Source: an uncultured virus (IMG/VR IMGVR_UViG_2061766007_000483)
Taxonomy: Duplodnaviria > Heunggongvirae > Uroviricota > Caudoviricetes
Direction: 5' to 3' (one strand)
IMG/VR virus record: IMGVR_UViG_2061766007_000483
Length of the DNA: 63,748 nt
Below, in pieces: positions 1 through 63,748 of this stretch (within the stretch, counting starts at the first letter, position 1; every line of letters starts with the position of its first letter). Position numbers and translations under genes: made by a program. The notes under the pieces were generated by a model that was not told the origin of the DNA, did no database searches, and saw only the letters and a program-made list of their open reading frames with translations.

Positions 1-296
1 TGGACATACGTCTTATATATGATTTCATTTTGAAGTTCATCGCTTTTTCTGAAATGCGACAATGCAACCATAAGACTTGGCGTGAGGTTGTTTCTGTCGT
101 AATAGACGGCGAAACCGATTGTTTTCGTATTTTTCTGAATACGGTATTTTTCAGGAAAGACTACGAATACCCTGTCAGTCCATATATCTTCACAGCAGTC
201 CATTATGGAAAAATATGTGTTGCCAAAAGGAGTTTCTTCCAAACACACATTTTTTGGCAAGTTCTCTTTAATTATGCCGCTGTCAGTCAGTCTCAT
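1..296 (-). CDS. Hypothetical protein with MRLTD N-terminal tag (runs off window edge)
   Basis: Manual translation from the ATG at 296 gives MRLTDSGIIKENLPKNVCLEE..., open to position 1; not in the ORF track. Confidence 0.7.
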   Translation of the reverse strand, partial: MRLTDSGIIKENLPKNVCLEETPFGNTYFSIMDCCEDIWTDRVFVVFPEKYRIQKNTKTIGFAVYYDRNNLTPSLMVALSHFRKSDELQNEIIYKTYV

Positions 297-462
297 CGTC
301 TTTGTGTTTTTTAGTCGCTTTTTTTATCGCGTCGGCACACCCGCTTCCTACGACTATGTAGGAAGCGCGTCCCCTCACCGCCTTTGTGGTTGCATACTCA
401 ATGTTCGCCAAATCATTTCTGCGTCCGCATAATTGAACAATGTTATCAACAATGGTTTGACC

Positions 463-1134
463 TTACGACAATCTCGCGCCCGTCAGAATATACACAAGAT
501 TGCGCCATCTTGAAAGTATTGTCTGTGAAGCGACTTTCCTGTCATAGGTGTCAATGAAATTTTTGATTGCATTGATATATTCCTTCATTATGCGGTACTC
601 ATTGTCGTTCACAACATTGCGCTTGTGCCAATGTTCCATATCCGCATAGAAGACCTCACACAATTTGTCTGAACCGCTTGAGGCGATGAACATACGGAGA
701 GCATTTTTCAGGTTATCCAAACGGCACCTTCCAATCCTGCACCGCTTTCCGATTTCAAACATCTCTTTCTCCAATTCATCCAACCCGTAGTTGAAGTCAA
801 AGACAACCACATTCGGTTTTATCTCATCCCATTCCGAATCGGAAAATATGTTGAGGTGGATTAGCATAGCGATACGTGTGACCGCAACATCATTGCTCGG
901 ATAGGTGTTGTCATACCTGTCAAAGAAATTTTCGTTCGTATTGATGTATTTGATTAAGTTCGGTTTCTCATTCATAAACATTTTACGGATGTTATCGCGT
1001 TCCTTGTTTAGCGTGATGATTGCTGACTTTATCCCAAACGGCGGTTCGTTCATTTCAAATTCCCTCGCCCTGCGTTTCGCATCATCAAACCATTCGTATC
1101 TCTCTATGATACTGCTTTCCGAAAGTCTTGCCAT
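463..1134 (-). CDS. Hypothetical protein (MARLSE tag variant)
   Basis: 223-aa ORF in a minus-strand gene run. Confidence 0.7.
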   Translation of the reverse strand: MARLSESSIIERYEWFDDAKRRAREFEMNEPPFGIKSAIITLNKERDNIRKMFMNEKPNLIKYINTNENFFDRYDNTYPSNDVAVTRIAMLIHLNIFSDSEWDEIKPNVVVFDFNYGLDELEKEMFEIGKRCRIGRCRLDNLKNALRMFIASSGSDKLCEVFYADMEHWHKRNVVNDNEYRIMKEYINAIKNFIDTYDRKVASQTILSRWRNLVYILTGARLS

Positions 1135-1147
1135 AGTCCTGTTGTTT

Positions 1148-1738
1148 TTAGTTCAGTTTTGAAATCTGACCGTTCGTCAGTCTGACCGTGAAGTCATACA
1201 GACTCTCACATCTCATCATTCTCACGCACTTGTTCTCTGATGAAAGTTTGGAGAGGTCAACATTCCTGTTGTATGGTGCGTCAATCATCACACCCGTTTC
1301 GGCGGTGCAGTGTTTGAACTTGTACGGACTGTCGTCAAGAAAGAAGTCAAGACCTCCGATGTGCCACTTGTCCTTGATGAAGCAGATGTCGTCAAAGTTG
1401 AACCCGTTCTTGTGCAACCATTGCAGGGTCAGTTTTTGGTTTTCAAAACCCACCTGATGTGTGATGATGATGGTGTGTCCGATTTCGGACAGGATGTTGA
1501 ACGAGTCAACCGCATTGGGCATCACCCGCGCACCCAACAGGATTTTGTCCCTCCGCCACCCGTTCAGAAAATACTCCGTAGCGTTCGGGATGTCGGGAAA
1601 CGAATCTTTAAGGTCGTATGAGGTGCAGGACTCCCTGTCCTTTATCACCCCCTTCTCCGACCTGTATATGTCAAGACAACCTCCGAGAAAGTCCCGAAGC
1701 ACACCGTCAATGTCAATTCCGAATGTCAGTTTTTTCAT
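1148..1738 (-). CDS. HAD-superfamily 5'(3')-deoxyribonucleotidase (NT5C-like)
   Basis: GIDIDGVL motif I, IIITHQ, TLQWL, FLDDSP; start reassigned to MKKLTFG. Confidence 0.85.
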   Translation of the reverse strand: MKKLTFGIDIDGVLRDFLGGCLDIYRSEKGVIKDRESCTSYDLKDSFPDIPNATEYFLNGWRRDKILLGARVMPNAVDSFNILSEIGHTIIITHQVGFENQKLTLQWLHKNGFNFDDICFIKDKWHIGGLDFFLDDSPYKFKHCTAETGVMIDAPYNRNVDLSKLSSENKCVRMMRCESLYDFTVRLTNGQISKLN

Positions 1739-1742
1739 ATCT

Positions 1743-2156
1743 CTATTTTGTTTGTTCTTCAAATTCGTTTTTGTCCGTCCGTGCGACAAGCAGGGTCATC
1801 CACAAACCGTCCTTCTCAACAAGTGCGATTCCGATTGCATACACATTGTCATCGGTCTCGCCGAGCAGTGTGGTGGTCAGCGACCGCACACCATAGTCAT
1901 AGTTCTCCGCCCACGGTTCCAATACAACGATGTCATTGTAGGAAAGCACCTGATTTGTGATGACCTCAACACCCTCCGACTCCGTGCAGTCTGACACCAG
2001 GTTCGCGATGAACAGGTCGTCGCTGCTCTGAACCACCTCCGCAGTCGCAAATATCCTTATGTCGTTTTTCAGGTTCTCCGCAATTCGTGCGGCATTTTGG
2101 GCATTCAATGCGATAACGGTTATCAGCATCGCAAGTGTTACAATCAGTCTTTTCAT
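1743..2156 (-). CDS. Exported protein with signal peptide
   Basis: MKRLIVTLAMLITVIALNAQ: Sec-type leader with Gln after the cleavage site, typical of Bacteroidota. Confidence 0.65.
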   Translation of the reverse strand: MKRLIVTLAMLITVIALNAQNAARIAENLKNDIRIFATAEVVQSSDDLFIANLVSDCTESEGVEVITNQVLSYNDIVVLEPWAENYDYGVRSLTTTLLGETDDNVYAIGIALVEKDGLWMTLLVARTDKNEFEEQTK

Positions 2157-2311
2157 CTTCTATGATTTTTGTGATTTCAGCATACCACTCCTCAACCTTC
2201 AATTCGCAGAGTTCAGGGAAGTACATCGCCCCCTCCGCGATAGTCATCAGGTACGCCTTCAATTTCTTCTCTTTTATACTCATATTTGAATATAATGAAA
2301 AAAAAATGAAA

Positions 2312-2521
2312 TTATACACTCGTGATGTAATTATTCCATAAATCTCTCGGAGTGAAATCGTCCGCCGACTCATATTCGTCTATGATATTCTGCTCAACGA
2401 ACTCCTTCGGCACCATCTTCAACAGGGTTTCGTACATCGCCTTCCGCATTTCATTCAAATCCTTTTCTCTCGGTTTTTCCTTTATCAGGTTTTTCGTGTT
2501 GTCTGAATCCGTAAGTTTCAT
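2312..2521 (-). CDS. Small hypothetical protein (MKLTD tag)
   Basis: 69-aa ORF. Confidence 0.6.
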   Translation of the reverse strand: MKLTDSDNTKNLIKEKPREKDLNEMRKAMYETLLKMVPKEFVEQNIIDEYESADDFTPRDLWNNYITSV

Positions 2522-2537
2522 ATTATATTTAATTTAC

Positions 2538-2556
2538 GATATATCAATGATGTATC
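2538..2556. repeat. 19-bp imperfect palindrome GATACATCAWTGATATATC (copy 1 of 9)
   Basis: Other copies at 9816, 18395, 21654, 30876, 37381, 42367, 55163 and 59350. Confidence 0.9.
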
Positions 2557-3005
2557 TCATATTCCTTTATGTATTTATCTACCTGTTCAACAAACTCATC
2601 ATACGTTTGGGAATATGCGCTGAACGTATATTTGCCGAAGTCATAGGATATTCCGTTTGACACCATAATCTCCTCCGCGAGCGATTGTATCCTGTCATAG
2701 TCCTTTCTGTACCAATCCGAGTCGCTGACGCAAAATGCCACGCCCGACCCGTTGCTGAAATTGGAAATGATACAGTTCAGTTTGGCGAACTTGTTGTCCG
2801 CATCCTTGTTGAACACGAAGTATATGAGATGCGCCTGTTTGCTGCGCCTTTTGCGGAGGGGGATTGTGATGACAGTATCAAAGAACACACTGTCGTCAAA
2901 AATGAAATGACATTCATCCTCACCGTGTGTCAGCATACGCTCCACCTTGTCTATGCGGTTCTTGAAGTCGTTCACATCACCGATGTTTGTCCCATTCAAT
3001 CTCAT
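2544..3005 (-). CDS. Hypothetical protein
   Basis: 153 aa, ATGA-coupled to the upstream gene. Confidence 0.65.
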   Translation of the reverse strand: MRLNGTNIGDVNDFKNRIDKVERMLTHGEDECHFIFDDSVFFDTVITIPLRKRRSKQAHLIYFVFNKDADNKFAKLNCIISNFSNGSGVAFCVSDSDWYRKDYDRIQSLAEEIMVSNGISYDFGKYTFSAYSQTYDEFVEQVDKYIKEYEIHH

Positions 3006-3502
3006 ATCTGCAATTTCAAGTTATAGACACCGACAGCAATCGGTTCGGAATCATTGTCAGTCCTGAAGTGTTTGTTCACATAGTCAACAACATTGTCAGC
3101 CCTGATGTGTTTGTTCACATAGTCAACAAAACCCATATATTTCGGTTTGTCGTCACCACAACGGATTTGTATGGTCTTGTGTGTGGTATTGCCATCATCC
3201 TCCATCTTTATATTGACGTCATCACGGTTTGCCAAAGAGGTGAAGTCGTCAATCCCAGCGAGGACGAGGGCGGTGGTGAGCATTGAACTTTTTGCGTCGT
3301 TGAAAAATATACGAATGAGCGGGAACACACCACCCTCGCTGAAAGGTTTCGCGGTATCGGATTTCTCTATATACAATGCAATCTTGTACGTGTAGGGAAC
3401 ATCCTTTCCGCAATCGTAGATTGTATGTATCCTTCTGTGGATTTCACATACGGGTTTGATGTCGTCACCGATAATTTGTGCGTGTTCGCTTATCTTTGCC
3501 AT
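3002..3502 (-). CDS. Hypothetical protein (MAKISE tag variant) with a 13-aa internal duplication
   Basis: VDYVNKH occurs twice, 39 nt apart. Confidence 0.65.
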   Translation of the reverse strand: MAKISEHAQIIGDDIKPVCEIHRRIHTIYDCGKDVPYTYKIALYIEKSDTAKPFSEGGVFPLIRIFFNDAKSSMLTTALVLAGIDDFTSLANRDDVNIKMEDDGNTTHKTIQIRCGDDKPKYMGFVDYVNKHIRADNVVDYVNKHFRTDNDSEPIAVGVYNLKLQI

Positions 3503-3505
3503 AGT

Positions 3506-4072
3506 TTACAGTTTTGTTATCTTGTCAAAAATTTGTATGTTCAGGTATTCCTCCAACTTGGCGATGTCGTCAAGGGTGTAGTTGTGCCTTCCTTTCAGCA
3601 TATCGGAAAATGTGTCCTTGCCAATCCCGACCTTCTGCTCAATGTCGCTCTCAACCTCATCCGCGCTCATACCGCTCTTGTCAATATAGTCAAGGATATG
3701 GTTGGCGATGAGACCCGACACCCTCAACCATCTTCGGTTGTCCTGCCTCCACTTCGCGTTCTCCCTCCAATCACTCGGACATTCCTCCATCACGGTCTGC
3801 AACTTTTCAAGGGTATCGCTTGTCGGTTCGGTTTCAACGACCTGTTCCTCCTTTTGTGGTTCATCCTTCTTGTTGCGTTTGAACATCCTGAAAATTTCAA
3901 GAAGGGTGTGACACACTCCGTAGATGATGGCGAACACGACTTCAACAATCGCGCTTGTCACAATCAGAAGGCACAGGAGATAGGTCTTGCATACCGCTAT
4001 GCCGAACCCGAAGATGATGGCGAGTATCTCGCTCACAGGGTTCATTTTGTTCTGTGTTGTTTCTTCTGTCAT
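3506..4072 (-). CDS. Membrane-anchored XRE-type HTH protein
   Basis: N-terminal hydrophobic segments; C-terminal GIGKDTFSDMLKGRHNYTLDDIAKLEEYL resembles an XRE HTH. Confidence 0.65.
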   Translation of the reverse strand: MTEETTQNKMNPVSEILAIIFGFGIAVCKTYLLCLLIVTSAIVEVVFAIIYGVCHTLLEIFRMFKRNKKDEPQKEEQVVETEPTSDTLEKLQTVMEECPSDWRENAKWRQDNRRWLRVSGLIANHILDYIDKSGMSADEVESDIEQKVGIGKDTFSDMLKGRHNYTLDDIAKLEEYLNIQIFDKITKL

Positions 4073-4434
4073 ATTTCAGTCCTGTTTGTTTTTGTGTAGA
4101 TGCGCAGGAAGGTTTCCCAATCCTTTGACACAACGGTCTCCACGGATGATTTTTCCGCGTTTATTCTCATCACACTCACTTTAATATACTGCACATATCT
4201 GACACCCTTGTCATTCAACTTCTTGTTAAGTATCACGGCATAGTCCTCAATATCCTCAAAGGGGTCGTCCTCATCATCCTTGTCAATGTAGATGTCGCCG
4301 ATTTTCAAGTCGTCAAACTCACGGATGTGTTTTCTTTTTGTTTTCCGTTCGGAGAAAATCGGCATTGAAACCCCGAACAGGACAGAGAATGTGATGAACA
4401 GAAAGATTGTGTATGTTATTTGAAATGCGTTCAT
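4069..4434 (-). CDS. Membrane-anchored hypothetical protein (paralog of 4431..4796)
   Basis: N-terminal TM, FDDLKIGDIY...PF. Confidence 0.7.
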   Translation of the reverse strand: MNAFQITYTIFLFITFSVLFGVSMPIFSERKTKRKHIREFDDLKIGDIYIDKDDEDDPFEDIEDYAVILNKKLNDKGVRYVQYIKVSVMRINAEKSSVETVVSKDWETFLRIYTKTNRTEI

Positions 4435-4796
4435 TTCTCACTCCTTTCATATTCGGCAACTGCCTTTCTGATTTCATCTTCTGTGTGGTGTTCCTTCACA
4501 TACCAACTGTAAAAGCGTTCCCATTTTAGGTCGTCAACGACCCCGCCGAAAATGCTTTTGTATTCAACCCAACGGACACCGCTCGCGTCGCTTTTCTTTG
4601 TGACACGGATATAACGGCGGTGGTTCAAGAACGGATTGCCCGCATCTGATTTGCTCACATACACGTCACCGATTTTCAGTTCGTCAAACGCCTTTTTCTC
4701 CCTTCTTTCGGAACGCACCGCAGCAATGGGGATGCACACGAATGGGACTGCAAAAACTGCGACAATAATTAACAAAATAACACTAATTGTACTCAT
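4431..4796 (-). CDS. Membrane-anchored hypothetical protein (paralog of 4069..4434)
   Basis: N-terminal TM, FDELKIGDVY...PF. Confidence 0.7.
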   Translation of the reverse strand: MSTISVILLIIVAVFAVPFVCIPIAAVRSERREKKAFDELKIGDVYVSKSDAGNPFLNHRRYIRVTKKSDASGVRWVEYKSIFGGVVDDLKWERFYSWYVKEHHTEDEIRKAVAEYERSEK

Positions 4797-4814
4797 AATA
4801 ATTTGTTTTAAGGT

Positions 4815-5072
4815 TTAGGTATTAAAATAATCTACAATGGGGTCGGAGAGAAATTTCCAATTACCGTCACCCTTCTCGTCAATTTGGAACTCCATAGGCG
4901 GCACGTTGTCATAATCAACGAAGTTGTAGATGCCGTTATATTTCAAGAGGCACTCAAACTTGTCATCACAGAACTCACGGTTCCATCTGTCCCCCTCATA
5001 CATCCTTGACTCGTACAGGACTTCGGTGACCTCATCATAATCATCAAGCAGCACAAGTCTAAATTTTGCCAT
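4815..5072 (-). CDS. Hypothetical protein
   Basis: 85-aa ORF in operon. Confidence 0.6.
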   Translation of the reverse strand: MAKFRLVLLDDYDEVTEVLYESRMYEGDRWNREFCDDKFECLLKYNGIYNFVDYDNVPPMEFQIDEKGDGNWKFLSDPIVDYFNT

Positions 5073-5262
5073 CTTTCACCTCCACTCTCTTTTTGAGTTC
5101 TGCGACCATCGCCTCGCCAATCCTGACACTCACTTCCGCGAGTTCGTGCGGCAAAAGGTCGGCGACCTCCCCCAATTTACCGCTCTCCTGTATGCCCTGC
5201 ATCGCGGCGATTGACGCCTGCACAAGGACATCATCCCAATAGGTTTCAGTTTTCGGACACAT
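5059..5262 (-). CDS. Small phage protein (MCPKTETYWDD...)
   Basis: QASIAAMQG...AMVAELKK pattern; start reassigned to avoid a long overlap. Confidence 0.55.
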   Translation of the reverse strand: MCPKTETYWDDVLVQASIAAMQGIQESGKLGEVADLLPHELAEVSVRIGEAMVAELKKRVEVKDGKI

Positions 5263-5707
5263 TTCTCTGTTTTTTATAGTTGTTGATAATATATGGCAAG
5301 GCACGCTCAACGAGTTTGTCCCCGTGCTTCGTCCAAAAATGGGTGAACACGACAGAATCCTTGTCCTTGCATTCAATGTCATCTGTCTTTATGACCGCGA
5401 CCCTGATTTTGTCATCGGTCTCAATGGTGTTCTTGTAAAGAAGGCAGATGAGGTCGCTGTCCTCAATATGCACATACCCCCACCAAGTCTCACCGAGTCC
5501 GACCATTTCCTCATACTTGCCGCACTCATTGGGGTTCGCATACAGGTTTCCATTGTACGCCTTCTTCCAAGCACGGTATGCCTTCCTGTCCCATAACCAC
5601 ACCCTGTCCCTGTAATTGGTTTCGGTAGTCAGGACGCAAAACAGGTTGATGATTGCCACAATCACCAACAGTCCGAAAATGATTGTCATAATAAGATGTG
5701 TCTGCAT
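5246..5707 (-). CDS. Membrane-anchored hypothetical protein
   Basis: N-terminal TM followed by RKAYR. Confidence 0.65.
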   Translation of the reverse strand: MQTHLIMTIIFGLLVIVAIINLFCVLTTETNYRDRVWLWDRKAYRAWKKAYNGNLYANPNECGKYEEMVGLGETWWGYVHIEDSDLICLLYKNTIETDDKIRVAVIKTDDIECKDKDSVVFTHFWTKHGDKLVERALPYIINNYKKQRNVSEN

Positions 5708-5725
5708 AATTGTATTTTTTTGTTG

Positions 5726-5899
5726 TTATCCCCTTATGGCGTATGGAGAGAGCGACCCCTGCATCCAAGCGTTGTAGTACATAACTTGGGTGTCCGTCAG
5801 ATTCTCGTACCACAGGTCAAAATACTTGTGGTATTTCTTGTGTACGTTGTAGCGGAACTCCCGTTCAAGGTATTCCCGCAGTTCCTTGCTCTTTCCCAT
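5726..5899 (-). CDS. Small hypothetical protein (MGKSKEL...)
   Basis: Fills the space between neighbours; start reassigned. Confidence 0.5.
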   Translation of the reverse strand: MGKSKELREYLEREFRYNVHKKYHKYFDLWYENLTDTQVMYYNAWMQGSLSPYAIRG

Positions 5900-5909
5900 A
5901 TCTGTAAGT

Positions 5910-6326
5910 TTATGAAATAATTCTGCTTGTGAAATAATCCTGCAAAAGTTCGTCCTTGTCCAAATGACACACGTCAATTATATGCTTTATCAGAACATCT
6001 GCCTTGTCCTTGAATGTGTTTCCTGCGAACACGCACCGTTTTTTGTCAAAGATACCGATGCTAATGTCGCTCTTGTCAATCCACATATTCGCATAGTATT
6101 TGTCATTGGTGCCGACAATATTCAGGGAGATGTAGTCGTCACAATGGAACATAGTATTTACAAGTATGTCGCCTTTCATAAGACTCCTGTATGCCCGCCG
6201 CCCCCTGAACGAGAACAACCACATCAACTTTTCCGTGATGGCGAATATCTTGTCAATGGTGACATATATCGCCGCACCGCTCAAAAGCGGAATGATGATT
6301 TGCAGGATGATGAATTTGAGTGTCAT
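5910..6326 (-). CDS. Membrane-anchored hypothetical protein
   Basis: TM followed by RRAYR; first gene after a TTTTTTATTATATTCAA motif. Confidence 0.65.
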   Translation of the reverse strand: MTLKFIILQIIIPLLSGAAIYVTIDKIFAITEKLMWLFSFRGRRAYRSLMKGDILVNTMFHCDDYISLNIVGTNDKYYANMWIDKSDISIGIFDKKRCVFAGNTFKDKADVLIKHIIDVCHLDKDELLQDYFTSRIIS

Positions 6327-6338
6327 AGTTTCCTTTTA

Positions 6339-6357
6339 TTGAATATAATAAAAAAAA
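6339..6357 (-). promoter_or_regulatory. Putative non-late phage promoter TTTTTTRTTATATTCAA (representative of about 14 copies)
   Basis: Recurs shortly upstream of operon-leading genes near 2286, 17232, 22971, 28595, 43319, 48708, 50757 and 55187; variants near 30845, 36749, 44025(+), 56578 and 58654. Confidence 0.75.
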
Positions 6358-6408
6358 TCATATTTTTCACCATAACAGGGAGAAAAATGAAAAAGTTCTG
6401 ACGACTTT

Positions 6409-6416
6409 TATAAATA
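6409..6416 (+). promoter_or_regulatory. T4-type late promoter TATAAATA (representative)
   Basis: Exact T4 late consensus; also at 9812+, 13696+, 18370-, 28649+, 37396-, 38480-, 40575-, 41475+, 42338+, 43358+, 57051-, 59266- and 62424-. Confidence 0.8.
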
Positions 6417-6425
6417 TAGTGAAAT

Positions 6426-9400
6426 TTGTTTATGATGGACAGCACAAGAAACCTTGTATTTTTTGACAAAAGCGGAACAAACTACGGGTTCTCCTACAAC
6501 ACGGAGAACAACCTGTGGGAAGGCGCGATATACCTCAACCCCGTATCAAAGGGTCTGTTTGAGACGGAAAAGATAATCATTATGGAACGCTATCCAATCT
6601 GTGAGGAGTCCTATGAGGTTGACTCGCACGGTTATCTCATAAACCCCGTCACCACCTATGAGTACGGGTATCCGTCCACCGACTACGGAAACGGGGACTA
6701 CTATATGTTCAGATGGGATGAGAATGTGAATGAGGTTGATGAGATACGTATGTATGGGTTTGACCTCAACGGTTGCGAACCCGAAGACACCTCCGCGCTC
6801 ACGTTCAACAAATACAACTGCCCGCAGATTGAATACAGGGATGAGGTGGTCATCACCAACCTGCTCTACAATCCGATTGATTATGTCGGCGAGACCGTTC
6901 AGGACGGACTGCACAGGATAACCTATGTCAGGAACACCTCTTGGTCATCAAACTTCGCCTGCATTGACATCTCGTTCTCCAACCAAAATGACGAGTACAG
7001 CACATTCAGGAGGGACTTGGTTATGTACCACGTCCATACGGAAGGGTTTGAGACAAAGCGCGACATCGTTGGCAGGTTCAGCGTCTATGCGAAGTCAATA
7101 GAGGAGGATGAGAGACTTGACGTTATGTGCAGGAACCTCGGATACTCAATCAGCAACAATGACTACTCAATCCTGATGGACTCCGACATAAAGGAGGAAC
7201 TCATTGACAACGACCTCATCAACATAAAACGCAAGGAGATGCTCCTTGAAGGACACAACATCTATTCCCATATAGGTTCCTATAAATCCCTCATCAACGC
7301 AATCCGTTTCTTCGGGTATGACAATGTTTCAATCAGGGAATGGTGGAAGAATGTTGATATTACCTCACAGGACTTCGGAAAGTCGTTCCTCGCGACGACC
7401 TATTCACTTGAAGGTCGGGAGTGCATAAAGAGCGACAACAACATAACCCTTCCGAGCAAAAGGTTCAGGAAACTGAACAAACTGTCACTCACATACAACA
7501 TAGACAAACTCACGGGTGATGATAACCCGAACACTTGGAGAGGTCATTCCTATCCGCAGACGGAGGAATCGTTCACCTATACGATAGAGGAGGCGGTCAT
7601 AAAACTCTATGGTCTGAAACGCAAACTTGACAAGGAGTTCATCCCGCTCAACACTAAAATCATAGACATAACGGGAGAGATGAACGCATTCTATCCCAAC
7701 ACCCTGTCGCACGTTTTCACCGCCAACGGTTCGTTTGACACAAGGGCGGGAGAGTCTGCGGAGTTTGAAATCCTCAACGGGGACGACGAGGGTGGTTTCT
7801 ATATCACAGACCTCCGTCCGTTCGGAATACATCCGACAGACGCAAGGTCGGGCAACGGTATCGTCGGCGAGTCCTTCCAATCACCAAGATACATCGGATG
7901 CGGTCTCCAATCCCTTTACAGCGCCGATGAATATGACGGCGTTGAGTTCGGTTTGCAGGGGTTGCAGCAATACAATACAAACTTCACCTTGCAGGACTTT
8001 CAGGATGTGCCGATTTCCGCCGCATTTCAGGGCGTTTTGGGCATTCAGGGACTTGGTGCGGACACCTGCACCTCCGCACAGCAATATCAGGGCATACAGG
8101 GCGTAAAAGCGCCCTATGAGATGTATGGGGACAACCTGCTCGGAGTGTTCGGACACACGACCGACGAATGCGCCCCGTGGACGTTCTACCCCTATGAGAT
8201 GGAGAGAATATCATCGGCGGGCAACTACTACCTCGCCGACTTCGGGAACTACTTCCCGAACATAAGGCACAATTCAGTCCCCCCGAACTCGTTTGATGTT
8301 GACACGAACGAATACCTGCCAGATGAGGAGAACATCCCCTGCGGTGCTGTCGTTAGACTTAAATTCAAGGAAAGGGACATCACTTGGAACGAGTGCAGGT
8401 TCACTTGGGAGAGTCTTGCCAACGGAGGCATATATGAGGATGATGAATTGGTGGGATATATCAATGATGTATCTTGGGATATGATGAACAACTTCGTCGG
8501 CAACCGCTCACGGATTGAATGGAGCGTTTACAAGTCGGAAGATGTCACGCCATCATTCTATTCAAAGATATGCGGAACTTTCGCAAACGGGTACGGGGAC
8601 ATCGGCATCGTCCTGCCCTATGTCGGCGAATACAGCGTTGAGATGAAGGTCTATGATTGGAACAACAATCCGACCGTCAAACTCCGACCGAACTGCATTT
8701 CGGTTATGCCGCGAGAGGTTGAGTTCACGGGTTGGTGCAGAATCAGCGAGGGCGAACTCACTTGGGAGAGCAACATCTCTTGGGACGAACTCGGTTGCCA
8801 ATGGTGCTTCCCCGTCAGCAACGACCTCACTTGGGACGATATGAAAAGCGCGACCTATGAGGCGATGGACAGGGCGACCTTCCTGTCACACTATGTCGGC
8901 ACGACTGACACCGATGAGAGTATGATGCTATACACCTATGGCGACGACACCATTGACGCCGAACATTGGGGCATACACTCCGACCATACGGGCGCATACT
9001 TTTGGAACAACCTTGACTGCACTTGGAACGACCTCAACCACCTGTGGTGGGACGCAATGTGCATAACAGGCGACATTCCCTGCTACTTTGAGTTCGGGTA
9101 CTTTGACAACAACGGCAACACCATTGACTCACCCGACGGACATAATGACATCCTGTGGGGCAAATGGATTGAGTTTGTCACATCGGACAACAGATACGCG
9201 GCATTCCACTTCCCGCAGTCAAACCAACATCAGGGCGCACTGACCGACCTGACCGACATAACCCGTATGCTGAACAACTCAAACGACCCAATCGTCTCTA
9301 TGTTCACCTACTCCTATGTCTATGACTATGACGGAGGCGACAACGCGGGGTTCAAGATAGTCGCCGTATCAAAGACGGGAGGCAAACTCGGAGACCTCAA

Positions 9401-9794
9401 ACATATCGGTATCGTGTCCACCCAATACCACGCATACAGCGACATCTACAACAGACTCCATATCAGGACTGACCAAGACAACAAGCAGTTGAGGTTCCAT
9501 ACCAATTCCGTACTGTGCAACCCCACTTGGATGGACTGCATCTGCATAAACAACGTGAAGCGAATCCCCGCTTGGACGGACATCAACTTCAACTACTCTA
9601 ATTGCAGGATTTGCGGCAAAAAGAACCCAAGATGGAAGATAACCAACCTCAACACAGGTAGCGTCTATACCAACGACCGAAAGAACTTCCACCGCCTGTT
9701 CAAGGAAAAAGGTTGCTACAACATAGAACTCACACTTGAAGATACGAACGGCAACACCTATACGAAAGACAGGAATATGCTGATAATCTATTAG
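6426..9794 (+). CDS. Large virion structural protein (baseplate/tail-like, PKD-like segments)
   Basis: 1122 aa behind a late promoter; HIGSYKSLINAIRFFGY, VGEYSVEMKVYD, GCYNIELTLED; Trp-rich repeats. Confidence 0.6.
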   Translation: MFMMDSTRNLVFFDKSGTNYGFSYNTENNLWEGAIYLNPVSKGLFETEKIIIMERYPICEESYEVDSHGYLINPVTTYEYGYPSTDYGNGDYYMFRWDENVNEVDEIRMYGFDLNGCEPEDTSALTFNKYNCPQIEYRDEVVITNLLYNPIDYVGETVQDGLHRITYVRNTSWSSNFACIDISFSNQNDEYSTFRRDLVMYHVHTEGFETKRDIVGRFSVYAKSIEEDERLDVMCRNLGYSISNNDYSILMDSDIKEELIDNDLINIKRKEMLLEGHNIYSHIGSYKSLINAIRFFGYDNVSIREWWKNVDITSQDFGKSFLATTYSLEGRECIKSDNNITLPSKRFRKLNKLSLTYNIDKLTGDDNPNTWRGHSYPQTEESFTYTIEEAVIKLYGLKRKLDKEFIPLNTKIIDITGEMNAFYPNTLSHVFTANGSFDTRAGESAEFEILNGDDEGGFYITDLRPFGIHPTDARSGNGIVGESFQSPRYIGCGLQSLYSADEYDGVEFGLQGLQQYNTNFTLQDFQDVPISAAFQGVLGIQGLGADTCTSAQQYQGIQGVKAPYEMYGDNLLGVFGHTTDECAPWTFYPYEMERISSAGNYYLADFGNYFPNIRHNSVPPNSFDVDTNEYLPDEENIPCGAVVRLKFKERDITWNECRFTWESLANGGIYEDDELVGYINDVSWDMMNNFVGNRSRIEWSVYKSEDVTPSFYSKICGTFANGYGDIGIVLPYVGEYSVEMKVYDWNNNPTVKLRPNCISVMPREVEFTGWCRISEGELTWESNISWDELGCQWCFPVSNDLTWDDMKSATYEAMDRATFLSHYVGTTDTDESMMLYTYGDDTIDAEHWGIHSDHTGAYFWNNLDCTWNDLNHLWWDAMCITGDIPCYFEFGYFDNNGNTIDSPDGHNDILWGKWIEFVTSDNRYAAFHFPQSNQHQGALTDLTDITRMLNNSNDPIVSMFTYSYVYDYDGGDNAGFKIVAVSKTGGKLGDLKHIGIVSTQYHAYSDIYNRLHIRTDQDNKQLRFHTNSVLCNPTWMDCICINNVKRIPAWTDINFNYSNCRICGKKNPRWKITNLNTGSVYTNDRKNFHRLFKEKGCYNIELTLEDTNGNTYTKDRNMLIIY

Positions 9795-9850
9795 GTATAA
9801 ATTTCATCAGATATAAATATATCATTGATTTATCACCAAAATCAGAATAT

Positions 9851-11831
9851 ATGGACTGCTCAAATGCGATTGACAGAAACAACATCCTTGAAGAATGCCT
9901 CAACACAAACGGACTCGTGTCAGAAAGACGGTTCAAAAAGGCGTTCCCACAAGCGTATGCTGAACTCCAAAGCATAAAGTTCCCCGACAACTTTACGTTC
10001 AAACAGAAACTGTACCACTACCTCCATAACGACGACAATATGGAACTCGGCGTATGCCCCGTGTGCGGAGGGCGGTGCAACCTTAAAAGTTTCAGGGATG
10101 GGTATCACAGGTATTGCAAGAACAGTTGCGCACAACTTGACTCCGAAACCCGCAATAAAATAAAGCAGACTTGTATTGAGCGCTATGGCGACGAGTGTTA
10201 CAGCAGGACAAACGCTTGGAAGGAATCCGTTTCCGAAACTTGGGATAAGAAGGACGTGTCGGAAATCACAAGAAAACGCAACGCGACCAAACTTGAACGA
10301 TATGGTGACGTTTGCTACAACAACCGTGAACAAATATCAATGTCACTTAATGAAAAGACCGACACCGAAAAAATGCTCATCGTTGAAAAAAGGAGAAAGA
10401 CGAATGAGGAAAGGTATGGCGGAACATCAATCATTTCAGACAGAATAAAGGAGTCTTGGTCAAACATACCGAAAAAAAAGATAGACGAACGAACTGAAAA
10501 AACAAAGCGAACAAAATATGAGCGTTATGGCAAATCAACCTATAACAACAGGGACGCCGCAAGAAACACCTGCATTGAACGATATGGAGTGGAGAATGTA
10601 TCACAAAGTGACGTTGTGAAAAACAATGTTCGGAACACCTGCCTTGAACGATATGGCGTGGAGAATGTATCGCAGGACAAGAACATAGCAGAAAAAGCAA
10701 GGGAGACAAGAAAAACAAATGAAGTTGGAAAACGTGATTTCCTCATAGGGTACACCGATGACGGTTTGTGGATTTGCAAATGTGAAAACAGTTCTTGCAA
10801 CAAGTGCAAAGAAAGAACATACACAATAACCGCCGCAAACTATGATGACCGAAAACGGGTTGGAAGTGAGACCTGCACCATACTGAACCCCGTATGCGTA
10901 CAGACAAGCGGATGTGAAAATGAGTTGCTTGAATATATAAAATCCGTTTACAATGGAGAGGTTATAAGTTCGGACAGAAGTGTTCTCGGAGGAAAGGAAC
11001 TTGACATCTATATACCGAAATTGAGATTGGCATTTGAGTATAATGGTGTATATTGGCACAGTGACCTTTATAAGGATAAAACATATCATAGCGAGAAAAC
11101 GCAGAAATGCCTTGAACTCGGAATACAACTGATACATATATGGGAGGATGAGTGGATTTACAAGAACGATATTGTAAAAGACACGATACTTAACAAACTT
11201 GGTTCCAACAAAAATATGATTGATGCAAGAAAATGTGAAGTGCTTGAAATAAGTGCAAAGACAGCAAAACCGTTTTGTGAGATGTACCACATACAAGGTT
11301 ACACCGCGTCAACAACAAGGTTCGGTCTGTATCATAATGACAAACTTGTTATGGTGGCGGTTTTCGGTCAGGTCAGAAGAATAAGCGGTGCAGGGAAGAA
11401 AGATGGAGAATGGGAACTTTACAGGTTATGCTCACCTTTCGGAACTGTTGTTCGTGGAGGCGCGGGCAAACTTCTTTCCGCCTTCGTGAAAAAATATGAA
11501 CCGAAATGTGTCGTGACATTTGCAGACCTTGACAAAAGCAACGGTAACGTGTATGAGAAAATCGGATTTGAGAAATCACATATCGTGCCTCCTACCTACT
11601 ATTGGTGCATCGGAAACAGACGCTATCCGAGATACAGGTTCCANNNNNNNNNNGACCTACTATTGGTGCATCGGAAACAGACGCTATCCGAGATACAGGT
11701 TCCAAAAGTCAAACCTTGAAGAATGCAAGGAAAACCCCAACCTGACAGAAGATGAGGTGATGAGAAAAAGAGGATATGTCAAGTGTTGGGATTCAGGAAA
11801 AATAAAATATGTATGGCAACAAAAGCAGTAA
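9851..11831 (+). CDS. Hef-like homing endonuclease (Zn fingers, ERYG repeats, PD-(D/E)xK nuclease, GNAT-like C-terminus)
   Basis: CPVCGG, repeated TCxERYGVENVSQ, ELDIYIP...FEYNGVYWH, ELYRLCS...GGAGKLL...TFADL. The frame break at the gap (11644-11653) coincides with a duplicated ~47-nt overlap, so it is treated as one gene. Confidence 0.7.
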
Positions 11832-13693
11832 CAGAACAAGACAAACATAAAATCACCGTGTGGAGTACAAAAGCGGTGAACGATTATCTCAATGACATTG
11901 ACAACGGAATTGAGAGGAAGGACAGTCCGTTCCTGTATGGGAACACCCAACTGCGAAAACCAAACCTTATGTTTGAGTACACACAGGAGGAAATTGAAAT
12001 TATAATGCGGTGCAAGAATGACATCAACTATTTCGCAAACCACTACGCATATACTATGAACCCATCCACAGGTTCACTCAACCTCATCACCCTCCGTGAC
12101 TATCAGGAAGATTTGCTAAACACGATAAACGACAACAGGTTCACGGTGATTGTTGCGAGCAGGCAGTGTGGAAAAACTATTTCATCCTCCATCTACCTCG
12201 CGTGGTATATCCTGTTCAACTACGACAAGACCGCGTTCCTTTGCGGAAACATTGAGAAAACAGCAGTTGATATTCTCGGAAAAGTGGTTGACGTCATCAA
12301 AAACGTCCCCTTCTTTATGAAACCTGGCGTCATCAAAGGGTCATCCCTTGAATGGAAATTTGACAACGGGTGCCGACTGATGGGCGCCGCCACAACAAAA
12401 AGAGCAGGTATCGGTTTCACAATCCACTGTTTGTATCTTGATGAGTTCGCACACGTTGACAAAGGAATAATTGACGAATTTTTCGACAACATCTATCCTA
12501 CCGTTTCCTCACTTCCCGACTCCAAAATCATTGTCACCTCCACTCCGAACGGGATGAACCGTTTTTATCACATTTATGATGCTGCGACGAAGGGCATAAA
12601 CCAATTCACTCCGTTCCGCATTGATTGGTGGCAGGTGCCTGATTGGGACAAGGAGAAACGTCAGTGGGTTTTGAGGGGTGAGGATTGGATGAAGAAGCAG
12701 ATTGCCCAACTCGGCAACGGTGATGAGGAACTCGGAAAGGAGAGGTTCGGCGCGCAGTTCGGAAACTCGTTTTTGAGTACGGGCAACCTCCTGCTCGGAC
12801 CGAACGCCCTCAAACGACTTGAAGAGTCAAGGGAGGTGTTCGTCCACAAACCTCTCCCGATATTTGAGGACTATGACATTGATGAGTACAGTGAGTTCGT
12901 ATGGAAGGAGGACTTTGATGTTGAGAACGTGAAGCGCACGGATGAGCAGTTTCTGTTCAGCATTGACTTGGCGGAGGGAAACGGCGGTGACAATACGGTC
13001 ATAAACATATTCAAGGTTCGGATTATGGACAAAAATGATTGGGCGAACATCACGGTTCCCAATTCGGTCTATGACTATGTTGGTCTTGAACAGGTGGGTC
13101 TGTTCGCACACAACAGGATACACTTGCAGCAGTTCACGAAGATGCTCTATATTCTTTTGCACGATGTGTTCAACACGGAGAACACGAAGGTTGTGCTTGA
13201 ATGGAACGCTTTTGGCGGTGAGGTCTATAACGGGTTGTCGCACGTTTTCGGTGACAGAAACGACTTTGATTCGTCCTGTGTGTTGAAGTTCAAGCGCAGT
13301 CTTGACGGTATGCGTTTTGAACCTGGACTCCGCCTCAACCACGACACCAAACTGATATACTGCCACAACGCGAAGAAGAACATCGGCAGCGGGAGAATGA
13401 TATTGCACGAGGAGGGGACGATTGGCGAGTTCAACATATTCGGTCGTGTAAAGTCAAGTTATGCGGCAATCACCGACCACGATGACAAGGTGATGACCTG
13501 TGTGAATGCGAACGCATTTTTTGAGAACAGGGATTTCAGTTGGATTGCCGACCTTGTGCTTGAACGTAATCCCGAACTCGCGTCCGAACTGACGGGGATG
13601 ATTAACGTCAATGACGACAGTGTTTACGGAGGGTTTGCGGACATCTACAAGCAGACAAGCGCGGTTCCGAACATTGATTGGCACAAGTTGTGA
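11813..13693 (+). CDS. terL: Terminase large subunit (T4 gp17-like)
   Basis: LRDYQ, ASRQCGKT Walker A, LYLDEFAH Walker B, VTSTPNG, SIDLAEG and HDDKVM nuclease motifs. Confidence 0.95.
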   Translation: MATKAVTEQDKHKITVWSTKAVNDYLNDIDNGIERKDSPFLYGNTQLRKPNLMFEYTQEEIEIIMRCKNDINYFANHYAYTMNPSTGSLNLITLRDYQEDLLNTINDNRFTVIVASRQCGKTISSSIYLAWYILFNYDKTAFLCGNIEKTAVDILGKVVDVIKNVPFFMKPGVIKGSSLEWKFDNGCRLMGAATTKRAGIGFTIHCLYLDEFAHVDKGIIDEFFDNIYPTVSSLPDSKIIVTSTPNGMNRFYHIYDAATKGINQFTPFRIDWWQVPDWDKEKRQWVLRGEDWMKKQIAQLGNGDEELGKERFGAQFGNSFLSTGNLLLGPNALKRLEESREVFVHKPLPIFEDYDIDEYSEFVWKEDFDVENVKRTDEQFLFSIDLAEGNGGDNTVINIFKVRIMDKNDWANITVPNSVYDYVGLEQVGLFAHNRIHLQQFTKMLYILLHDVFNTENTKVVLEWNAFGGEVYNGLSHVFGDRNDFDSSCVLKFKRSLDGMRFEPGLRLNHDTKLIYCHNAKKNIGSGRMILHEEGTIGEFNIFGRVKSSYAAITDHDDKVMTCVNANAFFENRDFSWIADLVLERNPELASELTGMINVNDDSVYGGFADIYKQTSAVPNIDWHKL

Positions 13694-13769
13694 GATATAA
13701 ATATAGAAAAATACAAATTTAATACTTCAGTTTTGGCAATATCTTCTCATATTCGTAGTCCGTTATCTG

Positions 13770-14231
13770 TCAATAAAGCAAGTCCGATACATCGCAGTTT
13801 TTGCAAAGGGACATATCAATGTAAATTTCCTCGTTATCACACTTGGCGGTAACGAAATCGAACTTTCTGATTGAAACCGCCGACGCGAAATCCGCCGCCT
13901 CCTTGCCGCTTGAAAAGGAATAGCACAAAATGTCAAGATACATAGTGCAACCTTTGTGCGAAACCCCTTTCACATAAAAAATGCAGGATGATATGGTTCC
14001 GCATTTCAGGGTATAGTTGAAATTCTCGAAATAGAGATGTCCCATCAATGTGTTGTTTATATCATCGGCGACACATTCTGTCTGCCCCCCAAAGAACGAG
14101 GTTGCGAGAACGAAATTGTATCCGACCGTGAAGCGGGAATCCCTGTCGCGGGTAGTGCCTGTGTACTGCATAAACACGGCGTTCCTGTCGGTGACGAGTT
14201 TTGAAAGGTTTGACAAATCGCTTATTCTCAT
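13770..14231 (-). CDS. Hypothetical protein (MRISD tag)
   Basis: 153 aa, coupled operon. Confidence 0.7.
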   Translation of the reverse strand: MRISDLSNLSKLVTDRNAVFMQYTGTTRDRDSRFTVGYNFVLATSFFGGQTECVADDINNTLMGHLYFENFNYTLKCGTISSCIFYVKGVSHKGCTMYLDILCYSFSSGKEAADFASAVSIRKFDFVTAKCDNEEIYIDMSLCKNCDVSDLLY

Positions 14232-14740
14232 AACACGTTCCTGTGAACTCTCACATAGTGTTCCTTATAGTTGAACTTGTTGCAGGGTTGGTGTCCCAAA
14301 ATGTCGCTTGTTATTTTCCACAGCGTGTCTGGAATGAATTGCAGTGACATATCAAGTGCAAACAGGGCGCTGTTGAAATAGAGTGAATAAATGCGATGTT
14401 TCTGTGTTAGCGCTTTCATCACTGCCTGCACTTTCTCTATGTCCTCATTTGCATAGTTGCCGTCGTATGTGATGAACATAAAGATTTTTTCGGGAAGTTC
14501 CGAATAGTCGTATTCCCGTTTACGGCGGATGAATACATATTCAATGAAGGAGTTCGGCGCTATTGAGATGGGGTCAAACAGGATTGACCACTCCAACGGA
14601 TTGGATGGTTTATTGCCACTTATATGGGTGTGAACATAGGACGAGGCGCAGTCAAGTCCCATATTGTCCGCGTAGGTGTTGATTACCTCAACAATCTCAC
14701 TCTTTCCGAAATCGGCAACATTTGTATCGCTTATTCTCAT
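14228..14740 (-). CDS. Hypothetical protein (MRISD tag)
   Basis: 170 aa. Confidence 0.7.
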   Translation of the reverse strand: MRISDTNVADFGKSEIVEVINTYADNMGLDCASSYVHTHISGNKPSNPLEWSILFDPISIAPNSFIEYVFIRRKREYDYSELPEKIFMFITYDGNYANEDIEKVQAVMKALTQKHRIYSLYFNSALFALDMSLQFIPDTLWKITSDILGHQPCNKFNYKEHYVRVHRNVL

Positions 14741-14742
14741 AT

Positions 14743-15078
14743 TCAGATTCTTTTTCCAAGTTTGATGATGAACACCGCATCCATTTTCAGACCGACATCA
14801 ATGCCTTTGCACGCTTTTATCCAAAGCAACTCAAATTTGATTTTCTTTGTCGTGTAAGGGACAAAAAACTCAACTTCGTCAAAATGTTTCATATTGTCAT
14901 TCAAGACATCAATGTCACATTCACAAGAGTCACAAGTTGTCAGTCTTTTTGTCCAATATGGTTTAACCTCCCTGTAATCGGAGTTCAGGGCGTTGTCGTC
15001 AAGCAGTGTGAACCAATAGGAGTTTACGTTTATTCTCAATGTTTTCATAATCAGATTTATTTGTTGTTTTTCACCCAA
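14743..15078 (-). CDS. ASCH/PUA-like domain protein
   Basis: YREVKPYWTKRL...FIIKLG pattern. Confidence 0.6.
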   Translation of the reverse strand: MGEKQQINLIMKTLRINVNSYWFTLLDDNALNSDYREVKPYWTKRLTTCDSCECDIDVLNDNMKHFDEVEFFVPYTTKKIKFELLWIKACKGIDVGLKMDAVFIIKLGKRI

Positions 15079-15545
15079 TCGTAAACTTCGTCCATACTTG
15101 TTATGAACACATTTTCAAACGTCAATTCTTTTTTGTCAACCTTTTTATTTCCATATTGGTCTATTATCGTCAAGGCGTACTTCCTTGTTTTTGCCAAAAG
15201 AGATTTTACCGCCCTTGTCTCCTGCATACCATTTATCGTATTTCCTGAAATCGTAATCGGATTACAGCATACGGCGTTTTTGATTTCATTGAATTGTGAA
15301 TAGATGTATTTCAAATCCCCGCTTACACACTTTGTGTCCAATGCGGTTATGACACAATATGAATCTTTCTCATAAAATTCGTTAACTTTCGTACCGAATG
15401 CGAATATAATCACCTTGTCACAGACGACACCTTCTTCGTCATAATGTGTCACAACATAATCAAACCTGCTTTTTTTGATAAGAATTTTCGCACATTCTTC
15501 CAATATGTTTTTGTCAATCAGTTGCGTGTTTGAAATCCTGTTCAT
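15057..15545 (-). CDS. Hypothetical protein (MNRISN; paralog of 15542..16060)
   Basis: Shares QLI.K, DKV, TA.D.K and KSL...TR.YA with its neighbour. Confidence 0.7.
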   Translation of the reverse strand: MNRISNTQLIDKNILEECAKILIKKSRFDYVVTHYDEEGVVCDKVIIFAFGTKVNEFYEKDSYCVITALDTKCVSGDLKYIYSQFNEIKNAVCCNPITISGNTINGMQETRAVKSLLAKTRKYALTIIDQYGNKKVDKKELTFENVFITSMDEVYDWVKNNK

Positions 15546-16060
15546 AATTCCTCCCCCCGTTTCAGTTTTTCAACAATGTCGTCCATTTCCTCTTTCTCCC
15601 CGATGAACAAATCGTCAAAATATATTTTCCTGTTTCCAATCAGTTCTTTGTCGCCGTGTTGGTTTATCATATTGACCGCATATCTCCTTGTGCGTTTTAT
15701 CAATGATTTCATTCTTGCGGTATAGTAGGTCGGTTCAAGTTCCTCTATGTGTTTGAGCATATTGTCCGAGATGCTGACAACACCATTGCTGCTGACGAAG
15801 TTTATGTACTCATAGGTTGAGCGGATTTGTTTCACTTCCCTGCTTGCGTTTTTTGAGTCAAATGCGGTCAGCACCCACACCCTCGGACAGTATTTTTGTT
15901 CGTCCTCAAAGACGAATGATATGACCATCACTTTGTCGGCGATGACGCACTTGTCGTCATAGGATGTGATTGCGTGGTCAATCGTCCCACGACCGACAAT
16001 GAGTTCAGAGAACTCATCAAGTGCGTCCTTTCCAATAAGTTGTATGTCAGAAATCCTCAT
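15542..16060 (-). CDS. Hypothetical protein (MRISD tag)
   Basis: 172 aa; tandem paralog. Confidence 0.7.
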   Translation of the reverse strand: MRISDIQLIGKDALDEFSELIVGRGTIDHAITSYDDKCVIADKVMVISFVFEDEQKYCPRVWVLTAFDSKNASREVKQIRSTYEYINFVSSNGVVSISDNMLKHIEELEPTYYTARMKSLIKRTRRYAVNMINQHGDKELIGNRKIYFDDLFIGEKEEMDDIVEKLKRGEEL

Positions 16061-16065
16061 TGTGT

Positions 16066-16401
16066 TTATAATTTGTCAGAGTATTTGAATGCCATCAGTT
16101 TGGAGACCCCGTAGTCCGCGTAACCCTGCCAACCGAAATTTTCAAGCATAGACTGCACGAGTCCCTCAAACGTCTTGTAGGTCTTCTCAACAAAGTATGC
16201 GTCCAAGACCTTTTTCACGGATGGCGGTGGTTCGGCGATGTCAAACCATACATCGTATGTGCAAATGCCGACCCTTTCGGAATCCATAACAATATGGAAC
16301 CTGCTGTTTATCCGAGATGCGTCATAGGTTGCGATGATGTTAATCACCCCAACGTCCCTGACAACGGACTCAACCATATCCTTGTTATCGCTCATTCTCA
16401 T
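16066..16401 (-). CDS. Hypothetical protein (MRMSD tag)
   Basis: 111 aa. Confidence 0.65.
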   Translation of the reverse strand: MRMSDNKDMVESVVRDVGVINIIATYDASRINSRFHIVMDSERVGICTYDVWFDIAEPPPSVKKVLDAYFVEKTYKTFEGLVQSMLENFGWQGYADYGVSKLMAFKYSDKL

Positions 16402-16406
16402 CGTTG

Positions 16407-16838
16407 TCAGGGTTTGATATACATTTCAGTGTCACAGAACACATCGGCGTATAAAACGGACACGTCGCTTTTTAAGATGTTGTTTGCGTAATCCGACATT
16501 TTCTTGTTGAACTCCGACCTGCTGACACCATCCCTCAATATCGGTCTCCAAGCGGCAGAGGGTTGTATCAGTCTTTTGTTGAGCGGTATGTCTGATGTTA
16601 TCTCGCTGATGTCATATTCTTTTGTCTCATCACCGAAAATGATGGTGTTGTGCAAAACATTGAACAGTTCGGATGAGACCAATGGATTGAAATGGATTCT
16701 GATTATCCTGAACCCGCCCTTGCACGGTCGGTACAGGTTGAATGTATAGTCATAGTGACCGTCAGGCGAGTATTCAAATATATCATTTCCCTTGACCTTC
16801 ACTTTGTCGTCCAATATGTCGCTATCTGTTATTCTCAT
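16407..16838 (-). CDS. Hypothetical protein (MRITD tag)
   Basis: Start reassigned to MRITDSDILD. Confidence 0.65.
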   Translation of the reverse strand: MRITDSDILDDKVKVKGNDIFEYSPDGHYDYTFNLYRPCKGGFRIIRIHFNPLVSSELFNVLHNTIIFGDETKEYDISEITSDIPLNKRLIQPSAAWRPILRDGVSRSEFNKKMSDYANNILKSDVSVLYADVFCDTEMYIKP

Positions 16839-17217
16839 ACGGGGTATTTGCTTCAAGTTGTTTCAAGAACCAAAGGATGCCGTTTTCAAGAGCGTTGTCC
16901 TTTGTGCCGTTCGGGAGGACGGTTTTCAGGAGGTGTGTATTGTATTGGTGTATTTTGAAGACTTTACACAACCATTCCATTCCATCCTCGCACCAATAGG
17001 GTTCAGGTTGGATATGGATGTTATGCTTTGTGAGCAACCAATCGCAGACGTGCGCCAACGACGGGGCGAGGATTGTATTCTTCCTGTCAAAGTCGTGATA
17101 GTGACTGTAATGATAGGGTTGTTTGTTTCCGATGACATAGAACATATCACCCCACCAATCGTAACCGCATTTGTGGAGGTGTTCCGCAACCTCATAAGAT
17201 ACTCTTGTGCCTTCCAT
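16822..17217 (-). CDS. Phage hypothetical protein (APSL...CDWL...HNIHI pattern)
   Basis: MEGTRVSYEVAEHL start directly after the promoter motif. Confidence 0.65.
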   Translation of the reverse strand: MEGTRVSYEVAEHLHKCGYDWWGDMFYVIGNKQPYHYSHYHDFDRKNTILAPSLAHVCDWLLTKHNIHIQPEPYWCEDGMEWLCKVFKIHQYNTHLLKTVLPNGTKDNALENGILWFLKQLEANTPYENNR

Positions 17218-17303
17218 AGTATTTCCTTTTATTGAATATAATAAAAAAAAAGAAATCCCNNNNNNNNNNNNNNNNNNNNNNNNNNNNNNNNNNNNNNNNN
17301 CGT

Positions 17304-18335
17304 TTAGTCCAAATCCAATCCGAAGTAGTCGCATTGGTGTATGTCACATACAAAGATGTCGGTGTATTGGATGCCGTTGATTACAATGCAGTAGATGTTG
17401 GTGTACTTCTTGTTGTATTTCGCTTTCGCGTTCGCAACGGCGTCCCTGTCCTCGTTCCTGTCCAACTGTTCATTGGTGAAACGTCCGACAAAAATTCCGT
17501 ATTGTGTGATTTCACCTTCCTTGATGTTTATATTGTATTTGAGTTCGCGGTTCTCATTGAGACTTTCGGACACGTTCTTGTCACACCAATCACTTGCATT
17601 GAACTTCACCTTGTTCATACCGATACCCATAGAGCAGGTGCGGTTGAAAGCGGCACGTTCAAGACCAGACAGGAAGTCATTGGAACCGAGAGTGCGGAGT
17701 GCCGATTTCGCGTCAATCACATTTCCCGATGCGTTTGTGAACACGACCCCGTGTTCGTCAAGGCACTTTTGGATGAAACTGATGTCGTCGTCATCCAATC
17801 CGTTTTTCAGCAGGATGCGTGCATCGTTGTGTGTGAGGGTGTATTGGGGGTCGCCCTTGTATTTCTCAACGCCCATTGATTTTTCGTCAAAGCAGCGGAT
17901 GTAGTTCACACTTTCAACCGAGACCCTGATGTTCTTTGCTATGCCGTCATAGTAGTCGCAGTCAATGTCACGGAGTACCTCCCACATAACATTGTTGATA
18001 CGCTGTTTCGCGTCATCGGGTTCAAAGGTGATTTTCACCTTTCCGAAGTCCTCAACGCTTTCTGTCTGAACGAAGGTGTCCCCGTCAAACTCTCCCGCGT
18101 ATGCTTTCATATCGCACATCATTGTGTGACCTCCCCTGTAATGGTCAATGTGCATAACATAGCGTCTCACCATTCCATTTGTGAGGCACACGTCAAAGGC
18201 GACAGTATTGTTCTTTGCCTTTGAGTCCGCCACACTTTCGTTATGGTCATACATAAACGTGAGAACATTGTCTTTCGGGGAGAATTTGTTGACGCGGGTG
18301 TATGCCGCCATCTCATCTATTGTGTAAAGTCTCAT
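17304..18335 (-). CDS. Late protein with IDEM N-terminus, putative internal head protein
   Basis: MRLYTIDEM; TATAAATA at 18370-18377. Confidence 0.55.
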   Translation of the reverse strand: MRLYTIDEMAAYTRVNKFSPKDNVLTFMYDHNESVADSKAKNNTVAFDVCLTNGMVRRYVMHIDHYRGGHTMMCDMKAYAGEFDGDTFVQTESVEDFGKVKITFEPDDAKQRINNVMWEVLRDIDCDYYDGIAKNIRVSVESVNYIRCFDEKSMGVEKYKGDPQYTLTHNDARILLKNGLDDDDISFIQKCLDEHGVVFTNASGNVIDAKSALRTLGSNDFLSGLERAAFNRTCSMGIGMNKVKFNASDWCDKNVSESLNENRELKYNINIKEGEITQYGIFVGRFTNEQLDRNEDRDAVANAKAKYNKKYTNIYCIVINGIQYTDIFVCDIHQCDYFGLDLD

Positions 18336-18444
18336 AGTTATTATCTACGGGTTCTTCTTTTATTTACATTATTTATACCAACAAAAAAATGGGAGATACA
18401 TCAATGATATATCCCCCATTCAAAAATAGGAATTATGAATACAG

Positions 18445-19995
18445 TTATTCTTTGTCGGCAGTGCGTTTCACGGCGCTTTCAAGGGTTGACTGTTTCACGA
18501 TTTCACTCATATCAACGCCTGTGGCGTCGGCAACTGTGTCCATCGTCTGCTTGATGACGGTGGGAACCTGACCAGAGAGTTGGGAGATGCCGTCACCGTT
18601 CCCTCCATAGATTCTCACGTCCTTGATTGCACCGATTGGTTCGGCGACGCTCTTGGCGATTTCGGGCAGTTTCTCAATGACCATCTGCGCTTTTGCAGCG
18701 TCACCGTACTGCTTGAAAGCGTCCGCTTTCTTTCTCATTGCCTCCGCCTCTGCGAGACCTTTCTTCTCAATGGCGGATGCCTCTGCGAGACCTTTCTGTT
18801 CAATGGCATACGCTTCCGCGTCGGCAAGTTTCTTCTTACCGTTTGCTTCCTGCTCCATACGGAACATCTCTGCTTCTGCCTGTGCCTTGATAGCGCGGGC
18901 GCGTTGTTCTGCCTCATACGCCTCTGCTTCCGCCTTGCGTTTTCTCTGTTCAAGTTCTGCGGCGGCATCAATCTCCTTCTGATACTTGTCGGCATCCGCC
19001 TGCTTTTGGATTTCCGCCTCCAAGCGGTTCTGCTGAATCTTCACCTGTTCAGAGGTCAGTTCCTGTTCTTTTCTTGCCTTTTCGGTCTCTGCCTCAACAG
19101 CGGCGGCGTTGATTTCCTTCTGCTTCTGCTGTTCAAGGAGTTTTCTTGTGGTGTCCGCCTCAACGGTCTTGATGTTGACGGTCTTTTGCTGCTGTTGCTG
19201 CTCAATCTCATAGGCAGCATCCGCCTTTGCTTTTTGGGTGTCCTCAACGACTTTCAGGTCTGCCTTCTTGATGGCGAGGGCATTGTTCTTTTCTGCGATG
19301 ATTGTCTCATTGGCGACACGGGCGTCGTTTGCCTCCTTTGCTGCGACTGACTCCGCGATTTGGATGTCACGTTCCGCCTGCGCTTTGGTGATTGCCGCCT
19401 CCTTGCGGATTTTGAATGTGTTGTCCGCACCGAGATTCTTGATGAGACCTTCATTGTCGGTGATGTTTTGGATGTTGCAGGAGATGACTTCAATTCCGAG
19501 TTTCGCCATATCGTTTGCCGCTTTCTTGGCGATTTGGTCGGAGAACCCGTCTCGGTCAATGTTCAGGGATTTGAGGTCAAGCGTGCCGATGATTTCCCTC
19601 ATATTGCCTTCCAACGAGTCCTTCACCTGATTGGCGATGTCACGTTCCGTCATATTGAGGAAGTTCTTTGCGGCGAGTCGTATTCCGTCAGGTGTATTGA
19701 TGACACGGATTTTTGCAACGGCATCCACCATAACCGAGATGAAGTCATTGGTCGGCACAGGGACGGAGGTCTTGATGTCAACTGATGTCTGACCGAGAAA
19801 AACCTTGTCCACACGTTCAAGTCCAGGGATTCGGAAACCGCCCTTGCCGATGAGGATTCTCGGTTGTTTGGAGAGACCTGAAATGATGTAGGCGTCTTTC
19901 GGAGGTGCCTTCACATAGCAGATTGCGATAATTACCACCAACACGATGATGGCGATTGCTGCGATGATGATTGTGTTAAATGTAAATGTACCCAT
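18445..19995 (-). CDS. Flotillin/SPFH (band 7) protein
   Basis: N-terminal TM, SPFH domain (LEGNMREIIG, LGIEVISCNIQNI), AEA-rich coiled coil. Confidence 0.93.
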   Translation of the reverse strand: MGTFTFNTIIIAAIAIIVLVVIIAICYVKAPPKDAYIISGLSKQPRILIGKGGFRIPGLERVDKVFLGQTSVDIKTSVPVPTNDFISVMVDAVAKIRVINTPDGIRLAAKNFLNMTERDIANQVKDSLEGNMREIIGTLDLKSLNIDRDGFSDQIAKKAANDMAKLGIEVISCNIQNITDNEGLIKNLGADNTFKIRKEAAITKAQAERDIQIAESVAAKEANDARVANETIIAEKNNALAIKKADLKVVEDTQKAKADAAYEIEQQQQQKTVNIKTVEADTTRKLLEQQKQKEINAAAVEAETEKARKEQELTSEQVKIQQNRLEAEIQKQADADKYQKEIDAAAELEQRKRKAEAEAYEAEQRARAIKAQAEAEMFRMEQEANGKKKLADAEAYAIEQKGLAEASAIEKKGLAEAEAMRKKADAFKQYGDAAKAQMVIEKLPEIAKSVAEPIGAIKDVRIYGGNGDGISQLSGQVPTVIKQTMDTVADATGVDMSEIVKQSTLESAVKRTADKE

Positions 19996-20040
19996 AATTG
20001 TTTGATTTTTGATAGGTTGATAAATAATTAAAATGGTTTA

Positions 20041-20895
20041 TTAAAAAAGTCTTTTTTTCTCAAATTTGTTCTGATACTTCACCTCCTCACGGATGATTTT
20101 CGGATACGCGGTGTTCGGGTTTATCCTGTGGTGAAGTCGCATATACTTCGTGAAGAATTGGTTGATGTGCGTGCAGGACGGGGCGACCATAACAGTATAG
20201 AAACTCTTTACATAGGTTCCCATATCAATATACGCCTCCGTCATCCCTCCGACTGTCTTTTGTGTGTCGGTTTGGTCTAACTGCAAGTTCATAATCGTCA
20301 GGAATATGTCACCTCTTATACCGCAAATAGTATATGTGTTCGCATCATCGTTCAGTGTTCCGACAAATTTGAACGGTCGGTCAACCGAACAGATGAATGA
20401 GTTCATCGCCTTCCTTTTATATGTGAGACCCTTGTATCCTCCAACGTGGTCACCACCCTGACAGAGCGCGACGCTTTTTATCGGAGCGTTCTCATAGAAG
20501 TCCAACAATGCCTCAAACAGGGTGTCAATTCCTTTCACGGCGACAGCACCTTCAAGTGTGCGGATGGTGAAACAGTAGTAGTCGTCGTCATATTCGGCAA
20601 AGTATTTGTAACCGAGTTTCCTTGCTATGTCAAAGCAGGCGTTTCTCGCATAAATCGGAGAACCGAAGTTTCTGAAATTGTCCATAACGTCAATGGTCTT
20701 TGCCACCTCCTTTTTGCTGAACAGGACAATCTTTTCCTTTCCGAAGTTCTTGCAGTATTGGTCATAGGTGTCGTCCTCATCATCAAGGACAATGTACCAA
20801 TCGCCCGTATAACCGCAGTGCAGCAGTGAGTGCAGGGTGGTCACATCGTTCGGTCTCTTGTGGGAGAGTATGAATATGCAGAAATCATTTCTCAT
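20041..20895 (-). CDS. GT-A glycosyltransferase, TET-associated/GREB1-like type
   Basis: IFILSHKRP, ARNACFDIA, EYDDD, LNDD, GGMT..Y...GTYVKSF, RLHH. Confidence 0.75.
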   Translation of the reverse strand: MRNDFCIFILSHKRPNDVTTLHSLLHCGYTGDWYIVLDDEDDTYDQYCKNFGKEKIVLFSKKEVAKTIDVMDNFRNFGSPIYARNACFDIARKLGYKYFAEYDDDYYCFTIRTLEGAVAVKGIDTLFEALLDFYENAPIKSVALCQGGDHVGGYKGLTYKRKAMNSFICSVDRPFKFVGTLNDDANTYTICGIRGDIFLTIMNLQLDQTDTQKTVGGMTEAYIDMGTYVKSFYTVMVAPSCTHINQFFTKYMRLHHRINPNTAYPKIIREEVKYQNKFEKKRLF

Positions 20896-21313
20896 CTCGT
20901 TTCTTTTTCAAGTCCTTCGCGGTTTCCGTAATTATGTTTTGGAGTTTCACGAACCCGTTCTCAATCGCTTTGTTATAGTCAATGATAACAAGCGCGGATT
21001 TTTCCATCAGGTCTTTCATTTCAGGAGAGGCGTAGGCATAATAGTCGGCAATCTTCGCATAGTTGAACACGGTGTGCCGTTGCGCCGCATTGATAAGAAA
21101 CGCCTTTTCCTCATCGGGCAGATTGCTCTCGTTTATCTCCTTGATGAGTTTGTCGGTCTTTGTCTTGTCAAGGAGGTCGCCGATATTCGGTTTCTCATTC
21201 TTTGGTTCGTAAATAGGAACGTCAACCTTTTGTGTGTACTTGTCGTTCCCGATGGACTCCTGTATCAGTTCGTCCTTCGTCTTTATGTCTCCAAACAGGT
21301 TCTTCGTACTCAT
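20885..21313 (-). CDS. Conserved protein adjacent to the glycosyltransferase
   Basis: YTQKVDVPIYEP...AAQRHTVFNYAKIADYYA...SALVIID; recalled as a usual neighbour of this glycosyltransferase type. Confidence 0.6.
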   Translation of the reverse strand: MSTKNLFGDIKTKDELIQESIGNDKYTQKVDVPIYEPKNEKPNIGDLLDKTKTDKLIKEINESNLPDEEKAFLINAAQRHTVFNYAKIADYYAYASPEMKDLMEKSALVIIDYNKAIENGFVKLQNIITETAKDLKKKRDEK

Positions 21314-21636
21314 TATTTTTGTTTTGATGATATGATGTCGTCATAAAGTTCACCCGCGTCGGCATACTCCTTGTATGCTGTCTTGACACCGAGTCCCTTC
21401 TGCTCGTAGATATAGGCGGCGATTTTGTCCCTTCCGTCCGGACCGAACTCCAACTCAAACATATCAATCAGGTCATCCTCAATCCCGTAGTCATACACGA
21501 GGTCTGAAAAGTTTGGGGTGTCAAGCACGTTCCTTGTGCTGCGCAACGCCTCGTTCAGTCGTTCGCAGAGTTTCTCGTGTCTTTCCTGTGCGGCGAGAAT
21601 CGCGTCCACCGTTTTTACAAATGCTTCTTTTTTCAT
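21313..21636 (-). CDS. Hypothetical protein
   Basis: Start reassigned to MKKEAFV after the gap. Confidence 0.6.
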   Translation of the reverse strand: MKKEAFVKTVDAILAAQERHEKLCERLNEALRSTRNVLDTPNFSDLVYDYGIEDDLIDMFELEFGPDGRDKIAAYIYEQKGLGVKTAYKEYADAGELYDDIISSKQK

Positions 21637-21701
21637 TGTTTTTTTGTTTTTGAAATACATCACTGATATATCATANNNNNNNNNNNNNNNNNNNTTTACA
21701 C

Positions 21702-22943
21702 CTACACGACAAAATCCTTGCAATCCTCATACATCAGTTTCAGGGTGTATCGGTCAATGCAGAGACCGAGTTCCTCGTTGGCGATGCCGAACTCTATGGA
21801 CGAACCCATCTGCTTGCCTATGTCATCCGAAATCTTGATGCAGTCCTCAAACCAATCCTTGTCTGACAATCTGCACATCGTGAGTTTCATCACGATATTG
21901 GCGGGTTTGTAGTCCTCCTGCCCGATGTCGCAGGTGAGGTTGGTTCCGATTCCGAAACTGACCTTGCAACGACCCTTGAAATGCTCCTGAACACGCAACG
22001 CTTTCTCAAAGTCAAGCGCGTTGCTGAACACGATGGTCTTTGTGGTCGGGTCAATCCCCAACTCTTTGAGTCGGTCAATGATTGCCTCACCCACCGCAAT
22101 CTCATCACCGCTGTCCTGACGGAAACCTGAAAGCAACAACGCCTGCTGTTTGGTCAGGGTGTGAAGGAACGATTTTGTCGTGTAGGTGTCCACCAACGCG
22201 ATTCCGAGGTCGCCCCGATAGGTCGCAATCCAATCTTCAAGACTGATGTAGTTGGCACGCTTGTAACCAAAGCAGGCACCGTGGAACATCACCCACTCGT
22301 GAGGAAATGTCCCGATGGGTTTCAGGTTGTATTGTTTGGCATAGTAAACATTGGATGTCCCGACACAGGTCTGTGAGCGCATCACGATTTCTTTGAGAAC
22401 GGTGTCCTGAACATCGCTGCTGAAACGGCGTCTCGTGCCGAACTCGCTGAACATAATATTGTTCTCGTTGGCGAAGTCCAACTTCTTTCTGATGATGTTC
22501 CTCACGGTTTTCAGATTCGCCCCTATGCCGAGAACCTTGTTGCGGACTTCCGAATAGGTCGCAAGGATGGCAATCTCATAAAGGGTGGTCTTGTATAGTT
22601 TGTCAGTCACACTGCAATGGAATACACAGTCTTCGTCAAACCAAACATTGATTTTACCGTAATCAAAGCGGAACGAACCCAACCACTCCCAATAGGTCTG
22701 CGGAATGTAGGGGATGTTGTCAACGCACCAATAGATTTCACCTGCGGCGCATTTGAGACGGGAGAGTTTAACCATCTCATCGTTGAACATATCCCGCAAC
22801 ATATCCCGTTGCTCCTTGTCCGTCCATTTCTCCTTTCTCCTGTCGGTGAACGTGAAAGTTCCTTCGGCAAGCGGATAGAGGTTGAAATATGCGTATGAGA
22901 CGCTGAATTTGTAAAGGTCTGTGTCTAAAATTGATTTAATCAT
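21702..22943 (-). CDS. pncB: Nicotinate phosphoribosyltransferase
   Basis: ILDTDLYK, EFGTRRRFS, GTSNV, GTFPHEW, RQDSGD, FSNAL, FGIGTNLT, IVMKL. Confidence 0.93.
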   Translation of the reverse strand: MIKSILDTDLYKFSVSYAYFNLYPLAEGTFTFTDRRKEKWTDKEQRDMLRDMFNDEMVKLSRLKCAAGEIYWCVDNIPYIPQTYWEWLGSFRFDYGKINVWFDEDCVFHCSVTDKLYKTTLYEIAILATYSEVRNKVLGIGANLKTVRNIIRKKLDFANENNIMFSEFGTRRRFSSDVQDTVLKEIVMRSQTCVGTSNVYYAKQYNLKPIGTFPHEWVMFHGACFGYKRANYISLEDWIATYRGDLGIALVDTYTTKSFLHTLTKQQALLLSGFRQDSGDEIAVGEAIIDRLKELGIDPTTKTIVFSNALDFEKALRVQEHFKGRCKVSFGIGTNLTCDIGQEDYKPANIVMKLTMCRLSDKDWFEDCIKISDDIGKQMGSSIEFGIANEELGLCIDRYTLKLMYEDCKDFVV

Positions 22944-22998
22944 AATTGCTTTGTTTATTGAATTTGTTTATTGAATATAATGGAATTTGGAATGTAGT

Positions 22999-23295
22999 TC
23001 AATTTTGATATTTTCTTTCAAGTATGTGTTTTGCTTTGGTAAGGTTCACGTTAACCGTATTGCTGAAAGGTGCAGCACTAACGTCGATGTCCCATTCATC
23101 AAGCAGCAAGATTCCATAATCATTCTCAAATTCCTTTATGGTTTCAATGATTGTTTCCTTTATATTTTGCAACAAGTCTTTACTGTACACAACGCCTTCG
23201 TATTTTTTGACCGCTTCCATCAGGCGTCCTTTCAGGACGGCGAAGTAATCTATCTTCAGCACCTCGTTGAATGCGTGTGAATCCGTAACTCTCAT
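22999..23295 (-). CDS. Hypothetical protein (MRVTD tag)
   Basis: Start reassigned to MRVTDS. Confidence 0.6.
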   Translation of the reverse strand: MRVTDSHAFNEVLKIDYFAVLKGRLMEAVKKYEGVVYSKDLLQNIKETIIETIKEFENDYGILLLDEWDIDVSAAPFSNTVNVNLTKAKHILERKYQN

Positions 23296-23297
23296 AA

Positions 23298-24359
23298 TTA
23301 GAAATAGTTTCTGATAAGAACTATGGGTGTGCAACGGTCACCGCTGCCGCTTGTCAAGTCCATAAGACTTGCGAGCAGGTCTCGGTAAAGTCTCGGCGTC
23401 GTACCCTGACTGTCCATCTTTCCAATAAGGGATTTCTTGTTGGCGATTTCATCTTCAATCGCCTTGTTAAGTTCATCCCCGTTCAGGTGTCCGTACTTGT
23501 CATCGGCAAGTGCCTTCACTTTCAACTCGTTCGGCGTGCTTTCAAGGAGTTCCTTGTGAGTGTAGGCGGGCATTGTGATAGGGTCGGCGAACTCCCAAAT
23601 TCCCCCAACGGGGTCTTTGAAACATCCGTCACCATAGACGCACACAACCACATCCCGACCCGTGTACTTTTTCAGGAGGGTTCGGGTCGCCTCAACGAGG
23701 ATTTGTGTCTCCTTGTCCTTCGGGAAAAGTTTGATTCTCTCCTCATCAACCTTGTTTGAACCGAGAACCCCGTACTTGCACTTGTCGGACAGGATGTCGG
23801 CGAGCGTGAAGAAATACCGAACCTTTCCATTTGAATAGGATTCATAGTCGTGCAGACTGCAAATAAGCACCCATTCGTCAAGTGAGTCTCTTGAATAGGT
23901 CTTGCTGACAGTCACCTCCGCACCCTCTTTCTCACAGAGTTCCTTATAGTAGGTCTCGTAGTCCATCTTTGTGAACGGATGGTCGTGCAGGACGTTTCCG
24001 ACCTCATCCCTGTCGGGGAGAACAAGATTGATTTTCTTTGCTGCACGGGCAATGCCTTTCAGGATGATGGCAAATCGGTTCCGTGAATAAATCGGTTCGC
24101 AGACTGCTATGGTCGCGTCGTTCCCGCAGATTTTTCTGACGGAGTTCGCGATGTCGTCAACACTCGCATAGTTTCCCTGTGCGCGGGCGACAATGGACTC
24201 GGTGATACCGACAACGGACTTGTCGTCAAGGTCAATCCAACCGCTCGGTCGCATAACCTCCTTCAACACAATGTTCGCAACGATTTCGGGAATGTTATCA
24301 CCCTCTCTGATAATGGGTGCGGTCAGTCCGACCGCGTTCACGCCTTTCTTCATCTTCAT
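23298..24359 (-). CDS. CofE-like (F420-0:gamma-glutamyl ligase family) protein
   Basis: APIIREGD, TESIVARAQGN, SRNRF, YGDGCFKDP, GTTPR, DLTSGSGD. Confidence 0.8.
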   Translation of the reverse strand: MKMKKGVNAVGLTAPIIREGDNIPEIVANIVLKEVMRPSGWIDLDDKSVVGITESIVARAQGNYASVDDIANSVRKICGNDATIAVCEPIYSRNRFAIILKGIARAAKKINLVLPDRDEVGNVLHDHPFTKMDYETYYKELCEKEGAEVTVSKTYSRDSLDEWVLICSLHDYESYSNGKVRYFFTLADILSDKCKYGVLGSNKVDEERIKLFPKDKETQILVEATRTLLKKYTGRDVVVCVYGDGCFKDPVGGIWEFADPITMPAYTHKELLESTPNELKVKALADDKYGHLNGDELNKAIEDEIANKKSLIGKMDSQGTTPRLYRDLLASLMDLTSGSGDRCTPIVLIRNYF

Positions 24360-24365
24360 TTGTTT

Positions 24366-25478
24366 TTAATTGTTTTCTTTCTTTTCTTCTTCTTTGATTC
24401 TGTTCCAACACACCTCGCCTTTCTTTCTCTGCATTTGGCAGGTGTTGCACAGGTTGAACGAACAGGTCTTGTTCAGGCAGGTGTCGCCGCCTTGTTCCTC
24501 TTTGAGTTCAAGGAGAACCTTTCCCGCATACTCCTTCATCAGGTTTCCCATATTGCCTGATGCAATCACCTTTTCAAGCAGGTCGGCGCATCTCTTTGTG
24601 CGCCATTCCTCAATGACACCGATTGCTGTTTCCTGCCATTCGGACTCATCTGATTTCATCGCATACTCAACGATGGGGAACAGGATGTCCTCATCATTCG
24701 CATCGGAAAGTGTCCGCATCGCCGTAAGAACTCTCGGAATGAACCGCGAGTGCTTCCTGTCGGCGGCAACCTCAACGACGGTTTTCCAAACGTCACTTCG
24801 GATAGCACATCCGAGCATACGTTCAATGATTTCCTTGCAGACAGGGGTGCCGTCCTCATTGTCATAGACGTCATATTTTTCAAGGTCACCGCGCTGCTTT
24901 TCAATCACCTCATCGGAGTACCATTTGCCGACACTTTTTCGGATGATGTTGACTTGGTTGGTTTCCATAAGGGAGACCGCCTTGTTATGGTTGTCCTGTG
25001 TGGTGCCGCCGCAGCAGGACTCAATCAGGAACACATCACATTTCGGGAATTTTGCTTTCAGCATAAGTGCGTTGTTGAGGACACAGATGTCGGTGGCGAA
25101 ACCGCACACATAGATTTCGATGTTCGGAACAATGGAACATTTGTCATCGTGTTCAATAATTCCGTCAACATCACCGAGCATAAACCCGCCTTTCTCCACA
25201 GTGGTGTATTCACAGTCATAGAGTTGCGAATAGATTTTCCTGTTGAGTTTGTGACCCCACGTTCCTTTCACGCAGTGCTTGACGGGAAGATACTGTCCCT
25301 CCTTTGTGTTAAGATAGCGGTTGTCGTGTGTGTCAAGGGTGCAGACGATTTTGTCAAACTTGATTTTCCGAAGCAGTTCGCAGATATTCTTTACCACGCT
25401 CTTGCTCTTTTCACATACGAGACTCCCGCCCTTTGTGCAGAAGTCGTTCTGTGCGTCAATTATGAATAATACTCTCAT
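24366..25478 (-). CDS. pncA: Nicotinamidase/isochorismatase-family hydrolase with extra C-terminal helical and Cys-rich region
   Basis: IDAQNDF, DTH, HCVKGTWG, EK, CGFATDICV; gene symbol rests on pncB proximity. Confidence 0.8.
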   Translation of the reverse strand: MRVLFIIDAQNDFCTKGGSLVCEKSKSVVKNICELLRKIKFDKIVCTLDTHDNRYLNTKEGQYLPVKHCVKGTWGHKLNRKIYSQLYDCEYTTVEKGGFMLGDVDGIIEHDDKCSIVPNIEIYVCGFATDICVLNNALMLKAKFPKCDVFLIESCCGGTTQDNHNKAVSLMETNQVNIIRKSVGKWYSDEVIEKQRGDLEKYDVYDNEDGTPVCKEIIERMLGCAIRSDVWKTVVEVAADRKHSRFIPRVLTAMRTLSDANDEDILFPIVEYAMKSDESEWQETAIGVIEEWRTKRCADLLEKVIASGNMGNLMKEYAGKVLLELKEEQGGDTCLNKTCSFNLCNTCQMQRKKGEVCWNRIKEEEKKENN

Positions 25479-26215
25479 AGTTCCAATTCTGTTTCGTTTT
25501 TAATGTATTCGCTTATTTTCAATTCCTTGTCACCGATTATGTCATAGACAAAGGCGTCCTTTCCGCCATACATCATCGGGAGCATCGCATTGTGCGTGAC
25601 GCAGATGGTGGAGGCATTGAACAGGGCAGACAGGTTTTTCAGGATGACTGCGAACTTCTTTTGTGTGCCGATGTCAAGACCCTCGTCAACCTCATCAAAA
25701 ATGACGAGGTTTCTTGTCGGGCATTTCTCACCCGCATCGTACTTGTGAATGTTGAAATCGCACACATCCTCAATTTTGTGAATGAAGCGTGCGAGCATAG
25801 ACATTGACTTCTGACCCTTTGACATCCGAGACACCTGAATCCCTCCACCATTTATATAGGATGTACCCGTAGCGGAGTTGATGAATGACAGGGGGTCGTC
25901 GTCAACCGAGTCAAGGACAAACACATTGTCAAAGATGTCAAGTCCCTCAATGCTGCAAAAACCTCCATCCTTGAAAAGGATGTCGTCATTTGACTGCATA
26001 CCGTCACGTTCCTTTTTGTTCGTGTCATACAGGGAATGCTTTGCCGCCCGTATGCAGTGCAGGAGCGTACTTTTGCCCGAACCGTTCTTTCCGACAATGA
26101 AAGTCACTTCCTTGTCAAGGAGCGGGATTGTCCTTGTGTCACCCTCCGTGTACGAACGGAAGTCCTTATTTGCCGTGAACTTGATTTGTGGCATAATTGG
26201 TTGGTGTTTTTGCAT
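25475..26215 (-). CDS. ABC-type ATPase
   Basis: GKNGSGKST, MSKGQ, IFDEVDEGLD, VTHN. Confidence 0.85.
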   Translation of the reverse strand: MQKHQPIMPQIKFTANKDFRSYTEGDTRTIPLLDKEVTFIVGKNGSGKSTLLHCIRAAKHSLYDTNKKERDGMQSNDDILFKDGGFCSIEGLDIFDNVFVLDSVDDDPLSFINSATGTSYINGGGIQVSRMSKGQKSMSMLARFIHKIEDVCDFNIHKYDAGEKCPTRNLVIFDEVDEGLDIGTQKKFAVILKNLSALFNASTICVTHNAMLPMMYGGKDAFVYDIIGDKELKISEYIKNETELEL

Positions 26216-26224
26216 TTTGGTTGT

Positions 26225-26557
26225 TTATACTTTCGGTCTGTTCCGCAGCATACAGTTGACATATTCAGTGTCGCTCATAAAACAAGTGCAACAACCTCTA
26301 TCGTACCATTCACAACTGCGTTTTGCGCAGGCGCGGGTTGCGATTTCAACTTCGCGCTCGCGTTCGCGTTTGTCCCACCATCGCTTTGCGGCGGCGAGAA
26401 TGCGGGAACCGTATTTCCGACGTGTTTTTTCCGTGTCGGACATAAGCGAACACAACGCCTCGTCCAACACCTCCTCGAATGTTTCCTCCCTTTTGAGGTC
26501 TTTCTCGTTGAATTTCACACGTTTCATTTCAATGGATTTATTAAGTAAGTGTTTCAA
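26225..26557 (-). CDS. Hypothetical protein with Cys-rich C-terminus
   Basis: CAKRSCEWYDRGCCTC. Confidence 0.5.
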   Translation of the reverse strand: MKHLLNKSIEMKRVKFNEKDLKREETFEEVLDEALCSLMSDTEKTRRKYGSRILAAAKRWWDKREREREVEIATRACAKRSCEWYDRGCCTCFMSDTEYVNCMLRNRPKV

Positions 26558-26561
26558 AAAT

Positions 26562-26620
26562 TATACCCCAAAGGGTGCAAAACACGCCGTTTCGGGAACG
26601 ATTGCACCCTTTCGGGTATA
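26562..26620. repeat. 19-bp inverted repeat (18/19) with 21-nt loop
   Basis: tataccccaaagggtgcaa ... ttgcaccctttcgggtata. Confidence 0.8.
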
Positions 26621-26625
26621 GATGG

Positions 26626-27108
26626 TTATCGGATGGTGATGGATTTATTCTCCACTATTTCGGCGCCCTCCACGACAAGACCGCTCTTGATTGCGTTCTT
26701 GATGTCAGTCTTGCTGACCTCGTATTTGACCTTCTTGTACTCCTGTGGGATTGCATCCTCGTTGATGATGTTCACTGCTTCACTCTTGGTGAGTGAGACC
26801 TTGAACAGACCTGCCTGTACCTTCGGGGTGTCAAAGGTGTCCATAGCGGTCTTTAATGCCTCTTTCAGGCGTGCCTGCGCGTTTGCGTTCACACGCTTTT
26901 TCTCTTGGAGGCGTTTGATTTCTTCGGCAATGGCGTCCTCTTCCGCCTTGTAGTTCTTGATTGCCTTGACATACCCTTCCGCTTTCGCGTTGAAGTTGTC
27001 AAGGTTAATCTTTAATGCCTCCTCAATTTCGGGAGTGAGTTCACCGCCGTTTTCTTCAAGGAGTGCATTGAGTTGCTGTTGCTCTACTGTAATTTCATAC
27101 AAATTCAT
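26626..27108 (-). CDS. Siphovirus Gp157-family protein
   Basis: MNLYEI...IAEEIKRLQ...KTDIKNAIKSG..VEGAEIVENKSITIR. Confidence 0.85.
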   Translation of the reverse strand: MNLYEITVEQQQLNALLEENGGELTPEIEEALKINLDNFNAKAEGYVKAIKNYKAEEDAIAEEIKRLQEKKRVNANAQARLKEALKTAMDTFDTPKVQAGLFKVSLTKSEAVNIINEDAIPQEYKKVKYEVSKTDIKNAIKSGLVVEGAEIVENKSITIR

Positions 27109-27182
27109 AATTTTAATTTTTAGGTTTATAAAATGATTAACTGTTTTCNNNNNNNNNNNNNNNNNNNNAATTCAAACATTAT

Positions 27183-27689
27183 CTATTTTTTCAAAAAATC
27201 TTCAAAAATTTTACTGTAATAGTCATTTTTCAAAAGACTCATATTGTAAGAGTCCAGGTCATTGTATCTTATTGTACAGATTCCAATATCGTTATGGTAC
27301 ACGCCATCCCAAAAATTTGATATGTAATTATTGATATGTATGCAGGCGCTCCGAATACTGTTGTCTTCCGTGTTATAAAGATTGAAATCATATATATCCA
27401 TCGCGGATGGCGTTTTGCACTTTCTCTTGGTGTGCGCAGTTTCAACCCTGCAAAGCGACCTCAAAACCCCTGACATATCCTCTGACACAAAATTGTTGTC
27501 AAGAAGTATTGTGAAGCGAATCTGTGTCAACAGTCTGTGCTTGTCCCTGTAAGCGCACCGAAGGACATAGTTAGGATGTATCATAGGCATATCATACATC
27601 AACATTCCTTTTATGCGCGTGTTCGGAAGTTCGTACCATTGATGTTTGCACATATCCACTAAATTCGTGTCGCAATCGGTCAGTCTCAT
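27183..27689 (-). CDS. Hypothetical protein (MRLTD tag)
   Basis: 168 aa. Confidence 0.65.
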   Translation of the reverse strand: MRLTDCDTNLVDMCKHQWYELPNTRIKGMLMYDMPMIHPNYVLRCAYRDKHRLLTQIRFTILLDNNFVSEDMSGVLRSLCRVETAHTKRKCKTPSAMDIYDFNLYNTEDNSIRSACIHINNYISNFWDGVYHNDIGICTIRYNDLDSYNMSLLKNDYYSKIFEDFLKK

Positions 27690-28291
27690 TCCACAATATA
27701 GTTTTTGTATTCACCACTTTCAAGTTCGGAAAGCAGTTCCTTGTGAATTTCGGAACCCGTGCGCCCTATCACATCGGCAAGGCGTTTTTTCTCATAGGGA
27801 ATTTCAAAGTCTTGCAGGACTCTCCTGAAAACAACAGTGTCCTTGTTCGGGATTGCGATGAACTTTGACACATATCTCTTGGTGTCGTGGAGGTGGATTG
27901 TGTTCGGTTGTTGTCCATCAAGGTATTCCCTGATGTAGCGCAGGCAGGAGTTGAGGTCGTGTACGAGAACAAGAAGCAGGATGTGTGCATCAAGTTTGGG
28001 CGTGCGTCCGCGAGCGATTGCGGAAAGCGTCACCTCATACAGAGAAAACTCGTGTGCGATATGGTGCTGCATTTTTCCGATGATTGCATTGGCAACCCGT
28101 CCGCTGTCGGATTGAGTCTTTGTGTGGTTGCACAATACGTTTGTCAGGTCACCGAACAGGGATATGGACTCACCCAAGTCAGTTACAGGGATTTTCTCAC
28201 AGACATCCATATCACCATCCATAATGAGTTTGATGACATTGTTGCCGATTGTGCGGAAATATGCGAAATCCAAATCTTCCTTTGTTGCCAT
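27686..28291 (-). CDS. Hypothetical protein
   Basis: 201-aa ORF in operon. Confidence 0.65.
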   Translation of the reverse strand: MATKEDLDFAYFRTIGNNVIKLIMDGDMDVCEKIPVTDLGESISLFGDLTNVLCNHTKTQSDSGRVANAIIGKMQHHIAHEFSLYEVTLSAIARGRTPKLDAHILLLVLVHDLNSCLRYIREYLDGQQPNTIHLHDTKRYVSKFIAIPNKDTVVFRRVLQDFEIPYEKKRLADVIGRTGSEIHKELLSELESGEYKNYIVE

Positions 28292-28292
28292 A

Positions 28293-28580
28293 TCACTTCA
28301 CTTCATATTCGTCAAACATTCCCATTTCGGCATAGTCATCAAAGCACCCTGCGAGATGGTAGTAGATTCGGTCACCGCAGACGTTGCAGGTGAAGCAAAT
28401 CATAAGACCGTTCTGCGAGTCATAGAACCCGTCGCAGTGCCAAGCATTCAGTTTTTCCGCCCAACCGCCCTTGCACATAAAGTTGCAGGAACAGTCAAGG
28501 TTTATCGCATACTCATAGTCCCCGACCTGTGGAATATAGGGGATGTCATACATTTTTCCGTTACTTGCGTGTAGTTTCAT
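28293..28580 (-). CDS. Small Zn-binding protein
   Basis: CSCNFMC...CFTCNVCG. Confidence 0.55.
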   Translation of the reverse strand: MKLHASNGKMYDIPYIPQVGDYEYAINLDCSCNFMCKGGWAEKLNAWHCDGFYDSQNGLMICFTCNVCGDRIYYHLAGCFDDYAEMGMFDEYEVK

Positions 28581-28679
28581 AGTTTGTTCTTTTATTGAAT
28601 ATAATAAAAAATTTCGGAATTATTCATTTTGGTCTTATAGTGGACTCATATAAATAATACAAGAATATACAAATTGATT

Positions 28680-29114
28680 ATGGCACACATTATGCGAGTT
28701 GACGAAATGGCAGTCAATATTAAGAGGAACGATTACAAACAGACAACAGAATGCAGAGAAGAAGTTGTACAAGCAATTTGTGATGCTTTTTTGAAAAATT
28801 GTGCGTGGTCACATTTTAGACCATATAATGATGGCGTAGGTAGAAACCCAACACTTTATGTAATAGGACATAATAAAAATGATTGGTATGGTTTTAATGG
28901 TGACCCATTTAGTAGTGACAAAGCATATTATCGTATTCGTGAATGTGAGATGAAAGAAGCAATCAGACTTCTTGTTGAGGCAGGTTATCACGTTTGGAAA
29001 TACTATCAATATCGTGATAGCAGAGTAAAATCATATAAAGTAACAAAAAGTCCAAATATAGACGATAGAAGTGCAGTAGAGGTGTTTTCTTTTGATGACC
29101 ATTTTGATGATTAG
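28680..29114 (+). CDS. Late protein with RVDEM N-terminus
   Basis: MAHIMRVDEM; TATAAATA at 28649; AT-rich. Confidence 0.65.
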   Translation: MAHIMRVDEMAVNIKRNDYKQTTECREEVVQAICDAFLKNCAWSHFRPYNDGVGRNPTLYVIGHNKNDWYGFNGDPFSSDKAYYRIRECEMKEAIRLLVEAGYHVWKYYQYRDSRVKSYKVTKSPNIDDRSAVEVFSFDDHFDD

Positions 29115-29171
29115 TAATTTACTACAAAACTAAATTCCGAAACTAAAGTGATAATTCCGAATTGAAATAAT

Positions 29172-29200
29172 AAAAAGGGGAACAATGTTCCCCCTTTTTT
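29172..29200. terminator. Bidirectional intrinsic terminator
   Basis: aaaaaggggaaca-a-tgttcccctttttt between convergent genes. Confidence 0.8.
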
Positions 29201-29201
29201 A

Positions 29202-29702
29202 TCACCATTCTATTACAGGTATTGAGATGTCATTGTTCTCACCTTTGAAGTTGAACCAAAGGAACACCCACCGTTCATTGTTTCGGAATAGTGCGTCATA
29301 CAGGTATGCCATAGAGAGGTACTTGATTTCGTACTTGTAACTCTTTTTCACGATTGCGACGTCATCATAACCGACAACATCACGCATCTCCGTCTCCGCC
29401 TGCTTTAACGCCTCACATCGTTTTTCGTTAAGTTCGGGCGGTTGGAGGTTGCTGTCAAACGCCATCGCGACACATTGTCTCTTGTAATCCTCCTTGTTTA
29501 CCAACACACTGTACTCAATGATATTGTAGTTACCTTCGGTCATAGCGTTCTCTATGACCATTTTCCGAACTTGGAAGTCAATGTGTTCACCGTACAACAA
29601 ATCATCTTCAATGTCCAATGCAGGTGCGTACACGAACTTCTTTTTCAACTTCTTGTATGCGATTTTAATCACATCGTCTTTTCTCAACTGTATCATTTGC
29701 AA
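29202..29702 (-). CDS. Hypothetical protein
   Basis: 166 aa. Confidence 0.6.
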   Translation of the reverse strand: MQMIQLRKDDVIKIAYKKLKKKFVYAPALDIEDDLLYGEHIDFQVRKMVIENAMTEGNYNIIEYSVLVNKEDYKRQCVAMAFDSNLQPPELNEKRCEALKQAETEMRDVVGYDDVAIVKKSYKYEIKYLSMAYLYDALFRNNERWVFLWFNFKGENNDISIPVIEW

Positions 29703-30823
29703 TAGATTTTACGTTCAAGCAATTCACCGATTTCGGTGTCATACACAACATAGTATTGGCAGGGTTCCTCATAGGAGAACCCGTTGGTCATAGCAAATGC
29801 GTTGAACCCGATGATGCTCCCGTTCACTGCGGCGTTCGTGATGGAGGTGCAGCAATGGAAGTGTCCGAGAAAGATTCTGTCCTGATGGAAAGTGTTGCTC
29901 CACTTCAAACTCAATCGGTTAAGGGCGGGATAGATTCCGCAGACCGTTCCGCTTCCACTCCCCTTGATTTGGAACCCGTGACAGAAGATAAACCTCCTGT
30001 TGTCTTCCGTGTCAACGATAGCGAGTTCGCTGTCGGGGATGTTGAACTCAATCGGAAGTTTGGCGATTTTGCACTGTTGCGCAATGTTCTTGTACATCAA
30101 CCACTCATAGGAGAGTTTGTACCCATTGGCGTGCTGTATCTTCTTTGTCGTGCGTGAATGGTTGCCGACAATCCCGATGAACTGAACCTGTTTCAGTTTG
30201 GTGTTGGTGCAAAGATAATGCAATCCACTGTAAATCAGGTTTTGTGCGAGCAGTGTCGCCTCCATCGGGGTCAGTCCATTTGACTGCGCGAGTTCCTCGT
30301 GGATGTAACCTGAAATGGTGTCGCCCAGACTTGCGAAGATGAGACTTTCAACTTCGTCCTTGTTGATACAGGAGGCGAGGTTCGTGAAATAGTTCTCAAT
30401 TCTTTGTTTTGCGATGTCAATGTTGTACTCATTCTTGCCGAGTACGGAGGATGCCGTTACCGTTTCCTCAATGTGCGCGTCTGAAAAGAGCGCGATTGCA
30501 TACTTGTTTCCCTCTTTCTTTTTCTTGAACTTGAAGTCGTATTTCTCAAACGGGAGGGACTCCACGTCCTTGAACTTCTTGAAGTTCTCATATTCGGGGT
30601 CTTGCTCAACTCCCTGAACATTGTCCTGATTCGGCATAGGGTTGCTGAACGTGTAGGTCACGCCTTTCCATTTGAAGTATCCGTTCTGTTTCAGACTCTT
30701 TGTTGCGGTTGAACGGGCGCAATGCGTGTTTTTGGCAAGTTGGCGTATGCTCTCATATTTTGAACCGTCGTTCCCGACAATCCCCGACGACACGCCCGTC
30801 TTGATGTTAAAAATGTTGTTCAT
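29693..30823 (-). CDS. Calcineurin-like metallophosphoesterase with N-terminal HTH-like segment
   Basis: SDAH, LGD, VGNH, CHG, GHFH. Confidence 0.85.
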   Translation of the reverse strand: MNNIFNIKTGVSSGIVGNDGSKYESIRQLAKNTHCARSTATKSLKQNGYFKWKGVTYTFSNPMPNQDNVQGVEQDPEYENFKKFKDVESLPFEKYDFKFKKKKEGNKYAIALFSDAHIEETVTASSVLGKNEYNIDIAKQRIENYFTNLASCINKDEVESLIFASLGDTISGYIHEELAQSNGLTPMEATLLAQNLIYSGLHYLCTNTKLKQVQFIGIVGNHSRTTKKIQHANGYKLSYEWLMYKNIAQQCKIAKLPIEFNIPDSELAIVDTEDNRRFIFCHGFQIKGSGSGTVCGIYPALNRLSLKWSNTFHQDRIFLGHFHCCTSITNAAVNGSIIGFNAFAMTNGFSYEEPCQYYVVYDTEIGELLERKIYCK

Positions 30824-30901
30824 ATCAAATAATTTATTTTCAATTTAATATAACAAAAACTTCCTCAAAAATTATGATACATCATTGATATATCTCATTT
30901 T

Positions 30902-31654
30902 TCAGAAAAGTTTTTTTGTCGCTTCATCAATTCGTTGTTTCGCTATCTCAAAATATTTTTTCTCAATCTCAATGCCTATAAATTTCCTATCAGTATTCAC
31001 GCAGGCGACACCCGTGCTGCCGCTGCCCATTGTGTTGTCAAGCACAATATCTCCCTCATTCGTATATGTCCTGATGAGGCATTCAAGGAGGTCAACGGGT
31101 TTCTGCGTGGGGTGAACCGCCTTGCTCGGATGAGGTTTCTGATATGTCAGTATGCTTGTCGGGTATTTCATATCATCACTCGTATCGCATTCCATAGGTT
31201 TGTATTCACCATAGTTGTTGTTTGTAAGTACTTTTTTGAACAATGCGGTTCCTTTGCTGTGGTTAGGTTCACCTTTTATTTTCTGCGGGTTGTATGTCGG
31301 TTTGCTTCTGTAAAACACGGCAATCTGCTCGTGAACTCTCAATGGCATAATCTTTGCGTTAAGGAAACCGCTTTTCAGTTTCTTGTCCCATACGATGTCA
31401 TAACGGAAGTTTTCCCTGTTGGAGTTAACCAAATCAACATAGAACAGACCCTGCGCAAAAAGGACTATCGCCGCCGATTCCTTCGCAATCCTGTTGTAAT
31501 GCGCCCACAGTTCATCAAACGGAATGGTCGCATCCCATTTGTTGTGCGTGGTTCCATACGGCAAATCGCAAAGAACCATATCAACACTCCCGTCAGGTAT
31601 CTGATTCATCACCTCAAGGCAATCTCCGTTATACAACTTGCACTCGCTCATCAA
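30902..31654 (-). CDS. N4/N6 DNA methyltransferase (beta class)
   Basis: CDLPYG, HPTQKP, DNTMGSGST. Confidence 0.93.
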   Translation of the reverse strand: MMSECKLYNGDCLEVMNQIPDGSVDMVLCDLPYGTTHNKWDATIPFDELWAHYNRIAKESAAIVLFAQGLFYVDLVNSNRENFRYDIVWDKKLKSGFLNAKIMPLRVHEQIAVFYRSKPTYNPQKIKGEPNHSKGTALFKKVLTNNNYGEYKPMECDTSDDMKYPTSILTYQKPHPSKAVHPTQKPVDLLECLIRTYTNEGDIVLDNTMGSGSTGVACVNTDRKFIGIEIEKKYFEIAKQRIDEATKKLF

Positions 31655-32631
31655 AAAAGTCTTTTTTTCGCTTCGTCAATTCTATCATTTGCAACCATAT
31701 AGTATTTGCGGTCAAGTTCAATCCCTATGAAGTTCCTTCCCGTGTTCACGCAGGCGACTCCCGTAGAACCGCTGCCCATACAGTTGTCAAGGACAGTCTC
31801 ACCTTCGTTACTGTGCGTCCTTATCAGAAATTCAAGGAGCGGGACAGGTTTCTGCATCGGGTGATAACCCGTCTCTCTGTTGAACCGCAATACGCTCCTC
31901 GGATAACCTGTCTTTGTCTGCCTGTATTCATCACGCATTTTTTCCAAACCTATATGCTTCAGGCGTCCGCCTTTCCCTTTGTTTGAAAGGGTGACGTCTG
32001 TTTCCGACAGTTCCATATTGTATGTGACGGAACCGTTTTTCTCGGCAAGTATCTCGTCATACCTATCCTCTATGCCGAACGTCCCGCAGAGCAGTTTCCA
32101 CTGCTCCCTTGTCGGCAACTGCTTTCCGCTTATCTTGTTAGACAACCAACCTGTAGGGTTCCCGTTTTTAGACTTGACGAGCATACTTACTGAAGTGAAA
32201 GAAAGTCCGAGTCGTTCCATATTGTCCGTTATGATTTTTGAAAACCCCATAAACGGAGGAATTGAATAGAATACGGAAACAGTTTCGTGTACTTTCATCG
32301 GTTGCTTGTTCACAAGTTGAAAATTTCCGCAGTTGTTCTTTTCCCACACCCAATCGTATTTGTACATAGACGGGTTGCTCAACCTCAACGAAGAGGCGAA
32401 CGGTTCGCTGCCGAAAAGCAGAACTGTCCCGTAGGGTTTCAAAACCCTTCTGTAATGCTCCCATAGTATGTCGAGTGGAATGCTTTTGTCCCATTTGCAG
32501 GCGGTCGTACCGTATGGCAAATCGCACAGCACAAGGTCTATGCTGTTGTCTGGTATCTCGTTCATAACTTCAAGGCAGTCCCCATTGTAAAGTATCGTTT
32601 CGCTCATAATTCCATCGCTATGTTTTGTCAA
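31651..32631 (-). CDS. N4/N6 DNA methyltransferase with inserted HTH-like domain
   Basis: CDLPYG, HPMQKP, DNCMGSGST; about 70 aa longer than its paralogs. Confidence 0.92.
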   Translation of the reverse strand: MTKHSDGIMSETILYNGDCLEVMNEIPDNSIDLVLCDLPYGTTACKWDKSIPLDILWEHYRRVLKPYGTVLLFGSEPFASSLRLSNPSMYKYDWVWEKNNCGNFQLVNKQPMKVHETVSVFYSIPPFMGFSKIITDNMERLGLSFTSVSMLVKSKNGNPTGWLSNKISGKQLPTREQWKLLCGTFGIEDRYDEILAEKNGSVTYNMELSETDVTLSNKGKGGRLKHIGLEKMRDEYRQTKTGYPRSVLRFNRETGYHPMQKPVPLLEFLIRTHSNEGETVLDNCMGSGSTGVACVNTGRNFIGIELDRKYYMVANDRIDEAKKRLF

Positions 32632-33404
32632 AAAAGTTTCTTTGTTGCATTGTTTGTTCTTTCCTCTTTTTTTGCATTGTTTATTCTTTCCTCCGCTATT
32701 TTGAAGTATTTCTCTTCAAGTTCAATTCCAATGAAGTTGCGGTTCAGGTTCACACAGGCGACACCAGTGGAACCACTGCCCATACAGTTGTCCAACACAG
32801 TATATCCTTCTTTGGTATAGGTCTTGATTAGGTATTCAAGCAAGGCAACGGGTTTCTGCGTCGGATGGAATTTCTCGGTGTCTTTGTCAAACCGCAGCAA
32901 CTGTTTCGGATACCCAGTCTGTGTTTGCACAAACGACTGCGGTTTCCTATTGGGTCTGAATGAAACCGCACAAGGTCTGTCAACAATTTCCTTATAACAA
33001 TCAAGTAGTCCTTGTGGGTAGTAATTCATCTTCAACTTGGCGTTCGGCGCGATTTTTCCTTCACTGAACACGCTTATCGTTTCTATATTTTTCAATGGCA
33101 TATAAGGTGCTTGTGGGAAATTCGCAAAAGTATTTTTATGCCAATACCAATCATATTTGTACCAATCTACATTGGACATTCTGATGTATGACGCGAACGG
33201 TTCGTTTCCAAACAGAAGAACGGAACCCCCGTCTCTCAATACTTTTTTATAGAACTCCCACAATTTTTCCATCGGAATTTGCACATCCCATTTGCTTTCT
33301 ATGTATCCGTATGGCAAATCACACAGCACAAGGTCAATGCTCTTGTCGGGTATGTCCTTCATCACTTCAAGGCAGTCCCCATTATAGAGTGTGTTCGTTG
33401 TCAT
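32628..33404 (-). CDS. N4/N6 DNA methyltransferase
   Basis: CDLPYG, HPTQKP, DNCMGSGST; start MTTNTLY. Confidence 0.92.
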   Translation of the reverse strand: MTTNTLYNGDCLEVMKDIPDKSIDLVLCDLPYGYIESKWDVQIPMEKLWEFYKKVLRDGGSVLLFGNEPFASYIRMSNVDWYKYDWYWHKNTFANFPQAPYMPLKNIETISVFSEGKIAPNAKLKMNYYPQGLLDCYKEIVDRPCAVSFRPNRKPQSFVQTQTGYPKQLLRFDKDTEKFHPTQKPVALLEYLIKTYTKEGYTVLDNCMGSGSTGVACVNLNRNFIGIELEEKYFKIAEERINNAKKEERTNNATKKLF

Positions 33405-33411
33405 AGCAAAA

Positions 33412-33864
33412 TCAGAAATTACCTGTTGAACCAACGCCTCCCCTGTCCTTGTTTCCGAAGGAGTACACTTTCTCCATAGAAACACCACGGGAAAACAACC
33501 ATTTGATTTTCTGCCATACACTTGCGTGCTGCGTAAGTTGTATCCTGAACTGCATCACCCTCGCACCTGCGGGAATGAAGGAGTCCGTTGTTGGATAAAA
33601 AAGGCATTTCCATTCATCACCATCCCCGCAATATGAGCAATCAATCACGCCCATACCATTCACAAGAAGCACCTTGTACTTGCTGAATGTAGATGAGCGT
33701 GGGAGCAGGTGCGCCTCATATCCTTTCGGAAGTTCAACGCAGATTCCGAGCGGTATCATAACATACTCGCCTTTTTTCAACATCACATCCTCTGGCACCA
33801 CCACATCAAACCAATCTCCACCTTCTATTCTTTTTATGCCCGCATTGTGATGGCAGGTGCGGTA
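33412..33864 (-). CDS. dut: Trimeric dUTPase (5' end lost in gap)
   Basis: GDWFD, PRSS, GVIDCSYCG, RVMQ, RGGVGSTG. Confidence 0.9.
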   Translation of the reverse strand, partial: YRTCHHNAGIKRIEGGDWFDVVVPEDVMLKKGEYVMIPLGICVELPKGYEAHLLPRSSTFSKYKVLLVNGMGVIDCSYCGDGDEWKCLFYPTTDSFIPAGARVMQFRIQLTQHASVWQKIKWLFSRGVSMEKVYSFGNKDRGGVGSTGNF

Positions 33865-33906
33865 NNNNNNNNNNNNNNNNNNNNNNNNNNNNNNNNNNNN
33901 NNNNNN

Positions 33907-34372
33907 TTATTTTGTTCGCGAACTGAATTATGCTGTCCGTACTTACATTGTTGAAGTGCATAGTCGCCCTTATGATTTCCGTTTCGGGGATTTGTTTCAA
34001 TGCTCCGAACACATTTTTCACATAGGACATTATTTTGTCATCACCCGACAGACATATCGGCACAACAGGCGTGTCGTACTTTTCCTCATTCAGGCGCGAA
34101 ACCATATAGTTGGCATATTCAAGAAGTCCATTTGAATACAGCATAGCATAATAGAGTTCCGCACTTACACGCCTGTTGAAGAATACGCCAATCGTACTGC
34201 AATAGAAACTGTCAGACCATTGTTTAGAATACAGGTTCAACTGATACTTGTATTCTGTGTCTATGCCTTCGTCCAATATGAAGCATCTTACAAAAATGGG
34301 ATTGCACTCACCGATTATGAGTGAGTTGCTGTCACACAAGGTTTCTTTCAGGACGGGTGAGTCGGTGAGCAT
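33907..34372 (-). CDS. Hypothetical protein (MLTDS tag variant; 3' end in gap)
   Basis: ORF runs into Ns. Confidence 0.55.
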
Positions 34373-34624
34373 TTATTTGAGGGAATTTAGAAGTTCGCAA
34401 AATTTCTTGAAATCATCGTTGCTCTCAAATTGGATTACGGCGTTTATGTTGTTCGCCTCCGAACAAATCTTTATCGTGTTCTTCCTGTCATAGCGGGTCT
34501 TCGCAGATTGGACGTGAATGACTGTCCCGTCACCGCTCTCATAGATGAAAGACTTGTTCACCTCATCATTGATGAACATCCCGTTGTTTGTCTCGTTCGG
34601 ACTCTTTCCTGTCAAATCGCTCAT
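34373..34624 (-). CDS. Hypothetical protein
   Basis: 83 aa. Confidence 0.55.
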   Translation of the reverse strand: MSDLTGKSPNETNNGMFINDEVNKSFIYESGDGTVIHVQSAKTRYDRKNTIKICSEANNINAVIQFESNDDFKKFCELLNSLK

Positions 34625-34635
34625 ATCTGTTTGTT

Positions 34636-35490
34636 TTACATATTTATATCAATCAGTTCCTTGCATAGTTTCTGTGCGTCAGGGTGTGCTGCGCTGTCAT
34701 TCCTCATTTTGATGAACCTGCTCCAACCCGTTCCTTCAACCCCCCACACTCCGCATTGGTATAGTTCGGTGGCAAGACAAAGCGGAAGCAGTTCCCTCGC
34801 CTCCTGTGGTTTCAGACCTCTGTTCCGCATAACCGTATAGACAGTCTCACTATGTTCAAGGTTCCGTTCAAACAGGTCGTCATTGTCCTTGTTGTTCCCA
34901 TACCAATAGGGTTTGACAAACTGCATATTGTTTTTTGTCTCATCCACATAACGGGTTGATTTCATAAGTGATGACAGGGTGATATGTGTCCTGAACTCAT
35001 CGGCGATTCCCCTTGAACACAACCAAGCGAACGTCTTGCGTTCAACGAAGCAGTCACTTATATCGGTGTCATTGAATGTGTTTCCGACAACCTCATAGTC
35101 TTTGAGGATTTTTAGTGAGTTTGCCATAACCTCATCAGCGGGCAGTTTGCCTTTTGCCAAAGCGCTGACAGACTCAACGACCACACGGAAGTTGGTCGTG
35201 ACACACACAACACTTTTTATTGTTTTAACAATGGAGAACTTGTTCTTCATTATCATATTGAACGCGATGCTCAAATATCCATAACTCCCGTCGGCAACAA
35301 GTTTGCAGGTTCCAAATTCAAGAGGTCTCAAATGCCCCCTTGCAATCATCTCCGTCACGAACTTTTTCGGGTCTTGGTGGGATGACTTCCTGTTGTAGCA
35401 GATGCCCGCGCAATAGTCAATGTGGGCGAGCATCCCGTCAATTCCGTCACCTTGTATGATTTCCCTTACACTTGAATCAATTAGTTGCAT
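34636..35490 (-). CDS. thyX: Flavin-dependent thymidylate synthase
   Basis: GHLRPLEF, SRGIADEFRTH, STRYV, EARELLP, AHPD. Confidence 0.88.
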   Translation of the reverse strand: MQLIDSSVREIIQGDGIDGMLAHIDYCAGICYNRKSSHQDPKKFVTEMIARGHLRPLEFGTCKLVADGSYGYLSIAFNMIMKNKFSIVKTIKSVVCVTTNFRVVVESVSALAKGKLPADEVMANSLKILKDYEVVGNTFNDTDISDCFVERKTFAWLCSRGIADEFRTHITLSSLMKSTRYVDETKNNMQFVKPYWYGNNKDNDDLFERNLEHSETVYTVMRNRGLKPQEARELLPLCLATELYQCGVWGVEGTGWSRFIKMRNDSAAHPDAQKLCKELIDINM

Positions 35491-35499
35491 AGTATGTTT

Positions 35500-36729
35500 T
35501 TATTGTGGTATTTCTGTTTGACTGTAAAACATATCATCAAAACTCTTGTTATTTCCGAGACCTCCGAGTGCGCTCGCATTCTCCTGTGCGGTTGACTGCG
35601 GGATGTTGCTGTATCTTGGGGTCGCGTCCGCAAGCGCCACCATTGATGACGCACCGTCTTTCATTATCATTCCCGTTTCCTCAATGCGCATTTTCCTGTA
35701 ATTGATGTTCATCTCAATTCGGTCGTTCTTGCCCATACCGTCACGGATTTTCAATATCTTCAACATATACCTCTGCTCGGTTCTCATATCAGGTGTCTGT
35801 ATGATACCATAGATTGTGTCGGCGGTGTAAATGAGACCCGCAGATTCAGCGATGCCGCTCATCGTTATATCTTCCGAGTCAAACGCGCCCCTGTTGGACT
35901 GTGTGGCGGTCACGATAAGGCATTCCTGTCTCACAGCGATTGCGCGCAAGTCCTCCGAAATCTGCTTGATTTTGTTATAGGTGTCCTCCGAGTTCATATT
36001 TCGGTAGTTCGCCATAATGTTGATGTAGTCAATCACGACCACATCAACCTTGAAACCCTCCACTTCCTGAATATGTTTGATGTAGTTCTCAACATCAATG
36101 GTCGTGCAGCAAGAGGTCGGATATTCCCTGATGAACATACGTCCCATCGGCAATATCTGTTTCTGCCTTATGTCGGAAATCTTTTTCGCCATACCGTCAA
36201 TGTCAACAGACTCCCTGTCATACATATCTATGTTGATGTCAAACATATTGGCGCCCATTCTCTTGATGACCTTCTTGGCGGACATCTCACAAGTGATGAA
36301 CAGGACGTTCTTTCCGCTCCGCACAAAGGAGACTGCATCGTTGCAGAGAAATATGCTGTTGTGACTCAAAAACCCATTTGTGTAGTATCGGTGGAAGTCA
36401 TCGTCAACTTCAATGTCATACATATTCTCAACATCTCCCGTGTTGGTGACTGACGACACAAGTTCAACACCGCTCTCGGTCTGTATGTAGTCGGGTCGTG
36501 AATCCTTGTTGAGGTCTTTTGCAAAAACCTCATCAAACTCCGTGTCAAAAAGTATATGGGTGTCAGCGCACCGCAGTGTCCTTCCATTTTCGGTTTTCAC
36601 CTCCCACACCTCGTAAGGCACAGTCATACCGATTGCCTTGATTGGTCTGTAACCGTTGTCGGTCTTTATCTCCCAATCACTGACATCAAACTTCTCAACA
36701 AATTTTCTATAAGGTTGGACTGCTTCCAT
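35500..36729 (-). CDS. C-terminal fragment of gp41/DnaB-like helicase fused behind a C-intein fragment
   Basis: aa 1-124 are HINT-like, ending YYTNGFLSHN/S; then SIFLCN, ITCEM, VVVIDY, TATQSNR, IAESAG, LKIRDG; no Walker A GK and no N-terminal domain. Confidence 0.92.
   Translation of the reverse strand: MEAVQPYRKFVEKFDVSDWEIKTDNGYRPIKAIGMTVPYEVWEVKTENGRTLRCADTHILFDTEFDEVFAKDLNKDSRPDYIQTESGVELVSSVTNTGDVENMYDIEVDDDFHRYYTNGFLSHNSIFLCNDAVSFVRSGKNVLFITCEMSAKKVIKRMGANMFDINIDMYDRESVDIDGMAKKISDIRQKQILPMGRMFIREYPTSCCTTIDVENYIKHIQEVEGFKVDVVVIDYINIMANYRNMNSEDTYNKIKQISEDLRAIAVRQECLIVTATQSNRGAFDSEDITMSGIAESAGLIYTADTIYGIIQTPDMRTEQRYMLKILKIRDGMGKNDRIEMNINYRKMRIEETGMIMKDGASSMVALADATPRYSNIPQSTAQENASALGGLGNNKSFDDMFYSQTEIPQ
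36358..36729 (-). other. Split intein C-fragment (atypical split, 124 aa)
   Basis: Block B CADTH, block F MYDIEV, block G SHN followed by Ser+1; block A absent. Confidence 0.88.
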
Positions 36730-36805
36730 AGTGTATTGTCTTATACACTAAAATAACAAAAAGATTGTGGTTTTTTATAAAGCGGTGACAAATTTTTACG
36801 AGAAA

Positions 36806-37357
36806 TCAAATCGCAAGTTTTATCTCAACTTCCTGCGCCCTGAACGTGCAGGAGAATGTTTTCATATCAATCGTGTTGCTTGAAAAGTTGAAGTCAACTC
36901 CATCAATGCTTGTGAACAGGACGTTCTTGAACTCTATTGAGAACACATCATATCCGTTCCCGTCCATCACACGGAGGTAGGGAACGCCAGGGATGAACTT
37001 GTCCTCGCTTGAAGAATAGTAGTAATGGAACAAGTCAAGCATAAGAAAGTAGTTCACATATCCGTCATAGAGCATATTGGTTATTGTGAACTCCTTTGAT
37101 GTCAGTCTTTCGGGTGAGAACGGGGAGCGGTAGATTCTCGTGTAGGGTGTCTTGCGGTCATACTGCTCAACCACGTCAAACTGCGTGTTCTGCAAGTTGA
37201 ACCCCTGAATGCCGTAGTTCACGAAGTCAATACAGCGTTCAAACATCCCGCCTGGTATCCTTGTCAGATAAGGCATATACCTCTCGTCAATCTCCTGCGG
37301 GATAAAGGTCTTTGAGAAAAAGAACTCAAATTGGTTGTTTCTTGCGGGTAGTAACAT
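36806..37357 (-). CDS. Tail tube/baseplate-hub-like structural protein
   Basis: Late promoter at 37396; IEFKNVLFTSIDG.DF...TFSCTF resembles the gp19/gp54 fold. Confidence 0.55.
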   Translation of the reverse strand: MLLPARNNQFEFFFSKTFIPQEIDERYMPYLTRIPGGMFERCIDFVNYGIQGFNLQNTQFDVVEQYDRKTPYTRIYRSPFSPERLTSKEFTITNMLYDGYVNYFLMLDLFHYYYSSSEDKFIPGVPYLRVMDGNGYDVFSIEFKNVLFTSIDGVDFNFSSNTIDMKTFSCTFRAQEVEIKLAI

Positions 37358-37398
37358 ATCTATCTATTTTCCAAAAATATGATATATCAATGATGTAT

Positions 37399-37578
37399 TT
37401 ATAATTTCGGCAGGAACCAACTCTCGCTCCAAGTGGTGTCCTGTGTCCACTGCTGCACGTCAGGAACCGAAACCGACGGAACTTCAAATGACACACAGAA
37501 CCATATAAGAACAATCGCAGCAAGCAACCACAGGACGACCATCTGTTTTGAAAATGCAATGTCAATCTCTTTCATCAT
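37399..37578 (-). CDS. 59-aa single-TM protein
   Basis: Manual translation MMKEIDIAFSKQMVVLWLLAAIVLIWFCVS...; coupled to the upstream stop. Confidence 0.5.
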   Translation of the reverse strand: MMKEIDIAFSKQMVVLWLLAAIVLIWFCVSFEVPSVSVPDVQQWTQDTTWSESWFLPKL

Positions 37579-38471
37579 TATTGGTGTTGAATGTTGAATA
37601 CGGGTCTTTGCGGATAGTCGGCGCTCACGTCAAATGCGTCAACCTCCTCAATGGTTTCCAATGCGTTCACCTGAACCTTGTGCTGTGCGGTGACATTGTA
37701 GCAATCTGTCGCATAGATTTCAAGGGCGGCGAGCATCTGTCTCGCCTCATCTATATTGAGTGTGATATAAAGACCGCTGAACCAAATGTTCACGTTCTCC
37801 CTTCCGACGATTACTGCGGAATTAAGGGTATTGACCAATCCCGTTCTTGTGTCCTTGTCCAACCACAGCAGTGTGTCGCCCAAGAAGAAACCGTTCACAT
37901 TCTCCGAGATGTCATACACGTCAATCTCACGGAGTTTGTTCCTCTTGTGCGCTTCAAGGGTGTCGTCCGTGCTGACAATCTGTTGGAAGTATGCGTTCGC
38001 GGATTCCACGATTGCATTTATTTCAGTTTCGGTCTCCGCCGCATCAATGAGCGGGATGCACTCCTTCACCTTGTCACGGCACAGTTTGCCGATACGCAGG
38101 AAGTCATCTGCGGTTTTGAGAACCTCATCGTCCGTATAGACGGAATCCTCCCTTGACGGTTTATAAACACTGCTTGCGATTGCATCGCAGAAACCGAGAA
38201 CATCAACCTTGCTTCCAAGTGTTGAGCGACTTGCCATCTCAACATTATTCTTCGCGTTCTCACGGAGAACGTCAATGGGAGGAACATAAGGAGGGTTCAA
38301 CTCACATCTCTCTATTTCTTGGATGCTTGCAGTTGGGTGTTCAAGGTAGAAGTCTATCTGTTCACTTGTCATCTCCCTGAAATTCCCGTTCAGTTCTGTG
38401 TCCACGGACTCGGTAAAGATGGAAATTGACCGAGGATGATTGTTTATTATTTTGAAATAGTAATAGTTCAT
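37578..38471 (-). CDS. DUF4376-like tail fibre-associated protein
   Basis: YDISENVNGF, WLDKDTR, LEIYATDCYNVTAQHK, YP; late promoter at 38480. Confidence 0.7.
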   Translation of the reverse strand: MNYYYFKIINNHPRSISIFTESVDTELNGNFREMTSEQIDFYLEHPTASIQEIERCELNPPYVPPIDVLRENAKNNVEMASRSTLGSKVDVLGFCDAIASSVYKPSREDSVYTDDEVLKTADDFLRIGKLCRDKVKECIPLIDAAETETEINAIVESANAYFQQIVSTDDTLEAHKRNKLREIDVYDISENVNGFFLGDTLLWLDKDTRTGLVNTLNSAVIVGRENVNIWFSGLYITLNIDEARQMLAALEIYATDCYNVTAQHKVQVNALETIEEVDAFDVSADYPQRPVFNIQHQ

Positions 38472-38565
38472 TTTATGTTTATTTATATATAAATNNNNNN
38501 NNNNNNNNNNNNNNNNNNNNNNNNNNGACGGCAAATAGATTGATGATGCAGATAATATGTTATCA

Positions 38566-39237
38566 TTATAGTTGAGCGACTTCGGATGGTGTCATTTCCC
38601 TGTTGTAGATTCTTGCATTGGATACATATATTGCGTATGCTGTGTTGTTGGAGTTAAGTTGGCACATTGTAACCACGTTCTGTGTGAACGGTATTATGGC
38701 ACTCCATTGTGAGGTATGTTTGAGGACACCATCGCAGTATCGTTTGAGAGTGAAGTTGCTTGTTCCTATTTTTGGTGAGCAGGTTAGCGCGTATCTGTGT
38801 AGTTGTGTGTCAAGTGAACTGTGAAAATATACGATGCTAATCCGTGCAGGGTTTTTGCCCTGGCTTTCGACCTGCACGCTTGGGGTACTCAACATTGCCG
38901 AATAGTGGTTGCCTGAATATGATTTTTCGGCAGCATCAATCACGAGGGTTACACCATCACCATCAGACATTCCGAGGTTCAGTGATGTGTAGCGCAATGC
39001 TGCTTTGTATGAACGGCTTGTTCCTGTTGTGGTGAGCAGGTACATATTTTTATTCGTATCAAACGATACAGTACAACCTGAATCTGTTGATGGAGATATT
39101 CGTGATATGTGGTCTGTCAGGTCACCATTTGTTAAAGGTGTCCAAAACACCAAGTCTTCACTGAACGGCGGTAACGGTTCGCCACCTAATATAAAATGTT
39201 CTCTTATTGGCATAATCCATAATTCTATTTTAAGCAT
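38566..39237 (-). CDS. LamG/concanavalin-like domain protein (putative receptor binding)
   Basis: [31 protein letters not shown]. Confidence 0.7.
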
Positions 39238-40549
39238 TTGGTGCGAGGTCGCTTCTTGTTGTTATAAAACATCCATCATTATTCATAATTACGCCTATCT
39301 CACATAAACCTGACTTCGGAACTGTTATGCCATCTGAAGGTAAGTAGATTGATGATGCGGATAATGTATTGCCATTATAAGTGACCGTACCGATTACCAC
39401 ATCAATATCTGCGGAACTTGATGAGTTTATAATCCACAAATAATTATCAGAACCATTATTACAAGTGATGTTCAGCGTCAGGTTTGCGCCTGTGGTAATC
39501 ATCTGTGAATTTCTTTGGTTAGCGGCGCAGGTAAATGTGAATGGACTTGTAACTGTCGTATTAGTTGTGTGCGTGAAATTGTAGTCAGTAAGACCATCAA
39601 TTCCCTGTATTCCCTGCGTGCCTTGCAGACCTTGTAATCCTTGAGTTCCCTGCGTGCCTTGTATTCCCTGTAAACCTGTTGTCCCTTGAACTCCTTGAAG
39701 TCCTTGCAGACCTGTTGTCCCTTGAACTCCTTGAATGCCCTGTATTCCCTGTAAACCTGTTGTCCCTTGAACACCCTGTAAACCCTGTATTCCCTGTGCG
39801 CCCCCTCCGCTGAACTCATAAATACTCGCGATGGTTATGTTCTGCCAAACACCGTTTGTTTTGTTTATCCAAGAACCTCCATCATCAGAAAGTCCATTTA
39901 TCTTGACACCTGAATTATAAACAAAGAACAAAATCGTACCTGCAAGGCACTTCTTAAAATAGTTGTTGTTTACGTTATCATCATATATGATTGTCTTATA
40001 ACCCAAATTGTTTATTTGAAATGCCGCCGCCCCCGCATTGAATGATGTGGTGTTTCCACTTATATTCAAAGTGTAAGGAACCCTCACCGAAACAACCATA
40101 CCATCATAGTAGTTTTCAATAGAAGGGTCTGTAACAATCCACTTTGATACATTTATATTACCTGTTGCCACAGTATTAGGCACTTCCACATTTTTATACA
40201 CAACATCCCTGTAAACGTGGATGTTCTGGTCGGATTCCTTTGACCCACCTGAAAGGTTGAGGTCGGGGTTCAACTGAACATATTGCGTTATTGAAAAAGT
40301 AAACCCGTTCGGTGACAAATGTTCATATAAGTTTGAATAGTATGATTGGTCATAGGATGACGATGTTGTTGGGACGTGACCAATACTGTTATCTTCGGGT
40401 CTGTAATGAAATATGTTATATTCGTTTGTGTCATTATTCACATACACAAACGCATTTGCATAGGATTCGGAAGGTTGATTGTAAGTGTTATCATACACAT
40501 ACACATTTTTTTGTTTTACATCCTCAACTATCAAAAAAAGAGACGCCAT
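39230..40549 (-). CDS. Collagen-like tail fibre protein
   Basis: (G-X-Q)n repeats [12 protein letters not shown]; late promoter at 40575. Confidence 0.75.
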
Positions 40550-40780
40550 AGCGATTGTTTACTATTCAATACTATATTTATAGGTAATGCAATTTTACCA
40601 TTTTGCGTCAAATCTTCCAAATTTCTCCGAAAAAATCACACAAAAAATGAAGAAAAATAAAAAATAATTTCTAACTGATTGTAAATTAGCACGAAAATTT
40701 TTTAATTTTTTTGACGAACGTATGATAAAAAGATGTACTTTAGCAACTGAAACAAGAACGATAACAAAAACAAAGATATT

Positions 40781-41458
40781 ATGAAAAACAACACCAACAC
40801 CCCCAGCAACAACGCCAACAACACCAACAATGTTAACCTCAACGAAGTACTCGTAAGCAGAGACTTCAAGAACGCGGTCGTGAAAATCGCTTCCATCTAC
40901 GGTATGAATGTCCACAGCGACATCTTCCCCGACCTGATGCAGGTTTGCAGCATCGCCTGCATTGACGCCGCCAAACTCTACAACCCCTCACTTTGCGGTG
41001 GCAACTTCTTGGGTTACGCCTACACGAGAATGTTTGAGTATGCAAAGAACGAGGTATTCAACCAACGCAACATCGTCCACATCCCCGCCAACCACATCTA
41101 CGGAAGGAACGGGTACGAGAAGGTATCGCACGAATACTACGACCTTTTCCGCCCGAATGACGGACACGAACACACCGAATACGCTCCCGAAGATGAGTTC
41201 GTCGCCGACACCTACAATGATGAACTCTCCGTATCAACCTGCAATTCGGGTCTCACCATTGACCTCCGCAACGCCCTCAACAACCTCAACAGCGATGAAC
41301 GTATGGTCTTTGAACTGATGAGCGGACTTCGCAAGTTCTCCGACAACAGCGGCAGCATCACAATCAAGAAGGTTGCAAAGGAGACGGGTATGAGCGTTAA
41401 AAATGTGAAACTCGCATACGACAGCGCAGTCGCTTCAATGAGAGCATATCTCGCATAA
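40781..41458 (+). CDS. Sigma70-family RNA polymerase sigma factor
   Basis: Region 2-like AAKLYNP...FLGYA; region 4-like LNSDERMVF...TIKKVAKETGMS. Confidence 0.8.
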   Translation: MKNNTNTPSNNANNTNNVNLNEVLVSRDFKNAVVKIASIYGMNVHSDIFPDLMQVCSIACIDAAKLYNPSLCGGNFLGYAYTRMFEYAKNEVFNQRNIVHIPANHIYGRNGYEKVSHEYYDLFRPNDGHEHTEYAPEDEFVADTYNDELSVSTCNSGLTIDLRNALNNLNSDERMVFELMSGLRKFSDNSGSITIKKVAKETGMSVKNVKLAYDSAVASMRAYLA

Positions 41459-41483
41459 TGTGAAACACACATCTTATAAATAC

Positions 41484-41512
41484 AAGCGGAACAAATGTTC
41501 CGCTTTTTTTTT
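41484..41512 (+). terminator. Intrinsic terminator
   Basis: aagcggaaca-aa-tgttccgc followed by a T-run. Confidence 0.85.
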
Positions 41513-41533
41513 CACTAACAAAACAAACGATAT

Positions 41534-42328
41534 ATGAAAAAGACAAACAAAAAATTGAAGATATTAAGTTGTAGTGTGTTCACATTGCTGTATCTTATCG
41601 TGAGTATCATAAGTCTCATTTGCAGTACCTCGTTCTTCAATCTCGCACATTCGGGGATTATGAGTTGGGTGTTGGCAATCGGATTTGAGTTGGGCGCTAT
41701 GTCCTGCCTCCTCTCCACACTTATACTTCCGAAGAACAAACTCGGACTCGTGTGGTTTATGTTCGTCATCCTGACGCTCTTTCAGTGTATGGGCAATATG
41801 TACGCGGCGTTCATCAACCTTGAAAACTACTCGGATTGGATTTCAATGTTCGGTATGGACGAACTTGAACCCCTCGCACAGAAACGTGTACTCGCAGCAA
41901 TTTCAGGTATCATACTCCCGTTGGTCGCACTCGGATTCATCAGGATTATGGCAAATATCCTGCAAGACGGAAAATCGCTTGAAATAAACGATTATGAGGA
42001 GGAGACAACAACTCCATCCATCTTCGGACAAAGTGCCTCAAATTCTCCTGAAATGCCACAAAAAAACGATGTTGAGGAAAAGGTTGAACCCGTGATGGAA
42101 AAGAATGATGAACCTGTTGTTGAGGAAAAGGTTGAGGAAGTCAAAGAAAAGAATGATGTGCAACACGTTGCCGAAAATACAAAACCTGTTGTTGAAAAGG
42201 TTGAGGTGAAACCACAGGATGTGAAACCTGTTGAAAAAGAGGAAAAGAAACAGGAACCGACAAAGACCGAAGCACCGAAAAGCACAGGTCGTATTTGGAA
42301 CAGCCAACAGAACGCGGAGGTTGGTTGA
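41534..42328 (+). CDS. Membrane protein (4 TM) with acidic EEKVE repeats
   Basis: Hydrophobic segments and low-complexity tail. Confidence 0.7.
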   Translation: MKKTNKKLKILSCSVFTLLYLIVSIISLICSTSFFNLAHSGIMSWVLAIGFELGAMSCLLSTLILPKNKLGLVWFMFVILTLFQCMGNMYAAFINLENYSDWISMFGMDELEPLAQKRVLAAISGIILPLVALGFIRIMANILQDGKSLEINDYEEETTTPSIFGQSASNSPEMPQKNDVEEKVEPVMEKNDEPVVEEKVEEVKEKNDVQHVAENTKPVVEKVEVKPQDVKPVEKEEKKQEPTKTEAPKSTGRIWNSQQNAEVG

Positions 42329-42358
42329 TATGAACCGTATAAATAACACAAGAACATA

Positions 42359-42393
42359 AAAAAGGCGATACATCATTGATATATCGCCTTTTT
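42359..42393. terminator. Bidirectional terminator built on the 19-bp palindrome
   Basis: aaaaaggcgatacatca-t-tgatatatcgccttttt between convergent genes. Confidence 0.7.
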
Positions 42394-42406
42394 CAATTTT
42401 CCAAAC

Positions 42407-42613
42407 CTATTTGGATTTTTTCGGTTTCGGATGTTCCTTGCAAGGTTCCTCACAAGTATCACCCACCTTCGGTTCCATCGGTTCGGTCTCAACATAACCG
42501 AGCGTGAGCATCGCCTGATAGATGAGGGCGGAGTCTTGGATTGAATACACCCCCGACTTCTGTGCGATTGCGATTGCCTGCTTGATTACTTCTTTTGCTT
42601 CTTTTTCTGTCAT
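42407..42613 (-). CDS. Small hypothetical protein
   Basis: 68 aa. Confidence 0.6.
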   Translation of the reverse strand: MTEKEAKEVIKQAIAIAQKSGVYSIQDSALIYQAMLTLGYVETEPMEPKVGDTCEEPCKEHPKPKKSK

Positions 42614-42630
42614 TGCTATAAATTTAAGGG

Positions 42631-43266
42631 TTACGAAATCTTGATGGTTTTCGGTTCAACTTTCTTCACAATCTTCGGAATTGTGATGGTGAGGATTCCG
42701 AGTTTGAGCGAGGCGCCCATCTGCTCAACATCCATATTGTCACCAATGACGATGACATCGTTGAAGTTCTTCGGCGTGAACGGAGAGTCAAGGTTCACGG
42801 CGTCCAATGTGACACGAACCTCATCACCGACAAGTTCAATGGTGATGTCCTTCTTCTCAACGCCAGGCATAAGATATTTGATGGTCTTGGCGTCATCGGT
42901 CTCCGACACATACTTGCGGTTCTGCTTGCAGGTGCATTCACCCTGCTTTTTTTCGGGTGCGGGAGCGTTGTCGTTTTTCTCCATTTTGTCTTGGTTCTTT
43001 TTGCAACAATCCTCACCCTTGTCGGATTTTCCTCCGCCGAACAAATCTGGGATAATGTCAAAGAGTGAACGGTAGTTCACCTGCGGATTGATTCTGCTGT
43101 ACGCCTCGTCAGCGATGACATTCGCTTCGTAGTCGTTCATATCCGCCATTTTGCTGATTTCCTTTTTTGCGTAGTCATAGACCACCAAAGCATCAACGGG
43201 GTTGAGTTTGCCATATTTGGCAATAAAGGTGTCAAACACCTTTTTCATCATTTGCTCTTTTGTCAT
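42631..43266 (-). CDS. Hsp20/alpha-crystallin small heat-shock protein
   Basis: MPGVEKKDITI, ASLKLGILTITIPK. Confidence 0.85.
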   Translation of the reverse strand: MTKEQMMKKVFDTFIAKYGKLNPVDALVVYDYAKKEISKMADMNDYEANVIADEAYSRINPQVNYRSLFDIIPDLFGGGKSDKGEDCCKKNQDKMEKNDNAPAPEKKQGECTCKQNRKYVSETDDAKTIKYLMPGVEKKDITIELVGDEVRVTLDAVNLDSPFTPKNFNDVIVIGDNMDVEQMGASLKLGILTITIPKIVKKVEPKTIKIS

Positions 43267-43384
43267 ATTCTTTAATTTTTATTCATAAACAGGCATAGCA
43301 AAAAGCGTGCCATTACATTTGAATATAATAAAAAAAACTTACTTTTTTACAACTGTGTATAAATATATCAGAAAAAACTTGACT

Positions 43385-43750
43385 ATGACAAAGATATTGA
43401 GAATCGACGAGATGGTGAAATACTCCGAAGGCGATATGGAAATAACGAATGCGTGGTACTGCACTAAAATTGTGGATGAACTTGAAAAACCTGTTTACTT
43501 CATAATATGTTCCAAAGATGAAGATTACATTGATGACTTCATAAAAGTATGGTATCAAAAACCAAACGGTTGGGCGCGTGCGACATCGTTGTACTCCTAT
43601 ACAAGCGGATGGGTGAACCATCGCATATACAATGCCGATGACCTTCAGGAACTAATAGATTCTGTGATAGACTATGGTTGTATCGTAAAATATAGAAAAG
43701 ACCAAGAATCTGTTGAAAAGGAACTCAAGTCTAAACACCTCATAAAATAG
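43385..43750 (+). CDS. Late protein with RIDEM N-terminus
   Basis: MTKILRIDEM; TATAAATA at 43358. Confidence 0.65.
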   Translation: MTKILRIDEMVKYSEGDMEITNAWYCTKIVDELEKPVYFIICSKDEDYIDDFIKVWYQKPNGWARATSLYSYTSGWVNHRIYNADDLQELIDSVIDYGCIVKYRKDQESVEKELKSKHLIK

Positions 43751-43801
43751 TCACAAATTGTTGAAATATCAAAAATATATCCATTTAATATAGGAATTAC
43801 A

Positions 43802-44014
43802 ATGTGCGAAACTCTTTCACCGACAGTACCCCCTTGCGGAATGGGGGAGATAAAGTTCCCGCAGGACGGACAGGCGGGTTCGGGCGACCTCATCTGTGGC
43901 GCCGCCCCGACAAAAAGGAAAAAGCGCAGAAAACCGTACACGCAGAAACCCGCCCATAACATTATGTCATTTGACGAGTTCGTGAAAATTCAGAAAAATA
44001 ATGAGGGAAAGTGA
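43802..44014 (+). CDS. Small protein (GSGD motif; C-terminal IMSFDEF)
   Basis: 70 aa, followed by a hairpin and T-run. Confidence 0.5.
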   Translation: MCETLSPTVPPCGMGEIKFPQDGQAGSGDLICGAAPTKRKKRRKPYTQKPAHNIMSFDEFVKIQKNNEGK

Positions 44015-44044
44015 AAAATCCCTCTTTTTTTGTTATATTAAATT

Positions 44045-44500
44045 ATGAAAGCATTTGACGATTCAAAGATAGTTGCAAAGACCGCAGAACTTGAACAGAT
44101 GTTCAAGGAAGAACGGGACAAATGGAACGGGAAAATTACCGAACTCGTTTCCTCAATCCGCTACAACGACAAGTTCACGGACGCTATGGTTCTCGGTCTG
44201 TCATACAGACAGCAGGTGATAGAACAGATTGCCCAATACAAGAACGTGTCATCAAAAAGACGTTCCACGATTGACAAACTCCGTGCCGCGAGGTACAGGG
44301 AGTATATGGTGGAGGGAGACCTCAAACTGTCCGCCTCCGAAAAGAACGACGCAGTGAACGCAGACCTCACGGCATACACCTATCAGTTGAACCTGATTGA
44401 CAATCACACGGAGTTCCTGCGTGAGACACTGCGTATGCTAACTGACTTCCAATACACCATCAAGAACAAACTTGATATGATTAAGGAAGAACTAATGTGA
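44045..44500 (+). CDS. UvsY-like recombination mediator
   Basis: Helical 151 aa; YREY...LKLSASEKNDAVNADL...EFLRETL pattern. Confidence 0.6.
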   Translation: MKAFDDSKIVAKTAELEQMFKEERDKWNGKITELVSSIRYNDKFTDAMVLGLSYRQQVIEQIAQYKNVSSKRRSTIDKLRAARYREYMVEGDLKLSASEKNDAVNADLTAYTYQLNLIDNHTEFLRETLRMLTDFQYTIKNKLDMIKEELM

Positions 44501-44528
44501 ACTAATTCCGTATGGTATTGCAAACAGT

Positions 44529-45575
44529 TCACAGGTCAATCAGGTCAAGAGGGTCGTCACTGAACCATTTGTCAATCGTCCTGAAGTCAAAGTGTATCCT
44601 GTTTTTCACAAGGTACACAATCAATTCGTTCAAGTCCTTTATCTTCTTGTCAAACCCGTTCTCATCAAGGAACTTACCCCACAGGAACACATTCTTGCGC
44701 GATGTGAGTTTCTCATAGGTCTGCTTGTAACCCGCCTCATCGTTGTCAAAGAAATACCGTGTGTTCGGAAGTTCCTCAATGAGGTCAACCTTGCGACCGA
44801 CACCGCACAACCCCACGCTGTTGGGGAGGAAGAAACTGTCAATGCCACCCTCAAACACATAGAGCGTGTCAAGGAGCGCGACACGCATAAGGTTGAATGT
44901 TATGCTGATTTGGTTCAGGAGGTCTATGTGCGGCGTATATCTTTCGTCAATGGCACGCCCCGATTTCTCGTAAATCTTGGAGATGGTGTATGTCCTGTAC
45001 TTGACCATATTCGCGTCAAAGGAGCGGATTTGGAACCCCGCTATCTTTCCCTTGTCCGTCAGGTTCAGGACATAGAGTTCGTTCCTGTATGAGTTGTACA
45101 TAAACCTGTCGGCATAGCGGAGCAGGCAGCGTGATTTGAGATAGTCGTGTATGAACCCACCCTGCGGAATCTCAACCAATCGGAATGACCTGCGAACCTC
45201 ATCCCTTTCAAGCGCGAGTTCGTTCATCTCATCAAAGAGAACAAGGTCAAAAGTATCATTGTGTTTTACCCGCTTTTTCTTTGAAATCACGGACGAAATC
45301 AGGTCAATGGTATTGGTGTCCACATTGACGTCAAAGTCCCGCAGAAAACGATAATAATCGGTGTGCTTGCCGCAGTTGAAGCAATGGTAGTTCAAGTCCT
45401 CAATATAGACGTTTCCCCTTTTCTTCATCACGTTGTCGGAATCGCCGCAGTAGGGGCAGGCGAAGTTCAACCTGTCCGAGTACTTCAAGACCTTCTGCTT
45501 GTGCTTGTCGGTGAACGTGTTTTTTAGGACTTCCTCTATGCCTGCGATGATTTCGTTGAGTTCCGCATCCGTCAT
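44529..45575 (-). CDS. DNA primase (T4 gp61-like)
   Basis: CPYCGDS...HCFNC Zn finger; TOPRIM FEGGIDS, FDND, KDLNE. Confidence 0.92.
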   Translation of the reverse strand: MTDAELNEIIAGIEEVLKNTFTDKHKQKVLKYSDRLNFACPYCGDSDNVMKKRGNVYIEDLNYHCFNCGKHTDYYRFLRDFDVNVDTNTIDLISSVISKKKRVKHNDTFDLVLFDEMNELALERDEVRRSFRLVEIPQGGFIHDYLKSRCLLRYADRFMYNSYRNELYVLNLTDKGKIAGFQIRSFDANMVKYRTYTISKIYEKSGRAIDERYTPHIDLLNQISITFNLMRVALLDTLYVFEGGIDSFFLPNSVGLCGVGRKVDLIEELPNTRYFFDNDEAGYKQTYEKLTSRKNVFLWGKFLDENGFDKKIKDLNELIVYLVKNRIHFDFRTIDKWFSDDPLDLIDL

Positions 45576-45578
45576 ACC

Positions 45579-45995
45579 TTACAGTTTTTCAATGATGCGC
45601 CTGATGAACTCCGCGTCAACGGCTGTCGTGGTTGTCATCGTGCGGTAGTTGTACTGATATTTCTTGTCCAATTTGACCTGACCATAGACGGACTTGTCAA
45701 GGAGTTCCTGCAACGCCTGCTTCCAATCCTCAATCGGTCGTTTTTCAAGGTATGTGACAAGCGGTTCAACCGCGCTCTCCCAATCGTAGTAGGTGGGCGA
45801 CCAAGTTTTTCCGAACACCTCTTTTGAACTGACGGTGAATGCTTTTCCGCCAAGTCTCTTTATGTTGTGTGGGTTCTCCTTGCCTGCCTCACGGATGATG
45901 TCAGTCATCGTCTCTTTGAGTGCCTTCTTAATATCATCCTGCTTCGCTTGGATTGCAAGAAGTTCGTCTGTGAGTTTCTTTACATTATCGTTCAT
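45579..45995 (-). CDS. Hypothetical protein
   Basis: 138 aa. Confidence 0.65.
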   Translation of the reverse strand: MNDNVKKLTDELLAIQAKQDDIKKALKETMTDIIREAGKENPHNIKRLGGKAFTVSSKEVFGKTWSPTYYDWESAVEPLVTYLEKRPIEDWKQALQELLDKSVYGQVKLDKKYQYNYRTMTTTTAVDAEFIRRIIEKL

Positions 45996-46012
45996 AATGA
46001 TTTCCTATACTA

Positions 46013-47425
46013 CTATCTTTTTGCACGTTCACGTTTCCATTTCGGAAATGCCCGTTGTAATTTTTCAGCGAATATCTCGGCATCCTGTTTTGTCCGCAAC
46101 GGTTTTTCCCAATCGTATTTACCATTGGCGTCCTTCGGGTAGATTGTACAAACGCTCTCCATCTCCTCTGATAAGTGGTATTCGGGAAGTGCGTTCTCTA
46201 TAAGTTCATAAACCTTGCTTGTGAAATTGCTGTCGTCCGACAAACCGCGACCGCTAAATTTATCAATAAGAAGAAGCCACTCATTTTCATCCCTGAAATA
46301 AACAACATTCCAATATACCATAATGTTGGGGTTCTGCGGTTTTATGTCGGTCTGTACGGGTTGCTGACTTGCCGTTTGGGATTGGAACCGTTTCCAAGAC
46401 GGGAGCATCTTTTCAATAAACTCGTCAAACATACGCTCGGTTTCCTTGTCGTATGAAAGTGTCTTGTTGAACATCTCCAAAACATACCTGCCACGCTCAA
46501 CCTCAATGATGGTGTCATCGTTGCCGTTTTTATTAAGGCGCAGGAAAATTGAAATGATGTCGGTGACCTTTCCGTTGAAGTCCTCATCGGATGATATTGT
46601 TTTGCCGTCATTGCTTAACACGAGGCAGAACCTGTTTGTCTTTCCATTATAGTCAAACGGAACGATGTCATACCAAATGTTCTTGCCGTTAATTTCCGCA
46701 ATGTCTATGCCGACCATCGGTGCAGGTTCATCAACAACGTCATCAATGACATCCTCAATGTCCTTTGCCTTCTGTGCGGGTTTCACTTTTTTTACCTTGT
46801 AGTTGCCGCGCACTTGGGTCTTTGGGGTGTAATGGGGCGCGCCCTCCACCTCAACACGGGCGGTGAACTCGTCAATGCACATATCAAGGTTTCGGTAATC
46901 GGAGAGGTCGTCAACATCCACATAATCGCCTTCTTGGTCATACTCATAGGGAATGCCATAGGTGTCAAAGTACAACTTGTCTCCGTTCACACCGTTGACC
47001 GTATTCTCCTCACCGTTTCCGAATGCGGACTTGTTCAGTGTGTTCACGGCGTTGCCCCTTGTCGGCACATATCCGCGATAACCCTTTCCGTCCCAATAGA
47101 CGAAGAAATACAGGATGTCCTCCCAATCACCGCCAGTCTCAAAGACCATAAAGTCAAGTCCAGTCTCGGTGGTTTGGATTCCGATGTATTCAAGGTTCTC
47201 ATTGTCAAAGTTGTACTTGGACAAGTCCTTTTCAACCTTCGGGTTCTCAACTATGTTATCAATCATTTTCCATTGGTCGTCATCAATAACATATTCAAGT
47301 TTCTCACGACCGCCTTTCGGTGCTTTCCGTCCACCAATCTTGATGGGTTTGTCCTCGTTGAAATATGTGATGCCGTTATTGGTGTTATCGTTCACCATCT
47401 CATCAATTCTTTTGATGTGTGTCAT
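46013..47425 (-). CDS. Multi-domain protein with RIDEM N-terminus
   Basis: MTHIKRIDEM; GATAAATA at 47446-47453; internal duplicated LxSDxxFxxKV segment. Confidence 0.65.
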   Translation of the reverse strand: MTHIKRIDEMVNDNTNNGITYFNEDKPIKIGGRKAPKGGREKLEYVIDDDQWKMIDNIVENPKVEKDLSKYNFDNENLEYIGIQTTETGLDFMVFETGGDWEDILYFFVYWDGKGYRGYVPTRGNAVNTLNKSAFGNGEENTVNGVNGDKLYFDTYGIPYEYDQEGDYVDVDDLSDYRNLDMCIDEFTARVEVEGAPHYTPKTQVRGNYKVKKVKPAQKAKDIEDVIDDVVDEPAPMVGIDIAEINGKNIWYDIVPFDYNGKTNRFCLVLSNDGKTISSDEDFNGKVTDIISIFLRLNKNGNDDTIIEVERGRYVLEMFNKTLSYDKETERMFDEFIEKMLPSWKRFQSQTASQQPVQTDIKPQNPNIMVYWNVVYFRDENEWLLLIDKFSGRGLSDDSNFTSKVYELIENALPEYHLSEEMESVCTIYPKDANGKYDWEKPLRTKQDAEIFAEKLQRAFPKWKRERAKR

Positions 47426-47451
47426 ATTTTCTTGTTTTTATTTTATATTTA

Positions 47452-48397
47452 TCAGTGCGCTTTTCTGTCGCCATCGTGCAGGAGCATAAGGTCGGAATAG
47501 AAATCCGAACTCATACGGGCGACATCCTTCTCTTTCACCTTCTCGCTTTTCCACTGCATCATCGGGTGCTGATGATAATAGATGAGGTTGGCGACCCTTA
47601 TGGTATCCTCATCGGACAGACCTTTCGTCCTGCAATAGAACGGGGCGTCATAGGCGCCGACACAATGGTGTTGGTAGAAGTGCTGCACATCGGTTGTCTC
47701 GCCTTTTCCGTTCACATAGGTCGCGGTCAGGAGTTTCCCGTTGTCGTGGATGAGGGTTGCGAATGAAAGAATTTCATCACCGCCGTTTGCGATGACATNN
47801 NNNNNNNNNNNNNNGCCCGCCGAGCGTGTGGGTGTGATGAGGGTTGTGTTGGTCAAACACGTCCGCCACGTCAAGAAAATGCTCAACAGAATAGTGTTCC
47901 GCGTCATAATCGGACACAAGAACCATAATCTCATTGAACCCCTCCTCGTATCCAGGCGGACAGAAGTTCTTCCACATCCTCTCAATCACTTCGGTCGGGA
48001 CGACACGTTTCCTGCCCGCGTTGCGTTTCAGGCACTCGTCAAGCGGAACGGCGAACCAAACGGCAATCAGGTCGTATTGGGTGTCACGGGTCTGCTTGGA
48101 TGAGTTGCGGACACGGCGTTCAAGGTCGGAGATGTGCGCGATTCTGTCCTTCTTTTTCAGGTTGGTCGCGTCAAGTATGATGTTGGTGCAGTCCCCACAC
48201 ACAGCGTCGGCAAGACGTTGCTTCACAATACCGAACACGACGTTGGGGTCACCCTGTATGTTTTCATCGCCATAAAGTTCTCCCCTGATGGCGTCGGATG
48301 ATATGACAACGCAGTCGCCTTCGGACATAAACTTATTCGCCCAAGTGGACTTTCCGCTGCCTGGCAAACCGATTGGAATATAGACTCTCTTTCTCAT
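47452..48397 (-). CDS. Polynucleotide kinase-like P-loop domain fused to HD domain (interrupted by gap)
   Basis: GLPGSGKST, SSDAIR, DATNL; HH...IHDNGK...HH...HDGD. Confidence 0.8.
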
Positions 48398-48401
48398 AGT
48401 T

Positions 48402-48680
48402 TTATTCGTTTAGGTCTCTGCCGCACATTGGGCAATACTTAACGGGAATGTAGATGTGGGTCACACGCCTTTTATCATCGGCAAAGTAAACCTCAATGGT
48501 TGAAACATAACCATCTTCCGCGTGGCACCTTTTTGATATTGGAGTTGGCGGTATGATGTTTGCCATAACTTCAAAATCGCCAATATCTTTGCTATTTGTT
48601 TTTGTTGGCAACAATTCGCGATACCTGTGTTTGTAGGCATCCATTTTATCGGATGTAAGGGCTTCACAGTATTTGCACAT
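48402..48680 (-). CDS. Small Zn-binding protein
   Basis: MCKYC...YCPMCGR. Confidence 0.65.
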   Translation of the reverse strand: MCKYCEALTSDKMDAYKHRYRELLPTKTNSKDIGDFEVMANIIPPTPISKRCHAEDGYVSTIEVYFADDKRRVTHIYIPVKYCPMCGRDLNE

Positions 48681-48745
48681 AGTTTGTCTTTTTAGGTTTT
48701 CTCTTTATTGAATATAATAAAAAAATCTGAATTATACGATTTCAA

Positions 48746-48958
48746 TCAGAACAGTCTGTTTAATAAACCGATAAGAGACCAACGAAATTTACCGTCTTTG
48801 AAAACGTACTCGTCTATGTATATCTTATCATCGGATTGGACAACCGAGCGTCCGTTTCTGTTCCATATTCTTTTGGGGAGTTCGTATTTGACTCCATCGT
48901 AAGTTACCATATTGCCGTCAATAACAATACTATGACCGTTTTGTTTGCTTTGTATCAT
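48746..48958 (-). CDS. Small hypothetical protein
   Basis: Start reassigned to MIQSKQNG. Confidence 0.5.
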   Translation of the reverse strand: MIQSKQNGHSIVIDGNMVTYDGVKYELPKRIWNRNGRSVVQSDDKIYIDEYVFKDGKFRWSLIGLLNRLF

Positions 48959-49037
48959 AATTTTATTATTTTGTTCATTTTCAATTATTTTTTGACCAAC
49001 ATATACAGTTCGTCCATCGCCGCCGCGCCGATTTCGT

Positions 49038-49346
49038 TCAGAAATGTTCCTCCATCTCGCAGTTATCAATATAGTCAATCGCCTCCGTCGCGTGCATACC
49101 GCACTTGTCCATAAGCGAATTGATTTGCGCTGAATCGCTACGCAACCTTCTTTGGTGACTTTCGTATTGGGCGACGAGTTCTTCGGACAGACGCTTGTCT
49201 ATCACAAAGTCCCTCACGTTCTGTATGCACCAAACGATGTATGACGGGTTTGCGTCAATCACCTCAAGGACTGTGCGTCCCTTGTATTTGCCGAATTGCA
49301 GGACATCGTTCACATTCGGCGTGTTTTCAAGTTCCTTTCTTGTCAT
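49038..49346 (-). CDS. FGKYKG-motif protein (ExoX C-terminal-like)
   Basis: LQFGKYKGRTV...PSYIVW. Confidence 0.7.
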   Translation of the reverse strand: MTRKELENTPNVNDVLQFGKYKGRTVLEVIDANPSYIVWCIQNVRDFVIDKRLSEELVAQYESHQRRLRSDSAQINSLMDKCGMHATEAIDYIDNCEMEEHF

Positions 49347-49561
49347 TGTACGATATGCGTTTCGTGAATGTCTTTCATATTTTTGTAGTGCGACGACTCT
49401 ATGATATTGGTCAGCGGCGCCATAACATAATGCCCGTCGGACGTCCTGACGACCGCGCAGGGTACACCGTCGCCGCCGTGCATAAAACCTGCGAGAACGC
49501 CAGTCTGTCCTTTCTGATAATCGCCGTACGGCGAAGACGACGTGAATGTAATTTTATCCAT
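49343..49561 (-). CDS. Small hypothetical protein
   Basis: 72 aa. Confidence 0.55.
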   Translation of the reverse strand: MDKITFTSSSPYGDYQKGQTGVLAGFMHGGDGVPCAVVRTSDGHYVMAPLTNIIESSHYKNMKDIHETHIVQ

Positions 49562-49568
49562 AATTCCA

Positions 49569-49793
49569 TTATTTTATTTCAACTTCCCTCAAATATAGGT
49601 TCTTGCAATATGACGCGCTCAACCCGCACGTCAGAAGCGCGTGGCGCTTGTCAATGCCGTTCATTATTTCCTCCGCTTTGTTTTTGTCAAGATACACGGT
49701 CGATGAATAACGTCTGTGTTCGGTATGACCGAAATCGTTATAATCTTCATCGTTTTCGATGTGGCACTCCATCCAAATTTGATAACCTTTCAT
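49569..49793 (-). CDS. Small hypothetical protein
   Basis: Start reassigned to MKGYQIW. Confidence 0.5.
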   Translation of the reverse strand: MKGYQIWMECHIENDEDYNDFGHTEHRRYSSTVYLDKNKAEEIMNGIDKRHALLTCGLSASYCKNLYLREVEIK

Positions 49794-49835
49794 AACAATT
49801 ATTATTGAATTATTCTTAATAAACAACTTTTTCTT

Positions 49836-50252
49836 TCATTTCTTTGAAAAATATTCTACAATTTTCTTCCATTCGGTTTCGGGGTCAAATCCGAAACGGT
49901 CATCAATGCCGACATTGAAATATAGTTTGCTTTTGCCGCAATAGAAATCATCATCCATCACTTCAGGGTTTTCGTTCACATAATCGAATGCAATGCCTCG
50001 TTTCTCCATATTCGCAAGAAACTCATCAATCTTGTCCTTATGCGAACCTGTCCATAATATGAGTGAAATGTCATCTCGCATTGACATCATTTTCAGGGCA
50101 ATCAATGACCATTCATACCACCAGTACAATTCGTGTTCCTGATGCACACCGTGCATAATGGTATCGTGCAAATCAACAAGGACATATATCTTGTTCCAAT
50201 TTTTGCGTTCCTTTTCGTTGAACGCTTTTTCAAATGCTTTTACTATACTCAT
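49836..50252 (-). CDS. HAD-like phosphatase-family protein
   Basis: VDLHDTI, LILWT, VNENP, IDDR. Confidence 0.75.
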   Translation of the reverse strand: MSIVKAFEKAFNEKERKNWNKIYVLVDLHDTIMHGVHQEHELYWWYEWSLIALKMMSMRDDISLILWTGSHKDKIDEFLANMEKRGIAFDYVNENPEVMDDDFYCGKSKLYFNVGIDDRFGFDPETEWKKIVEYFSKK

Positions 50253-50261
50253 AATTATTGG

Positions 50262-50741
50262 TTAGAATTTTTGGTTATTTTCATCAATTTCAAAAATATT
50301 CAATGTATAATTTCCATCAAAAATAAGGTTTAATGAGGAATAGAATTTTGATGAGTTGATGAGTTCCGCAAATCTGATAGGTTTTTCAATTTCGCGACAA
50401 TAACACCGAATTGCAAGCGTGTTGTGTGATGCCTGCACTTTTGAAATGGCAAAAATCATTTTGTTGCTAATATAACTGAAATCAAATTTATATTCTTTGA
50501 GCAGTTTTGATTCTTTCGGGACATATAAGTGTAAGTATGATGAACACCCTGAAATCATATTTGCAATCGTACCTAATTTATTATCTGGATTTTCATTTGG
50601 CATCCACATTTTGATGTCACAGTCTATGGTGAATGTGAATAACGACTGCGCTTCGCTTATGTACCTGCGGCCATCGTATTTAACACTTACACCACCATAA
50701 TCTATCGTGTCCTTCAGGTTTTTGCTATCGGTTATTCTCAT
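50262..50741 (-). CDS. Hypothetical protein (MRITD tag)
   Basis: 159 aa after the promoter motif at 50757. Confidence 0.65.
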   Translation of the reverse strand: MRITDSKNLKDTIDYGGVSVKYDGRRYISEAQSLFTFTIDCDIKMWMPNENPDNKLGTIANMISGCSSYLHLYVPKESKLLKEYKFDFSYISNKMIFAISKVQASHNTLAIRCYCREIEKPIRFAELINSSKFYSSLNLIFDGNYTLNIFEIDENNQKF

Positions 50742-50810
50742 TGCTTTTTCTCTTTATTGAATATAATAAAAAAGTTCGGAATTATCTACTTTAGACTTGT
50801 AGATTTGTTT

Positions 50811-53438
50811 TTATTTCAAGAATCCGAGCGTATAGACCATAGGTCTCATCTTGCTCTCCAACGCCTTGAACAACTTGACAAACTCCTCATAATCGGATTT
50901 GGCATATTCCTTTGCAAGTGCCTTGATTTGATACCAACCGCAGTCCCAATTCATAATCTGATATTCGGGATGCTCGCTGTCAAAGAGTTCACGGTACTTG
51001 AACGTGTTTCTGACAATCTCATTCGCCTTGTCCAAGACTTTTTGTGCTTCGGGTGACAATGTTATGGATTGCAGTTTCTCATAAACATACCTTTCCTTTG
51101 AGGTTCGTGCGTCATTGTAGGTTTGGGTGAACCCGTTTGTGTTCGCCAAATCCTCAATGGTCTGTTTCGGCATCCAGAAGAACTCGTTTTTGATGTCCCA
51201 CTTCCTGCCCTTGTATTCAATGTTACGGAGTGAGGATTGGTTGGACGATGTATTAAAAAGCGAATAAACAACACTGCCATTCACAAACTCGTTCCATTTC
51301 TCGTGGTTTGTATTGGGGGCAAGATATTCGTCCTTGTCGTTAATCCAATTACCAACAATCAGTTTTCTTGCGGCAAATAAGGCAGTACAACGGTCAAAAT
51401 TCTCTCTCATTACAACAACTCCGTGGGCAGAGGCAAAAGGCGTTGCATNNNNNNNNNNTGTGAGGTTAAGTGAACCGCAGCAGTTGTCCCACACGACATA
51501 TTTCTCTTTNNNNNNNNNNGTATAGAATTTGCGTTGTTATGAAAATAACCTATGGCATCAATATTAGTAAACGGCGCACGTTCACTTTCTTTAATCTTAA
51601 TCGCATTGGACATACAAGGAAGTTCTGTATCCATTTTTACCCCTTTAATTGGTTTCCTGACCCATTCTGACGCTTTAACCAATCCATTCGCATTATATAG
51701 TATTTTAGAGTCTTTATCAACAATCTCACCATCTAAACATTCAGCACAAATATGATTGAAATTGTTTTTATCTTCACTTACTCCATTTTCCCAAATATTA
51801 AAAGTAATACCCCACTTGTCACTCACATCGGCAAAATTACTTGCATTAAAGATAATACCATCGACAATACGGAAGTTGTCACAAAACACATTGAGAAAAT
51901 TCGCTTGTTTACCACCTGTCAAGTAAATAGGTTTAGAGAAAAGTGCTATATGTACATTAGTGAGGTTGAAGTCATTTTTAATCTTCATAATACGGTACAT
52001 AAACTGATGTTGGAGATTTTCAGCACCACTGCCAAGATTATCTACAATCATCTGTTTGCGAACCATAGTATTATTGATGCCGTTTTTACTTGTTTCACCT
52101 TGATTACAAGCAGTAGCATACGGAGGGTTCAAAAAGAAAACGATAGGTTTGTTTTCCAACAAGGCATCCTTCAGTCCTTTCGGGAGTTTGTCGTTATACA
52201 CTCCGAGCAAAGAATCCCTGCCAGCAATCTCATCGTTGAGGAAGTCAAATTGGAACTTTATCGCTTCGGGGTTGTATTCAGCACCGATGTTAAGTTCGCT
52301 TTGGTACAGCGTGGAGCAGTAGAGTTCACCGAACTTGTAGTCACGGGTTAGGTTGCCAGTCCCCCAGCAGTTGTCCCACACGACATATTTCTCTTTCCAA
52401 TCCTCTCCGAGAGACTTGGAAATCATATCGTGTGCATAGTCCACGAACACGGTAGGTGTCCAAAAATCACCGCTTTTGCGTCTGTCGGCATCAATGATAA
52501 GTCTGTCTGCGATGCTCTTCAACCGCATAGTTTCCTGCGGTGTATAGTTTCTTTCAAAATAACTGAAGAACGACTCAAACGCCTTGCCGTTCACATTGAC
52601 ATTCTTGCCGTTGCAGACAAGGATGTTCTTGTTCACTGGGTGTTGGAAATAGTTCATCTTGTCCCCTATCACGCCCATAAAGATTTCAACGAGGTCGTGA
52701 CCGCTCAATTTGGTTTTTCCAGTCAGAACATTCTTGCAGAAGTAATCAAAAATCTTGGAGAGGTTGTGTTCGGTGACTCGCACATATCTTTTCACATTAT
52801 CCGCCAAGTCTTTGATTTTGTCCGCAACAACCTTGAAGTCAAAATTGTTGTCAATGGTGAAAATGAACGGGTTGATTTGCTCGTCCTTTGAGATTTTCAG
52901 AACCAAGTCTGGGTTTGCTGCCGCAGCATTTGATGGTGAAACTGACCAATCAACGTCTTCATCAAGATACTTTAGGAGTTCGTTGGTGTGCATAACGAAG
53001 CACTCGTCCTTGTCACCGACCATACACACATTTGGCAGAACCATACCGTTCTGCTCAAACCTCTTGATGTAATAGACAACCTGCACAAGCACCTTCGCCC
53101 GTGCCACGCTGTTGGTCATCATCTCGTTGAACTTGTACTCNNNNNNNNNNCGGCAGAACCATACCGTTCTGCTCGAACCGCTTGATGTAATAGACAACCT
53201 GTACAAGCACCTTCGCCCGTGCAACGCTGTTGGACATCATCTCGTTGAACTTGTACTCAATGATTAGTTTGAGAACCTTGCCGTTGTCGGTTTTGGTATC
53301 AACGAATCCGTCACACGCAAATGGGTATTTTATCCCGTCTGTCGGAAAATAGAGGTTGATGCCTTCGTTGTAAACATCCTCTACTGTACGCTCTATTTGT
53401 GCGTCTTTGATTTTGTCAAAAAACTTGCCTTTACTCAT
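50811..53438 (-). CDS. Type IIG-like fused endonuclease/N6-adenine methyltransferase (broken by three gaps)
   Basis: CDG...IIEYK...Q...Y nuclease motif; GDFWTP, WDNCWGTGNL, FLNPPY; TRD-like C-terminal region. Confidence 0.75.
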
Positions 53439-53477
53439 AAATAACTATAATTTAACTTGTTAATTTGTTTTCAAAAA

Positions 53478-53891
53478 TCACCACAATCCGTTTCGGAAAC
53501 TGTATTTGCCGCTTCTGCCGCACAACTCAAATTCAACGATGTCAACAATCGTTTTGTCATTGTAATCAAGGTTGTATATGCTGACAATGCCTTCAAGTTC
53601 TTTAAGCATCTCCATACCATAGAAGGGATGTATCCTGCGACTGCCACCACCCGTATGCCCGAACACATTGTGTATGTGCCTGCTGATTTCAATAACACGT
53701 CTTGCACATCCGTCAACATTGTCCTCCCGTATCGCAATGGACAACTTCCGCTTGTTGTTGAATATGTCCTGACCTAACTTTCGCTCATAATCACACACAT
53801 ACAAAACGACCTTGCATACACAGTCGCCCAAACCGATGTTGAGGCACAAGTCGTCAATCCCCGATTTAAGTTGTGATTCGCAAAGTCTCAT
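53478..53891 (-). CDS. Hypothetical protein (MRLCE tag variant)
   Basis: 137 aa. Confidence 0.6.
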   Translation of the reverse strand: MRLCESQLKSGIDDLCLNIGLGDCVCKVVLYVCDYERKLGQDIFNNKRKLSIAIREDNVDGCARRVIEISRHIHNVFGHTGGGSRRIHPFYGMEMLKELEGIVSIYNLDYNDKTIVDIVEFELCGRSGKYSFRNGLW

Positions 53892-54085
53892 AGTTTCGTT
53901 ATTTCGCTCTCATTGAGGGCGTATGGGATGTCCTTGCAGGGATGGTCGTCATCACAGACCAACCTCCCGTACAGGTTGCCGTCCTCACCGCGATAGACAA
54001 CGAGGTCATAACCCCAATCGTCGTGTACCTTGTCACCGACTTGCAGCAGAATGCCGTTCTTGTCAAATGCGAATTTCTCTGCCAT
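53888..54085 (-). CDS. Small hypothetical protein
   Basis: DKNG..LQVGD. Confidence 0.55.
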   Translation of the reverse strand: MAEKFAFDKNGILLQVGDKVHDDWGYDLVVYRGEDGNLYGRLVCDDDHPCKDIPYALNESEITKL

Positions 54086-54088
54086 AGT

Positions 54089-54739
54089 CTATCCGTTATA
54101 TCGTCTGTACTGTAATTTCGTGTAGATGAACCACTCCGCCGCTTTCTCCGCTTCCGCCCTCGTGTTCCATTTCATATTGCCGTCCTTGTCAACGATGTCC
54201 GTATTTCCGATTTTCGCGTACCAATGGGTTCCCTTGATGTTGAGGTCGGGCATATTCCACTGCATATATTTCACATCTTCAAGATGGATTTGCGCCTCAA
54301 CGGGATAGACGAGTTCGTCCTTGTAGCACTCATCTACAATCTCATCGTCAGCAAGCATTCGTGTCTCAATAACCCCGTTGTCAAGGTAGAGGTCTTTGCC
54401 GCACCTGAAATTGTGGAGTCGGTTGTTGATGACCTCGTTTTCAAGTTTGAGCGACATTTCAAGGAATGTGCCGCCCTCCAACTGAAGCATTGATGTCACG
54501 GCGCGTGACCACGGGGTGACGGGATGCGCGTGGTACATCCAATAACCTTCGGGTTTGGAACTGTCCGCAATTTTGTGAGACGACTTGACCCAATCATCCA
54601 GTCCCGCCTTGATTTCGGCGCCCATCACTTTCTTGAAATGCTCAATCAGTTGTTCCTCCGTCTGCGGGTGGAAATACCAAGTCCCCTTCTCACTGCCGCC
54701 TTTTCTTCTGATTTTTACAAAATGATATTTTGTCTCCAT
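54089..54739 (-). CDS. Hypothetical protein
   Basis: 216 aa. Confidence 0.7.
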   Translation of the reverse strand: METKYHFVKIRRKGGSEKGTWYFHPQTEEQLIEHFKKVMGAEIKAGLDDWVKSSHKIADSSKPEGYWMYHAHPVTPWSRAVTSMLQLEGGTFLEMSLKLENEVINNRLHNFRCGKDLYLDNGVIETRMLADDEIVDECYKDELVYPVEAQIHLEDVKYMQWNMPDLNIKGTHWYAKIGNTDIVDKDGNMKWNTRAEAEKAAEWFIYTKLQYRRYNG

Positions 54740-54750
54740 TTTTGTTTTGG

Positions 54751-55146
54751 TTAAACGTGTATTCCGTGTATATATGCAGTCCGCCCCTCAATGAAGTACA
54801 GAGTCTCGGTTGTGAACAGGAACTTTTGCAGATATTGGCACATAAACCTAACACACTCTCTTTTTTTCAAGTCAAATTCGGTCAGGTCATAAATGCGCCA
54901 AATCTTGTCAAGATTGGCGAACAGTTCCTTTGTCCGCAGATACATATCGTCCTCCGTGAACCCATCAACTGGATTGCATAGTGGAAGTATTCTGTTGCGG
55001 AACAAATTCTCGTGAAGTTCGTTGCGTTTCACCTCAAATGTGTATGGGGTGCTTGCATCATCCGCATCATACTTGTAACTCATTATGCTGTGCAGAAGTT
55101 CAACATAATCAATTATTTCATCATAAATTTCATCTTTCCAAGACAT
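54751..55146 (-). CDS. Hypothetical protein
   Basis: Start MSWKDEI, downstream of a promoter motif and a palindrome copy. Confidence 0.65.
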   Translation of the reverse strand: MSWKDEIYDEIIDYVELLHSIMSYKYDADDASTPYTFEVKRNELHENLFRNRILPLCNPVDGFTEDDMYLRTKELFANLDKIWRIYDLTEFDLKKRECVRFMCQYLQKFLFTTETLYFIEGRTAYIHGIHV

Positions 55147-55228
55147 AGTTTTCAATTTTTGTGATACATCATTGATATATCTTTTATTGAATATAATAAA
55201 AAAATCAAAAAAAATGTTCGGTTTCCGA

Positions 55229-55801
55229 TTATTCAGTAAACGGAATGTCGTCCAACGGGGACAGGACGACTGACCGTTTTGTTGGGTCACCGTTAAGTTT
55301 CACACACTTCACCTTGAACTTCTGTTTCTGCACGACTTCCTGCAACCTGTCAAATATGAGATTTCGTCTGTCCGTGACTTTGGTGACAAACTTGAACCCA
55401 CCGCAACTTTCCTCAATGGAGATGTCAAGATACTTCGTATGGTATGGCGTATAGGTGTACTTGTCAACACTCCACTCGCAGAAAAGTCGCACGGGTGTCT
55501 CGCCTGTGATGAGGTTTTTCTTTCCGACAACGGACATTCCGAAAGGTTTCAGTTCCATAGAATAGAAGTATCTTGTTTTGAGGAACTCGCACTCCTTCGG
55601 TTTTACCAAACTGCAAACAATCCTGAACATAACATTTTTGTCAATTCCATCCCTTATCATCGTTTCAATGTTCGGGTTCCTGCGAAAAAACCTGTCCTTG
55701 AACGGGGAGTCATATTGCACGACATTCAGCACAAGGGAATATGTACATTCAAACTCATCCCTGCTTGTGGTGTCAATTATGTTGGTGTCGCTTAATTTCA
55801 T
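55229..55801 (-). CDS. Hypothetical protein (MKLSD tag)
   Basis: Start reassigned to MKLSDTNIID. Confidence 0.65.
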   Translation of the reverse strand: MKLSDTNIIDTTSRDEFECTYSLVLNVVQYDSPFKDRFFRRNPNIETMIRDGIDKNVMFRIVCSLVKPKECEFLKTRYFYSMELKPFGMSVVGKKNLITGETPVRLFCEWSVDKYTYTPYHTKYLDISIEESCGGFKFVTKVTDRRNLIFDRLQEVVQKQKFKVKCVKLNGDPTKRSVVLSPLDDIPFTE

Positions 55802-55826
55802 TGGAACAAGTTTAATCGTGAAACAA

Positions 55827-56570
55827 TCAGAACAATCTCTTGTTCGCCGCATCCAATCTTTTCTTCGCTATGTCAAAATAAGTTTTATCAAGTTCAATAC
55901 CGATAAAATTGCGGTCGGTGTTAATGCACGCGACTCCCGTAGAACCACTGCCCATCGTATTGTCCATTACAGTGTCGCCCTCATTAGTGTATGTCCGTAT
56001 TAAATATTCAAGCAAAGCAACGGGTTTCTGTGTGGGGTGCAACCCAACTTCCGTGTTGAACTTTTGATATGATGACGGCACACGTTCCTCCGTAAGCACA
56101 AGGTTTTCCTTTTTGTCAAAGTCACGGTAGTTCGATGATGAAGTGTCAAACGATATGCTGTACTTAACACGGTCAACACCTCCGCCCGTGCGCTCCTGCA
56201 TCTGCTTGTTGTAAGTCCATTTGCCTTTTGAGAAGCACAATATGCTTTCGTGTTCTTTCATAGGTTCTCTCACCGTATTCGCGAAGTTGCTTCCTCTGTT
56301 CTTAATCCAAATCCACTCGTGACGAAACATCTTCAAGTTAGACACAACTAACATTGATGAAAACGGTTGCCCGCCGAACAAACATATCATAGCATTCTCC
56401 TTGCACACTCTGTCATACGATTCCCACAGTTTGTCAAATGGTATGACAATATCCCACTTATTACTCGTTATGCCGTATGGAAGGTCGCATATAACACAGT
56501 CAACGCTATGCTCTTCCAAACTCGCCATCACGTCAAGACATTCTCCGTTGTATAGTTGTAACTTGCTCAT
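55827..56570 (-). CDS. N4/N6 DNA methyltransferase
   Basis: CDLPYG, HPTQKP, DNTMGSGST. Confidence 0.93.
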   Translation of the reverse strand: MSKLQLYNGECLDVMASLEEHSVDCVICDLPYGITSNKWDIVIPFDKLWESYDRVCKENAMICLFGGQPFSSMLVVSNLKMFRHEWIWIKNRGSNFANTVREPMKEHESILCFSKGKWTYNKQMQERTGGGVDRVKYSISFDTSSSNYRDFDKKENLVLTEERVPSSYQKFNTEVGLHPTQKPVALLEYLIRTYTNEGDTVMDNTMGSGSTGVACINTDRNFIGIELDKTYFDIAKKRLDAANKRLF

Positions 56571-56587
56571 ACTTTACATATAACAAA

Positions 56588-56613
56588 AAACTGACGCAAA
56601 ATTGCGTCAGTTT
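56588..56613. terminator. Hairpin, probable terminator for the minus strand
   Basis: aaactgacgca-aaat-tgcgtcagttt. Confidence 0.6.
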
Positions 56614-56679
56614 GTGATTTTTTTGGAATTATTCCTTTTAGTCTTGTGGATTATTTACAACGGAATTTCGTCATCACGA

Positions 56680-57024
56680 TTATTTCCACCACTTAAATTC
56701 AAAATGGACTTCCTCTGACCCATTTTCTCTTGATGACGAAGCGTGAAATGTTGCTCGTGCGATTCCTGATACGAATTTATCAATACCAAGTATCGCCAAT
56801 GCTTCGTCCCATTTTATTTTTGTATTGTTATCTCCTTTGAAAAACTTCATTTTTCCTGTCTGTACTGCGAATTTTATGGAGTCAAAGTCCTCTTCTTTAT
56901 ACCCTTGTTTCAGCAGGGCGTCTTTCATTTCTTCCGTCATTTTGAAGTTATTGAACCCCTCGTTAATCGGACGTGTGGTTTCTGTTTTTTCAACCATTTC
57001 GTCTATTCTCTTAATGTGTGTCAT
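56680..57024 (-). CDS. Late protein with RIDEM N-terminus
   Basis: MTHIKRIDEM...PINEG; TATAAATA at 57051. Confidence 0.7.
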   Translation of the reverse strand: MTHIKRIDEMVEKTETTRPINEGFNNFKMTEEMKDALLKQGYKEEDFDSIKFAVQTGKMKFFKGDNNTKIKWDEALAILGIDKFVSGIARATFHASSSRENGSEEVHFEFKWWK

Positions 57025-57053
57025 ATTCAATTTGTATATTTTTCTTGTATTAT

Positions 57054-57296
57054 TTATATCTCAAAAACATCCCCATTCTCCACCCTGTATTTTTTCAGCG
57101 GGGCGAATTTCCTTGAACACCTGATTCCGCTTTTTGTCCTGAACTTGAACCCGTTTTCAAGTTCAAACATATACTCATATCTGTATCCGAAATACTCCCC
57201 ATCTTCAAGGTTCTCTATGTCAGTTGTCATAGGATGGATGCACTCGTTCACTCCAACGACATCACCGACAAACTCTTCAATACTTTTTATTTTCAT
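57054..57296 (-). CDS. Small protein with MKIKSIEEF N-terminus
   Basis: 80 aa. Confidence 0.6.
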   Translation of the reverse strand: MKIKSIEEFVGDVVGVNECIHPMTTDIENLEDGEYFGYRYEYMFELENGFKFRTKSGIRCSRKFAPLKKYRVENGDVFEI

Positions 57297-58641
57297 TTTT
57301 GAGCAGTTCCTTCTTCAATGCTTTCAGGTCATCCGCATACATATCAAGCGGCACCCGTTTCCTCATATTTATAAGTTCGGCGTTCTTCTCATCCTTCTGT
57401 TTCAACAGTTCCTCAAACTTTTCCTTTGTGAGGTTGTAGATGCCCATATTGGTCAGATAGTCATAGGATGAGTTCATCTTGTCAAACTTGTTGTCGGACA
57501 ACCATTTTACCACCTCCGCCTTCGGAACATTGTTCACTTTCAGTTTCTTGTCAATGATGGACTTGATGAACCTCGCCTTGTTGGTGATGGTCATAAGTTC
57601 GCTTTCAAGTTTGTCTATGAGGTATTTCTTGCGTTTCTCATACCAAGACAACCTGAACTTGCAGAAGTAGGGGATGATGTCCTCCGCCTTGTCAAACACA
57701 AGGAGTTTTCCGTTCTCATCTATCGTGACAATGTTCTCCGTCTCCGAACCGTTCACTTTCAGTATGCCTTCAAGTTTGTCCGACTCAATGAGGGTTTTCA
57801 AATCCGCCCTCGTGAACTTCAAGGTGTAGCAGACGTTTGACGATGAGTTGTTGTCATAGTCCGCGATTGTCTTTTTCTCACAGAGTCCGTCAAGGTATTC
57901 CTCATATTTCTCAAATGTTACTGACGGCGGCAGTTCGGTCACTTTAACAGTGGTCGTGTTTACGACCACATATTTGCCTGAAACAATCCACCTGTTCGGG
58001 TTCTCCTTGTCCCTTGTGAACACACCGTCAAATTCACTGAACCACGGTTTTAGTTCCTTCACTTTCTTCCCTTTAAGGAAGTCAAGGCAGGCGTCAATCA
58101 AATCAATGGGGTTTCGGTTCAGGATGTTCGTTGAATATCCGACCGCGATTCCCGAACTTCCGTTCAAAAGGACTGTCGGGATGATTGGCAGAAAGAAGTT
58201 CGGTTCAACGGGGATGCCCTCCTCCATCTTGCTTTCAAGCAGTTCAAAGTCCTTGTAAAGGAGTCTGAAATTTGATGAGAGTTTTGTTCCGATATAACGG
58301 GGCGCCCCCATTTCAGGAACCCTCAACGACCCATACTGACCTATGCCTTCAAGCAACGGCAGGGAGTTCTTGTATGTTGTCCCCATAAGCGAAATTGCCT
58401 TGTTGAGCGAGGCGTCGCCGTGAGCATACAATGCGAGACTTGAAACGTGACCTCCAAGTTGGAACACCTTCATCGGTTTCTCATTCCCGTTCTTCCACAG
58501 TTTGTTCGCTATGTAAACTATCTTCCTCTGCACGGGTTTCAGACCGTCTATGCAGGACGGGATTGCCCTGTCCTCAACAACGGACTGCGCGAACTGTCTT
58601 TGGTCAACGTCAAGAAAATTGTCTATTGTTCGTGTGAGCAT
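57277..58641 (-). CDS. Type IIA topoisomerase DNA-cleavage subunit (T4 gp52/GyrA-like)
   Basis: RAIP..IDGLKPVQRK, YAHGDASL, GAPRY (catalytic Tyr), LLNGSSGIAVG. Confidence 0.95.
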   Translation of the reverse strand: MLTRTIDNFLDVDQRQFAQSVVEDRAIPSCIDGLKPVQRKIVYIANKLWKNGNEKPMKVFQLGGHVSSLALYAHGDASLNKAISLMGTTYKNSLPLLEGIGQYGSLRVPEMGAPRYIGTKLSSNFRLLYKDFELLESKMEEGIPVEPNFFLPIIPTVLLNGSSGIAVGYSTNILNRNPIDLIDACLDFLKGKKVKELKPWFSEFDGVFTRDKENPNRWIVSGKYVVVNTTTVKVTELPPSVTFEKYEEYLDGLCEKKTIADYDNNSSSNVCYTLKFTRADLKTLIESDKLEGILKVNGSETENIVTIDENGKLLVFDKAEDIIPYFCKFRLSWYEKRKKYLIDKLESELMTITNKARFIKSIIDKKLKVNNVPKAEVVKWLSDNKFDKMNSSYDYLTNMGIYNLTKEKFEELLKQKDEKNAELINMRKRVPLDMYADDLKALKKELLKNENKKY

Positions 58642-58681
58642 AATCTCGTTTCTTTGAAAATAACAAAAAACGAACTTCTTT

Positions 58682-59248
58682 TTATAACGGCAGATTTGAT
58701 TTGATGAGATTTTTGTGTCCAAGGAGGAACTCCTTGTCAAACACCCCGCCGTAGGTCTTCATAGAATCCGCCGCCATTATGCGCAACGCGCTTTCCGCAT
58801 CCCAAGATTTCAGGAACACATATTGGTTCTTTGTCACATCGTCATTCCCTCCGAGTTCACGGGTGACGTCAAAATAACTCCCGTTGTAGGAATTGAATGC
58901 GTGTTCAATCGGGATGCCGTACACAATCATATAACCCTCGCAGTATTCCACGCCGTCCTGACCGAGCAGGTCTGCCGTCCTGAACGCATCTGCAAAGCAG
59001 TTCTTTTCCGCAGGGCGGACATAGCGCTTTATGTCCCTGACGGTTTCGGCGTCGAACAGGGAGTTAAGGGAAACGCACTCGACAGGTCTTATGAGCGACA
59101 GTTTCAAAGCGGCGAGTTCCGCTTGGTATTTCGCGCTGAACCCGCTCATTGCCTTCAGCATTTGCTTCACAGGTGCCATATAGGAGTCGTCTATGATGTT
59201 GTTGTCACTCAACCTCTCATTGAGTTCATTGTATGTGAGTGTTTTCAT
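58682..59248 (-). CDS. Transglutaminase/papain-like fold protein with targeting-like N-terminus
   Basis: NCF, YCEG, EHAFN, FDVT (C-H-D); late promoter at 59266. Confidence 0.55.
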   Translation of the reverse strand: MKTLTYNELNERLSDNNIIDDSYMAPVKQMLKAMSGFSAKYQAELAALKLSLIRPVECVSLNSLFDAETVRDIKRYVRPAEKNCFADAFRTADLLGQDGVEYCEGYMIVYGIPIEHAFNSYNGSYFDVTRELGGNDDVTKNQYVFLKSWDAESALRIMAADSMKTYGGVFDKEFLLGHKNLIKSNLPL

Positions 59249-59257
59249 AAAGAGTGT

Positions 59258-60277
59258 TTATTGTGTATTTATACAAACATCACAACCAATCCTGTTCATC
59301 CTATACAGTTGATGTTCAACCTTTTTCAAAAACATTTTTCTCAACCTGTGATATATCAATGATGTATCTTTGTTTTTCAGTTTCGGGTAAAGATGCGTGA
59401 AATCCGACACGAACCTGTCATCAATCACCTCATCAATAATTCCTCCGAAATCCATTTTCAATATCTCCCTTATCACATAATACCGCCTGTATGTTCCGCT
59501 GTTCCAAACACACACATTCAGTTGGTTTGCAAATGTCTGCAAATAGGCGTTCATCTCCGTGTCGGTCAGATAGTATAGCAACATATAGAAGAATGTGCGG
59601 AGGTGGTCGGGATTACGCACGACATCAACATCAACCTTAAACTTGCCGCAATTCCAATCACCATATTTTTCAAAGGTGACGAACTCCTTTCCGATTCCGA
59701 AATCCGACCTGTATCCCTTATAGGTTTTCTTCATCTCATTGATGAACTTCCGTTTCTTTTTCGGCATTCTTATCTTGTCAAAGACGTGCATAAGTTCGTG
59801 GCACGCCGAACCTTTGAACACCTCCACGAACCTGTCGCTTCGGATATAGTCATACAGGCACATCCCCGCTTTTCTTGAAAGCACCGCCGCATTGACATAG
59901 ATGATATGGGTGTTCTTTCCGTCTTTCCCGATAACCGTATGGGATGCGTTCTCATTTCCAAACATATTCACAAGTCGGGTGCAATCCCTCTGATGTCTGC
60001 GTCCTTTCACCATCCTTCCGACAGAAAGTTTCACACCGACACAATCGCTGCTTTCAGTCAGAAACTGCGGGGTGTGCAATACAAGACCCTGTTTGGCGAA
60101 CCAACCTTTTATGTCACCATCATCCCACAGATAATAGGTGACAAACTTCTTTTTGTCATACAGGAGTTTCTTTCTCGTGGAGTGTGTCATCTGCCATCTC
60201 ACGAACAGAACAAGGTCGGAGGCGAACATATCCAACGAGTTTTCACCACCAAGAAGATGATGTGTCTTTTGAAGCAT
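59258..60277 (-). CDS. Zincin-motif (HExxH) protein
   Basis: CHELMH...TEMNAY. Confidence 0.55.
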   Translation of the reverse strand: MLQKTHHLLGGENSLDMFASDLVLFVRWQMTHSTRKKLLYDKKKFVTYYLWDDGDIKGWFAKQGLVLHTPQFLTESSDCVGVKLSVGRMVKGRRHQRDCTRLVNMFGNENASHTVIGKDGKNTHIIYVNAAVLSRKAGMCLYDYIRSDRFVEVFKGSACHELMHVFDKIRMPKKKRKFINEMKKTYKGYRSDFGIGKEFVTFEKYGDWNCGKFKVDVDVVRNPDHLRTFFYMLLYYLTDTEMNAYLQTFANQLNVCVWNSGTYRRYYVIREILKMDFGGIIDEVIDDRFVSDFTHLYPKLKNKDTSLIYHRLRKMFLKKVEHQLYRMNRIGCDVCINTQ

Positions 60278-60288
60278 TTCACAATCTG

Positions 60289-62376
60289 CTAATTGTCGTA
60301 AACATTATTAGGTTTGAGTTTTGTAGGATTGTCCTTTTTATCCGAGTAAGCGTTTTCAGGTTTCGCCTTCGGTGCGCTTGTCCTGATTAGCGGGAACACA
60401 ATCTCCTTCTGCATCGCCTTCGGTTCTCTTGGCGTGTCAAATATCTTTTCTATCGGTATCGGATTGGTTATGCTTTCAACAATCCTGTCATATACATTGA
60501 TATGGAAGTTCGGTTTGGATTTCTTTTTCGGTGACGAATACACGTTTCCGAAAAGTATTCCAGCAGTCTCGGTTTCTGAAAGGTCGTACACGTTCTCAAT
60601 ATCCATTTGGTTCGGTTCAACCTCAAAAAAGTCAAGACTCTCGTGTCCGATATTCTCGTGATAGTCGTTTGATGACAGGTCGGCGTCCTCCCCATAATAG
60701 GGTGTCGGTTCCTGCACTTCCCCATAGATGTTACCGCCCGTCATTTGTGTCTGCTGCGGTTCATCCGTATAGACTGACATAACCGTCAGATGAGTTGATG
60801 ACGGGACGTTTGTATAGATGTTGCCCGACGGTTGTGTCGGTGCGGTCGGTTGCTGCGAGTAGATGTTGCCCGACGGTTGTGTCGGTGCGGGTTGTCCTGA
60901 CGGATAGACATTCACCGCGACAAGTTCCTCCGCCTGCGGTTCCTCCTGATAACTTGTGCCGAGGTCGGTCACAGGGATATGTTCCTCATCATTGGAACCC
61001 CGACCATAGACATTGCTGCCTGTGTGGTCATATTGGGGTTCACCCATCGGGTTCTTCGGGTTTATGGCATTGGCGACCGCATTATAGGCGTGATGTCTGC
61101 CTGTCTCAAATGCGGAGTTCAGGATGCTTGACGTGCTTGCATTGGTGATGGTTGAAATCATATTGGACAATATGCCCGCCCAACTTTCATCATAGACATT
61201 CCCCATAGGCGTTCCACTTGTCGCGTAGTTGAATATCCTTGAACCGATTTTCTTCACAAGACTGCCGAGTTCAATCCCCGAATCATATCCGTCATCACCG
61301 AATGACGTCTTGATATTGTGTCCGACCAACGCATCCTTATTGAGTGTAACGATGTCAATGCCGCTTGCATAATGGTTGTCAGGTGCGGTCTCCAATTTGT
61401 TGTCCTCAAATGCGTCGGCGAGCGAGTTGATTTTCACGTCAAGGTCGCCATAGGTGAACGAGAACGTGAACTTCGTCTCATTAGTGTCCTTGTTGGTGAT
61501 GCTGTCAAATGATGAACCGACTTCCTCAACATTGAGCGTGCAGTTCTTGAACAGGAACAGGACGGTTGAGAGATGGTTCACAACCGCACTCGTTATCTCT
61601 GGGGTGTTCTTCCTTATCACTCCGAGTCCGCCCAAATCCTGTGCCACGTTTCGGAGGTCGTGCAGAAGAACCCAACAGTCAAAACGCAGAAGGTTGTTCG
61701 GGATGTTCATCCTCCTGTACTTGTGGTTATAGACGGATTGGAAGTAGGAGTCAAACAACGCCGACATACGCAAGTCCATAGATTCAAGACAGGTCACCTT
61801 TATCTTCGTCTCCTTGCCGCCACCGAGAATTGAGTCCTTGTGGATGTTCATATAGAGTTTGTATGCGTCAGGAAGTCCGTCAATCGCCTGAAACACATAG
61901 GGGTGGTCATTGGCGATGGATAGAAACCCGTTCACGAAACGTGTCATCTCAACATATTCTTTGCTGAATGTGCGTGAGGTGTCCTGCTCATTCTTGCTTG
62001 TCGCATTGTGAAGATAGGTAAGTGCGGAATACGACCTGTCCTTGTTCAATGCGAGCAGTGTGTTCATTCCCTTTTCCGTGCCACCAATGTCCTTGCCGAA
62101 CAGACCTCCCTCGTCAGTTGTGGCAATGCCGAATGAGAACGCGAGAAAACTTGGGTCTTCCATCCCGTTCACAATCTTGTTAGCCCCGCTCATCAGGTTC
62201 TTGTTGCGCCCGCCTTTCAGAAACTTTCCGACTTGGGTGTCATAACTCTCACGACCGCCCGTGTTGTTTTTTGGGGAAAGCAGACCTGACTGAACCGCGT
62301 TCATAAGTTCAACCGCACCCGATTGTGTGAATGCGTCGGTTGAAAGATAATCGTTCACATTGATAGTCGCTGACAT
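60289..62376 (-). CDS. Late structural protein with repetitive [GE]N[VI]Y C-terminal region
   Basis: 695 aa; late promoter at 62424; 45-nt-period repeat at 60815-60890. Confidence 0.6.
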   Translation of the reverse strand: MSATINVNDYLSTDAFTQSGAVELMNAVQSGLLSPKNNTGGRESYDTQVGKFLKGGRNKNLMSGANKIVNGMEDPSFLAFSFGIATTDEGGLFGKDIGGTEKGMNTLLALNKDRSYSALTYLHNATSKNEQDTSRTFSKEYVEMTRFVNGFLSIANDHPYVFQAIDGLPDAYKLYMNIHKDSILGGGKETKIKVTCLESMDLRMSALFDSYFQSVYNHKYRRMNIPNNLLRFDCWVLLHDLRNVAQDLGGLGVIRKNTPEITSAVVNHLSTVLFLFKNCTLNVEEVGSSFDSITNKDTNETKFTFSFTYGDLDVKINSLADAFEDNKLETAPDNHYASGIDIVTLNKDALVGHNIKTSFGDDGYDSGIELGSLVKKIGSRIFNYATSGTPMGNVYDESWAGILSNMISTITNASTSSILNSAFETGRHHAYNAVANAINPKNPMGEPQYDHTGSNVYGRGSNDEEHIPVTDLGTSYQEEPQAEELVAVNVYPSGQPAPTQPSGNIYSQQPTAPTQPSGNIYTNVPSSTHLTVMSVYTDEPQQTQMTGGNIYGEVQEPTPYYGEDADLSSNDYHENIGHESLDFFEVEPNQMDIENVYDLSETETAGILFGNVYSSPKKKSKPNFHINVYDRIVESITNPIPIEKIFDTPREPKAMQKEIVFPLIRTSAPKAKPENAYSDKKDNPTKLKPNNVYDN

Positions 62377-62551
62377 CGGAAATTTGTTTATCTCCTACGG
62401 AATTATCCCTTTTAATCTTGTATTATTTATAAGACTTCAAGTTCAATGGTCGCTTCACAGTTGTCCGAACAATCACCAACCGATTTGGTTCTTTCATTCG
62501 GTTTGCATACAACTCCACGACTGTTTTCGGTGTTCCTCACCNNNNNNNNNN

Positions 62552-63598
62552 GACGTCCCTGTCGTGATAAACACCGCAGTTCGGACACGTCCATTCTCGG
62601 ACATTCAAGTTTCTAACTTGCTTATTAACATAACCACATTTACTGCACATCTGACTTGAAGGATAGTATCTGTCAATCTTAATCAAGGTCTTGTCATTCC
62701 ACAAGCACTTGTATTCAAGAGTTTGTATGAATTGACTCCAATTACACTCACAAATCGCTTCTGCCAACTTATGATTTTTCATCATCCCTTTGATGTTCAA
62801 ATCCTCAACCTTTATCACATCATAGTTCTTCACGAGTTCATTAGTTATCTTGTGTATGTAGTCAGTTTTGACATCTGTTATCTTCTGATAGATTCGGTTG
62901 CATTTCAACACTTGGTTTTCGTATCTCTTACTTCCGTGTATCTTTCTTGACAGATGCCGTTGGTTATGTTTCAATTTACGTTTCAATGTCCTGATTATGC
63001 TTTTGTGGTTCTTGTATTTCATTCCGTCACTTGTGATGACGAAATCTTTTATGCCGAGGTCAAGACCCACTGAACGGTTGGTCTTTTTGCAAGGTATGTA
63101 ATCCTGTTTAACAGTAATTGCTATGTAGTATCTGCCCGCCTTGTTCTTTGATATTGTGGCAAAGCAGATTTTGCCTATAATCCCACGCTCCATTACAATA
63201 TCAATCCCACTTTTTAGTTTAGGGATGTAAAGTTTACTTCCTTTTATTTTGAAGCATTGTTCTTGTGGTAACTTAAACGATTGCTTGTTCCTTCTGTTCT
63301 TGAACTTTGGATATGAACTTTTGTGTTTGTAGAAATTCTCGTATGCAATGTGCATATTTCTCAAACTACACTGTAATACCTGCAAAGGAACATCTTTTAG
63401 AAACTCATATCCATCAGTCTTGCGGAGTAGTGTCAGTTTACCTGATTGAACATTGTAAGAATCACTCGTTTTTGTTTCTTCATATTGTTGTTTCTTCTCA
63501 TCAAGGAAATGGTTATACACAAGTCTGCAACACCCGAACACATTGGCAAGATAAATCTCTTGTTCCTTGTTTGGATATAACCTAAACTTATATGTGTA
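62552..63598 (-). mobile_element. tnpB: IS200/IS605-family TnpB RNA-guided nuclease (both ends in gaps)
   Basis: YKFRLYP HTH, GLDLGIK RuvC-I, VEDLN RuvC-II, CSKCG/CPNCG Zn finger, HDRD. Confidence 0.92.
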
Positions 63599-63748
63599 NN
63601 NNNNNNNNNNNNNNNNNNNNNNNNNNNNNNNNNNNNNNNNNNNNNNNNNNNNNNNNNNNNNNNNNNNNNNNNNAGCAAAAGTGCAAACCATAGAAAAATT
63701 TTGTTATGCGAATAGTTTGCCTCGTGCGAAAGTCTGCTATTAGCAAAA

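Follow-up and report, generated by a model that had tools for sequence, protein, structure and literature searches.

In the model of Dassa et al. (2009), an intein is invaded by an endonuclease, the endonuclease is lost and the intein halves are finally uncoupled (PMC2677866). For uncoupling (step IV), the accessible text of that paper cites only cyanobacterial DnaE and the Nanoarchaeum equitans polymerase. The gp41 helicase inteins described there have short C-parts, of the 33–54-aa class; P-SSM2 position 356 is the break site of gp41-1 to gp41-7, and for gp41-8 and gp41-9 the same text says only that the site differs. In our literature search, which covered mainly papers outside subscription, we found neither an atypical split at the Walker A of gp41 nor a phage whose halves lie far apart; the accessible part of a paper on the Jug phage mentions inteins and not the helicase (PMC12880540).

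We analysed a 63,748-nucleotide stretch of DNA (‘the window’) from an uncultured virus (Caudoviricetes; IMG/VR IMGVR_UViG_2061766007_000483). A first-pass annotation, made from the letters of the window, had described a replicative helicase gene beginning with 124 residues of HINT sequence and continuing with SIFLCN and the remaining SF4 motifs (Table 1). On rereading, the motifs IKTDNGY, CADTH, MYDIEV and YYTNGFLSHN were all found within the first 124 residues of the ORF, and Pfam, PHROG and a structural model agreed with this division. DnaB_C (PF03796) matched residues 136–342 above the cut-off (E = 1.2e-15) and the DnaB-like helicase family phrog_19 matched residues 125–353 (E = 5.8e-50), while the Pfam Intein_splicing match was weak and under the cut-off (E = 8e-5). 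In the AlphaFold model (mean pLDDT 78.7), residues 124–353 superposed on residues 203–432 of T4 gp41 (PDB 8DTP; Z 25.3, rmsd 2.5, 224 residues aligned), in keeping with an SF4 motor of RecA fold. Residues ~4–123 superposed on the inteins VidaL (Z 14.0), CatC (Z 12.6) and gp41-1 (Z 12.6), and the HINT fold was recovered against many intein structures (Z 11–14 over 104–114 residues). These intein superpositions begin 18–38 residues into each solved structure, which indicates that block A and the first strands are absent from the ORF.

Also missing, as had been noted at first pass, are the helicase N-domain and the GK of Walker A: only gp41 residues 203–432 found a counterpart in the model. Neither the ORF nor the rest of the window holds the N-terminal domain and a complete Walker A motif, and a separate gene supplies both in the related genomes G001, G006 and G008. 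Lysine 203 and serine 204 of T4 gp41 align at the boundary of intein and helicase, and an intein-free ortholog of 435 aa, from a 462-kb phage record, reads GIGK|SIWLCN there after an N-half of 200 aa, so the proposed GK|S junction agrees with both T4 gp41 and intact orthologs. The ORF is confirmed as an intein C-fragment (IntC) followed by a gp41-type helicase from just after the Walker A lysine.

Residues His58, Asp105, His123, Asn124 and Ser125 were invariant among 46 aligned C-halves. Block B of most inteins has a Thr, which is Ala here; the class 1 intein residues are all present, Cys1 being supplied by the N-halves of relatives. We also observed a DLNxxxRP motif in an intein loop (ORF residues 72–80, positions 36490–36516), which 112 of the 120 best homologs retain and the contiguous intein protein P0167 lacks.

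Table 1 Features of the split helicase gene, its surroundings and related split loci (positions in the window unless a locus is named).
Feature	Position	Strand	Basis
IntC–helicase C-half gene, 409 aa	35500..36729	-	Pfam/PHROG; CADxH and HN-S in 119 of top 120 homologs
Large IntC, aa 1–124, without block A, net charge -13	36358..36729	-	Aligns to P0167 250–362
Block B CADTH; His58 invariant; usual Thr replaced by Ala, as in VidaL	36556..36570	-	Homolog alignment
Block F Asp105, invariant	36415..36417	-	46 aligned homologs
Block G His123-Asn124 and Ser+1 (Ser125, Walker A serine, T4 gp41 S204)	36355..36363	-	Alignments, model
C-extein: RecA-fold motor of gp41/DnaB type, starting at the Walker A serine, Walker B DYINI, motifs to residue 353, low-confidence tail	35503..36357	-	PHROG, AlphaFold model
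5' signals: in-frame TAG 36748–36750, TTTTTGTTAT 36753–36762, AT-rich hairpin 36730–36749 abutting ATG	36730..36762	-	Sequence, orthologs
Upstream unrelated gene, 183 aa	36806..37357	-	No Pfam or PHROG match
ThyX (Thy1), begins 9 bases past the helicase stop; also adjacent in L001 and L003	34636..35490	-	Pfam
TerL split halves in G011	L227 1–1932; L229 1366–1857	minus	Sequence comparison
recA/uvsX split-intein loci	L012 7100–7753, L014 8124–8786, L017 6872–7444, L018 6480–7190, L093 9002–9748, L094 9071–9751

The window, a scaffold with gaps, contains 12 runs of N, each of 10–75 bases, and shows no N-half; on these two points, the gene might be taken for an orphan or an assembly artefact in a phage that replicates with another or a host helicase. 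We regard this as extremely unlikely. Part of the window sequence was held by 20 of 24 listed runs from 14 studies; those with an organism recorded were bovine, sheep or unspecified gut metagenomes, and the source is a large phage from the gut of cattle and sheep. A single 11-kb contig from another study (X3) covers positions 34400–38400, and contigs from two further studies (X6 and X8) cover the junction at 36729–36806. None of the three shows a joint or an indel at the locus and all leave the start and stop of the ORF unchanged, which answers the call for a read-mapping check on a misjoin there. An RNA run (X18) yielded two short pieces, both outside the ORF and its 5' end.

A pseudogene, which had been named as another refuting outcome, is likewise at odds with the substitutions. 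All nine strain differences inside the ORF were synonymous (9/9, among the 40 of 71 differences listed), and dN was far below dS in both intein and helicase parts; against the ortholog in L003, IntC gave dN 0.058 versus dS 1.78, with dS saturated in most other pairs. The ORF is under purifying selection. Its protein has 709 homologs, the top 120 being 304–494 aa long; none of these (0/120) has a Walker A motif ahead of the intein. The orthologs in L001–L003 begin at the same position beside different upstream genes and DNA. One homolog, P0003, is identical to the window protein over its first 136 residues and 87% identical overall, and may be a recombinant allele.

The first-pass annotation had further proposed that the helicase is assembled from two genes lying more than 27 kb apart. 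The window ends 27 and 35 kb from the ORF, and a tblastn search of it with seven N-halves found none (best E = 0.04); neither an N-half nor an endonuclease lies beside the ORF. A single-protein scan of viral contigs and an alignment scan of GTDB genomes found no relative. With the N-half of the intact ortholog as query, 18 proteins were recovered, 10 of them 230–239 aa long and ending in GK-C plus 32–42 residues. A profile of gut-clade N-halves was then run against representatives at 50% identity: the best 150 of 870 matches comprised 88 intact proteins (GK-S/T), 44 split N-halves, two contiguous mini-inteins (P0167 and P0251) and 16 that the regular expression left unclassed. The partner that had been expected, ending in GxGK-C plus about 15–40 residues, does exist in relatives, as an N-half of ~200 aa with GK-C and an N-terminal intein fragment (IntN) of 27–49 aa (70 proteins). 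IntC is 118–177 aa long (117 proteins). Cys1 was invariant in 47 aligned N-halves. IntN is positively charged in 54 of 70 proteins (mean +2.6) and IntC negatively charged in 117 of 117 (mean -12.6). The two fragments tile a natural contiguous intein, since the IntN of G006 matches P0167 at 201–234 (38%) and the window IntC matches it from 250 (43%).

Uncoupled halves at separate loci of one genome were found in three relatives. In G006 (413,021 bp; CheckV 100%), the N-half with IntN lies at 374,980–375,678 and the C-half, 71% identical to the window ORF, at 299,129–300,349, 75 kb away. The fragment G008 has the same 75-kb layout and an IntN tail identical to that of G006, hence the two count as one lineage. 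In G001 (387,654 bp; 93%), N-half (166,782–167,477) and C-half (324,495–325,823) are 157 kb apart. The long-range separation proposed at first pass therefore holds for relatives; for this phage, the observation is that no partner lies within the window. PF03796 was matched above the cut-off once per record in all three genomes (3/3), always by the split C-half, with one additional weak match under the cut-off in G001; there is no intact second helicase copy in any of them. Four of the 10 relatives’ records searched, G002, G007, G009 and G010, all 33–70% complete, yielded no partner, and four more records reached through TerL and topoisomerase contained neither helicase half. IntN showed pN of 0.055–0.267 against pS of 0.40–0.80 in six of six pairs, indicating purifying selection in the uncoupled state.

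In G006, L090, L093 and L094, the N-half lies between recA/uvsX and metallophosphoesterase genes, an order that is also found around intact orthologs, suggesting that the C-half is the part that moved; the N-half of G001 has other neighbours. Genes shared by the window and G006 are heavily shuffled, and long-range rearrangement, apparently common in the clade, would readily uncouple the halves.

Of the 85 helicase loci then compared (L001–L085, some of them near-duplicates), 64 have an intact gene, 12 a split gene with an adjacent N-half and nine no N-half in view; eight of the nine are in the clade of the window, and one has only 201 bases upstream. Seven of the 12 adjacent splits (L011/L012, L015/L016, L017, L018 and L019) carry between the halves an ORF of 360–410 aa with the motif E(F/I)NGDxWH; three (L014, L020 and L042) have gaps of 146–397 bp and the remaining two a 982-base gap. 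The intervening ORFs gave a weak match to the MTES_1575 endonuclease in three of four tested, and from their motif we read them as probable members of the Vsr-like family of Dassa. As judged from sequence, the wider family appears to show the whole path of the 2009 model: intact gene, contiguous intein, halves flanking a Vsr-like endonuclease, halves with the endonuclease lost, and uncoupled halves.

Outside the gut clade of the window, the split is sporadic. Split and intact rows interleave on the N-extein tree (122 rows, 29 changes, at least 12 forced), a quick tree from which we excluded rows without a Walker A found by regular expression or with an N-extein outside 185–235 aa, and on the C-extein tree (83 rows, 19 changes, at least 10 forced). 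Within the gut clade, all 14 N rows (SH-aLRT 96) and all 19 C rows (94) are split, the sequences having been found with split queries; intact helicases are absent from the top 120 homologs, and the intact loci compared are only 36–37% identical. We also weighed a horizontal transfer of the intein between distant clades: the gut clade (99) and the other main groups of the extein tree reappear on the IntC tree, so gain and loss within lineages appear to fit better.

Close relatives keep the front half of the helicase 75–157 kb away, so the halves are most likely joined as proteins. Given established intein chemistry and the invariant catalytic residues, class 1 trans-splicing very probably makes this joint and rebuilds the ATP-binding loop. 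A first gene, outside the window, would encode the N-domain and linker (~200 aa), ending at the Walker A lysine, and then a short basic IntN of ~30–40 aa with Cys1; the second, the ORF studied here, encodes the large acidic IntC, Ser+1 and the motor. IntN would dock into IntC, and a Cys1/Ser+1 reaction would excise the intein and restore the P-loop at GK|S, giving what may be the phage’s only replicative helicase, of the T4 gp41 type. A predicted fold of P0167 (alignment A5) has no bearing on this docking; its confidence was low over much of the intein, and A5 is misaligned there.

Splicing would be unneeded if the intein pieces acted only as docking tails and the halves assembled non-covalently, as in the fragmented NrdA of Aeh1. 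That account has a precedent, NrdA being a phage enzyme that a mobile endonuclease has fragmented (PMC3045599), and the replacement of the block B Thr by Ala is in its favour, but it leaves the invariance of all splicing residues across 46–47 diverse sequences unaccounted for. Moreover, the break parts the Walker A lysine from the serine, and an unspliced HINT domain would occupy the ATP-binding loop. We consider non-covalent assembly very unlikely and retain trans-splicing.

As for how the trans-spliced state arose, a free-standing Vsr-like endonuclease may have broken a mini-intein at Walker A and been lost after the break. In the gut clade, the C-half would then have moved out of the recA/uvsX–helicase–phosphoesterase operon and acquired 5' signals of its own. 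Adjacent halves could be homed into or replaced by one recombination and distant halves could not; the split may thus be locked in, as homing is closed to an unlinked intein and a single recombination with an intact allele would not remove it.

The 5' region of the ORF bears on a further suggestion, made at first pass as a gating of replication after translation: that separately transcribed halves, or condition-sensitive splicing, time the activation of the helicase. This would add to trans-splicing. The in-frame TAG described seven codons upstream of the start is in place. Reading it through as Gln does not restore an N-half, as the reading frame reaches only a TAA 16 codons upstream. The promoter-like motif reported at about 36749–36763 stands as a conserved gene-start motif: TTTTTGTTAT is kept in the orthologs of L001–L003, and five of its 10 occurrences in the window precede gene starts, against a background of 0.10. 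A sigma-70 scan found two sites versus 2.3 expected, no more than chance, which leaves the label ‘promoter’ unproven. The hairpin at the start codon is weak and not significant (z -1.2; -0.7 to -1.95 in four orthologous 5' regions).

We also observed TTTTTGTTAT 16–34 bases before five gene starts (window 30857, 36760, 44029, 56587 and 58667), and 14 of the 16 copies of TATAAATA in the window no more than 90 bases from an ORF start. In G006, TTTGTTAT was not enriched before genes (6/59). The late-promoter-like TATAAATA at 37396–37403 belongs, on our reading of the sequence, to the upstream gene. That gene is indeed unrelated to the helicase, as first described, its ortholog in G006 lying 61 kb from the IntC gene; the description ‘structural’ found no backing in Pfam or PHROG. 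Elsewhere in the window are DNA methyltransferase-like genes, three in tandem at 30902–33521, the first of which matches Pfam N6_N4_Mtase, and one distant at 55827–56570; the latter three were assigned by likeness.

In G006 the halves lie in different transcription contexts, which, with the conserved 5' motif of the C-half gene and the retention of DLNxxxRP in homologs of the split gene but not in the contiguous P0167, is what a regulatory role would lead one to expect. Against this, the intein is dispensed with by close relatives from other clades: among loci 72–89% identical to one split N-half, 77 of 80 are intact and three are split, and the interleaving of split and intact alleles on the trees is as for a selfish element. 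Regulation of the trans-spliced helicase is, on this balance, unlikely.

The helicase is not the only gene so affected. In G011, the closest relative found (TerL 76% and topoisomerase 80% identical), the Walker A site of TerL is interrupted by a related, atypically split intein whose IntC is 42% identical to the helicase IntC, with the halves ~35 kb apart. The same TerL site holds a contiguous intein in G001 and is free of inteins in both the window and G006. We observed, in addition, that recA/uvsX, which lies directly upstream of the helicase N-half, often has a second, canonically split intein with a C-part of ~40 aa. An ORF of ~337 aa lies between the recA/uvsX halves in L093 and L094, and recA/uvsX is intact in L090 and L091.

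These findings account for an apparently truncated helicase and an unannotated gene of 230 aa, without a Pfam match above the cut-off, in such jumbo-phage genomes. They also provide at least 44 diverse natural inteins, counted as 50%-identity clusters, with a short IntN, Cys1 and Ser+1; short-IntN split inteins are the format wanted for semi-synthesis. With one intein family at one site present in all stages, trees and laboratory work can put both the 2009 model and an irreversible ratchet to the test.

Set beside T4 gp41 (PDB 8DTP, 8DUE and 8GAO), the window protein has the same fold and motifs over the superposed region; gp41 is one polypeptide, whereas here the N-domain and the Walker A lysine are on another gene. 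Like this family, the fractured genes of Dassa et al., in the text available, are phage genes broken inside an intein with a Vsr-like endonuclease between, gp41 helicases being among the hosts, and gp41-7 is an endonuclease-lost form like the gap-only relatives here. The mark of a fractured gene, adjacent halves with an endonuclease or a scar, is absent at the window gene and present at loci of relatives. In contrast to the gp41 inteins of that text, the break in the window is at Walker A, IntN is short and uncoupled halves are seen in phages; those published inteins having a short IntC, the window intein is not among them, as the first-pass annotation had held (PMC2677866).

By split site and sequence, the intein appears instead to belong with the atypically split terminase inteins. 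AceL-TerL, GOS-TerL, Cat, VidaL and PolB16 have, in the accessible parts of the papers describing them, the same short IntN, long IntC and HINT fold, and the IntN length here is near that of AceL (25 aa) and Cat (30 aa) (PMC11766414, PMC10189870). The best PDB sequence match of the window IntC was VidaL (E = 1.4e-4), with CatC weak (E = 0.26); the atypical-intein structures used for comparison were 6VGV/6VGW and 6DSL. The atypical ‘Terminase’ C-intein of Dassa et al. (122 aa) has RKF, CADTHI, MYD and RYYT..LSHN in common with the window IntC, about 55 of 117 positions being alike by an eye count. The solved atypical inteins differ in that the host here is a gp41 helicase, identity is only 20–30% and a DLNxxxRP insert is conserved. 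The element is thus of a known kind at a new host site, the Walker A of gp41; what is new, within the literature covered here, is the uncoupled state in a phage, the presence of all intermediates and a second case in TerL.

Cyanobacterial dnaE and Nanoarchaeum equitans polB are, as here, essential replication proteins encoded by two unlinked genes with intein pieces, apparently irreversibly so (PMC2677866, available text). They are cellular polymerases with canonical split sites, and that text describes no surviving intermediates, whereas the present case is a phage helicase, split at an atypical site, with all intermediates present in relatives. Tentatively, and as one possibility that we would not rate as the likelier outcome, the gut jumbo-phage clade might be the viral counterpart of cyanobacterial split dnaE: an essential replication gene kept permanently in distant halves, with every intermediate alive in relatives, the uncoupling repeated in TerL, several related split inteins (helicase, TerL and UvsX) kept orthogonal, and separate promoters or conditional splicing perhaps timing helicase activation. 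If so, such phages run several related split inteins at once, and these must stay orthogonal.
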